This document shows, in pieces, positions 1 through 32,000 of a DNA stretch of 32,000 nucleotides. The DNA is from Candidatus Nanoarchaeia archaeon. GTDB lineage: Archaea; Nanobdellota; Nanobdellia; Woesearchaeales; JANQNC01. A program made the position numbers and the translations under genes. Each line of letters begins with the position of its first letter. Position 1 is the stretch's first letter. Where the stretch lies: the NCBI GenBank assembly GCA_028279745.1, contig JANQNC010000001.1, positions 1,140,001-1,172,000 of the forward strand, read 5' to 3'. The notes beneath the pieces were generated by a model. The model was given only the letters and a program-made list of their open reading frames with translations. It had not been told where the DNA came from and did not search any database.

Positions 1-1
1 T

Positions 2-220
2 TACGGTGAGTTCCCTGCATGTGCAGGTGACCTACAAGAAGGTGAAGCTATAATCGCAGTAAAAGAATACGGTGATTACACAGCACTTCTAGCAGCTGGT
101 TACTCAGGCGACGACACAAGAAGAGCTGGAATCGTTCTACACGACTACACTTCATACCCACTAAGTGGATCTGAAGTAAAAGTTACAGGAACAGATTTCA
201 CAAACATCGTTGTGGAATAA
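2..220 (+). CDS. 3' end of a secreted S-layer-like domain protein (partial; start lies outside the window)
   Basis: Open frame from the window edge to TAA at 218-220. The tail ...LLAAGYSGDDTRRAGIVLHDY... parallels ...LIVAGKWGEDTRVAGIAVAKY... at the end of the 5408-5944 protein. A T-rich terminator follows. Confidence 0.5.
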   Translation, partial: YGEFPACAGDLQEGEAIIAVKEYGDYTALLAAGYSGDDTRRAGIVLHDYTSYPLSGSEVKVTGTDFTNIVVE

Positions 221-234
221 AAAGGCTAAAAACC

Positions 235-264
235 TTTTTTTCTTTTTTTTTCTTTTCTTTTTCT
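235..264 (+). terminator. Oligo-T tract (archaeal-type terminator) after the partial S-layer-like gene
   Basis: Sequence ttttttttctttttttttcttttctttttc lies directly downstream of the stop at 220. Oligo-T tracts are known archaeal termination signals. Confidence 0.5.
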
Positions 265-372
265 AAATGGCTAACATTTGAAAGAAACTAGTTCTAACTC
301 TATAATTTACCAAAAAGTATTTAAAAACAAACCCTCCATTAAGTGTAAAAACAAACCTGGGGTGGTTTAAAA

Positions 373-1254
373 ATGAGACAAAAATCAATAATATTTACAG
401 TGCTAGTTCTAGCAACAATTTTATTAGTTGGATGTGGTGAGAAAGAAGCTGAAAAACAAGAAGTGATAGATAAACCAATAGTAGTAACAGACACCGAAGA
501 AAAAACAGTTGTAGAAGAGCCAAAATGCAAGCTGACAACAACTACAACAGGAAAGACAACAATTTGTTCCAGTGGGTGTGATTATACAACTGTAACGAGT
601 GCGATAGAGAATGGGTTCACAGACATGATAATAACAGACTGTGGAGAATATGAAGAAAATGTGGTATTCAAAGAAGACGGCACAGTCTTGGATTGTCAAA
701 GTGCAACAATCAAAGGAGCAAATGTTGGAGATGGAGTATATATGCCAAACGTAGACAATGGGGAACTAAAGAATTGCAAGATAGATGGATTTAACTTTGG
801 CGTACATCTATTATCATCAAACAACAACAAACTGATGAATAATGATCTAGTAGGAAACAACCAAGGGATGAGGATAAAATTAAGCAGCGATAATCTAGTT
901 GAAGGAAACACGATAAAAGACAGCAATGATGATGGGATGACTTTAATAACCGCTGCAGAAAATAACATGATAAAGAATAACGAGATATCAGGAAGCTTGC
1001 TTACAGGAATAACCGTGACATCAAACAAAAATACACTAGAAGGAAACACAATAATAAATAATGGAGAAGAAGGAATACATGTACAGGCACAAGATACTGT
1101 GTTAAGAAATAACGTATTAAAAGATAACGACGAGCAAGGATTAACATGCAAGCTAGCAAGAACAATAACCCTAGAAGGAAATGAATGTGAAGGAAATGCA
1201 GAAGGAGCATGTGATGGATGCCCCGCAGACAACTGTAATTCACAGAGCTGTTAA
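373..1254 (+). CDS. Secreted lipobox protein with right-handed parallel beta-helix (PbH1/NosD-like) repeats and a Cys-rich tail
   Basis: ATG 373 is preceded by GGGGTGG. There is an N-terminal signal with a lipobox-like LLVGC. The body has reiterated ~22-aa units (NNKLMNNDLVGN, DNLVEGNTIKDS, NNMIKNNEISGS, KNTLEGNTIINN, DTVLRNNVLKDN). The C-terminus reads CEGNAEGACDGCPADNC. Confidence 0.7.
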   Translation: MRQKSIIFTVLVLATILLVGCGEKEAEKQEVIDKPIVVTDTEEKTVVEEPKCKLTTTTTGKTTICSSGCDYTTVTSAIENGFTDMIITDCGEYEENVVFKEDGTVLDCQSATIKGANVGDGVYMPNVDNGELKNCKIDGFNFGVHLLSSNNNKLMNNDLVGNNQGMRIKLSSDNLVEGNTIKDSNDDGMTLITAAENNMIKNNEISGSLLTGITVTSNKNTLEGNTIINNGEEGIHVQAQDTVLRNNVLKDNDEQGLTCKLARTITLEGNECEGNAEGACDGCPADNCNSQSC

Positions 1255-1266
1255 GGAGGTTAAAAA

Positions 1267-1947
1267 ATGAAGAAAATACTAACCATATTGGCATTACTAT
1301 CAGTCTTTTTATTGGTGGGATGCAGTCAAGAACTAATAGAAGAAAAAGAGTACAAAGTAGCTGGAGACGAAGACAAAAAAACAACAGTGACGGTCAAAGA
1401 TGATGATACAAGCGTGAAAACACAAGATGTTGACCAAAGAATAGTGGATGTTTTAGCAAACCAAGAAGATCTCAAAGGGTATTCCTACAAAATAGAACAC
1501 TATGAAAGTGTTGATAGCAACAGAGTGCTTAGATGGACCAAGTTTGCGAAGAAAGGAGATAAGATAAGACAAGAGTATTCAGGAAGGATCTTCTTTAGAG
1601 AAGGAGATGGAGAGGTTTACGAGTTCTTCCCAGGCGGAAAAAACAAGACTAAAAGAGTGCTTGCAAACGTACTTAGAGAAGATACACTCCTACTAAATGT
1701 TGATGAAATGATAAACCCAGAAGTAATCAACTTTAACTGGAATAGACCGCTAGAAGGAATGCTGATAGGGTATGAAGACAGCGCAGGAAATAAATACGAA
1801 ACATACCTATGGAAACATTATGGGTTACCTTTAGAGATAACAAAAACAAAGCTTAATGGGGATGTAGAGTTTGTTAAGTATGTTGACATAGATGCCTCAA
1901 TAAAAGAAGTGGAAGTGACCCTTCCAAACGCGGAGCTGATAGAATAG
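1267..1947 (+). CDS. Hypothetical lipobox (lipoprotein-like) secreted protein
   Basis: GGAGG sits 8 nt upstream of the ATG, 12 nt after the preceding stop. The N-terminus is MKKILTILALLSVFLLVGCSQE. I recognised no domain. Confidence 0.6.
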   Translation: MKKILTILALLSVFLLVGCSQELIEEKEYKVAGDEDKKTTVTVKDDDTSVKTQDVDQRIVDVLANQEDLKGYSYKIEHYESVDSNRVLRWTKFAKKGDKIRQEYSGRIFFREGDGEVYEFFPGGKNKTKRVLANVLREDTLLLNVDEMINPEVINFNWNRPLEGMLIGYEDSAGNKYETYLWKHYGLPLEITKTKLNGDVEFVKYVDIDASIKEVEVTLPNAELIE

Positions 1948-1970
1948 CTCTTTTTTATTATTTTTCTTTC

Positions 1971-2777
1971 TTATTCATCCTTGTCTCTGCCAAAACAGAC
2001 ATCATAAAAATCACACTGGCCAGTAGACCATTTGCACAAAGGACTCGTTCGTCTAGGATAAAACTCAATCTCGCCCGCAGAAGTCAGTTCATGAACTAAC
2101 ATAACTTCACGAGCAGCTTCACGAACATTCTCCATACTGCAAGTTATAGTCTGTTCACCAAACTTAAGAAAGTATATGCCTAATTCATCAGGGATAGTTC
2201 CATGTTTTTCATGGTATAATAAAGCATAAATGTTTAACTGTAACCTATAAGCATCATTCAGATGAGGCCTTGCTGAAGTCTTATAATCCATAACCCTAAC
2301 TTTCCCATCAATCTCTTCGATAGCATCAATATAACCTCTAACATTATACTTGTCTGATCTGAAATGTTGTTCCCTTATAGGTATTTTTGATTTAAAATCT
2401 TCAACAAAGTTAGTATCATCAATAGACTCTAAGAAAGTACCAACCCATTTCTTTAACATTTCTTCACTATCTTTGTAATAATGAAGCAATTCTTCTTCAG
2501 ACATTCCTAAAGAGTGTAACGCATTATGTTTTTCCTGCCAATGCTTAAGCAATAAAGCACCAACAAAAGAATGCAAAAAAGATTTGTAATCTTTCACATC
2601 ACCTAACTTACTAAAATCTATCTCAAAGAAATCTTCTAGGGCTGAGTGGACTATGTTTCCACGTACTAGATGGATAGAAGGTCTGCCCGGAAGCTTCTCA
2701 ATATATTGATAATAATATTTTCTAGGACATTGTTTGTATGTATTAATACTTGAAGGACTTTCAATTCTACGAACCAT
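1971..2777 (-). CDS. Cas4/RecB-like PD-(D/E)XK nuclease with 4-Cys Fe-S cluster pattern
   Basis: One N-terminal Cys (NTYKQCPRKYYYQY) and a C-terminal CKWSTGQCDFYDVC give the Cas4/AddB-type cysteine arrangement. The nuclease core is GYIDAIEE...VMDYK. The ORF track starts at TTG 2795. In-frame ATG 2777 lies about 25 nt downstream of a TTTATATGA box, so I trimmed the start. Confidence 0.75.
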   Translation of the reverse strand: MVRRIESPSSINTYKQCPRKYYYQYIEKLPGRPSIHLVRGNIVHSALEDFFEIDFSKLGDVKDYKSFLHSFVGALLLKHWQEKHNALHSLGMSEEELLHYYKDSEEMLKKWVGTFLESIDDTNFVEDFKSKIPIREQHFRSDKYNVRGYIDAIEEIDGKVRVMDYKTSARPHLNDAYRLQLNIYALLYHEKHGTIPDELGIYFLKFGEQTITCSMENVREAAREVMLVHELTSAGEIEFYPRRTSPLCKWSTGQCDFYDVCFGRDKDE

Positions 2778-2830
2778 AACTAATCCTTTTTGCAACTCAT
2801 ATAAATAGGTTTGGAATTGTGAAAAATATA

Positions 2831-2892
2831 GTAAATGACTTACGCCATTTACTAATTTAGGAAGGCGAGCCTTCCTAACGTTACGAAACGTT
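2831..2892. promoter_or_regulatory. Three back-to-back perfect hairpins/palindromes in a divergent promoter region
   Basis: gtaaatg-N8-catttac (2831-2852); aggaagg-cgag-ccttcct (2859-2876); aacgtt-acga-aacgtt (2877-2892). The last abuts the TATA box at 2891-2898. Confidence 0.45.
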
Positions 2893-2898
2893 TAAATA
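2891..2898 (+). promoter_or_regulatory. TATA box (TTTAAATA) for the small ORF / CorC operon
   Basis: A consensus-like archaeal TATA box ends 20 nt upstream of the ATG at 2918. Confidence 0.5.
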
Positions 2899-2917
2899 CT
2901 GAGTTAGCAACGCAATA

Positions 2918-3070
2918 ATGATGAAAAGCAAAATTATATTTATCTTTGTGGTGGTAATCTGTACATTCTTAGTTACACTACTTTTTGACAGCCACTTACT
3001 ATTAAACCTACTCTTTATGATGATAATAGCATTACTAGTGGGAGTAATGTTCTTAGGAAGAAGAGATTAA
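2918..3070 (+). CDS. Small (50 aa) two-TM membrane protein, probably co-transcribed with the CorC-like transporter
   Basis: The product is MMKSKIIFIFVVVICTFLVTLLFDSHLLLNLLFMMIIALLVGVMFLGRRD. It is below the ORF-track length cutoff. Its stop lies 3 nt before the ATG at 3074, and a TATA box lies upstream. Confidence 0.3.
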   Translation: MMKSKIIFIFVVVICTFLVTLLFDSHLLLNLLFMMIIALLVGVMFLGRRD

Positions 3071-3073
3071 AAA

Positions 3074-4309
3074 ATGCTAAACGAACTAATAACTCTTATC
3101 GTACTGATATGTCTTTCAGCATTCTTTTCAGGAGTAGAGACAGCATTTGTAGGCTTAACCCATATAAAACTACATCATATGCTGGCAAAAAGGAAAAAAA
3201 ATGCAGATGTTGTGGCAAGGCTAAAAGAAAAACCACAAAGACTGATAACAACAATCCTCATAGGAAATAACATAGTAAACATAGCTTTATCTGCAATATC
3301 AACAAAGATAGCGCTAGATCTATTTGGGAGCACAGGAGTTGCAATAGCAGTGGGGATCGTCACATTAACAATCCTAATATTTGGAGAGATCACGCCAAAA
3401 TCATTAGCGATAGCGCATGCAGAAAAAATAACACTGATGACTGCAAGACCTTTAGAGCTAGTATCATTTGTTTTATTCCCCCTAGTAATAATATTTGAAG
3501 GATTGTCTATTTTAGCAACAAAAATTACAGGCGGAGAAAATAAGAACCCGACAGTAACAGAAGAAGAACTAAAAACAATGATCGAGATAGGGGAAAAAGA
3601 AAACATAATAGAACAAAAAGAAAAAGAGTTCATAGAGGGCGTGTTGGAGTTTAACGACATAACAGCAAGAGAGGTGATGACTCCAAGAGTGAGAATGTTT
3701 GCACTAAGCGCAGACATAAAAATCAAAGATGCATTGCCAAGAATAAACAAGAAAGGATTCTCAAGAATACCGATCTACAAAGGAACAAGAGACAAAATAG
3801 TGGGGGTAGTACACATAAAAGACATACTAAACGCCGTAGCAAAAAAGAAAACAAACAGAAAACTATCTTCAATAGCTGCAGACCCAGTATTCGTAACAGA
3901 AAATAGGATAGTCAGCGAGATATTCAAAGAGATGCAGGAAAAAAGAACACACTTAGTAATAATAGTGGATGAATATGGTGGAACAGAAGGGATAATCGCA
4001 TTAGAAGACTTACTTGAAGAGATTGTGGGAGAGATAATGGACGAATCAGACTTATCTCCAGAAATGATCTTAAGAGTGACTAAGAACGTGGTAGTTGTTC
4101 ATGGAGATACAGAGGTAGATGACGTAAACGACTTTTTCCATGTAAACCTGCCAGTAAGCGAAAGATACAATACAGTAAACGGGTTATTTCACCACAAATT
4201 GAGAAGGATACCAAGAAAGAATGCAACCTTGGAGTTTGATGGTGTAACAATAAAAGCACAAGAAGTATCAAAAAGGAAGATACTGAAAGCGAAGATAACA
4301 AAAACGTGA
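3074..4309 (+). CDS. CNNM / HlyC-CorC family transporter (DUF21 TM domain + CBS pair + CorC_HlyC C-terminal domain)
   Basis: The N-terminal region has 4 TM segments. It contains GEITPKSLA, the hinge motif FNDITAREVMTPR, CBS-pair sequences (FSRIPIY...VGVVHIKD) and a C-terminal ...HLVIIVDEYGGTEGIIALEDLLEEIVGEI... segment. Confidence 0.9.
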   Translation: MLNELITLIVLICLSAFFSGVETAFVGLTHIKLHHMLAKRKKNADVVARLKEKPQRLITTILIGNNIVNIALSAISTKIALDLFGSTGVAIAVGIVTLTILIFGEITPKSLAIAHAEKITLMTARPLELVSFVLFPLVIIFEGLSILATKITGGENKNPTVTEEELKTMIEIGEKENIIEQKEKEFIEGVLEFNDITAREVMTPRVRMFALSADIKIKDALPRINKKGFSRIPIYKGTRDKIVGVVHIKDILNAVAKKKTNRKLSSIAADPVFVTENRIVSEIFKEMQEKRTHLVIIVDEYGGTEGIIALEDLLEEIVGEIMDESDLSPEMILRVTKNVVVVHGDTEVDDVNDFFHVNLPVSERYNTVNGLFHHKLRRIPRKNATLEFDGVTIKAQEVSKRKILKAKITKT

Positions 4310-4352
4310 GTTCTTTAGAAAATAAACCAAAAAAGAGAAAAGAAAAATAAAA

Positions 4353-5237
4353 TTATTTCTTTTTCAGAACTAAAAATCCTGCAACCACTGAAATTATTAA
4401 AGCACCAATGCCGATTGCACTTAATTCTGGGACTGCTTCGTCACTAGGACCTCCGCCAAAACCACCTCCGATAAATGAAGTGCCGCTGCCAGCTGCAGTA
4501 AATTCTAGATCACAAATATCAAAGTGTCCAGGTTCATGATCTGTGCTTGGAGGGTTACCTAAAGTTGGATGGCAGTCTACATCATAGTCGGGGTAACCAG
4601 GGTTTCCTGCGTTATAATCGCTCCAGAAATTACCTTCACCTAAATAGTCCCAATTTGTACCCGTGCAGATAACATAATCATTGGTTGGTCCATCAGTATT
4701 CTCAGTATTATTAAGGCAGTTTCCATAAAAAAGAACATTGGAATCTGTGGAAACGATATAAATACCTTTTGTATTGCTTTCTACAACGTTGTCATTTATT
4801 ATCGTATTTGATGGAGTTCCTTGTACACTGATACCAAAAAAGTTGTCATGAGAGTAGCTGTTTTGGATCGTGTTGTCATGAGAGTCGGAACCTACTGCTA
4901 TAGCTCCAAATGAATTCGAGGTTATACCGAATATTTCACAGTTCTTAACAGTAACCCTTTCTCCAAATGATAATATGCCAAAGTCATAACCTTCTGAAAT
5001 AAGGTCAACCATGTAGTTGCTACAATCAAGAGTAACATCTGATGCTGTTATCCAAATAGCTCCGTTAGGACCCACTGTTGAGGGGCCTGTAACTTCCAAG
5101 TCTCCGCTAAGTGCGTATGTTCCTGGAACATCAATTATGCAGGGCGAAATTGTTCCAGACATAGATGTAGGACATGTCGCGTTCACTACGCCTACAGCAA
5201 ATAATGCAATAATGAACATTAATATTGTTTTTTTCAT
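4353..5237 (-). CDS. Secreted beta-helix repeat surface protein with PEL-type (PEF-CTERM-like) C-terminal anchor
   Basis: GGAGGT lies upstream of ATG 5237; the track starts at TTG 5252. The signal peptide is MKKTILMFIIALFAVGVVNA. Beta-helix repeats are present (VKNCEIFG, DNTIQNSYSHDN, NTIINDNVVESN). The tail is VPELSAIGIGALIISVVAGFLVLKKK. Confidence 0.7.
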   Translation of the reverse strand: MKKTILMFIIALFAVGVVNATCPTSMSGTISPCIIDVPGTYALSGDLEVTGPSTVGPNGAIWITASDVTLDCSNYMVDLISEGYDFGILSFGERVTVKNCEIFGITSNSFGAIAVGSDSHDNTIQNSYSHDNFFGISVQGTPSNTIINDNVVESNTKGIYIVSTDSNVLFYGNCLNNTENTDGPTNDYVICTGTNWDYLGEGNFWSDYNAGNPGYPDYDVDCHPTLGNPPSTDHEPGHFDICDLEFTAAGSGTSFIGGGFGGGPSDEAVPELSAIGIGALIISVVAGFLVLKKK

Positions 5238-5407
5238 CTTAGATACCTCCAAATAGTGTTATAATGCAAATTCTGATATCTTAGTTTATAAACTTTATTA
5301 GAATTAAGATGACATTTTAAAATTATTTATAAATAAAATTAGATCTTTTATAAACACAAAAAGTATTTAAACAAACTAAAACAAATAAAGTGGAGGAGGG
5401 GAAAACA

Positions 5408-5944
5408 ATGAAGAAAAATTTAGTCATGATATTAATTGCCTTATTCGCAGTATCAATAGTGGGCTCGGCAGACGTTGACCTATCAAGCTATCCATACCCG
5501 TTTGTAGAGAATGGAGAATTAAACACATTGCTAGTTATAGGTAAGTTAGCAGCACCAATAGACAACATAGCAGTTACTGGAATAGCGATGAGTCTACAAA
5601 CACAGATAGAAGGGAAAGTAGCAGTAGATGCAATAGTGTTTGACAGAGATATTGAGGATGTTAGTGCACAAAACCTGATAGTTGTAGGGGGGCCATGTGT
5701 AAACACAGTAGCACATGAACTGCTAAACACAGGAAAAGACTGTTCAGAAGGATTCCAAGATGGAGTAGGTAATATACAGCTAATACCAACCGGGAAAGGA
5801 AATTATGCATTGATCGTTGCAGGTAAGTGGGGAGAAGATACAAGAGTGGCAGGAATAGCAGTGGCAAAATACTATGACTATAAGCTAACAGGCTATGAAA
5901 AGAAAGTATCTGCAACAGGAAGCTCAGCTAACGAAGTTAATTGA
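5408..5944 (+). CDS. Secreted S-layer-like domain protein (S_layer_N-type motifs)
   Basis: GGAGGAGGGG lies upstream of ATG 5408; the track starts at GTG 5390. A signal peptide is followed by DLSSYPYPFVENG, LLVIGKLAAPID..A and LIVVGGPCVN, as in the N-terminal domain of methanococcal-type S-layer proteins. This is recognised from memory. Confidence 0.55.
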   Translation: MKKNLVMILIALFAVSIVGSADVDLSSYPYPFVENGELNTLLVIGKLAAPIDNIAVTGIAMSLQTQIEGKVAVDAIVFDRDIEDVSAQNLIVVGGPCVNTVAHELLNTGKDCSEGFQDGVGNIQLIPTGKGNYALIVAGKWGEDTRVAGIAVAKYYDYKLTGYEKKVSATGSSANEVN

Positions 5945-5982
5945 GCAAACATATAAAAACAAGAAGGAAATTCTCAAAGAAG

Positions 5983-6651
5983 ATGGCAGAAGTAGTAATA
6001 ACATACGAAACACTGTACGAACTTCTTAGACGAGAAAAGAGTAGAGAAGAGTTACAGAAATTAGAAGAAAACTTCTTACAAGAGACACAAAAATACCTAC
6101 AAGAAAAAGGAGACATCATCAAAAAAGCAGGCGAAAGCTTATTTGCAAACGATGAGAGAAGAAAAACACAAACGCAGATAGAGAATGCAAGAAGATTGCT
6201 GAAAGAGCTTTATCATAAAAGAGAACAAAAGATAGTAAATACTGCATTAGACACAAACAAGACAGGAACAAAAATAGTATCAACAGCAAACATGCTTCCA
6301 AGAGAAAAAGAGCTGTATAAAAACGTATTAACAATGCTAGAATCGTCAAAATCTGCTATGTTAAACGCGGTATTAGAAGGCAGCTTAAAACCGTTAGAAC
6401 CAGAGGAAAATTCCACTGTTGAGAAAGAGAAGCAAGAAACCCCTAATTCGGGCGATTTAGAGGGTGGAAAACCAAAAGATTTAAAAGGAAATCTCGAAAA
6501 CGGTAAATCAGTAAGGTTCAAAGAGGAGGTTCCTAAGTTTATGGGAACAGACTTAAACGTATATGGGCCTTACGATAAAGAAACAGAAGCAACCTTGCCA
6601 GAAAAAGTGGCAGAGCTGCTGATAAAAAAAGGAAAAGTTGAAGAAATATGA
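5983..6651 (+). CDS. gins51: GINS complex subunit, Gins51 (Gins15) type
   Basis: A-domain start is MAEVVITYETLYELLRREKSREELQKLEENF. The C-terminal B-domain is VRFKEEVPKFMGTDLNVYGPYDKETEATLPEKVAELLIKKGKVEEI. ATG 5983 lies about 25 nt after an ATATAAAAA box. The track's upstream TTG extension overlaps the previous gene. Confidence 0.75.
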   Translation: MAEVVITYETLYELLRREKSREELQKLEENFLQETQKYLQEKGDIIKKAGESLFANDERRKTQTQIENARRLLKELYHKREQKIVNTALDTNKTGTKIVSTANMLPREKELYKNVLTMLESSKSAMLNAVLEGSLKPLEPEENSTVEKEKQETPNSGDLEGGKPKDLKGNLENGKSVRFKEEVPKFMGTDLNVYGPYDKETEATLPEKVAELLIKKGKVEEI

Positions 6652-6956
6652 AATTACCAAAACAAACCAAAAGATATTGCCCTTCATGCAAAAAACACAC
6701 AGAGCACAAGATAGCTCCAGCAAAGAAAAAATCACCAAGTTCACTTAACTGGGGATCAAAGTACAGGATGCAGGCAAGAGGCAAATGCACAGGATCAGGA
6801 AACCAAGGAAAACTTTCTAAAGGTGCGTTGACAAAGTGGAAACGTTATGGTAAAAAAGCTACTAAGAAAACAGATCTGAGATATACATGCGGAGATTGTA
6901 AAAAAACACACTGCCAAAAAGAAGGCTTTAGAGCTAAAAAGGTAGAGTTCGCATAA
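6648..6956 (+). CDS. rpl44e: 50S ribosomal protein L44e (eL42)
   Basis: The product begins MKLPKQTKRYCPSCKKHTEHK and later has YTCGDCKK, a 4-Cys zinc ribbon in a basic protein of typical length. Its start overlaps the GINS stop (ATGA). Confidence 0.95.
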   Translation: MKLPKQTKRYCPSCKKHTEHKIAPAKKKSPSSLNWGSKYRMQARGKCTGSGNQGKLSKGALTKWKRYGKKATKKTDLRYTCGDCKKTHCQKEGFRAKKVEFA

Positions 6957-6975
6957 AACGAGGTTCTGGAAATAA

Positions 6976-8133
6976 ATGCAATTAGTCACCGTTGTCATCC
7001 CCACGTATGCTAAGATTCTCAAAGAAGAAGGTTGTTTAATAAGACTTCTTAATTCGATCAAAAGAGTAGAAGGCAATAGTTTCAGAGTTATAATTCTAGA
7101 CACAACAGATCCAATAGACACATCAGTAGAAGAAAAAATAGAAAGTTTGGTTGAAAGATACAAAGACAGTTTTCCAATAATGCACTCTTCAGTTCTAGAT
7201 ATGTGGAAACTTCATGAGTACATGGAAGAGAATGGTTTTGGAAAATTAAACATAAAACTTAATTTTGATCACTACTCAAACTTTAGAAATGTTGGTTTAA
7301 TAATTGCAAACATACTAAGATCAAGAGTGGTGGTTATGGTAGATGACGATGAGATAATAACTGACAAAAACTTCTTCAAAACAATAAGAGATGGATTAGG
7401 AGAAAAGTTCTACGGTAAAAAAATATTAGGAAAAACAGGATTTTACACCCATAACGGAGAATACAAAATAAAACCAAAAGGCCTTGAATGGAAAAAACAT
7501 TGGCCATCTGTACAGCTGATCAATAAAACAATGCAGCACTTGGTAGAAAGCCCACACCGATTTAACAATACAACAATAGCTTTAGCAGGAATAATAGTTT
7601 TGACGGATAGACTTTACATAAATGTGCCATTCGACCCATACTGCAAAAGAGGAGAAGACTCAAACTACGTAATAAGCTGCAAACAACTAGGTTATAAATT
7701 TGTATTTGACAATAAACTAAGCGTAGAACACCACCCTCCACAAGTAATCGTGGGAGGACCATCAAAAAAATCAAACTTTTACCAAAGGTTCAGACAAGAC
7801 ATCTATAGGTTTATCTATGAACGAGAGAGACTAGAAAATTTTGACAATGTAGATGTTGAAGATCTAGACCCTTATCCTGGATTTTTCTTAAGAGACGATT
7901 TAGAGTATAGAGCAGCATCAGTCTGTATAAATTATGCAACTAGGGCACTAAAAAACAAAGACAGAGAAGCATATCTAGGACAGATGAGAAACCTAAAGAT
8001 AATATTCAAGAATGCAGAAAACTATGCAGACAAAAACGCAGGAAGATTCTTAAGATTCCAAAAAAGATGGTCAAAAATGATGAAAGAAATCAGAAAAGAC
8101 AAAAAATTATTCAACCATTTCAATAGGTTCTAA
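6976..8133 (+). CDS. Glycosyltransferase-like protein (GT-A-like, DDDE motif), paralogue of 8120-9334
   Basis: Motifs: VVIPTY start, RNVG...VVMVDDDE, GFYTHNGEYK, PFDPYCKRGED, VEHHPP, DIYRFIYERERL. The same ordered motifs occur in the convergent neighbour. GAGGT lies upstream of the ATG. Confidence 0.55.
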   Translation: MQLVTVVIPTYAKILKEEGCLIRLLNSIKRVEGNSFRVIILDTTDPIDTSVEEKIESLVERYKDSFPIMHSSVLDMWKLHEYMEENGFGKLNIKLNFDHYSNFRNVGLIIANILRSRVVVMVDDDEIITDKNFFKTIRDGLGEKFYGKKILGKTGFYTHNGEYKIKPKGLEWKKHWPSVQLINKTMQHLVESPHRFNNTTIALAGIIVLTDRLYINVPFDPYCKRGEDSNYVISCKQLGYKFVFDNKLSVEHHPPQVIVGGPSKKSNFYQRFRQDIYRFIYERERLENFDNVDVEDLDPYPGFFLRDDLEYRAASVCINYATRALKNKDREAYLGQMRNLKIIFKNAENYADKNAGRFLRFQKRWSKMMKEIRKDKKLFNHFNRF

Positions 8134-9334
8134 GCTCCAACTTAAAACTATCTCTATTATCTTCAAAGAAATGCATCATCTCTTTCCACTGTTTCTGTAA
8201 CTGAACATATTCTAAGAAAGGATCATCGTCTTTATCAAGCATAGAAGTGATCAAAATAATATTCTTTTCTGCTTCAGCCTTACCTTTCTTATCATCATGA
8301 TCATCATAATAATCAATCAAAGCATTATTAGCTTTAGTAAGCATAGTAACACAATCATCATGCAAACACTTGCCAGGATAGTCACAAAGTTCAGAAGTTT
8401 GGACCTTTCTCATACCTTCTATCTCTTTCTGATGCTTCAATTTTCTATGTTCATAGATGAATCTTGTAATATCCCTCCTTAAAACAAGCCAAGCTGGTTG
8501 AGTAGAGGGAGGGGGATGATGTTCAATACTCAGATGATTGTCAAAATAAACAATCCTTCCAAACATCATAGCATTAATCAAGAAATCCATATCTTCACCT
8601 CTAGACACCAAAGGATCAAAAGGAATATCCATAAACAAACTTTTAGTTATTGTGAGATTACCGCCTAAAGCATAGAAACTAGGCACCAACCTTTTTTCAG
8701 AAGTGTCACCCACAAGTTTTGTCAAAGCTTCATTCATCCACAAAGCTTTGTTCCAGTGCTCACGCCAAGGATAGCTCTTCAATTTGTTTTTCCACTCGCC
8801 ATCTTTAGTATAAAAGCCCGCAACACCTTCAACTTGCTTGCCTTCAATAACCTTATCTAAATCATCTTTTATTATCTCTATAAAGTCTGGCTTTGAGAAA
8901 AGTTCATCATCGTCTATCAAGATAGCAACATCCTTGTTCATAAGATGAGGGATTACAGTACACATATTTCTTATGTTAGAGTAACCTTCAAGATCCAGAA
9001 ATCTTTTGTAACCTTCTTTGTTAAAATCTAAAACTTTTTTTCTAAGTTTGACTAGATCTGAATGGGAAAAAAAGCTTACTTTAACGGGGCTTTTAGTCTT
9101 TTTTAGAATACAATCTACTTTCTCTTCCATATCATCCCTGATATCTTTTGCAGTAGCGCAACCAAGAATGATAAGCTCAAAATCATGATCTTCTAACGTA
9201 GAAATACTTTCTATAGCTCTTTGCAAAGTGCCTTCATCACCTAAAGGAGTTGGATGATCATAGATCTCATCACCCTCAACAAAAACACCACCTTCTCTGC
9301 CCCAATATGTTGGGATCACCATAGCAATATTCAT
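8120..9334 (-). CDS. Glycosyltransferase-like protein (GT-A-like, DDDE motif), paralogue of 6976-8133
   Basis: Motifs: MVIPTYWGREGG, RNMC...AILIDDDE, GFYTKDGEWK, PFDPLVSRGED, IEHHPPP, DITRFIYEHRKL. Its start overlaps the stop of the upstream nucleotidyltransferase by 4 nt. Confidence 0.55.
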   Translation of the reverse strand: MNIAMVIPTYWGREGGVFVEGDEIYDHPTPLGDEGTLQRAIESISTLEDHDFELIILGCATAKDIRDDMEEKVDCILKKTKSPVKVSFFSHSDLVKLRKKVLDFNKEGYKRFLDLEGYSNIRNMCTVIPHLMNKDVAILIDDDELFSKPDFIEIIKDDLDKVIEGKQVEGVAGFYTKDGEWKNKLKSYPWREHWNKALWMNEALTKLVGDTSEKRLVPSFYALGGNLTITKSLFMDIPFDPLVSRGEDMDFLINAMMFGRIVYFDNHLSIEHHPPPSTQPAWLVLRRDITRFIYEHRKLKHQKEIEGMRKVQTSELCDYPGKCLHDDCVTMLTKANNALIDYYDDHDDKKGKAEAEKNIILITSMLDKDDDPFLEYVQLQKQWKEMMHFFEDNRDSFKLELRTY

Positions 9335-10089
9335 TTTTTGCTATATGCCTCATCAGCTTCTTTAAGCTCGTCATGATCTCCAATATCATACCAGCTTCCT
9401 TCATAAACATAGCCATAAACAGGTCTGTCAGATTCCATAAGATGTTTGATGAAATCCCCAGCATTAATATCCCCCACATATCTTTCATCGGTCTTAATAA
9501 AAGGAGAAAGCATCTGCAGATCGTATTTATTGATTATGTATAAGAAAGTTGCTGCTAAAGTTGATTTTGGTGTTTCAGGCTTTTCCACAAAATCAATCAC
9601 CTTATTGTTCTTGTCTATTCCAACAATACCATAAAGTTTTGCCTTTTCAACATCTTTAACATCATACAATGCAAGAACAGAAGCTTTTTTTTCATTGTAA
9701 AATTCAACAAACTCTTTTAGTTTGATATCACATAGGTTATCTCCCGCAATGATCATCAGATCATCTTCTACGTTGGCTCTTTTGACAACACAATTGATGT
9801 CTCCAAGAGGCCCAAGTTTTGAACCGTCAGCTAGAGTGCCATCATTTATGATTGTTATGGGGATGCCATCTTTTTCTTCTTCATACTTATCTCTCCACTT
9901 CTCAAAGTGGGTGTGGAATTTTTCATTTGTCACGACATAAACCTCATCAAGCTCTTTAACCTTGTGGATGTCCTCGAGAATCCTCTCAATAATCGGAACT
10001 CCTCCAACTGGTAATAGCGGTTTAGGTTTATCCTTAGTCAAAGGGAATAACCGCGTAGCGTAACCTGCACCCATAATCAAACATTTCAT
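9331..10089 (-). CDS. Sugar-1-phosphate nucleotidylyltransferase (NTP_transferase family, short form)
   Basis: N-terminus is MKCLIMGAGYATRLFPLTKDKPKPLLPVGGVPII, followed by IAGDN and VEKP motifs. About 250 aa, with no LbH tail. Confidence 0.85.
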   Translation of the reverse strand: MKCLIMGAGYATRLFPLTKDKPKPLLPVGGVPIIERILEDIHKVKELDEVYVVTNEKFHTHFEKWRDKYEEEKDGIPITIINDGTLADGSKLGPLGDINCVVKRANVEDDLMIIAGDNLCDIKLKEFVEFYNEKKASVLALYDVKDVEKAKLYGIVGIDKNNKVIDFVEKPETPKSTLAATFLYIINKYDLQMLSPFIKTDERYVGDINAGDFIKHLMESDRPVYGYVYEGSWYDIGDHDELKEADEAYSKK

Positions 10090-10103
10090 ATAACTTCACC
10101 TCG

Positions 10104-10847
10104 TCAAAATCCTTTTTGCTTAAAATATTCATCAGCTTTATGATACTCATCCAAATTTCCAATATCAAACCATTTACCGTCAAACTTGAAAGCATGAACA
10201 TTATGATTGCTAATAAACCACTGGATAAAGTGACCCATCTTGTCAGGATCATTGCCCTCATCCAAATATTTCAGCAAACCATTAATGCCTTCTTGTGTAA
10301 GAATGTAGCACGCAGTGCTTGCCAAAGTAGACTTTGGTTTTTCCGGTTTTTCCTCAAAACTTAGAATCTTGTGATTATCATCAGTCTCAACAATACCGTA
10401 AAGTTTTGCAATCTCGATGTCTTTAACATCTTCAGTAACGATGATATTTTCGTTTAATTCTTCAAGATGTCTGATCAAGTCAACCATCTTGAACTCGAAA
10501 AGATTATCTCCGCCCAGGATTAGGGTTTCTTCTTGGATATCCTTTTCTTTAAACAATCTACCCAAAGCACCTAAGCTGCCCAGTTTCTCATCCTCAGACT
10601 GAGTTGGCTCTATAACAAGTTCAACATCTAACTTATTTTCTCTTTTATCTAGAAAATCTTGGAACTGATCGGCAAATTTGGCGTTGGTAGAAATATAAAC
10701 TGTGCTAAAATGAGAAATTGTCTCAACTTCCTCAAGAACATACTCTAAAATGGGCTTACCTGCAACCTCTAAGAGTTGTTTAGGCTTATCTTTAGTTAGA
10801 GGCCACATCCTTTTAGCAAATCCACCACATAAAATAATAGCTTTCAT
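10104..10847 (-). CDS. Sugar-1-phosphate nucleotidylyltransferase (NTP_transferase family, short form), second copy
   Basis: N-terminus is MKAIILCGGFAKRMWPLTKDKPKQLLEVAGKPIL, followed by LGGDN and EEKPEKPKS motifs. Confidence 0.85.
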   Translation of the reverse strand: MKAIILCGGFAKRMWPLTKDKPKQLLEVAGKPILEYVLEEVETISHFSTVYISTNAKFADQFQDFLDKRENKLDVELVIEPTQSEDEKLGSLGALGRLFKEKDIQEETLILGGDNLFEFKMVDLIRHLEELNENIIVTEDVKDIEIAKLYGIVETDDNHKILSFEEKPEKPKSTLASTACYILTQEGINGLLKYLDEGNDPDKMGHFIQWFISNHNVHAFKFDGKWFDIGNLDEYHKADEYFKQKGF

Positions 10848-10931
10848 ACTTTATTTTTGTAAATGATTATTTATATGCTTTTTGGTTAAGCAATGGATAG
10901 AAATATAAAAAGGAGAAGAATAAGGGGAGTT

Positions 10932-11597
10932 ATGAGACTAAAAGAGTTGAAGAAAAAAATACCTGGGCAGTTTTATTCCGCGATTGAAGCAACAGGAGTG
11001 GATGAATTAAGACCCTGCCAAGAAAAATCTGTCAAGAAGGGGTTGTTGAAAGAAAAATCTGTGTTGGTATGTACGCCAACTGCTTCTGGGAAGACTCTTG
11101 CTGCTGAGTTAGCAATCATTAATGCTATAGCAAATAAGGGCAAAGCAGTCTATATTGTTCCACTTAAAGCTCTTGCTACAGAGAAACATAAAGATTTCAG
11201 CGCTAAGTACAAAGGTCTGATGAAAGTTGGGATTTCAATCGGTGATTTGGATCAAGCGGAGCCGCATTTAGGAGATAATAATCTGATAATTGTCACAGCA
11301 GAGAAGCTGGATAGTCTATTGAGACATCATGTACAGTGGTTGAAGTATGTTTCATGTATTGTTATCGATGAAATACATTTACTTAACGATCCTGGAAGAG
11401 GACCAACGCTTGAATTGTTGATCACTATTCTTCGTACACTACTTAAGGATGTGCAGATTGTAGGTTTGAGTGCTACAATTGGTAATCCTAAAGAGTTAGC
11501 TAAATGGTTAAAAGCTGAATTGGTGGAAGATAAATGGAGACCTGTTGAGCTGAAACAAGCAGTGTATGTTGATGATAAGATAGAGTATGTTAAGTGA
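10932..11597 (+). CDS. hel308: Hel308/Ski2-type DEAD/DEAH helicase, RecA1 lobe only (truncated gene or gene remnant)
   Basis: Q-motif region LRPCQEKSV, motif I CTPTASGKT, Ia YIVPLKALA, II VIDEIH, III LSATIGN, then WRPVEL and a stop. No RecA2, winged-helix or ratchet domains follow. Only about 100 nt remain before the next gene, which is on the opposite strand. An alternative upstream ATG is at 10893. Confidence 0.75.
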   Translation: MRLKELKKKIPGQFYSAIEATGVDELRPCQEKSVKKGLLKEKSVLVCTPTASGKTLAAELAIINAIANKGKAVYIVPLKALATEKHKDFSAKYKGLMKVGISIGDLDQAEPHLGDNNLIIVTAEKLDSLLRHHVQWLKYVSCIVIDEIHLLNDPGRGPTLELLITILRTLLKDVQIVGLSATIGNPKELAKWLKAELVEDKWRPVELKQAVYVDDKIEYVK

Positions 11598-11698
11598 TTT
11601 TTCTGAGTAGGTTGAGTTAATTAATCATGTATTGCAGTATAGGCTCACTTCGTTCGCCTTGTTGCGTTAAATAAAAAAGAAGAAATAAAAAAATAAAA

Positions 11699-12046
11699 TT
11701 AGAATTTAATTCTTTCTGCGTATCCGCCGATAATAGGCATCTTCCATGTTTTACCTTGAAGCACTTTGATTATAGCCATAATCCAAAGTATTAGCATACC
11801 TATCCAGATAACAAATACAACTATGCCCCAGAGTACACCAATAATTGCACCCACAACAGGTATAAGCATAAGCAGAGCCATAGGGATACCAAGAACTCCT
11901 AATGCAATCCCAATTATAAGCATAACTAATCCTTGCTTAGAATGGAACTGTGCAAATGAGTTATCTCTCTTAAGCAACAAAGGCAACAAACAAAGGATAC
12001 CTAAGTAACTAAGAATGCCCCACAGTTTATCTTCACCGCTAACCAT
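11699..12046 (-). CDS. Small membrane protein, DUF4870/Tic20-like
   Basis: Contains KLWGILSYLGILCLLPLLLKRDNSFAQFHSKQGLVM and 3-4 TM segments, which is the typical DUF4870 signature. Recognised from memory. Confidence 0.55.
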   Translation of the reverse strand: MVSGEDKLWGILSYLGILCLLPLLLKRDNSFAQFHSKQGLVMLIIGIALGVLGIPMALLMLIPVVGAIIGVLWGIVVFVIWIGMLILWIMAIIKVLQGKTWKMPIIGGYAERIKF

Positions 12047-12128
12047 ATTATTACCACCTCCAAACTTAATATCAAAGAATTGGTCAAATCAGTTTATAAA
12101 CGTTTTGAATCATATATTAAACTTAGAA

Positions 12129-14039
12129 TTACTCTTCCTCATACTCTTCTTCGTCATCAAAAGCAGTAGGGATAAAACCTAAATTCTGAAGAACAAGATC
12201 TGGAGTGAAAGGTTTAAGATCATCATAAGTTTGGCCAGTGCCAACAAAAATTATCGGTTTTTTTGTAACGTAAGATATTGATATAGCAGCACCGCCTTTC
12301 TCATCAGCATCAGTTTTAGTTAGAACAATACCATCAATTCCGACAGCAGCATCAAACTCTTGAGCTTGCTCAACAGCGTCATTACCTGTCAAAGAATCAC
12401 CAATAAACAAAGTCATGTCTGGCTTGGCAACACGGTTAAGCTTTGACAATTCATCCATCAAGTTTGAGTTAGCGTTACTTCTCCCCGCAGTATCAATTAG
12501 GACAACATCCTTGTTCTTAGCTTTAGCGTGAGCGATTGCATCAAAAGCAACAGCAGCTGCATCACTACCCATATCATGTTTGACAACCTTAACACCAACA
12601 TTTTCACAATGATGTTCTAGTTGATCTATGGCTGCAGCTCTAAATGTGTCGGCAGCACCAACAACAACACTAAAACCTTGTTTTTTCAGATAATTTGCTA
12701 TTTTAGCTAAAGTTGTAGTTTTACCTGTACCATTAATACCTATGAATGAGATGATGAAAGGGCTTTTTTCAGCAATCTTTTTGTTTATGTCAACTTTTTC
12801 AACATCAAACAATTCAGTTATACTTTTTGATAAACTATCTGATATTATTTTATCAATACCAAACCTTGAAATCTTGCTTGTAGTTAATTCTTCTTTTAGG
12901 TCAGTTCTAATTTTGTCAACGACAGAGACTGCAACATTATTTTCTAAGAGTGCAAGCTCTAACTCCCAGAACAATTCATCAAACTTTTCTTCTGATAGTG
13001 TTTTTTTAGTGAAAGTTTCAGTGATTTTGCCAAATAAACCTTTTTTCTTCTCTACTTCCTCAACCTTTTCTTCTACTTCCCGGTCTAATTTTTCAACTTC
13101 TTTCTTTTCAAGCTTTTCTTCTTCTTTCTTCTTTATCGTTTCTAGATCTTCTTGTGATTCTTCTAATTCTTCTTTGATTGATTCTTCTGTAACTTTTTCT
13201 TCAGGTTCTTCTTCTGTCTTAATTTCTTCTAATGATTCTGACTGTTTTTCTTCAGCTTCTTTCTTTTCCTTGAACTCAGGATGAACATCTTTAGGTTTTT
13301 CGATAGGAGCTTCAACTTCTTTTTCTTCTTCAAGAACTTTTTCTTCCTTTTCTATTTCCTCTTCGGTCATAGAAGGCTTCTTTTTGAATAGATCTTTGAT
13401 TTTTTGACCGAATGATTTCTTTTCTTCTTCGGGTTCTTCAGTTGTTTCTGTTACTTCTGCAACAGGTTCTTCTTCTACTTCTTCTTTAGGCTCTTCTTTC
13501 TTTTCTTCTTCTATTTTTTTAGCTTCTTCTCTAGCTTTCTTCTCTTCTTTTTCTTTTTCAGCTTTCTTTTTGAATTCAGAAACAATATCTTCAACTTCTT
13601 CTTTTGGTTGTTCAGGAACTTTTTCTTCTTCTGATTCCTTTTCTTCTTTAATTTCTATTTTAGGCTCCTTTGGAACTTCTTTTGGTTCTATTACTGGTTC
13701 TTCAGTTTTAATTTCTTCTTTTTCTTCAGGAGTAGGTTCTTTTTCTTTAGGCTCCTTTGGAGCTTCTTCTGCGACAGGTTCTTCTGGAGGCTTTTCTTCA
13801 ACTGTAGGTTCTGGTTCCTCTTCCTTTATTTCTTCTTTAGGCTCCTTCGGAGCTTCTTTGACTTCTTCTTGAGGTTCTGGTTTAATCTTTTCTTCTACTT
13901 TAGGTTCTTCAAGAATTTCTTCTTTTACTTCCTCAGGCACTTCTTCTACAGGAACTTCTTCCTCTTTAACTTCCTCTTCAACCTTCTTGGTGAATTTTTC
14001 AATTGTGCCCTTTAGCTTTTCTTTAAGAAATTTAAACAT
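12129..14039 (-). CDS. ftsY: Signal recognition particle receptor FtsY with a ~330-aa E/K/P-rich N-terminal extension
   Basis: The C-terminal NG domain has GINGTGKTTTLAKIA, DTFRAAAIDQL, DTAGR, TKTDADEKGG and GTGQTYDDL. The N-terminal half is low-complexity (EEVKE, PKEPKE, EEKK). Confidence 0.95.
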   Translation of the reverse strand: MFKFLKEKLKGTIEKFTKKVEEEVKEEEVPVEEVPEEVKEEILEEPKVEEKIKPEPQEEVKEAPKEPKEEIKEEEPEPTVEEKPPEEPVAEEAPKEPKEKEPTPEEKEEIKTEEPVIEPKEVPKEPKIEIKEEKESEEEKVPEQPKEEVEDIVSEFKKKAEKEKEEKKAREEAKKIEEEKKEEPKEEVEEEPVAEVTETTEEPEEEKKSFGQKIKDLFKKKPSMTEEEIEKEEKVLEEEKEVEAPIEKPKDVHPEFKEKKEAEEKQSESLEEIKTEEEPEEKVTEESIKEELEESQEDLETIKKKEEEKLEKKEVEKLDREVEEKVEEVEKKKGLFGKITETFTKKTLSEEKFDELFWELELALLENNVAVSVVDKIRTDLKEELTTSKISRFGIDKIISDSLSKSITELFDVEKVDINKKIAEKSPFIISFIGINGTGKTTTLAKIANYLKKQGFSVVVGAADTFRAAAIDQLEHHCENVGVKVVKHDMGSDAAAVAFDAIAHAKAKNKDVVLIDTAGRSNANSNLMDELSKLNRVAKPDMTLFIGDSLTGNDAVEQAQEFDAAVGIDGIVLTKTDADEKGGAAISISYVTKKPIIFVGTGQTYDDLKPFTPDLVLQNLGFIPTAFDDEEEYEEE

Positions 14040-14048
14040 CCATTACAC

Positions 14049-14453
14049 CTATTTTTTCATCTTAGCTGTCAGTTCTTGTTCAAGTACCTTTGCATTTAAT
14101 GATAACCTTTGCATCTCAGCCATTATCTCTCCTTCAACATTTCTGAATTCTTCAATCTGTTTGGTCATCATATCTAAAGCGTCAGGGAACTTTTTCTTAA
14201 CTGCAATATTGCTTCCAACATTAACAACGACTTCTTCCTTATCTTTAAGGTTTGATTTAGCAAATATCCCATTGCCTAAAGGAACCAAAATCTCAGGACT
14301 ATCTTTTGATTTTGGAAGCTCAATCAGAGAGTCTTTGATCAATAATAGCTCTTGAAGCTGCATACTAATCTGTTGTAGCTGTTGTTCTAACTGTTTAAGC
14401 TGAGCATCCATAGTTTGGAGCTGCATATATTTTTGTTGTAGTTCTGCATCCAT
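14049..14453 (-). CDS. pfdA: Prefoldin alpha subunit
   Basis: Coiled-coil N- and C-termini flank EILVPLGNGIFAKSNLKDKEEVVVNVGSNIAVKKKFPDAL, the double beta-hairpin region typical of the alpha class. It is adjacent to ftsY, as in many archaea. Confidence 0.7.
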   Translation of the reverse strand: MDAELQQKYMQLQTMDAQLKQLEQQLQQISMQLQELLLIKDSLIELPKSKDSPEILVPLGNGIFAKSNLKDKEEVVVNVGSNIAVKKKFPDALDMMTKQIEEFRNVEGEIMAEMQRLSLNAKVLEQELTAKMKK

Positions 14454-14494
14454 TTTAACTCTTAAAAATTAGAGTTTATTTAAAAACGTGATGG

Positions 14495-14574
14495 TTTTAA
14501 GGGTAAAGTTTTTAAAAGGTAAGAACAAGAATAGCAGTATAACCTGTGAGGTGTTTAGTATGAAAAAAATAATG
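14495..14574 (+). repeat. Copy 1 of an 80-nt direct repeat (promoter + 5'UTR + first 5 codons)
   Basis: Identical to 15204-15283 except for 3 mismatches. It contains the TATA-like TTTTTAAAA (14509-14517) and GTGAGGTG ahead of ATG 14560. Confidence 0.85.
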
Positions 14575-15174
14575 TTATTATTAATGGTTTTATTTGCAGT
14601 TGGTTTTGTTAGTGCGCAGCTTCAACTCCCTGTGTGTCCTGATGTTCCGCCTTTTGGACAATGTGATACTGGGAGTGAAAATTGTGCATGGATGTGCGAA
14701 CCGTTTTTTAGTGAAATCGGATGTGATGCAAATCAGTACTGGTACAATCCAGCTAGCGGGTTTGGAGTTATGTGTGGGGGCACAACTCATCCTGGTTTAA
14801 GTTGTTTTAATGATGATTATGTTAACCAGACTGCCTATTCAGACCCAGCCAGTTGTGAAAATGCGGGATATCATTGGGTATACTACCCTGAATTTTGTGC
14901 AACTTTTGTGGGGGGAATTAATTGTGTGCAATGTAACGAAAATCAAGACTGTATAGATAGAGAAGGCTTAGGTGATGTTTGTGTTGATAACCAGTGCGTA
15001 GAATGTGAAACAGACAGAGACTGTGACCAAGGTCTTATCTGCGGTGAAAATAATTTCTGCACAGAACCAAATGGAGAGCCAATGGAAGATATTCCAGAAT
15101 TTGGTTCGGGAGCAATAGTTGCGGTGCTTGTTGTAGCAATTGTAGCAGGAATCTTTGTAGTTAAGAGGAAGTAA
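14560..15174 (+). CDS. Secreted Cys-rich protein with PEF-CTERM-like anchor (tandem paralogue 1)
   Basis: Signal peptide is MKKIMLLLMVLFAVGFVSAQ. The Cys-rich module is CVQCNENQDCIDREGLGDVCVDNQCVECETDRDCDQGLICGENNFC. The tail is IPEFGSGAIVAVLVVAIVAGIFVVKRK. Confidence 0.75.
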   Translation: MKKIMLLLMVLFAVGFVSAQLQLPVCPDVPPFGQCDTGSENCAWMCEPFFSEIGCDANQYWYNPASGFGVMCGGTTHPGLSCFNDDYVNQTAYSDPASCENAGYHWVYYPEFCATFVGGINCVQCNENQDCIDREGLGDVCVDNQCVECETDRDCDQGLICGENNFCTEPNGEPMEDIPEFGSGAIVAVLVVAIVAGIFVVKRK

Positions 15175-15203
15175 GTCTTCTTTTCTTTTTCTTATTTCGA
15201 TTA

Positions 15204-15283
15204 TTTTAAGGGTAAAGTTTTTAAAAGGTAAGAACCAGAATAGCATTATAACGTGTGAGGTGTTTAGTATGAAAAAAATAATG
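15204..15283 (+). repeat. Copy 2 of the 80-nt direct repeat (promoter + 5'UTR + first 5 codons)
   Basis: Offset exactly 709 nt from copy 1. TTTTTAAAA is at 15218-15226 and the ATG at 15269. Confidence 0.85.
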
Positions 15284-15868
15284 ATCTTAATCTTAAGTTT
15301 GTTTGCGATCAGTTTAGTGAGTGCGCAGTTAAATTTGTGTCCTCCTGTTCAAGGCAATGAACCTACTTGTATTGATGATCCGCAAGGAACTTGTGCTTTT
15401 GTGTGTGGGAATGATGTTTGTGAGGGAGACTTATTCTGGTGGGATCCACAAGGAGACTACTACTCAATATGTGCTGCGGGGACTTTACCTGGAGGATGTT
15501 ATCAAGTTGTAGGATATAGTTATGTGAACCATGATGTGAGTGAGAGTACGTGTGGTTCTTTAGGGTATCATTGGATTGATGATCCAGAATTTTGTCCAAC
15601 ATATTATGGGGTTGACTGCGAGCCTTGTTTTGAAGATCAAGACTGTATAGATAGGGGGGACATTGGACCTATCTGTGTTGATAACAGATGTGTAGAATGC
15701 GAGACTGATAGGGATTGTGATGAAGGCAAAGTGTGCGGTAATGACTATTTCTGTGAAGAGCCAAACGGAGAGCCGATGGAAGAGATTCCAGAATTTGGTT
15801 CTGGAGCGATAGTTGCAGTGCTGATAGTTGCAATCGTAGCAGGAGTATTCTTAGTTAAGAAGAAGTGA
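15269..15868 (+). CDS. Secreted Cys-rich protein with PEF-CTERM-like anchor (tandem paralogue 2)
   Basis: Signal peptide is MKKIMILILSLFAISLVSAQ. The Cys-rich module is CEPCFEDQDCIDRGDIGPICVDNRCVECETDRDCDEGKVCGNDYFC. The tail is IPEFGSGAIVAVLIVAIVAGVFLVKKK. Confidence 0.75.
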   Translation: MKKIMILILSLFAISLVSAQLNLCPPVQGNEPTCIDDPQGTCAFVCGNDVCEGDLFWWDPQGDYYSICAAGTLPGGCYQVVGYSYVNHDVSESTCGSLGYHWIDDPEFCPTYYGVDCEPCFEDQDCIDRGDIGPICVDNRCVECETDRDCDEGKVCGNDYFCEEPNGEPMEEIPEFGSGAIVAVLIVAIVAGVFLVKKK

Positions 15869-15877
15869 AGAAGTAAT

Positions 15878-15901
15878 TCTTCTTTTTTTTATTCTTTTTT
15901 A
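15878..15901 (+). terminator. Oligo-T terminator after the tandem Cys-rich genes
   Basis: A T8 run and a T6 run lie within 35 nt of the stop at 15868. Confidence 0.5.
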
Positions 15902-15946
15902 TAATCAAAACATTTAAATAGTAATAAATGCTTAATTCTTTTCATC

Positions 15947-16405
15947 ATGGCTAAAACAAAAATATCAAAAGACACACCTTTAGCAGAAATAACCTTGAGA
16001 AGATACGAAAGGCCATCTGTTCAAGGCAGAGAGTTAGTGCGGAAACTATGCTTATCAATAGGACTATTGCAACCGGGAGACTCAAGAGATGTAATGGTTG
16101 ATGTATTGATGGTGATGTTGAAAACAAAAGATCCGATAAGCTCAGACAATGTTGTCAAGAAAGCAATAGAGAACAGAAAGAAGCACAAACTGCCGTTGAA
16201 AGGGATAGCTGCATCTAACATCAGAAGGCAGTTGCTTAGACTGAGAAATATGATGATTGTTGAGAAAGTAGCTAATAACTACAGAATTAATGAAAACGAG
16301 TCATTGATGACCATATTTGAAGAAAAAGTTGAGAAATACCTTTTACCGTCGATAATTGAGCGAGTAAAAGAGTATTTTGATGCGGCTGGGAAATTAAAAG
16401 GGTAA
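15947..16405 (+). CDS. Conserved archaeal winged-helix-like putative transcriptional regulator
   Basis: Contains LAEITLRRYERPS...RELVRKLCLSIGLLQPGDSRDVMVDVL and ...NIRRQLLRLRNMMIVEKV, a pattern I recall from a conserved archaeal wHTH family whose exact name I do not know. A CATTTAAATAG box lies about 25 nt upstream. Confidence 0.4.
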   Translation: MAKTKISKDTPLAEITLRRYERPSVQGRELVRKLCLSIGLLQPGDSRDVMVDVLMVMLKTKDPISSDNVVKKAIENRKKHKLPLKGIAASNIRRQLLRLRNMMIVEKVANNYRINENESLMTIFEEKVEKYLLPSIIERVKEYFDAAGKLKG

Positions 16406-16457
16406 ATTTTATAAAAAACAATAGAAAACTAACTATGTTTGAGGGTTTAATCCAATA

Positions 16458-16826
16458 ATGTTAGATGAGATAGAAGGAGTACAAGTTTGTGAAAATATAC
16501 GATTTAAGTCGGATGGAAAAACAGACTATTTAGGGATTAAAGGATTTCTTAACTTTAAGGATTATAGAAAGTTGCATGACTATTTGACTCAAGTAGGAAA
16601 AAGTGGGAAGATGGTAATAGACGTGTCTGAGTCAGAAGCGTCAAGTTCTCCGTTAATAGCATTGGTGCAGGAAGCAGAAAAGTGGTATGGTGGAAGAGCC
16701 AATTTTGTGGTTCTTGTCACCTGCGGATCAGTCACAGAAGACATGCTTAATTCGATAGGTTTCTCAGACAAACGTATGGGTTATAATGTGATGTATCCTG
16801 CACAGCTAGAAGACGTTAATTTGTAA
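16458..16826 (+). CDS. STAS-domain (SpoIIAA/anti-sigma-antagonist-like) protein 1
   Basis: The pattern YLGIKGFLNF..YRKLHDYL....GKMVIDVSESEASSSPLIALV......GGRANFVVLVTCGSVTEDMLNSIGF....MGYNVMYPAQLEDV matches the STAS layout: beta strand, helix, 'vvlDls.v.f.dSsgl', then 'l.l.g....v...l...G'. Confidence 0.55.
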   Translation: MLDEIEGVQVCENIRFKSDGKTDYLGIKGFLNFKDYRKLHDYLTQVGKSGKMVIDVSESEASSSPLIALVQEAEKWYGGRANFVVLVTCGSVTEDMLNSIGFSDKRMGYNVMYPAQLEDVNL

Positions 16827-16875
16827 CCACTAAACAGTAACATTTATATAGTAATAGTTCTTTCCGAGTGTGCAA

Positions 16876-17220
16876 ATGATAAACGAAATATGTGAAGGGG
16901 TGTCAATAAACAAAAACTGTGAGAAAGACACTTTGACTATCAGTAGATCTGTTGAGCTATCTACACTCCTTTCATTAAAAAAATACTTTGATAATAATGT
17001 ATCAAGCGGGAGAATAGTCATAGACCTAAGTGAGGTACCTTTTGGAGGGTCACACTTATGCGAGATGATCAACCAATGCAGAACTGTTTACAACGGTCAG
17101 GAAAATGTAAGATTGGTTGTCGGAGACAACGACATGCTAAGAGAAAATCTGGAAATGGTCGGATTTGGCGCGTTGTATGGGATATACACGACACTAGATG
17201 AAGCAAACGGTTATAAATAA
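16876..17220 (+). CDS. STAS-domain (SpoIIAA-like) protein 2
   Basis: Sequence TLTISRSVELSTLLSLKKYFDNNVSSGRIVIDLSEVPFGGSHLCEMI...ENVRLVVGDNDMLRENLEMVGFGALYGIYTTLDEA. ATG 16876 lies about 25 nt after a TTTATATA box; the track starts at GTG 16870. Confidence 0.55.
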   Translation: MINEICEGVSINKNCEKDTLTISRSVELSTLLSLKKYFDNNVSSGRIVIDLSEVPFGGSHLCEMINQCRTVYNGQENVRLVVGDNDMLRENLEMVGFGALYGIYTTLDEANGYK

Positions 17221-17239
17221 ACAAATTTACTAATTCTGT

Positions 17240-18403
17240 ATGGTATACGAACCAAAAGAAGACAGCTACCTGCTTTTAGAACAAGTAAAAAAATATGCAA
17301 AAGGAAACGTTCTTGAGATCGGAACTGGAAAAGGATTGCAAGCAGTAGAAGCAGCAAAGAAAGCAGAAAAAGTAATTGCAACTGATGTAGATGACGAAGC
17401 AATCAAAATCTCTAAAGAAAGAGCAAAAAAAGAAAATGTACAAATTGAGTTCTTAAAATCAGACTTATTTGAAAAAGTAGAAGGAAAATATGATCTTATA
17501 ATATTTAACGCACCTTATCTGCCGACAGACAAACGGGATCCTGATGTCGCACTTGATGGCGGAAAACATGGATATGAGTTGTTGCAGAAATTCTTGGATG
17601 ATGTAGATGATTATATGGTTGCAGAGGGGAAAGCACTAATTGTGTTTAGCTCTAAGACAAATAAGAGAAAGGTACATGAGATTCTTGATGAGAATTTGCT
17701 TGAGTACAAAGAGGCAGCAAAAAAAACAGTATTCTTTGAAGACATCTACGTTTACTTGGTTTGGAAGAGTGATCTGTTAAAAGAGTTTGAAAAGAAAGAA
17801 TTATTTGGTGTTAAGTATTTAGCAAAAGGGAAAAGGAGCAAAGTGTATTCTTGTAATGACAAAAAGTATTGCATAAAAGTTGAAGACAGTTCTTCAGGCG
17901 CAATAAACAGAGCAGTAACTGAAGCAAAATGGTTAAAAAAACTAAATCAAAAAGGTATTGGTCCAAAGTTAATTGATGCAGAAGAAAACTATATCGTTAT
18001 GGAATATGTTGAAGGAGAAAGGATAGACAAGTTCTTGGAGACTGAGAAAGATAAACAAAAGATATTTGAAGTTGTTTTGGAAGTGTTGGGGCAGTGTAAA
18101 GAACTTGATGATATGAACGTAACAAAAGAAGAGATGCATCGTCCCTTTAAACACATTATTGTCGGAGAAAAACCAGTCATGATAGACTTTGAAAGATGCC
18201 ACACAGACCTAAATTCAAAAAATGTAACACAATTTTTAGACTATTTAACAAGTGGCAAAACAAAAAAATTACTTAGAGATAAAGGGATAAGGTTAGATAA
18301 AAAAGAAGTTGTAGAACTGTCAAAAAATTATAAAGACAAGAAAGATAAAGAAACATTCAACTTAATAACACAATATTTAAATAGTCAAAAAAACAATAAA
18401 TAA
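17240..18403 (+). CDS. Fusion protein: HemK-related (archaeal type) SAM-dependent methyltransferase + small atypical protein-kinase-like domain
   Basis: N-terminal half: VYEPKEDSYLL, VLEIGTGKG (SAM motif I) and IFNAPYLP (NPPY-type motif IV). C-terminal half: YLAKGKRSKVY (Gly-rich loop), YCIKV (Lys), TEAKWL, IVMEYVEG (hinge), HRPFKHIIVGEKPVMIDFERC (catalytic and DFG-equivalent region, non-canonical). Confidence 0.7.
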   Translation: MVYEPKEDSYLLLEQVKKYAKGNVLEIGTGKGLQAVEAAKKAEKVIATDVDDEAIKISKERAKKENVQIEFLKSDLFEKVEGKYDLIIFNAPYLPTDKRDPDVALDGGKHGYELLQKFLDDVDDYMVAEGKALIVFSSKTNKRKVHEILDENLLEYKEAAKKTVFFEDIYVYLVWKSDLLKEFEKKELFGVKYLAKGKRSKVYSCNDKKYCIKVEDSSSGAINRAVTEAKWLKKLNQKGIGPKLIDAEENYIVMEYVEGERIDKFLETEKDKQKIFEVVLEVLGQCKELDDMNVTKEEMHRPFKHIIVGEKPVMIDFERCHTDLNSKNVTQFLDYLTSGKTKKLLRDKGIRLDKKEVVELSKNYKDKKDKETFNLITQYLNSQKNNK

Positions 18404-18431
18404 AGTATTCTCGAAAAAGAGACGTTTAAGG

Positions 18432-19901
18432 ATGACAAAAAAAATATTATTATTTTTGCTCATATTAGCAGTAATTCCTATTTCTATAGCATTCAAGCCG
18501 ATAACACATTATTATCTTGTCTATACCGAATGGCAAAATGAAGAGATGGCATTAGGGTCAATGATGCCAGATATAGGAAGGATAACTTACGGAGACGAGT
18601 GCCACAAATATCTGCACAGTAAACCTTTCTTAGACAACTTTAGTGAAATAGGAGAGAGTGTAGCTGAGAAAAACTTTTTCTATGGTTTTTATCATCATAC
18701 ACAGGTAGATCTGGAAGAAGAGTGGTATGCAGATGTTGAAAAAAAGAAAGAGTTAGAAAAATTACACCCAGGACTTGGAAACTACATCTATGAAGAAGCA
18801 ATAAGTTATGCAATAGAAACAATACTGATGGAAAAAGATCCTTCAATAATCAATAAGATGGTCGGATCTTTAGAAAATAAAGAATTAACGGATCATTACG
18901 CAGATGTTTTAGAACTACATGGTAAAGGAGACCTATGGAGAGTTTCAAAACTGAAGCAAACAATGCTAATATACTTATCTGCAGTTGAGTCAAAAGATTA
19001 TGAACTGATATTAGAGGAACAGACAGATCTTGACATGACAAAACAAGAATGGAACTCTTTGATTAATGATGCAATTACAATATGCAAAAAAGATGATTTC
19101 TTAAAATATATCGATTCTAAAAATAAAGGGATAGACATTCCAGGATTCAAAAAACCTTCTGTGAACCTTGCAGAGGAAAAAGATCTTTCATCAGCTCTTA
19201 AAAATGTGGTAACACAAGATGAAGGTGCAGTTAGAAACTTGATTGTCAACTATGACGAGAAGTTGTGGTTGTATTTACAAGAGAATCCAGGTAAGTTAGT
19301 TCCTTTAGCATTTGACCTGATAACGAAAAAACCCTTATTCACACTTAAGTTACTGTTTACAACACTATCTGGTTGGTTCATATTGTCAATGGGTGCAATA
19401 TTCTTGCTGTCTATATTGTACATAACTCTGACATCCTTAAGAAGATCGGGGAAAGAAAAAATATTTGGGATACCTTTGATGAGACTGTATTTGGCACATG
19501 AAAGAATGAATAAACTAAAAGTTATGCTAACAATACCAAAAACAATAATGTATATTGGGATAATGCTGTTTGTGTTCTCATTAGTTTATGATATAATATT
19601 TTATAACACGATGGTTATAGGACCAAAACAGCTGATGGGGGTAATGTTTGGGATCATAATCATAATCGGAGGGTTCTTTTTTACAGGACACTCGGAAGCG
19701 ATCATATTGTTACCAAGAAACATGCAATCATTTGCAAAATCAATATCATACGTGATACTTGCTTTGGGGTTATTGGTTGCAGTAATATCTGTATTTTATG
19801 ACACGCTTGTAGGCAGATCAGTATTCTTTGGAATAAAACAATTCATAATGCTATTAGCAGGAATACTATTGATATTTGTAGCTTATTTGATGAAAAGATA
19901 A
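18432..19901 (+). CDS. Membrane protein: N-terminal extracytoplasmic domain with zinc-dependent phospholipase C-like motifs + ~6 TM C-terminal region
   Basis: After a signal/anchor come ITHYYLV...LGSMMPDIGR...CHKYLHS...FFYGFYHHTQVDL, which matches the H...G..PD...H...G..H..D pattern of the Zn_dep_PLPC family (recalled from memory). The last ~200 aa are hydrophobic. Confidence 0.4.
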   Translation: MTKKILLFLLILAVIPISIAFKPITHYYLVYTEWQNEEMALGSMMPDIGRITYGDECHKYLHSKPFLDNFSEIGESVAEKNFFYGFYHHTQVDLEEEWYADVEKKKELEKLHPGLGNYIYEEAISYAIETILMEKDPSIINKMVGSLENKELTDHYADVLELHGKGDLWRVSKLKQTMLIYLSAVESKDYELILEEQTDLDMTKQEWNSLINDAITICKKDDFLKYIDSKNKGIDIPGFKKPSVNLAEEKDLSSALKNVVTQDEGAVRNLIVNYDEKLWLYLQENPGKLVPLAFDLITKKPLFTLKLLFTTLSGWFILSMGAIFLLSILYITLTSLRRSGKEKIFGIPLMRLYLAHERMNKLKVMLTIPKTIMYIGIMLFVFSLVYDIIFYNTMVIGPKQLMGVMFGIIIIIGGFFFTGHSEAIILLPRNMQSFAKSISYVILALGLLVAVISVFYDTLVGRSVFFGIKQFIMLLAGILLIFVAYLMKR

Positions 19902-19921
19902 AAAATTAAAGAAAGAACACG

Positions 19922-20019
19922 CAAAAATCAAAGATTTTTGGTGCAAAGAAATGCAGAGCATTTCTTGCACACAAAACAAAGTTTTGTTGTGCACAGAAAA
20001 TCTTTCAGATTTTCTTGTG
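19922..20019. terminator. Four consecutive hairpins filling the convergent intergenic space (bidirectional terminator or small structured RNA)
   Basis: A: 19922-19940 (8 bp). B: 19941-19970 (13 bp plus a bulge). C: 19971-19990. D: 19992-20019 (12 bp plus a bulge). Arms B and D are sequence-related (GCAAAGAAAT / ACAGAAAAT). Confidence 0.45.
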
Positions 20020-20946
20020 TTATCTTCTTTTCTTCTTCTGTTTCTTGATCTCTTTCTCAAGATCTAAAGAATCTAGAAGTTCTTTGTATCTGTTTCTTAT
20101 GGTTACTTCTGTAACTCCAGCAACATCAGCAACTTCTCTCTGAGTTCTTTTCTCTCCGTGGATAGAAGCTGATACATATAGAGCAGCTGCTGCAATTCCA
20201 GTAGGTCCTCTACCAGAAGTTAACTCAGCTTTCTGAGCTCTGTCTAAAATATCAACAGCTTTACTCTGAGTTTCTGCTGAAAGCTTTAGAGCTGATGCAA
20301 ATCTTGGCAAGTAATCAACAGGGTTGCTAGGCAATATTGTAATCCCAAGCTCTCTTGTGATAAACCTGTAAGTTCTACCGATCTCTTTCTTCTCAATTCC
20401 AGAAGCATCTGAAAGTTCATCTAGAGTTCTAGGTACTTCGTGTCTTCTACAAGCAGCGTATAATGCGCCTGCAACAACAGATTCCATGCTTCTACCTCTG
20501 ACAAGTCCTCTTTGAACTGCTAAAGTGTAGATTCTAGCTGACTCTTCTTCAACAGATTTAGGTAATTTAAGGTATGAAGAAACTCTTTTTAGTTCTGCAA
20601 GAGCTAACTTAAGGTTTCTTTCGATAGCAGTTGATATCCTGTACTGCCACTTTCTTAATCTAAAGAATTTATTTCTGTCTTTTCCTTCAAGACCGTATAA
20701 ATCTGACTTTTGACCTATTTCAGTTCCAAGACCTTGGTCGTATTTTGTGTATGTGGTGGGTGCTCCTGTTCTTCTTTGACCTACGTCTGAGTCTTCAAAT
20801 TCTCTCCATTCCTGGTCAAAAGAGATCATCTTATCTTCAATAACTAGACCGCAGTCTTTACAGATAACTTCTCCTTTCTCTTTGTTCCAGAACAAATTAA
20901 TTCTGCCACATTCTGGGCATTTCTTAATCATGTGATGATGTGCCAT
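20020..20946 (-). CDS. tfb: Transcription initiation factor IIB (TFB)
   Basis: N-terminal Zn ribbon CPECG...CKDCG is followed by two cyclin-like repeats (RNLKLALAELKRVSSYLKLP...; PVDYLPRFASALKLS...GRGPTGIAAAALYVSA). GGAGGT lies 8 nt before ATG 20946; the track starts at TTG 20982. Confidence 0.95.
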   Translation of the reverse strand: MAHHHMIKKCPECGRINLFWNKEKGEVICKDCGLVIEDKMISFDQEWREFEDSDVGQRRTGAPTTYTKYDQGLGTEIGQKSDLYGLEGKDRNKFFRLRKWQYRISTAIERNLKLALAELKRVSSYLKLPKSVEEESARIYTLAVQRGLVRGRSMESVVAGALYAACRRHEVPRTLDELSDASGIEKKEIGRTYRFITRELGITILPSNPVDYLPRFASALKLSAETQSKAVDILDRAQKAELTSGRGPTGIAAAALYVSASIHGEKRTQREVADVAGVTEVTIRNRYKELLDSLDLEKEIKKQKKKRR

Positions 20947-21272
20947 TTTAATAACCTCCAAAGCATCTTGTGCTTCTACCAACCCCCAAACTGTTTTTAC
21001 AATAAACTAATGATTACAATAAACTTATAAATGGGGAGTATAGGAGCTATATAAATGTTACTATTTTATAGGAAAGATTTTTAAGGTTTTGGGTGGAAAA
21101 TCTAGTGTGGGGGATTGTTTTTTCGAATTCGGAGGGGTTTTTAAGCTTTATTATATCTTTTTAAAGATAAATTGGTCATAAAATGCTTTAAAAGTTATAT
21201 ATTGTTACCAGAAACATTTAAATATCAGTCTAATACTCCTAACTGCATAAATAAGGTATAAAACAACCTAAA

Positions 21273-22058
21273 ATGAGTGGGGGCAAATATTCAGTAGGAA
21301 ACAGCACGTTATGTGTGAGCCAGTTAAGCAAAGGGATACCTCTGCCAGCATCATTTCTTGATACAATCATCACAAAATCTTTGAGAGCAGAAGAATTTGA
21401 GATAAAAAACTCAACAACTTATGCATCGGGCGGAAGCTACCTTAATGTTTCTTTAGTTGCAGAATCAGACGTTATTGTTTACATTGATAATCTAGAAGGA
21501 AGCAGAAATGCTATGGCATCAATCTACAGCTGTGTACAAGAAAAGAAAGGAAAATATCTATTGAATGCATTAAGAGATATGGGTAAAGTGATATATTCAG
21601 AGCAAGACCCAGTAGTTGTTGATAGCACCTTGGTAGGAGCTGAAAGCTATCATGATGAGATCGTATCAAAACCTTGTGTCAAAGAAGCGATAATGGTATT
21701 ATTTGGGCATGAAAGCCTTGACTTTGAAAAAACATTAGAAGGACATATGCAATCAATAATGCCTGATAAACTTAGACCGATAGACAAACCATTATCACAC
21801 GAGTTTGGATTTGGAGCTTTTACTCATCTAGTCGCATATGAGAACCAAAAAAACCCTGCAGTAATCGCAGTGCACACATATCCGGAATTTAGCTCAAGCG
21901 TGTGGAAAGCGTTCTCAGTAAATGAGTCATTCAGCACAGAAGAGTTCTTAAAAAAAGTCAGAGCAAGAGTACATCATACAGACTATAGATATATGTCTAA
22001 AGGGGTTCCAATACCAAGATATAGAAAACAAAAAAAGTTAGAAACTCAACTTATTTGA
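21273..22058 (+). CDS. AdoMetDC-like (pyruvoyl-dependent decarboxylase fold) protein with an apparent internal duplication
   Basis: Half 1 is GGSYLNVSLVAESDVIVYIDNLEGSRNAMASIYSC, compared with the class-1 AdoMetDC core G.....l.ESH..iHTwPE.g.a..d..tC. Half 2 is FGFGAFTHLVAY...PAVIAVHTYPEFSSSVWKAFSV. Motif-level reading only. Confidence 0.35.
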   Translation: MSGGKYSVGNSTLCVSQLSKGIPLPASFLDTIITKSLRAEEFEIKNSTTYASGGSYLNVSLVAESDVIVYIDNLEGSRNAMASIYSCVQEKKGKYLLNALRDMGKVIYSEQDPVVVDSTLVGAESYHDEIVSKPCVKEAIMVLFGHESLDFEKTLEGHMQSIMPDKLRPIDKPLSHEFGFGAFTHLVAYENQKNPAVIAVHTYPEFSSSVWKAFSVNESFSTEEFLKKVRARVHHTDYRYMSKGVPIPRYRKQKKLETQLI

Positions 22059-22416
22059 AAACCGTCTGGATCTTATTAGCAAACTTTAAAGGATCTTTCT
22101 TGAATAGTAAATTTGAGATGTTTATGTATGGTTTGATCTCGGTATGAATTTTCTTGAAAGCTTCTTTTCCTTTCTTTGTCAATGAAAGATTTTTGTTATC
22201 ATAAGAGATAAGTTTCATCTTCTCCAAACTTTCTAAATTTTTATACAAAGCTCTCTCTTTCTTTTTGGCTAATTTTGCTTTAATCATAATATCAATAAAA
22301 GAAACTTTAGAGATTGACAAGTCTAAAGATCTGTCCTTTATCTTCTTCTTTGCCTGCTCAAACCAAAAACCAAGAGCAAACAAGATATACTTTTGAACCT
22401 TGGTAAGGGTCTTCAT
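22051..22416 (-). CDS. Small winged-helix (MarR/PadR-like) DNA-binding protein
   Basis: Contains KVQKYILFALG...ALYKNLESLEKMKLISYDNKNLSLTKKGKEAFKK, a helix-turn-helix plus wing pattern. Confidence 0.4.
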   Translation of the reverse strand: MKTLTKVQKYILFALGFWFEQAKKKIKDRSLDLSISKVSFIDIMIKAKLAKKKERALYKNLESLEKMKLISYDNKNLSLTKKGKEAFKKIHTEIKPYINISNLLFKKDPLKFANKIQTVFK

Positions 22417-22509
22417 ACAGCGGTTATAGATTTAGTAGTTTAAAAGTTTATGTGAAAATCAAAACATTTTAAAATGTTGCTGTCAATGATATAACAAAAG
22501 AGGTGACAG

Positions 22510-23580
22510 ATGGAACTTAATAAAAAGATTTATGTAAAAAATTTTAAGAAAGAAGAATACGACTATTTTGTACTGTCGGGAGATATAGGGGGATCAAATT
22601 CAAATGTTGGTGTTAGTGGTGTAAAAGGGGACATTCCAACCTTATTATTCTCTACACACGCAGAATCAACAGATGAAGATTTCTTGGTAAATTTGGTGAA
22701 CAAGACTTTAAAGACTGCGAAAGAAGAACATGATTTGGAGATTGACACTTTATGCTTGGCAGTTGCAGGCCCAGTATCATTTGATAGGCAAAAAGTTTTT
22801 TTAACAAACGCAAAATATGAGGTGAAAGCAGATAAGATACTGAAGGACACTTATCTTAAATCAGTGATCCTTATGAATGACTTTGAAGCGGTAGCATATG
22901 CTGTCAATCTGTTAGATGTTGAGAACTCAGAACAAATAATGAAAGTCAAACACGTTAAAGTCCAAGGAAAACAACCCATAATTGCGGTCGGAGCAGGAAC
23001 GGGATTGGGAAAAAGCGTGATGGTATATGATGATGAAAAAAAGATATATGTTCCAATACCTTGTGAAGCAGGTCATTCAGACTTTCCAGTACATGGCGAG
23101 AGTGAGAATGATATGCGGAAGTTTGTACAAGAAAAAGGAGAATTTGATTATCCTGTGAGGTATGAAGACTTTTTGTCAGGAAGAGGACTAGTAAATATTT
23201 ATGATTATCTAACGATCAAAAAAGGTTATTCTGCATCAGACGAAATTAGGTCACCCAAAGACATATCTCGTCTGAGAGATGAGGATGAGACTTGTAAAGA
23301 AGTGTTTAGGATATTTGTTAAGTTCTACGCAAGAGCGATAAAGAACTTTGTTTTAGGAGATCTAGCAAGGGGGGGAGTATTTATTGCAGGTGGGATAGCT
23401 GCAAACAATAAAGAGATATTCACTTCAGAAGACTTCTTTGAAGAACTGTATGATAATGGAAAATATGTTGAGATACTTAAACAAATACCAATTTATGTAA
23501 TGGCAGATTACGATCTGAGCTTATTAGGTGGTGCTTTAGCTGCAGTAAAAAGACAAGACTTAGCAATAAAAAAATCATAA
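22510..23580 (+). CDS. glk: Glucokinase, bacterial Glk family
   Basis: Motifs: LSGDIGGSNSNVGV (phosphate-1), MNDFEAVAY, GAGTGLG, EAGHSDF, GGVFIAGGIA. AGGTG lies upstream of the ATG. Confidence 0.75.
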   Translation: MELNKKIYVKNFKKEEYDYFVLSGDIGGSNSNVGVSGVKGDIPTLLFSTHAESTDEDFLVNLVNKTLKTAKEEHDLEIDTLCLAVAGPVSFDRQKVFLTNAKYEVKADKILKDTYLKSVILMNDFEAVAYAVNLLDVENSEQIMKVKHVKVQGKQPIIAVGAGTGLGKSVMVYDDEKKIYVPIPCEAGHSDFPVHGESENDMRKFVQEKGEFDYPVRYEDFLSGRGLVNIYDYLTIKKGYSASDEIRSPKDISRLRDEDETCKEVFRIFVKFYARAIKNFVLGDLARGGVFIAGGIAANNKEIFTSEDFFEELYDNGKYVEILKQIPIYVMADYDLSLLGGALAAVKRQDLAIKKS

Positions 23581-25296
23581 CGATTCTTTCTTTTTCATAT
23601 ATAGGATAAATGATGCAATCATCATACCAAACACAAATGCAATAGTAAGACTGGGTACTGAGTTATTTATTTCAGGGATTCCTGCATTGTCACCTTCTTC
23701 ACCAAAGTTTTGTTGCTCGACTATAGGACAATATCCTTCATTATCCTGGGTTACATTTACGTAGTGATCAGAAATATCAGAAGCATTCAGCGCTGTGTTG
23801 TATATTGCAACCTCATCAATATTTCCCTGCCATCTGTAAGAGCTAGAAAGATCATGCGTTCTTCCAAGTCTAACGGGGTTATTATTTGTGTTAATAGAGG
23901 ATGAGAAAGACTTAGAAGCTTTTTCAATACCGTTTAAGAACAGTTTTTTATGTGTGCCGTTGTAAGTTGCAACAACGTGATTCCAATTATTGACCATTGT
24001 TGTAAAAGGGATGTATACAGATAGTTTATCGTTGTTAGTGTAGAACGCAAGCTGTTGGTTTGTTTCATAGATTAAAGAGTAAGCGTTGCTTCTGCTCTTA
24101 TCAATAATGGGTCTGTGTACAAAATTACTGAAACTGCTCAGGTTAACCCACGCTTCCAAAGTTAGTTGGTCTTGGATATCTAAAGTTGAATCGTCCGGGA
24201 TGTTAATGTAGTCATTACTTCCATCAAGAGTTACGCTCTGCCCTAGGATGCCATCAACCCAGTCAGCATCATCCATGTTAACCAAAGAAGCATCATTATC
24301 CCATAAAGAGTCATACGCTTGAGAACTGGTACCTTCCTCAAAACTCCAATAGCTAACCATGTTTGGATGTGAGAAATCATTATGGCAACCATCACAGCTA
24401 TCGCCTAGATCATCCAAGTCTTCATTTTCTTGATTTGGATTGAATGTAGTAACGCAATTATCGCAAGCATCACCTATTAAATCAGAGTCTGTGTCTGATT
24501 GTAAAGTATTTTTAGTGTATAAACAGTTATCGTCTGTGTTACAGACTGAATCTCCTTCAGTATCTAAACAATCAACAGCTTCACAATAATTCTTGTCATA
24601 ATTTTTACTTTTGTAGAACTGTGCTTCAATCTCTTGAGAACTTAAAGCTTCATTGTAAATGGCAACTTCATCAATCAATCCATCCCATTCATAATTATCA
24701 TGAGAGTTACCTATCCTTACAGGGTTTGTGCTGATACCGATAAGTCCAGTAGCTCCAACAGTCATTATGTTAGCACCATTAAAGAAAATATTTTTGTGAG
24801 TGCCGTTGTAAGTTGCAACAATGTGGTTCCAGGTGTTTATCATACTGGTTGAAGGCACATAAGCACTTGAGTCCTGAGCAGATAAACCATTAGTATAGAA
24901 GTGAATCCTTTGATCTGTGTTGTAACTTAAAGAATACGCACCATACCTGCTTTTGTCAATTATGTATCTATGATTGTTGATATTGTCCAAATTAACCCAA
25001 GCTTCTAACGTTATCTCTGTCTGTAAGTTTAAGGAAGAATCTGAAGGAACTTGAACATAATCATTCACGCCATCAAACTCAAAAGATCTATTAAGTATTC
25101 CTGTCTTATTTCTGATAACTCCAAAGTAAATTGAACCATTATTATCTCCATACGAATCTACAACATTTGTTCCCGTTTCTACATCAAACTTCCAATAACT
25201 TTCTACACTTGAATGGCAGTCATTAGGAATTTCTGCAAGAACAATACTTGTGCAGGCAAACAGCAAGGCAATAATGACTGTGATTCTCTCCTTCAT
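23575..25296 (-). CDS. Secreted surface protein: LamG-like lectin domain - thrombospondin type-3-like Ca-binding repeats - LamG-like domain - PEI-type C-terminal anchor
   Basis: The LamG signature occurs twice: LTLEAWVN / ITLEAWVN, WNH(I/V)VATYNGTHK, and IDEVAIYN.ALS..(E/D)I. Between the two are DTDSDLIGDACDNC and NEDLDDLGDSCDGC. A signal peptide is present. The tail is IPEINNSVPSLTIAFVFGMMIASFILYMKKK. Confidence 0.8.
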   Translation of the reverse strand: MKERITVIIALLFACTSIVLAEIPNDCHSSVESYWKFDVETGTNVVDSYGDNNGSIYFGVIRNKTGILNRSFEFDGVNDYVQVPSDSSLNLQTEITLEAWVNLDNINNHRYIIDKSRYGAYSLSYNTDQRIHFYTNGLSAQDSSAYVPSTSMINTWNHIVATYNGTHKNIFFNGANIMTVGATGLIGISTNPVRIGNSHDNYEWDGLIDEVAIYNEALSSQEIEAQFYKSKNYDKNYCEAVDCLDTEGDSVCNTDDNCLYTKNTLQSDTDSDLIGDACDNCVTTFNPNQENEDLDDLGDSCDGCHNDFSHPNMVSYWSFEEGTSSQAYDSLWDNDASLVNMDDADWVDGILGQSVTLDGSNDYINIPDDSTLDIQDQLTLEAWVNLSSFSNFVHRPIIDKSRSNAYSLIYETNQQLAFYTNNDKLSVYIPFTTMVNNWNHVVATYNGTHKKLFLNGIEKASKSFSSSINTNNNPVRLGRTHDLSSSYRWQGNIDEVAIYNTALNASDISDHYVNVTQDNEGYCPIVEQQNFGEEGDNAGIPEINNSVPSLTIAFVFGMMIASFILYMKKKESL

Positions 25297-25332
25297 GGAG
25301 ATAATCCCTGCAAATTCTATTTATAAAGGTTT

Positions 25333-25593
25333 TTATTCTAACTCGATAACCCAGTGTCCAAAATTTTCAATATCTTCTTTATTGTGGAAATCAGTAAGTT
25401 TCACTTTGTTAAGATTTTTTACTGTTTTCTTTAATGTCCTTCCAGTGTAAGAGTTTGTTTCTGGATCATATTCTTCTAATATTAACGTGTCGCCTTCTTT
25501 AATGTCAAAGTCTGCAAGCCTTAAATCAGTGTTCTTCTTTCCATCAAGCATTCTTTGGAATAAATCTGGCCAGGTTTTCTTTTTGATAATCAT
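25333..25593 (-). CDS. DUF3850 / ASCH-like (PUA-fold) small protein
   Basis: Sequence KKKTWPDLFQRMLDGKKNTDLRLADFDIKEGDTLILEEYDPETNSYTGRTLKKTV matches the pattern 'K..p..F..i..G.K..e.R..d.d...GD.l.l.Ey.....yTGr'. Its start overlaps the stop of the upstream HD gene. Confidence 0.6.
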   Translation of the reverse strand: MIIKKKTWPDLFQRMLDGKKNTDLRLADFDIKEGDTLILEEYDPETNSYTGRTLKKTVKNLNKVKLTDFHNKEDIENFGHWVIELE

Positions 25594-26151
25594 TTTAGAA
25601 TCAACATAGCAGCATCATATCTTGGCTTAATTATTTTTTTAGAACTTTCAAACTTCAACTGGTTCCACTTGTTTTCTAACTTTTTTCTTACAGACTCTTT
25701 AGCTTCATCTTGTGTTTGGTCTTCATAAACAAAAGCAGCCTTAAAGATTCCTGCAATGTTATCAAAATTACTCATGACATCTGCTTCAGCAAGGATCTGT
25801 TCTTCAACAGTCTCTCTGTTGCTTTGTTGAGAACCCCTATGATTAAGAATACATTTTTTTTACTAACACTATCTTTTCTTCAGGATAGTTTAATTCTTTT
25901 AGTTTAGCTTCTGCAATTTCTGCTCCTGTGATGTGATGATCTGATCTGCCTCTCATTATGGAGCCTATATCATGGATCCAACCAGCTATCAATAAGGGTT
26001 CTTTGTCTTTTATCTTTAGTTCATCAGCTAACTTTTCAACATACTTAACTGTTGGAGCAAAATGAAACTCAAAAGGCTCAAAACCATACTTGCTAGTTGG
26101 TTTTTTACATTCAGCTTCTACAAAATCTCTTATCTCTTTGACTACATCCAT
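25590..26151 (-). pseudogene. HD-domain (HDIG-type) phosphohydrolase interrupted by a 1-nt frameshift in an A8 run
   Basis: ORF 26151-25843 ends ...AGWIHDIGS...DHHITGAEIA...EKIVLVKKMYS*. Removing one A from the A8 run (T8 on + at 25854-25861) continues the frame as VKKCILNHRGSQQSNRETVEEQILAEADVMSNFDNI..., the expected second half of an HD domain. That segment runs into the 61-aa ORF at 25775-25590. Confidence 0.7.
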
Positions 26152-26189
26152 AATGATTAGAATTAACTGAGTTTTAATAAAAGTATCGT

Positions 26190-26597
26190 TTAAGCATCAA
26201 CCTTTTTAGCATGAGTTTTTGCATAAACGTCTTTGATTATTTTCAGGTGTTCAAGACCTTCTTTAAGAGTCTCAATATGCTCTGCCATTACAGTGCTTGC
26301 ATCCATACCTTGACCTTTGCTCTTTTCAGTGCCATAATAAAGATTTGGGATGGAGGCAAATGTTTCATATCGTTTGATCAAGTCTAATGTTGTCTGTTCT
26401 CTCTCAGAATACCATTTATCAAACTCTGTTTGTTCTAGTAATAATATTTGTTCAACATCAGATCTGACTGCATTTTGAGGAACCTGACCGTTAAATAAAT
26501 GGTATTTTTTATGTTCTCCGTGCTCTTTTGCAATACCATCGATTGCAGAATGGTGTTCTGTCAGTTCTGGACTGGTGGGGAATTGAGATTCTTTCAT
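26190..26597 (-). CDS. Hypothetical His/Glu-rich helical protein
   Basis: Clean 135-codon ORF with its own upstream TATA-like region. I recognised no domain. Confidence 0.4.
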   Translation of the reverse strand: MKESQFPTSPELTEHHSAIDGIAKEHGEHKKYHLFNGQVPQNAVRSDVEQILLLEQTEFDKWYSEREQTTLDLIKRYETFASIPNLYYGTEKSKGQGMDASTVMAEHIETLKEGLEHLKIIKDVYAKTHAKKVDA

Positions 26598-26722
26598 GTA
26601 ATGTAGTTTAGTTAAGGGATATAAAAAGGTTGTCCTAGTGTTTAAAAAGAAATGAACTGAGTATTTTGCTTGAAGTTTTCTTTGTAGCCCTTAACTCTAA
26701 ATAATTGGTGGATTGTTTAGAA

Positions 26723-27178
26723 ATGTTTTTAAATACTTGGTCTTTATTAAATATTGTGCACCCGATAACATTAGTAAGCATATTGATACCTTTAGTTACA
26801 TTAGTTTTGGGAATATTTTCTTTTGTTTCTTGGTTTAAAGCAAGAAAAAAAGGAAGAGATCTAACTGTGTATCTGGTAATCTGGGTTGTTTGTGCTATGG
26901 TGATAATTTTGATATTATCTTTGATGTGGGGAGCTTTTATTTTTAGCAATGACTTTGCCAGAAATCTATCATTACTTGGAGGAGTTGTATTAGTGCCGGT
27001 AGGTATTTACAGTTTAGTGAAGTGGATTGGCACTGAAGATAAAAAAAGAGTTCCATTAATCTATAAAGTACTAGGCATTAGTTCTTTAGTTCTTTTATTG
27101 ATCGTAATTTTCGCAGTACTTTTTATAGTGCTACTGTTAGTCTTTTTTGTCGCTAGTGGCGGGCCTTATGGGTTGTAG
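26723..27178 (+). CDS. Hypothetical integral membrane protein (4 TM)
   Basis: Four strongly hydrophobic segments are separated by basic loops (KARKKGRD, GTEDKKR). ATG 26723 lies in frame after the TTG at 26705. Confidence 0.5.
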   Translation: MFLNTWSLLNIVHPITLVSILIPLVTLVLGIFSFVSWFKARKKGRDLTVYLVIWVVCAMVIILILSLMWGAFIFSNDFARNLSLLGGVVLVPVGIYSLVKWIGTEDKKRVPLIYKVLGISSLVLLLIVIFAVLFIVLLLVFFVASGGPYGL

Positions 27179-27236
27179 GGTAGCTATCTTTTTTTTACAT
27201 AAACTTTAAATAATGAGTTGTTCTTATAATAATGGG

Positions 27237-28289
27237 ATGAAAAGTAAAATACGAATCTTATTGTTAAGCACTTTACTACTTTTGTTATTTGTTCCTGTAA
27301 TAGTTAAAGCAAACACTTGCGGCAGAGATAGTTACACGATGGCTTTTTTGTTGGTAAACGAAGAAGATAAAGAAATTCCTGAAGGCGTGATTGATAATCT
27401 TAATTCATTAAGAGTTATATTTTCGGAGTACTTTTATAACGCCACTTCGCAACTTGCAACAATAGATACTTCTGATGGGATCTATACTCTAAATATTACA
27501 GAGGATATGATCGAGCATCCAAATATAGATCTCCAAAAGGTGATGAATAAGTTTTATGATACTTATCCTGATGATTTTGATTTTGTTACTGTTTTTACAA
27601 CTTTTCCTTCAAGGGGAATGTTTCAGACTACGGTTAAAAAAAATCTTCCAGGGACAGGCGGGGGCATTTCAAATCTTTCTTCATATTATGGAAGCGATGA
27701 CAGACTACTTGGAATTCTTTTCATGTATAATTCTTCAAGACGTGAGCCTTCAGATTTGTTTTATCCAGGTTTTATAGGTGGCATGTTGCATGAACTCGGA
27801 CATTACTGGTGTTGTTATGCAGGTGATAATTTTGTAAGGGGAGAAGATAATGCACAACTGGAAATAATCCAGCAGGGGATTCATTATTATAGGGGTTTAG
27901 ACTCTCCATACGAAACTGGAACACCTATGAATTCAGATAACTGGATCAGCAATGGAGATGGAACATACAGGAGAGAAAACCAAGATGGCCCCGAAAAATA
28001 TCATCCCTTCACTTTGTATTTTATGGGTCTTCTACCCCGATCAGAATATGACACGAAATTCACAGTATATGATGCAGGCATACCTGGACAAGATTTTGAT
28101 GATCAAAATGCTGTATTCTACAAACAAGTCGACGTATGGGACCTAATTGCCGTTGAAGGAGAAAGGTGCCCTATTGAAAACAATTTTGAAGAGATCCCTG
28201 AAATATCAAAGACAGGTTTTATAGCGATAGTTATTGTGGTTGTAATTATGGGTGCTTTTTTAATCAAGAAAAATTCAATTTCTAAATAA
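27237..28289 (+). CDS. Secreted putative zinc metallopeptidase (HExxH) with PEI-type C-terminal anchor
   Basis: A CTTTAAATAA box at 27204-27213 places ATG 27237 at or near the transcription start. The signal peptide is MKSKIRILLLSTLLLLLFVPVIVKA. It has a single HELGH motif (GGMLHELGHYWCCY). The tail is IPEISKTGFIAIVIVVVIMGAFLIKK. Confidence 0.5.
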   Translation: MKSKIRILLLSTLLLLLFVPVIVKANTCGRDSYTMAFLLVNEEDKEIPEGVIDNLNSLRVIFSEYFYNATSQLATIDTSDGIYTLNITEDMIEHPNIDLQKVMNKFYDTYPDDFDFVTVFTTFPSRGMFQTTVKKNLPGTGGGISNLSSYYGSDDRLLGILFMYNSSRREPSDLFYPGFIGGMLHELGHYWCCYAGDNFVRGEDNAQLEIIQQGIHYYRGLDSPYETGTPMNSDNWISNGDGTYRRENQDGPEKYHPFTLYFMGLLPRSEYDTKFTVYDAGIPGQDFDDQNAVFYKQVDVWDLIAVEGERCPIENNFEEIPEISKTGFIAIVIVVVIMGAFLIKKNSISK

Positions 28290-28352
28290 CCTGAGGATTT
28301 TCTAAACCCTGTGACTGGGACTTGAAGTGAAGAAAATACGCCACCGCCCGGA

Positions 28353-28384
28353 CACCCATGATAAAAGATTTCTCTTAATATCAA
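28353..28384 (-). other. Predicted BHB (bulge-helix-bulge) intron in the T-loop, position 59/60
   Basis: Geometry: T stem (5 bp), 4-bp central helix (U.G, U.G, C-G, A-U), 3-nt bulge AAU, then inner helix UGAU/AUCA and a further 5-bp stem. The opposite 3-nt bulge UGU lies between the central helix and the T stem. Removing the intron restores the 7-nt loop UUCAAAU. Confidence 0.55.
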
Positions 28385-28416
28385 TTTGAACCGGGATATC
28401 CCGAAGGAAACCGGCT

Positions 28417-28475
28417 AACCTGGTCCTTTGTACAAAAGGATGCACTCAAGGCTTACGCTCCCAGATCTGTTTAGA
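28417..28475 (-). other. Predicted intron at or near canonical position 37/38 (3' junction uncertain)
   Basis: Something must be removed to join the anticodon loop CUUAGG to A-GCCGG (the 39-43 strand) plus the UUCG variable arm. The BHB is only relaxed (3 of 4 central pairs) and leaves one A.C mismatch in the anticodon stem. An alternative junction is at 28406. Confidence 0.3.
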
Positions 28476-28476
28476 C

Positions 28477-29106
28477 CTAAGATCGGCGCAATACCGGGTT
28501 ATGCGACGGTGGCATTTCTGATAACACTTGAGAACTTTCGCTCCTTTTTAAAGTTAACTGATACGACTTAAACTTGCTGTTCTGTAGATATGTCTTGACT
28601 TTCTTATCAAATGCCCAAACGTCTTTGATTAATTTTTTAAGATCATGAATCAAGTCTTTACTTGCAGAGTGGAATATTAAGTCCCCGTCTTTTTTTATTC
28701 CTCCGTCAGTTATTAGGAGTCCTAAAAAGAAATGTTTTTTTAATGAATTATTCCCATTTAAGATAAACGAAGGGATCTTAACATTTAACGCTTTTTTACC
28801 ACAGCATATCTCAAATTCATCTGTTATTGTTTTAAATGTCTTCACAGAGTATTTTTCGAATTCCCAGAGGGGTTGCTTATTTGGTCTTTTTCTGACCCTG
28901 ATTGTTCCTTTAATGTCGAATAACTTAGAAAATAATTCATAAAATAGTTTTACATATTCTTTATTGGTATTGTAAAAACAGATCGGATATATTCTATGTC
29001 CTCCTCCATTGTGTTTCACAGGGAGACAACCGTCACCTGCCAACATACCTAAAAACATAGCGAGATCATTAGATTTTTTTAATTTGTAAATTTTATTCTT
29101 TTCCAA
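28477..29106 (-). CDS. Free-standing double-motif LAGLIDADG homing endonuclease
   Basis: Two LAGLIDADG motifs, FLGMLAGDGCL and FFLGLLITDGGI, are about 100 aa apart, with typical K/N-rich beta-sheet segments. The start is TTG at 29106; the first ATG is codon 17. The last 12 codons overlap the tRNA gene. Confidence 0.85.
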   Translation of the reverse strand: MEKNKIYKLKKSNDLAMFLGMLAGDGCLPVKHNGGGHRIYPICFYNTNKEYVKLFYELFSKLFDIKGTIRVRKRPNKQPLWEFEKYSVKTFKTITDEFEICCGKKALNVKIPSFILNGNNSLKKHFFLGLLITDGGIKKDGDLIFHSASKDLIHDLKKLIKDVWAFDKKVKTYLQNSKFKSYQLTLKRSESSQVLSEMPPSHNPVLRRS

Positions 29107-29140
29107 CCTAATAAATAACGTGGTTGAATCTACTAATTAA

Positions 29141-29157
29141 GTTTTCTATTAGAAAAC
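29141..29157 (-). terminator. Hairpin (7 bp, 3-nt loop) downstream of the acidic-protein gene
   Basis: gttttct-att-agaaaac lies 27 nt after the stop at 29184, and AT-rich sequence follows. Confidence 0.4.
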
Positions 29158-29183
29158 GGAATTATTTCTGGGGGTGTTGAAAA

Positions 29184-30581
29184 CTATCCGAATATGTCGT
29201 CGTATTCGACTTTAGTTGTGTCAACTTGGTCTTCATTGACTTCTTGCTCTTTTGATTCTAAAACTTCTTCATACGGTTGTTTTTCTTGTTCTAATTCTTC
29301 TTCAGTTGTTTCCTCTTGAACTGTTTCTTCAACTTCAGATTCTTCAGTTGTTTCTGGTTCTGAAACTGGTTCTTCTAAGGTTGGAGTTTCTTCTTCATTA
29401 ATTTTTTCAATACTCTCTTCTGGAGCTTCTTCAATAGTCTCTTTAACTTCTGTAACTGGTTTATCTTCTACTTCTTCAACTGTTTCTTGTACTGGTTCGT
29501 CAACAGTTAATTCTTCAGTTTCTTCCTCTTCAGGCTCGTCTGAGTTTTCCATGGGGATGTTAGAAATGTCATCATCGTCAAAGTCCTCACGTTCTTGCAC
29601 TGGTTCGTCAACAGTTAATTCTTCTTCGGTTGTTTCTTCCTGGACTGTTTCTTGAGATAGTTCTTCTTCGGGTTCGTCTGTTGTTTCTGGTTCTGTTAGT
29701 TCCTCTGCTATTGGTTCTTCTGCTTCTTCTTTAGGCTCCTCTGGAGTTTCTTCACGTTCTTCTTCAATTGTATCTTCAACTTCGGTAACGGGTTCTTCTT
29801 CTACTTCTTGGATTGGCTCTTCAACAGTTTCTTCTACTTCAGTTGTTTCTTCACTAGGTTCATCTATAGAAATCTCTTCTGGTTCATCTTCAACTTTAGG
29901 TTCTTCTTCAGTTGTCTCTTCAACTTCGGGTTCTGAAACATCCTCGAATGTTTCTTCAATAGGGCCCAAGTCCTCGGGTTCTTCTTCTGGTTTTTCTATC
30001 TCTTCGATAACCTCATCTGCCACCTCTTTTTCCACCTCGCTCCCAGCTTCGTCATCAACATCTTCAATATCTAAATCTTCAACTGTTTCTTCTATCTCAG
30101 GTTCTGATTCTTCTACCTCTTCAACAGGTTCTTCTATAGAAATCTCTTCAGGTTCAGCAGAGATATCTTCAAAAGTCTCTTCTTCAGTTATAGAATCAGT
30201 TTCGGTTTGTTCTTCATTATCATAATCATATTCTCCTTTTTCAACATCAGTTTCTTCTTTAGGAGTCACTTCCTCAAGAGGTTCTTCAACTGTTTCTAAA
30301 TGGTCTGCAATAGGAACTGTTTCAACCTCTTCTTCCACTAGTTTCTCAACTTCAGGAAGGTTATCTTGAGGATCTTCAGGAATAGTTACTTCTTCATTAG
30401 AAGGTTCAATAATATTTTCAGTGTTTTCTTCTTTTTGGATCTCTGGATACTTCTGATCGCCTTTATTAGACATAATGTTTTCAGCCATACGCATTGCGTC
30501 TGTCTTAGAAGAAGCTAAACCATGTTCTTTAAGCTGTTTAGCTAGATTGTTAATCTTTTGAATATCACTTAAGCTTGTCAT
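29184..30581 (-). CDS. Extremely acidic E/T/P/V-rich repeat protein with a short structured N-terminal domain
   Basis: AGGTG lies 10 nt before ATG 30581; the track starts at TTG 30599. The N-terminus is MTSLSDIQKINNLAKQLKEHGLASSKTDAMRMAENIMSNKGDQ. About 400 aa of EE.E/TEE/VEE repeats follow, including the duplicated EELTVDEPVQE. The matching DNA repeats are 29483-29516 and 29591-29624. Confidence 0.6.
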   Translation of the reverse strand: MTSLSDIQKINNLAKQLKEHGLASSKTDAMRMAENIMSNKGDQKYPEIQKEENTENIIEPSNEEVTIPEDPQDNLPEVEKLVEEEVETVPIADHLETVEEPLEEVTPKEETDVEKGEYDYDNEEQTETDSITEEETFEDISAEPEEISIEEPVEEVEESEPEIEETVEDLDIEDVDDEAGSEVEKEVADEVIEEIEKPEEEPEDLGPIEETFEDVSEPEVEETTEEEPKVEDEPEEISIDEPSEETTEVEETVEEPIQEVEEEPVTEVEDTIEEEREETPEEPKEEAEEPIAEELTEPETTDEPEEELSQETVQEETTEEELTVDEPVQEREDFDDDDISNIPMENSDEPEEEETEELTVDEPVQETVEEVEDKPVTEVKETIEEAPEESIEKINEEETPTLEEPVSEPETTEESEVEETVQEETTEEELEQEKQPYEEVLESKEQEVNEDQVDTTKVEYDDIFG

Positions 30582-30649
30582 GTGACCCTTACACCTCAAT
30601 AAGAAATTTCTTTTACTCCTTTATAATACTTACTTTTTGCTTTTTAAAC

Positions 30650-31117
30650 TTAGTGTATCGTTGTTGTGAAAGAATTATTGTCTTTTTGAAGAAGACGTTT
30701 TTCATCATTGTTAGAAGTTTGATTTATGATTTCACCAATTAGAATAATGTGGTCTCCAGAATCAATTGAGTTAACTAACTCACATTCAATAAATGCTGAA
30801 GATTCTTTTATGTAAGAACAATCAACCTTATTGCAGTCAGCTTTTCGTAATGCTGTGTTGTCAAACTTGTTAACATGTTTCCCACTTATCAAGTTGCATT
30901 TCTTAACTTCATCAACATATCTGTAAGGCATGAAATTAACAACAAAAACTTTTGATTTCTCGATAAGTGATTTAGTTAAAGTTTCTTTCTCAACTGCTAT
31001 TGCGTATCTTTCAGGCTCAACTGAAACAGGCATATGAAAACTGCAAGGGATAACATTATCAACATCCTCTGATCTAGATGTTACCAAAACAGTCTGTGCG
31101 GGTTTGTGGAAATCCAT
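30650..31117 (-). CDS. Flavin reductase-like (FMN-binding split-barrel) protein
   Basis: Sequence PAQTVLVTSRSEDVDNVIPCSFHMPVSVEPERYAIAV...VFVVNFMP...GKHVNKFDNTAL...IKESSAFIECELV...GDHIILIGEI matches the Flavin_Reduct domain layout. Confidence 0.7.
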   Translation of the reverse strand: MDFHKPAQTVLVTSRSEDVDNVIPCSFHMPVSVEPERYAIAVEKETLTKSLIEKSKVFVVNFMPYRYVDEVKKCNLISGKHVNKFDNTALRKADCNKVDCSYIKESSAFIECELVNSIDSGDHIILIGEIINQTSNNDEKRLLQKDNNSFTTTIH

Positions 31118-31159
31118 AATAAGATTTTATCCTTCAGAGTATAAATAGGTTTTGATTTT

Positions 31160-31840
31160 TTAGTTATTTTTTAGATATGCATTTGCATTCTTATACCATG
31201 GAAGGCCATATTCTTTTGCCAATATTTTCATCTCTTTAGATTTACCTATCAAAGCGACAGGCTTTATCGGGATCTCCTTAAAGAAACAACATTCATTGTA
31301 AGGTCTTATCTGTTTTTTTGTCAGTTCCTTTAATCCGTAAGCAACCCTGAGTTCATTTAATTGTTCTAATGCCATCTTTGGATTTGGATAATTTTGAATC
31401 ATTGCTTTGTAGCTTCCTTCCATAAATCTTGAAGCGTGAGTCATCAGATTAGAAAAATAGTCGCTTGAAGTAAATGTTTCTCCATTAGTTAAAGCCATAA
31501 CATCGACAGGGCAAGCAAATGCGGGTTCTTCATCTGTCTCAAATACCAGTCCTTCTGGTCTGTAAGTATCAGGGTATTCTTTTGATAGCTTAGAAACAGA
31601 TAACCTGTCTGGGAGTTGTGAATGTTCTGTGTTGGGTCTTAATGATGCGTTACCTTCTTTTGCTGAATCCAGTACATCTGTTAAAGTTTGACTTCTGCAC
31701 TTGTATAACCCTCTGTGTTCTTCTCCATACTGAAAGTATTTTGGGGGTCTGTGAGTTAATGCCAAGGGGATGTTTGTGCATATAGCAAACCTCTCCTGGA
31801 ACCATTCAAATGTTTTTATGTATCTCATTATTTTCATCAC
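31160..31840 (-). CDS. Hypothetical protein
   Basis: 226-codon ORF with no overlaps and GAGGTG upstream of the start. I recognised no domain. Confidence 0.4.
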   Translation of the reverse strand: MMKIMRYIKTFEWFQERFAICTNIPLALTHRPPKYFQYGEEHRGLYKCRSQTLTDVLDSAKEGNASLRPNTEHSQLPDRLSVSKLSKEYPDTYRPEGLVFETDEEPAFACPVDVMALTNGETFTSSDYFSNLMTHASRFMEGSYKAMIQNYPNPKMALEQLNELRVAYGLKELTKKQIRPYNECCFFKEIPIKPVALIGKSKEMKILAKEYGLPWYKNANAYLKNN

Positions 31841-31909
31841 CTCATAGTGTTGTCACTGTGTAATGACATAGTATATTTAAATATTACCTTCCACTATGTG
31901 GGGAGTAAT

Positions 31910-32000
31910 ATGTACGAAAGGCTACTAGAAGGCAGTGGGTTGACAAAGAACGAGTCAGCAGTGTATTTAGCGCTTTTACAGATAGGTAAGTCAAAAACAG
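31910..32000 (+). CDS. TrmB-family transcriptional regulator, N-terminal HTH (partial; runs off the window)
   Basis: The product begins MYERLLEGSGLTKNESAVYLALLQIGKSKT, the TrmB HTH signature 'GLt..Ea.vYl.LL..G'. TATATTTAAATA lies about 30 nt upstream and GGGGAG before the ATG. Confidence 0.6.
   Translation, partial: MYERLLEGSGLTKNESAVYLALLQIGKSKT

Follow-up and report, generated by a model that had tools for sequence, protein, structure and literature searches.

Multi-intron tRNA genes with non-canonical bulge-helix-bulge (BHB) introns have been described in Thermoproteales and in DPANN archaea such as ARMAN and Woesearchaeota, and in the lineages that carry such genes EndA bears an insert that broadens its specificity (PMC5829648, PMC4090602, PMC4033280). 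Many disrupted tRNA genes are reported from DPANN lineages, including a Woesearchaeota genome (PMC5829648). The locus that we describe here lies on the minus strand of a 32,000-nucleotide stretch of archaeal DNA, called the window throughout, and its tRNA gene has in common with the known multi-intron archaeal tRNA genes short introns numbering up to three in a gene, intron positions outside 37/38, the T-loop among them, a strict or relaxed BHB at each junction, and the property of escaping standard tRNA finders. tRNAs with several introns are already known from DPANN archaea, although we found no description in the literature of this tRNA-Ser family with 0 to 3 introns among close relatives; less ordinary is its endonuclease context, and the literature likewise gave no description of an endonuclease ORF that ends in a tRNA and has a TATA-like box inside it.

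The LAGLIDADG endonucleases I-DmoI and I-PorI reside inside archaeal rRNA BHB introns. The window endonuclease, whose closest relatives of solved structure are endonuclease domains of archaeal inteins (PI-PkoII), has in common with all of these the fold family and two LAGLIDADG motifs in one chain, but it is free-standing, in the 5' flank of a tRNA gene and not inside an intron or intein. In collaborative homing, a free-standing endonuclease adjoins an intron-bearing gene, as in cyanophage F-CphI/psbA, and here too the endonuclease lies outside the introns of its adjacent gene, which could interrupt the target and give immunity; unlike F-CphI/psbA, however, 16 unique tRNA-Ser sequences of this family are intronless and most of them adjoin an endonuclease gene, so that intron-based immunity cannot be general. 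Integrative elements that use tRNA genes as insertion sites bring a replacement segment of the tRNA with them, and the likeness is that an old tRNA fragment stays at the junction while the incoming DNA brings an intact copy, but in our case there is no integrase and no att-type exact repeat, and the cassette junctions resemble one-sided homologous repair plus end joining. Finally, SegB of phage T4 is a free-standing GIY-YIG homing endonuclease in a tRNA gene cluster, which cleaves the tRNA gene of endonuclease-free relatives and is co-inherited with flanking tRNA DNA (PMC2330249). The free-standing endonuclease gene among or beside tRNA genes is what the two share, cleavage and mobility being only presumed here; SegB belongs to a different nuclease family, in a phage, with its gene separate from the tRNA genes, whereas the window ORF terminates within the tRNA, whose promoter it appears to contain.

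The tRNA part of the locus, in the order in which it would be transcribed, has these features:

28339 to 28513, minus strand: predicted complete tRNA-Ser(UGA) gene, precursor 175 nt, mature form 84 nt, CCA not encoded (from ARAGORN on the spliced form and the homolog alignment)
28484 to 28513, minus strand: exon 1, tRNA nt 1-29, with the acceptor 5' strand, U8 C9, the D arm, G26, and C27 C28 G29
28453 to 28483, minus strand: intron 1 (I1), 31 nt, position 29/30, AUCUUAGGUCUAAACAGAUCUGGGAGCGUAA
28445 to 28452, minus strand: exon 2, nt 30-37, GCCUUGAG, 8 nt (G30 C31 C32 U33 U34 G35 A36 G37)
28417 to 28444, minus strand: intron 2 (I2), 28 nt, canonical position 37/38, UGCAUCCUUUUGUACAAAGGACCAGGUU
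28385 to 28416, minus strand: exon 3, nt 38-59, with A38, the anticodon-stem 3' strand GCCGG, the variable arm, the T-stem 5' strand and U54-A59
28353 to 28384, minus strand: intron 3 (I3), 32 nt, T-loop position 59/60 (28352 to 28383 yields an identical product)
28339 to 28352, minus strand: exon 4, nt 60-73, with U60, the T-stem 3' strand CCGGG, the acceptor 3' strand CGGUGGC and discriminator G73
28330 to 28338, minus strand: U-rich tail UAUUUUCUU directly 3' of the tRNA, likely an archaeal transcription stop; T-rich tails also stand behind the homologs

From comparison of these sequences, we consider 28339-28513 very probably to be a tRNA-Ser(UGA) gene of a DPANN (Woesearchaeota-like) archaeon, built of four exons and three BHB introns at 29/30, 37/38, and 59/60. 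Homologous genes occur on more than 80 other contigs, from MAGs named Woesearchaeota, Nanoarchaeota, or Nanoarchaeia, so the element is real and conserved; the window itself encodes TFB and Gins51. The comparison set held 84 related genes, mostly of Woesearchaeota and other DPANN archaea. When the three introns are removed in silico, 91 nt in all (31 + 28 + 32), an 84-nt cloverleaf results that ARAGORN calls tRNA-Ser(tga), with a 7-bp acceptor stem, a D arm containing G18G19, a 5-bp anticodon stem, a 7-nt anticodon loop with U33 and a purine at 37, the anticodon UGA lying at 28446-28448 within exon 2, and a T arm whose loop fits UUCRAnY, all as in a class II tRNA. All 24 cloverleaf pairs are intact in the window, with the U13.U22 position counted as unpaired, as are the three 4-bp BHB helices. 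The original prediction of an archaeal tRNA gene with several BHB introns is borne out by the homologs, the cloverleaf, and ARAGORN after splicing, and much of its detail stands, namely, the 7-bp helix GCCACCG/CGGUGGC followed by G and the U-rich tail, U8, A14, G18G19, and A21, the 5-bp T stem CCCGG/CCGGG with UUCAAAU and its 32-nt interruption, the coordinates and BHB of the T-loop intron, the class II assignment with its UUCG-capped 3-bp variable-arm helix, the mature length and the total removed, and the expectation that standard scans would miss the gene. On the raw window, ARAGORN found no tRNA and Rfam nothing at its gathering threshold, with two noise matches (SSRC41 and CRISPR-DR60) at E <= 10, as expected because the tRNA is multiply interrupted. 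With a cutoff of 29, the Rfam tRNA model gives 54-55 bits to the intronless L045 and L066 and 37.7 bits to L012, which has I1 and I2, and nothing to the raw window.

Splicing 85 unique homologs by one rule gave 81 Ser(tga), 3 Ser(cga), and 1 mis-spliced product in ARAGORN. L067 and L037, in which a further intron precedes the T stem, were mis-spliced by this rule, and the L062 product came out at an unusual 86 nt; these three were omitted from the list of mature sequences, the unspliced L067 precursor being kept in alignment A2. This alignment, made with MAFFT from 33 unspliced precursors and blind to structure, pairs 99.8% of cells under the cloverleaf with its anticodon stem split by I1 and I2, compared with 28-43% in slid controls, and 11 of its 18 pairs change on both sides, which none of 500 shuffles matched. 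At 28:42, the middle pair of the outer anticodon stem, GC occurs 13 times, CG 8, UA 8, and AU 4, 30:40 is G-C and 31:39 C-G in all 33 homologs, and exon 2 is without variation across the homolog alignment. The 15-nt variable arm covaries in 3/3 pairs of its helix. The G after the acceptor stem is present in every homolog, which the parser demanded, and is the invariant last column of A2. In serine tRNAs, the identity elements are the long variable arm and a G73 discriminator, and since both match, the serine assignment is favoured; serine charging and the decoding of UCN codons by the spliced tRNA are predicted. The 175 nt also fold with -71.7 kcal/mol against -49.9 +/- 4.3 in shuffles (z = -5.1; 0/200 as good), and GC content is 0.50 over the gene and 0.64 in the exons, with about 0.35 in the window.

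At each of the three introns, two 3-nt bulges on opposite strands surround a 4-bp helix, with symmetric cut positions, and an inner hairpin (h') is present; the T stem serves as outer helix in I3, and the anticodon stem does so in I2, while in I1 this helix is weak or absent and the motif has a relaxed HBh' form. For I1, the helix is GCGC/GCGU with bulges CG|A and AA|G, the central helix (G24-C27 with GCGU) has its 4/4 bp in every one of 33 homologs (100% paired) and covaries at two pairs, and the local minimum-free-energy fold consists of this helix, a 3-nt bulge, and a 10-bp hairpin. For I2, which ARAGORN -i finds by itself once I1 and I3 are removed, the helix CUUG/CAGG with bulges AG|U and UU|A, 95% paired in the covariation analysis, has 4/4 bp in the window, and among 65 homologs it has 4/4 bp in 45 and 3/4 in 16. 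For I3, the T stem is followed by the 4-bp helix UUCA/UGGG, which includes two G.U pairs in the window, by bulges AA|U and UG|U, and by the inner hairpin; ten homologs have a T-loop intron at 59/60 with the consensus 3' end UGAAAGU|CCGGG, the T loop of most homologs being an uninterrupted UUCAAAU or UUCGAAU. Among the 85 unique sequences, 16 have no intron, 33 only I2, 25 I1 and I2, 9 all three, 1 (L048) only I1, and 1 I2 and I3, I1 being missing from many relatives. The expectation that the BHBs would appear in the minimum-free-energy fold held in part: the fold of the whole precursor shows the inner hairpin of I3 and, for I1, helix, bulge, and hairpin, yet it lacks the T stem, and the cloverleaf-plus-BHB fold is 20 kcal/mol worse (-51.6 vs. 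-71.7 kcal/mol); as a test of the BHBs, the whole-precursor fold is uninformative.

Upstream of the tRNA and running into it are three further features:

28477 to 29106, minus strand: ORF of a two-motif LAGLIDADG homing endonuclease by Pfam, 209 aa, TTG start
28545 to 28552, minus strand: TATA-like box TTTAAAAA, inside the last conserved endonuclease codons (encoding SYQLTLKR) and 39 nt before tRNA +1
29107 to 29183, minus strand: endonuclease cassette leader with hairpin GUUUUCUAAUAGAAAAC, homologous to the leaders in L002, L008, and L015

The ORF matches Pfam LAGLIDADG_3 (E = 8e-12, 45.6 bits, cutoff 22.5) and LAGLIDADG_2 (E = 8e-7, 29.5 bits, cutoff 25), and G24 D25 and T133 D134 G135 are invariant in endonuclease alignment A1. 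We found 64 homologs of the endonuclease, and about 80 relatives with 35-70% identity stand nearly always directly 5' of a tRNA-Ser gene. The ORF lacks its own stop: tRNA nt 1-29 and intron 1 supply its last 12 codons (MPPSHNPVLRRS and the stop), and it terminates at a UAG inside I1, the stop codon lying within the tRNA in 63 of 68 unique endonuclease loci. The TTG start has a poor ribosome-binding context and an upstream TATA region weaker than that of L002. An exact look-up of the 209-aa ORF gave no match because gene callers took a later ATG start, which yields the 193-aa P0001. Most endonuclease-bearing loci have the box at -39 (range -32 to -48), and most endonuclease-free alleles where it is detectable have it at -31 to -35, and we take it as a candidate tRNA promoter. 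The tRNA would then be transcribed from within the endonuclease ORF, and the endonuclease might be translated only from longer, unprocessed read-through transcripts. By analogy with known archaeal tRNA splicing, EndA would cut the precursor at the six bulge sites, an RtcB-type ligase would join the exons, and CCA would be added afterwards; for the excision of I1, the D stem would open first so that the GCGU of the intron finds its partners in D-stem nt 24-25, G26, and C27. Neither EndA nor RtcB was found among the window ORFs scanned.

Of about 22 genome-derived homologous loci, 7 have the endonuclease, and at least 14 homologous tRNA genes are without any; syntenic endonuclease-bearing and endonuclease-free alleles both exist, five copies are frameshifted, and two endonuclease-free alleles retain 39-aa remnants of the endonuclease 3' end. 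Such sporadic presence at one homologous site together with decayed copies is what marks a homing endonuclease. In L002, L045, L053, and L054, a copy of tRNA nt 1-16..20 lies upstream of the cassette, with no such copy in the window, and these upstream copies mismatch the 3' acceptor strand (in L002, GCCGACG vs. CGGUGGC), whereas the downstream copy pairs perfectly. The cleavage site and the mobility of the endonuclease are hinted at only indirectly, by the relic junctions, which fall at tRNA nt 13-20 and would place the cut anywhere from nt ~17 to ~49. The cassette, it appears, spreads when it cuts a resident tRNA-Ser gene and carries in its own tRNA copy. More speculatively, and with the odds in our judgement well against it, the whole family may be a mobile cassette specialised on tRNA-Ser, which would cut the resident gene and install itself with its own tRNA copy and promoter, leaving behind, to one side, the old promoter with tRNA nt 1-16..20 or, to the other side, 3' pieces of the old gene, while the BHB introns, which accumulate in just these tRNA genes, may interrupt the target or hitch-hike. 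No immunising differences were found between the tRNA 5' halves of endonuclease-bearing and endonuclease-free genes (L024 equals L027 over nt 1-30, and L036 differs from L033 at one G.U position), and by inspection the T-loop intron shows no association with endonuclease presence among the homologs.

Given that such cassettes leave tRNA fragments behind, and that the host sequence inspected is the window alone, the gene could be a tRNA-Ser copy that came with the endonuclease cassette and is decaying or non-functional, while a gene elsewhere in the genome does the decoding. We think this unlikely, given that every cloverleaf pair and BHB helix is intact, that the known relics are short with acceptor mismatches while the window copy is full-length, and that in syntenic endonuclease-free genomes the gene occupies the same position, with no second copy seen there. 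The original prediction had favoured tRNA-Leu(UAG) with two introns, a relaxed-BHB intron of about 59 nt (28417-28475) after G37 of a CUUAGG loop besides the one in the T-loop, and ARAGORN does call that splice tRNA-Leu(tag). Both models share the T-loop intron and the outer three pairs of the anticodon stem, and as ARAGORN accepts both in-silico splicings, only homolog comparison decides between them. The CUUAGG stretch exists as claimed, but it sits in the I1 hairpin, CUUAGGU is unique to the window, and the corresponding alignment columns, which are hypervariable, make up both strands of that hairpin. The loop in 33 relatives is instead CUUGAG (31/33) or CUUGAA (2/33), and CUUGAG is a plain anticodon loop in relatives without I1 (L010, L045, and L066), while the invariant GCGUAAGCCUUGAG block would fall inside the proposed intron. 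The A.C mismatch noted in the leucine stem is real and recurs as pair 30:40 of that model in 31/33 relatives, so that this stem is not fully paired, and the supposedly odd G discriminator is odd only for leucine, G73 being expected for tRNA-Ser. What had been taken as a single intron is really I1 and I2 around the 8-nt exon 2, with the supposed anticodon loop and the UAG stop of the ORF inside I1; the leucine identity is wrong in our reading and retains only a slight chance. Hardly credible, too, is that the element is no tRNA but a folded 3' part of the endonuclease mRNA, or that it belongs to a group I intron or a giant BHB intron with a 5' exon upstream of the ORF, for although the ORF overlaps the RNA and the upstream tRNA copies could resemble a 5' exon, a group I or giant endonuclease-containing intron is rejected by the lack of any group I match (E <= 10) in 28200-28650, the RNA, or the ORF 3' end, by the endonuclease-free tRNA genes, and by the acceptor mismatches of the upstream copies and their absence from the window.

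The tRNA-Ser(UGA) gene adds one well-supported case to the multiply interrupted tRNA genes of DPANN archaea and shows why automatic annotation makes such genomes appear to lack tRNAs, and its relatives, with 0 to 3 introns at fixed sites, are a clean natural series for the gain and loss of BHB introns. The more interesting part is the endonuclease association, that is, a conserved free-standing LAGLIDADG family tied to one tRNA species, which offers a testable model of how a selfish nuclease can take up residence in an essential RNA gene without destroying it, of how tRNA processing could throttle endonuclease expression, and possibly of the origin of archaeal tRNA introns and of partial tRNA duplications. 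If the mobile-cassette reading were true, it would provide a DNA-level route for the gain and spread of archaeal tRNA introns, in which a protein gene, a promoter, and a tRNA share the same bases.

Read on the minus strand from 28513 to 28339, the 175-nt element opens with GCCACCG UC GCAU AACCCGGUA UUGC G CCG... and closes with ...CCCGG UUCAAAU [32 nt] CCGGG CGGUGGC G UAUUUUCUU, and all of the sequence features listed for it in the original prediction, which took it for a tRNA-Leu(UAG) with two introns, were present on inspection. It has a GC content of 0.50 (0.64 in the exons, about 0.35 in the window) and a folding energy of -71.7 kcal/mol, vs. -49.9 +/- 4.3 in shuffles (z = -5.1). In the raw window sequence, the element was matched neither by Rfam nor by ARAGORN, one of the programs suggested for checking it, and it was the form spliced in silico that ARAGORN called as a tRNA. 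Of the original prediction, gene class and T-loop intron stand, while the identity and the intron count give way to a tRNA-Ser(UGA) with three introns:

28453-28483, minus strand: I1, 31 nt, splitting the anticodon stem at 29/30
28417-28444, minus strand: I2, 28 nt, at the canonical 37/38 site
28353-28384, minus strand: I3, 32 nt, the T-loop intron at 59/60

The exons total 84 nt and are called tRNA-Ser(tga) by ARAGORN, which also accepts the two-intron splicing, as Leu(tag), and therefore cannot discriminate between them by itself. The leucine reading requires the anticodon loop CUUAGGU, found in the window alone, CUUGAG or CUUGAA being universal in the relatives, and the fourth pair of its anticodon stem is A.C in 31 of the 33 precursors bearing I1. 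The block GCGUAA|GC CUUGAG does not vary among the window and its closer relatives and is flanked by two variable hairpins; the three bases after G26 pair and covary with the three before the variable arm (CCG/CGG, AUG/CAU, CCA/UGG, CAG/CUG), and the GC preceding CUUGAG pairs with the GC following A38. This covariation and pairing make the anticodon stem C27 C28 G29 | G30 C31, split by I1 at 29/30, with I2 at 37/38. The related locus L010, having the canonical intron alone (GCAGU CUUGAG[CUUCUAAACAAGCA]A ACUGC), reads as an ordinary tRNA-Ser(UGA), long variable arm and G73 included. The T-loop intron was borne out, with T stem CCCGG, helix UUCA/UGGG, bulges AA|U and UG|U, and inner hairpin UGAUA..UAUCA; removing it at 59/60, or equivalently 60/61, gives back the loop UUCAAAU.

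The structure was also evaluated in a MAFFT alignment of 33 unspliced I1-bearing precursors, made with no structural information, where the cloverleaf with the split stem had 99.8% of cells paired, vs. 28-43% in slid controls, and both-sided changes in 11 of 18 pairs, a figure equalled by none of 500 shuffles. The central helix of the I1 bulge-helix-bulge motif (BHB; G24 C25 G26 N27 with intron NCGU) was paired in every aligned sequence, with two covarying pairs, and the I2 helix was 95% paired; per sequence, all four pairs were formed in 33/33 for I1, 45/65 for I2 (three of four in another 16/65), and 8/10 for I3. The cloverleaf-plus-BHB fold, at -51.6 kcal/mol vs. -71.7 for the global minimum, is hence not the minimum-free-energy structure; local folds recover the helix, bulge, and hairpin of I1 along with the T stem and inner hairpin of I3. 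For the I1 motif to form, nucleotides 24-25 of the D stem have to pair with the intron; lacking a good outer helix, it is of the relaxed BHB form. In DPANN, including a Woesearchaeota genome, variants of the splicing endonuclease EndA with an extra loop are reported to occur alongside many disrupted tRNA genes (PMC5829648), a pattern from other genomes that by analogy supports the plausibility of splicing.

Scanning GTDB genomes for the sequence pattern yielded 22 true homologs, almost all from MAGs named as Woesearchaeota, Nanoarchaeota, or Nanoarchaeia; metagenomes, scanned by way of the endonuclease, added 80 loci. The sample comprised 85 unique precursors of tRNA-Ser, 81-189 nt long and all spliced by one rule, and ARAGORN called the spliced forms as Ser(tga) in 81 cases and Ser(cga) in 3, with 1 mis-splice.

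Intron content of the unique tRNA-Ser precursors
None: 16 of 85
I2 alone: 33 of 85
I1 + I2: 25 of 85
I1 + I2 + I3: 9 of 85
I1 alone: 1 of 85
I2 + I3: 1 of 85

The T-loop site is occupied in ten relatives, with the conserved 3' end UGAAAGU|CCGGG, and empty in most. The Rfam tRNA model scored natural intronless relatives at 54-55 bits and L012, with I1 and I2, at 37.7 bits. The tRNA-Ser of L037 (Woesearchaeota) has an extra insert of ~43 nt between the variable arm and, just before it, the T stem, which may represent a fourth site for an intron. L018 (3399-3483) and L023 (6129-6210) have an intronless tRNA-Ser(CGA) gene close to the interrupted tRNA-Ser(UGA) on the same contig, the gene preceded by the endonuclease in L049 is a Ser(CGA), and directly 3' of the tRNA-Ser of L008 (~2790-2920) is a second tRNA-like gene (GCCCCGUAGUCUAGCGGUC...GGGAAUUCGAAUCCUGGCGGGGCUA) with at least two long inserts and no ARAGORN call.

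The genes for TFB, Gins51, an S-layer domain protein, and an FtsY-like SRP GTPase mark the window as archaeal in content; an ORF at 17240-18403 (plus strand) joins an N-terminal methyltransferase domain to a RIO-type kinase-like region. Three features lie at or upstream of the tRNA:

28477-29106, minus strand: two-motif LAGLIDADG homing endonuclease ORF, overlapping the tRNA at 28477-28513
28545-28552, minus strand (in related loci at -39 from tRNA +1): TATA-like box (TTTAAAAA or TTTAAATA) inside the most conserved endonuclease codons, SYQLxLNK
29184-30599, minus strand: 471-aa extremely acidic, repetitive, E/P/V/T-rich protein with no family match

The endonuclease ORF has no stop of its own and ends at a UAG within I1. 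The protein collection contains 64 homologs, on contigs whose neighbouring genes differ, yet the same kind of RNA lies directly 3' of the ORF. Of 68 unique loci with the endonuclease, 63 have its stop codon 15-100 nt into the tRNA, and the remaining five are frameshifted. Since the reading frame through the tRNA varies among these loci (51, 13, and 4 for the three frames), tails such as MPPSHNPVLR and AEVAQSGTAQ are by-products, not selected peptides. At the C terminus, the codons of the most conserved motif, SYQL(T/N)LNK, read TATCAGTTAAATTTAAATAAG, and their TTTAAATA is at -39 relative to tRNA +1 in most loci with the endonuclease. In most endonuclease-free alleles where one is detectable, the TATA-like box is at -31 to -35, and we infer that the tRNA promoter lies within the endonuclease coding sequence.

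Syntenic TFB-tRNA loci occur with the endonuclease (L002, L024) and without it (L035, L032, L027, L029, L017), and endonuclease-free L016 and L017 keep a 39-aa 3' endonuclease remnant, box included. Directly 5' of the endonuclease cassette, the native promoter and nucleotides 1-16..20 of an old tRNA are found in L002 (~2863-2879), L045, L053, and L054, four endonuclease-bearing loci vs. 0.1 expected by chance; in endonuclease-free L021 (-71) and L028 (-64 from the tRNA), the promoter is followed by a 5' relic of 12-14 nt and then by 51-58 nt of filler. These direct copies of 12-20 nt look like remnants of a resident gene that was broken in its D loop, and since the L053 relic differs in D-arm type from the working copy, that cassette appears to have brought its own tRNA 5' part. 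Inverted copies of the old 3' end (last 10-13 nt), with a reverse-complement T-rich terminator, mark the cassette's left edge in L008 (-765 from the tRNA), L047, and L048. Old 3' pieces also lie downstream of the tRNA in L008, L017, L033, and L036, the second copy 26-50 nt after the first; that of L017 is the whole T arm of a different allele, its T-loop intron still present. Such junctions fit a cut inside the resident tRNA, which would be followed by one-sided homologous repair. The window has no clear relic; its cassette leader lies directly against the stop codon of the acidic protein gene, at a TCGG|ATAGTTT junction that L008 shares. A weak inverted copy of the tRNA 3' end is seen at 29184-29200.

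A precedent for a free-standing endonuclease among tRNA genes is T4 SegB (PMC2330249). Text searches of the literature returned no description of a tRNA-Ser-fused LAGLIDADG family in which the stop codon overlaps and a promoter is embedded, a silence that is a weak sign of novelty. In Thermoproteales and DPANN, tRNAs that carry several introns, including non-canonical BHB introns, are already established (PMC4090602, PMC4033280, PMC5829648). The observation is upheld, and the window tRNA, re-identified as Ser(UGA), joins those known multi-intron tRNAs as a new member.

Follow-up and report, generated by a model that had tools for sequence, protein, structure and literature searches.

To our knowledge, homing endonucleases are thought to persist in essential genes only inside self-splicing introns or inteins. 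Free-standing homing endonucleases of the GIY-YIG or HNH family are familiar from T-even phages, as in the case of SegB in the tRNA gene cluster of T4, and may engage there in collaborative homing with a neighbouring intron. Fungal mitochondria harbour mobile endonuclease ORFs (mORFs), which bring a foreign copy of a gene's C-terminus and leave the native C-terminus behind as a relic (PMC3630166). Cases have been described in atp6 of Allomyces macrogynus and in atp6, atp9, cox2 and nad3 of Glomus sp. (PMC3630166, citing Paquin et al. 1994). For Woesearchaeota and Pacearchaeota, LAGLIDADG genes have been reported only in group I introns of rRNA genes (Nawrocki et al., PMC6125680), and a full-text literature search yielded no description of LAGLIDADG-tRNA gene cassettes in archaea.

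Here, we describe a LAGLIDADG open reading frame (ORF) within a 32,000-nucleotide stretch of the genome of a Candidatus Nanoarchaeia archaeon (hereafter the window). We posit that it is probably the cargo of a free-standing mobile cassette of about 0.7 kb that is physically fused to a tRNA-Ser(UGA) gene. The likeness to mORFs is manifold: a free-standing LAGLIDADG ORF (mORFs can also be GIY-YIG) inserts in a gene and brings with it a copy of that gene's end, by which the gene stays functional, the native end lies beside the insert as an unexpressed relic, close relatives hold the empty site, and the ORF can be stopless and in phase with the host gene. The layout is mirrored, however, as the 5' end and promoter are replaced here, whereas in mORFs it is the 3' end. 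Instead of a protein gene, an archaeal tRNA gene serves as host, its putative replacement promoter is contained in the endonuclease ORF, and the duplicated piece is only 16-23 nt long and nearly identical to the relic, so that target disruption is not obvious.

With the T-even phage enzymes the locus shares a gene outside any intron or intein beside its presumed target, possible co-conversion of flanking DNA, and an adjacent intron that may protect the host allele. It differs from them in the LAGLIDADG family, the cellular archaeal genome and the physical overlap with the tRNA gene. The intron-encoded enzymes I-DmoI and I-Tsp061I and the intein endonucleases PI-PfuI, PI-PkoII and TliVMA have the same fold, the same catalytic motifs and an archaeal host, but the ORF described here lies outside a bulge-helix-bulge (BHB) intron and is not accompanied by Hint or intein domains.

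The endonuclease gene and the tRNA gene that it enters

The features of the locus, in coordinates of the window, are as follows:

29107..29190, minus strand: left arm of the cassette, non-coding, homologous to the left arms of L001, L003, L006, L011 and L015
29141..29157, minus strand: T-rich hairpin of the left arm, GTTTTC-TAATA-GAAAAC, conserved
28477..29106, minus strand: LAGLIDADG endonuclease ORF, 209 codons from TTG (Pfam, AF2 model, Foldseek)
29029..29061, minus strand: LAGLIDADG motif 1, AMFLGMLAGDG, with catalytic Asp25 invariant in 26 homologues
28702..28734, minus strand: LAGLIDADG motif 2, HFFLGLLITDG, with catalytic Asp134 invariant in 26 homologues
28545..28560, minus strand: CAGTTAACTTTAAAAA, BRE/TATA-like box of the tRNA gene, also encoding Q-L-T-L-K of the endonuclease's last beta-strand
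28339..28513, minus strand: tRNA-Ser(UGA) gene, 175 nt, 84 nt when spliced, discriminator G
28484..28513, minus strand: tRNA exon 1, nt 1-29, also the last 10 codons of the ORF (199-208)
28453..28483, minus strand: tRNA intron 1, 31 nt, position 29/30, containing codon 209 and the ORF stop TAG
28445..28452, minus strand: tRNA exon 2 (GCCUUGAG, anticodon UGA; ARAGORN on the spliced sequence)
28417..28444, minus strand: tRNA intron 2, 28 nt, canonical position 37/38 (ARAGORN with introns 1 and 3 removed)
28384..28416, minus strand: tRNA exon 3, with the anticodon stem 3' strand, long variable arm, T stem and loop
28352..28383, minus strand: tRNA intron 3, 32 nt, T-loop position 59/60 or 60/61 (locus comparison, ARAGORN)
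28339..28351, minus strand: tRNA exon 4, with the T stem 3' strand, acceptor 3' strand and G73 (ARAGORN)

A preliminary description of this DNA had reported a double-motif LAGLIDADG ORF of 209 codons starting at TTG (29106-29104), with its first ATG at codon 17 and located within neither an intein nor a recognisable intron. Our analysis agrees on all of these points: the frame is open, both start and Met17 were recovered by its translation, and motifs, Pfam and fold are consistent with each other. The public gene call begins at the ATG of codon 17 and yields 193 aa (P0001), and homologues are 190-235 aa long. The profile searches that the description had proposed placed the protein with LAGLIDADG_3 (PF14528, 8e-12) and LAGLIDADG_2 (PF03161, 8e-7), both above cut-offs, and its nearest solved relatives by sequence are intein endonucleases (PI-PkoII, 5e-8). 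Pfam detected LAGLIDADG domains alone in the 209-aa ORF, with no HTH and with no Hint or intein domains in or around it. As there is likewise no upstream exon in the window, the ORF is inside neither an intron nor an intein.

Both LAGLIDADG motifs are present, and their core residues G24-D25 (GDG) and D134-G135 (TDG) are unchanged in 26 of 26 aligned homologues. An AF2 model built on this alignment (pLDDT 92, pTM 0.89) displays the pseudo-dimeric alpha-beta-beta-alpha-beta-beta-alpha fold with a beta-sheet DNA saddle. Foldseek matched it (prob 1.0, TM 0.69-0.80) to I-DmoI over the whole length and, for the inteins TliVMA and PI-PfuI, to their endonuclease domains, while WhiA and bI3 maturase were among the weaker fold matches. 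Judged from sequence and model, the ORF is likely to encode a monomeric LAGLIDADG homing endonuclease with two motifs and predicted cleavage activity.

The tRNA gene was hidden by its introns. Neither ARAGORN nor Rfam (gathering threshold and E<=10) found a tRNA in the unspliced DNA of the window, and the region folds much better than shuffled sequence (z = -4.5). Three introns were delimited by comparison with the DNA downstream of homologous ORFs at 35 other loci. After their removal ARAGORN returned an 84-nt tRNA-Ser(tga), and with introns 1 and 3 alone removed it found intron 2 unaided. The form spliced in silico has the UGA anticodon, long variable arm and G73 of a class II archaeal tRNA-Ser(UGA). 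Homologous loci encode the same class II tRNA, with the anticodon loop CUUGAG or CUUGAA and discriminator G, and its orthologues at L012, L018, L026 and L036 are free of introns. Intron 1 forms a hairpin with a 3-nt bulge in the minimum free energy (MFE) fold, that is, a relaxed BHB, and its hairpin varies in sequence and length among homologues.

The preliminary description had assigned a UAG anticodon to the tRNA and had placed the stop codon of the ORF on it. Both claims have to be abandoned, since the spliced tRNA is tRNA-Ser(tga) according to ARAGORN and the homologous loci, and the TAG (28479-28477) sits in the variable hairpin of intron 1. The corresponding anticodon arm CCGAU-CUUAGGU is this hairpin, which has another sequence in L001 and L003 and is missing in L012, L018 and L026. 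A helix of leader and trailer prolonging the acceptor stem in the MFE fold of the window was also rejected, as it is not kept at other loci. The genome consists of one 1.30-Mb contig with 35.6% GC, and its tRNA genes appear mostly interrupted because ARAGORN detects 15 tRNAs only. By the two search patterns used, the gene described here is the only tRNA-Ser(UGA) candidate in this genome.

With the first base of the tRNA at 28513, the last 12 codons of the ORF overlap its 5' part, just as had been proposed. The ORF enters, or ends about 70 nt upstream of, tRNA-Ser(UGA) in all of the roughly 35 readable loci of Woesearchaeota- and Pacearchaeota-type genomes, and this recurrent linkage argues against a chance overlap. 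It reads into the tRNA at most loci. In the distant L027, L031 and L032 it ends about 70 nt before the tRNA, and the intervening DNA has a TATA box to itself. No stop codon belongs to the ORF proper: its frame stays open up to whichever stop comes first within the tRNA or intron 1. In the window this is the TAG of intron 1, and in homologues with tails ending in ...KRKP (P0005, P0007, P0013, P0025, P0048 and the broken copy of G105) the frame crosses intron 1 and has precisely the anticodon TGA as its stop codon. The reading frame of the tail varies among homologues (MPPWHNLVLR, AEVAQSGTAQ, ECRRGTTWY), so that its conservation is that of a tRNA and not that of a protein. It also appears dispensable, because the structured protein finishes before the tRNA: the QLTLK/SYQLTLNK codons form the last beta-strand of the AF2 model, and the final helix then ends 1-3 codons before the tRNA. 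If both genes share one transcript, processing of the tRNA 5' end would turn the endonuclease message into a non-stop mRNA, as the preliminary description had pointed out, since its stop and last 12 codons come after 28514. With regard to annotation, standard finders miss these tRNA genes, and the ends of the ORFs are artefacts of tRNA sequence.

The TATA box that had been noticed within the coding sequence, TTTAAAAA at 28552-28545, is located there indeed, and its spacing to the tRNA is conserved. It coincides with SYQLTLNK, the most conserved C-terminal block of the protein, whose codons read TATCAGTTAAnTTTAAATAA. In 18 of 26 loci the TTTAAA of this box precedes the first tRNA nucleotide by 38-39 nt (range 31-48). 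Cassette-free tRNA-Ser genes of relatives have TTTATAAA-type boxes at about -32, and GTTAAnTTTAAAWAA boxes precede some cassette-free tRNA-Ser genes (L057, L066, L099). These sequence comparisons support the view of the ORF-borne box as a conserved dual-use element, which presumably acts as the promoter of the tRNA. The suggestion of an unusual overlapping transcription unit thereby holds as anatomy, the spacing between the apparent ORF-borne TATA box and the tRNA being conserved.

Occupied and empty sites

According to our comparison of loci, the cassette comprises in 5' to 3' order the left arm (T-rich hairpin, TATA box and GGTGA), the ORF, the BRE/TATA box and leader of the tRNA within the last ~20 codons, and the tRNA itself. 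In relatives, it sits in the D-loop region of the resident tRNA-Ser(UGA) gene. The preliminary description had recommended comparing the synteny of loci with and without the ORF, and two occupied/empty pairs show an insertion of about 0.7 kb. In the first pair, the occupied locus L003 and the empty locus L087 (G097), which has no orthologue of the ORF, are 69% identical in their upstream flanks over 1.5 kb. Similarity spans L003:1411-2875, up to tRNA nt 21, and resumes at the complete tRNA (L003:3589-3754). The insert consists of 713 nt (left arm and ORF) between 23-nt direct repeats ATGCCACCGTGGCACAATCTGGT, and the tRNA 5' fragment ending at nt 21 is preceded by its own TATA box. In the second pair, L015 carries the cassette between tfb and tRNA-Ser, and the same two flanks are found without a cassette in G009 (L070, 73-81% identity to L015) and G001 (L067, 70-78%).

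Upstream of the cassette, the native promoter and tRNA nt 1-16/21 are left as a relic in L003, L008 and L015. These relics have their own TATA box at about -32, and in L008 and L015 the retained part of the tRNA ends at nt 16 or 17. A fourth relic may be present at the beginning of L009 (GCATAACC), which is truncated by the end of its contig. ORF, inserted terminus and native relic, the three components of the mORF type, are thus found together in L003, L008 and L015, while the window is without an upstream relic of the tRNA 5' end.

A foreign origin of the inserted terminus, as in mORFs, may be hinted at in L015, where the acceptor strand of the relic (GCCGACG) differs from the working strand and is the same as in the cassette-free L069 and L103. 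The working tRNA of L015 reads GCCACCG/CGGTGGC, as do those of L003 and the window. This thinly suggests, by sequence resemblance, that the tRNA body of L015 was co-converted with the cassette, a reading that is weakened by the likeness of its T arm to that of L070. In L003, relic and working copy are identical over 23 nt. Duplication of the tRNA 5' end is not unique to the cassette, because short duplications of this kind with inserts of 40-70 nt also occur upstream of the cassette-free tRNA-Ser genes at L065, L079, L083, L084 and L099.

The left arm is homologous among L001, L003, L006, L008, L009, L011, L015 and the window, irrespective of the upstream gene. In the family it contains a hairpin, the box TTAAATAATATGG and the ribosome-binding box GGTGA. 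The hairpin at 29141-29157, which had been taken for the terminator of the upstream acidic-protein gene, does exist but is not specific to that gene: it belongs to the conserved left arm, where homologues have a hairpin of other sequence in the same place, and it occurs with unrelated upstream genes. It may serve as a transcription terminator or insulator. The first bases of the left arm provide the stop codon of the acidic-protein gene (29186-29184), which lies within TCGGATAGTTT, a sequence common to the left end of L001.

Distribution, selection and alternative readings

Public databases hold 64 proteins with 53-71% identity to the endonuclease. An alignment-based scan of a genome collection, in which a scan with the single protein gave no matches, identified relatives of 37-68% identity in 33 species-level genomes labelled as Woesearchaeota, Pacearchaeota or Nanoarchaeota, a few of them evidently mislabelled. 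The distribution is patchy. Only 6 of 301 sampled genomes of the same order (136 families; E <= 1e-25), or about 2%, contain an orthologue, as does 1 of 60 genomes drawn one per other family, and the tRNA-Ser(UGA) 5' half is uninterrupted in 52 of 61 genomes. Within lineages much of the spread of the cassette is vertical, because some related genomes have both the cassette and its syntenic flanks in common (L012/L013/L037 and L020/L024). On viral contigs only relatives of 25-26% identity were found, and these offer no evidence for a viral vehicle.

Selection was assessed by dN/dS across homologues, as the preliminary description had advised, and proved to be purifying. The three pairs with unsaturated dS gave values of 0.17 (L013/L037), 0.17 (L020/L024) and 0.31 (L029/L036), and the overall range was 0.08-0.31, with the lower values in pairs other than these three. 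Decayed copies exist as well. The copy of G105 has a frameshift, a TAA stop and changes from GDG to GDD and from TDGG to TDSS, and that of L033 lacks the N-terminal half and keeps the part from motif 2 to the tRNA. Presence and absence at a homologous site, patchiness and decay, as expected of a mobile element, were therefore all observed. The earlier suggestion of a decaying remnant of a mobile intron or insertion stands as regards an insertion at the tRNA locus, given the occupied/empty pairs and the patchy distribution, but not as regards an intron remnant, nor as regards general decay in view of the purifying selection.

The same purifying selection would also be expected of a host factor, and the preliminary description had considered an endonuclease domesticated beside the tRNA. 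The ORF would then encode a DNA-binding regulator or a maturase-like helper of the intron-rich tRNA-Ser, inherited vertically and often lost, and its overlap with the tRNA would reflect compaction. The recurrence of the same tRNA neighbour across Woesearchaeota- and Pacearchaeota-type genomes, with synteny in some pairs, is in line with this, and so are the weaker fold matches to bI3 maturase and to WhiA, a domesticated LAGLIDADG regulator. WhiA-like regulators, however, have lost the catalytic acids, possess an HTH and are universal and vertically inherited, whereas here both catalytic Asp are invariant, there is no HTH, and tRNA-Ser(UGA) is universal while the orthologue was found in no more than 6 of the 301 genomes from this order. 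Decayed copies and the insertion polymorphism with displaced native promoter relics likewise speak against domestication, which we regard as distinctly improbable. Taken together, patchiness, purifying selection, insertion polymorphism and decayed copies are the prediction of a homing life cycle and not that of a host factor.

The relics themselves could be viewed differently, if the upstream tRNA 5' copy were the real first exon and the ORF belonged to a very large intron in the D-loop, or to a processed leader, removed by the archaeal splicing endonuclease, as is the case for I-DmoI in rRNA introns. The copies of nt 1-16/21 in L003, L008 and L015 have a proper TATA box and are nearly identical to the working copy, and the genome, with its 15 tRNAs detected by ARAGORN, is rich in non-canonical tRNA introns. 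Yet the window and most loci are without an upstream copy, and the ORF-proximal tRNA 5' half must therefore be functional there. Moreover, the same sequence stands before both would-be splice sites, so that the central 4-bp helix of a BHB would need a palindrome, of which there is none in L003 and L008, and the ORF-borne TATA box keeps its conserved spacing. Since the ORF precedes the first tRNA nucleotide, the window has no exon before it and the repeat geometry excludes a BHB at the relics, we rejected the type encoded by a BHB intron and consider this explanation as a whole to be very improbable.

A further question concerns the state of the window's own copy, which might be a fixed fossil that has lost expression, its frame being still open owing to recent decay and to the retention of the 3' end as tRNA promoter. 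The family ATG is missing (GGTGATTTTCAATGAATTTC to GGTTGGAAAAGAATAAAATTT), the GGTGA box is lost, and the TATA-like box TTAATTAG (29140-29133) is eroded with respect to the family sequence TTAAATAATA and only partly recognizable. Translation would have to start at TTG or at Met17, seven residues before GDG. The genome shows neither a relic nor a second tRNA-Ser(UGA) by the two search patterns, and decayed copies elsewhere retain the 3' end. On the other hand, 209 of 209 codons are open, the catalytic residues are intact, residues 1-16 still align to the family, and pN values of the window against its relatives lie in the family range. Leaderless or TTG starts are possible in archaea. On balance a fossil seems unlikely to us, and we favour a mobile cassette fused to the tRNA gene, of which the window's copy retains frame and catalytic residues but has eroded expression signals.

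A putative homing cycle and its possible meaning for DPANN tRNA genes

For a mobile cassette of this kind we propose the following cycle. The enzyme would cleave tRNA-Ser(UGA) genes that are free of the cassette at about nt 16-25, where the left junctions are found. This is the putative target because insertion junctions fall at tRNA nt 16-21. The right end of the break would then invade the donor's tRNA, and copying would proceed leftwards via leader, promoter, ORF and left arm. Since there is no homology farther upstream, the copied tract would be joined to the left end of the recipient. The promoter and nt 1-16/21 would thereby become a silent relic, and a working tRNA would be regenerated under the promoter of the cassette and stay functional without any splicing. 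The adjoining tRNA allele, including its introns, may be co-converted. Once a relic is present there would be homology on both sides, and the cassette could be excised precisely if the two tRNA 5' copies recombined. After fixation, the cassette would persist under purifying selection in some lineages and would decay or be lost in others.

Self-immunity is the weakest point of this cycle. In occupied alleles both presumed-target junctions survive, with the relic promoter and nt 1-21 on one side and the complete working tRNA on the other, so that the usual self-immunity, in which the insert disrupts the target, is not apparent. Cassette-linked and cassette-free tRNA 5' halves were compared, and no consistent difference in sequence was found. 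An interruption of the target by intron 1 would be an appealing source of immunity, as this intron is present in 4 of 4 cassette-bearing genomes of the order with a readable tRNA versus 22 of 295 cassette-free ones, counts in which L010/L052 were read by eye and related genomes are not independent observations. Among the 301 sampled genomes of the order it occurs in 25, compared with 6 for the cassette. Immunity via intron 1 in the manner of collaborative homing was rejected as a general explanation: many carriers of the intron are cassette-free, and L008, L009, L012 and L033 have the cassette without it, so that intron 1 is frequent but not obligatory here.

The association with tRNA genes extends beyond this family. 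All three LAGLIDADG ORFs of the window's genome adjoin tRNA genes. The second ends 15-20 nt before an interrupted tRNA-Leu(UAG) and has a TATA box in its last codons, and the third, which contains an HTH domain, converges on tRNA-Gly(UCC). In relatives the association holds for 8 of 10 free-standing LAGLIDADG ORFs of distant similarity and for 4-5 of another 7, each of which enters a tRNA gene, converges on it or touches it (including Val, Cys-like, Gly, Thr, Leu, Trp, Tyr and Ser(GGA)). About 15 of 20 other free-standing LAGLIDADG genes in the order adjoin tRNA genes, while we estimate chance adjacency at roughly 1% per ORF from about 46 tRNA genes in 1.3 Mb. We tentatively raise the possibility, although we consider it doubtful at present, that the free-standing LAGLIDADG genes of DPANN archaea form a class homing into tRNA genes, whose co-conversion spreads non-canonical tRNA introns (29/30 family, ...AGCGUAA|GCC) between lineages. 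Such a class would need no splicing because the replacement promoter and tRNA 5' end are brought along. If it exists, the intron load and fragmentation of DPANN tRNA genes would be tied to an arms race with endonucleases that target them.

The locus would represent an archaeal case in which a homing endonuclease persists at an essential tRNA gene by replacing its promoter and 5' end, with the new promoter contained in its own ORF. Should tRNA genes be the targets of the enzyme, this would provide a testable cause for the intron-rich and hard-to-detect tRNA genes of DPANN archaea, as well as a vehicle for the horizontal spread of tRNA alleles and introns. The family would further offer new compact LAGLIDADG enzymes with highly conserved tRNA gene sequences as their natural targets.

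Other LAGLIDADG ORFs and the tRNA genes of the genome

The architecture of the window's endonuclease ORF fused to tRNA-Ser(UGA) recurs 4.5 kb ahead of the window start, where a second LAGLIDADG ORF contains a TTTAAAAT box within its last codons and is followed by an interrupted tRNA-Leu(UAG) that begins approximately 18 nt past the end of the ORF. A third LAGLIDADG ORF is convergent at its 3' end with a tRNA-Gly(UCC) gene of the opposite strand, which is interrupted several times. The features are as follows (genome-wide coordinates, G000:C1):

1134818-1135411, + strand: second LAGLIDADG ORF (E 3e-18 against the family profile)
1135471-1135587: tRNA-Leu(UAG), interrupted, downstream of the second ORF
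1041919-1042455, + strand: third LAGLIDADG ORF, with an HTH at its N-terminus

Only 15 tRNA genes were detected in this complete 1.30-Mb genome (ARAGORN, intron option), and the majority of its tRNA genes must therefore carry non-canonical or multiple introns.

Cassette edges and duplicated tRNA ends

The cassette (left arm, endonuclease ORF and tRNA-Ser(UGA)) adjoins the following gene in the window:

29184-30599: acidic-protein gene (471 aa, Glu-rich)

The 3' end of this gene (29184-29190) reads TCGGATAG(TTT), and the cassette left arm of the homologous locus L001 (L001:2835-2845) opens with the same 11 nt that end it. The cassette insertion may have supplied the stop codon of the acidic-protein gene.

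Repeats of the tRNA end were observed at three homologous loci. In L001 (2826-2840, 3720-3733, 3773-3786), the tRNA 3' end CCGAGCTGTGGCG is found twice downstream in direct order and once inverted at the cassette left edge; L021 (~3128-3226) has another copy of GGGTGGTGGCG 86 nt downstream, and L006 (~2345) displays CGCCACC in inverted orientation at the left edge. These repeats may represent recombination scars or T-stem introns.

At five cassette-free loci of relatives (L065, L079, L083, L084 and L099), tRNA nucleotides 1-12/20 are exactly duplicated 40-90 nt upstream of the working tRNA-Ser(UGA), in L079 as three tandem units. The insert between the copies often contains a hairpin followed by GGTCGCGAT, and in L065 and L083 a TATA box is present at the distal copy only. 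These duplications may be what is left of cassettes since lost, or may form a small mobile module of their own; they may also be long leaders.

Intron 1 and the tRNA-Ser(UGA) neighbourhood across the order

Intron 1 of tRNA-Ser(UGA) (5'-AUU...hairpin...AGCGUAA|GCC, position 29/30) forms a single homologous family (L087, L090, L092, L097, L099, L100, L102, L103, L126) and is carried, mostly without the endonuclease, by 25 of the 301 genomes sampled from the order. In L126 the family also occurs in tRNA-Ser(GGA), downstream of a different LAGLIDADG ORF.

The DPANN-type cassette with its tRNA was also found in MAGs titled 'uncultured Methanosarcinales', 'Paceibacterota' or 'Dojkabacteria' (L005, L006, L008, L015, L024, L032-L035), whose taxonomic labels or binning are probably wrong.

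In many genomes of the order, a transcription factor B (TFB) gene divergently adjoins tRNA-Ser(UGA), with 74-81% nucleotide identity. Loci with this pair are:

L015, L061, L064, L065, L067, L069, L070, L076, L082, L091, L103

The TFB/tRNA-Ser(UGA) neighbourhood is a useful synteny anchor for the comparison of empty sites.
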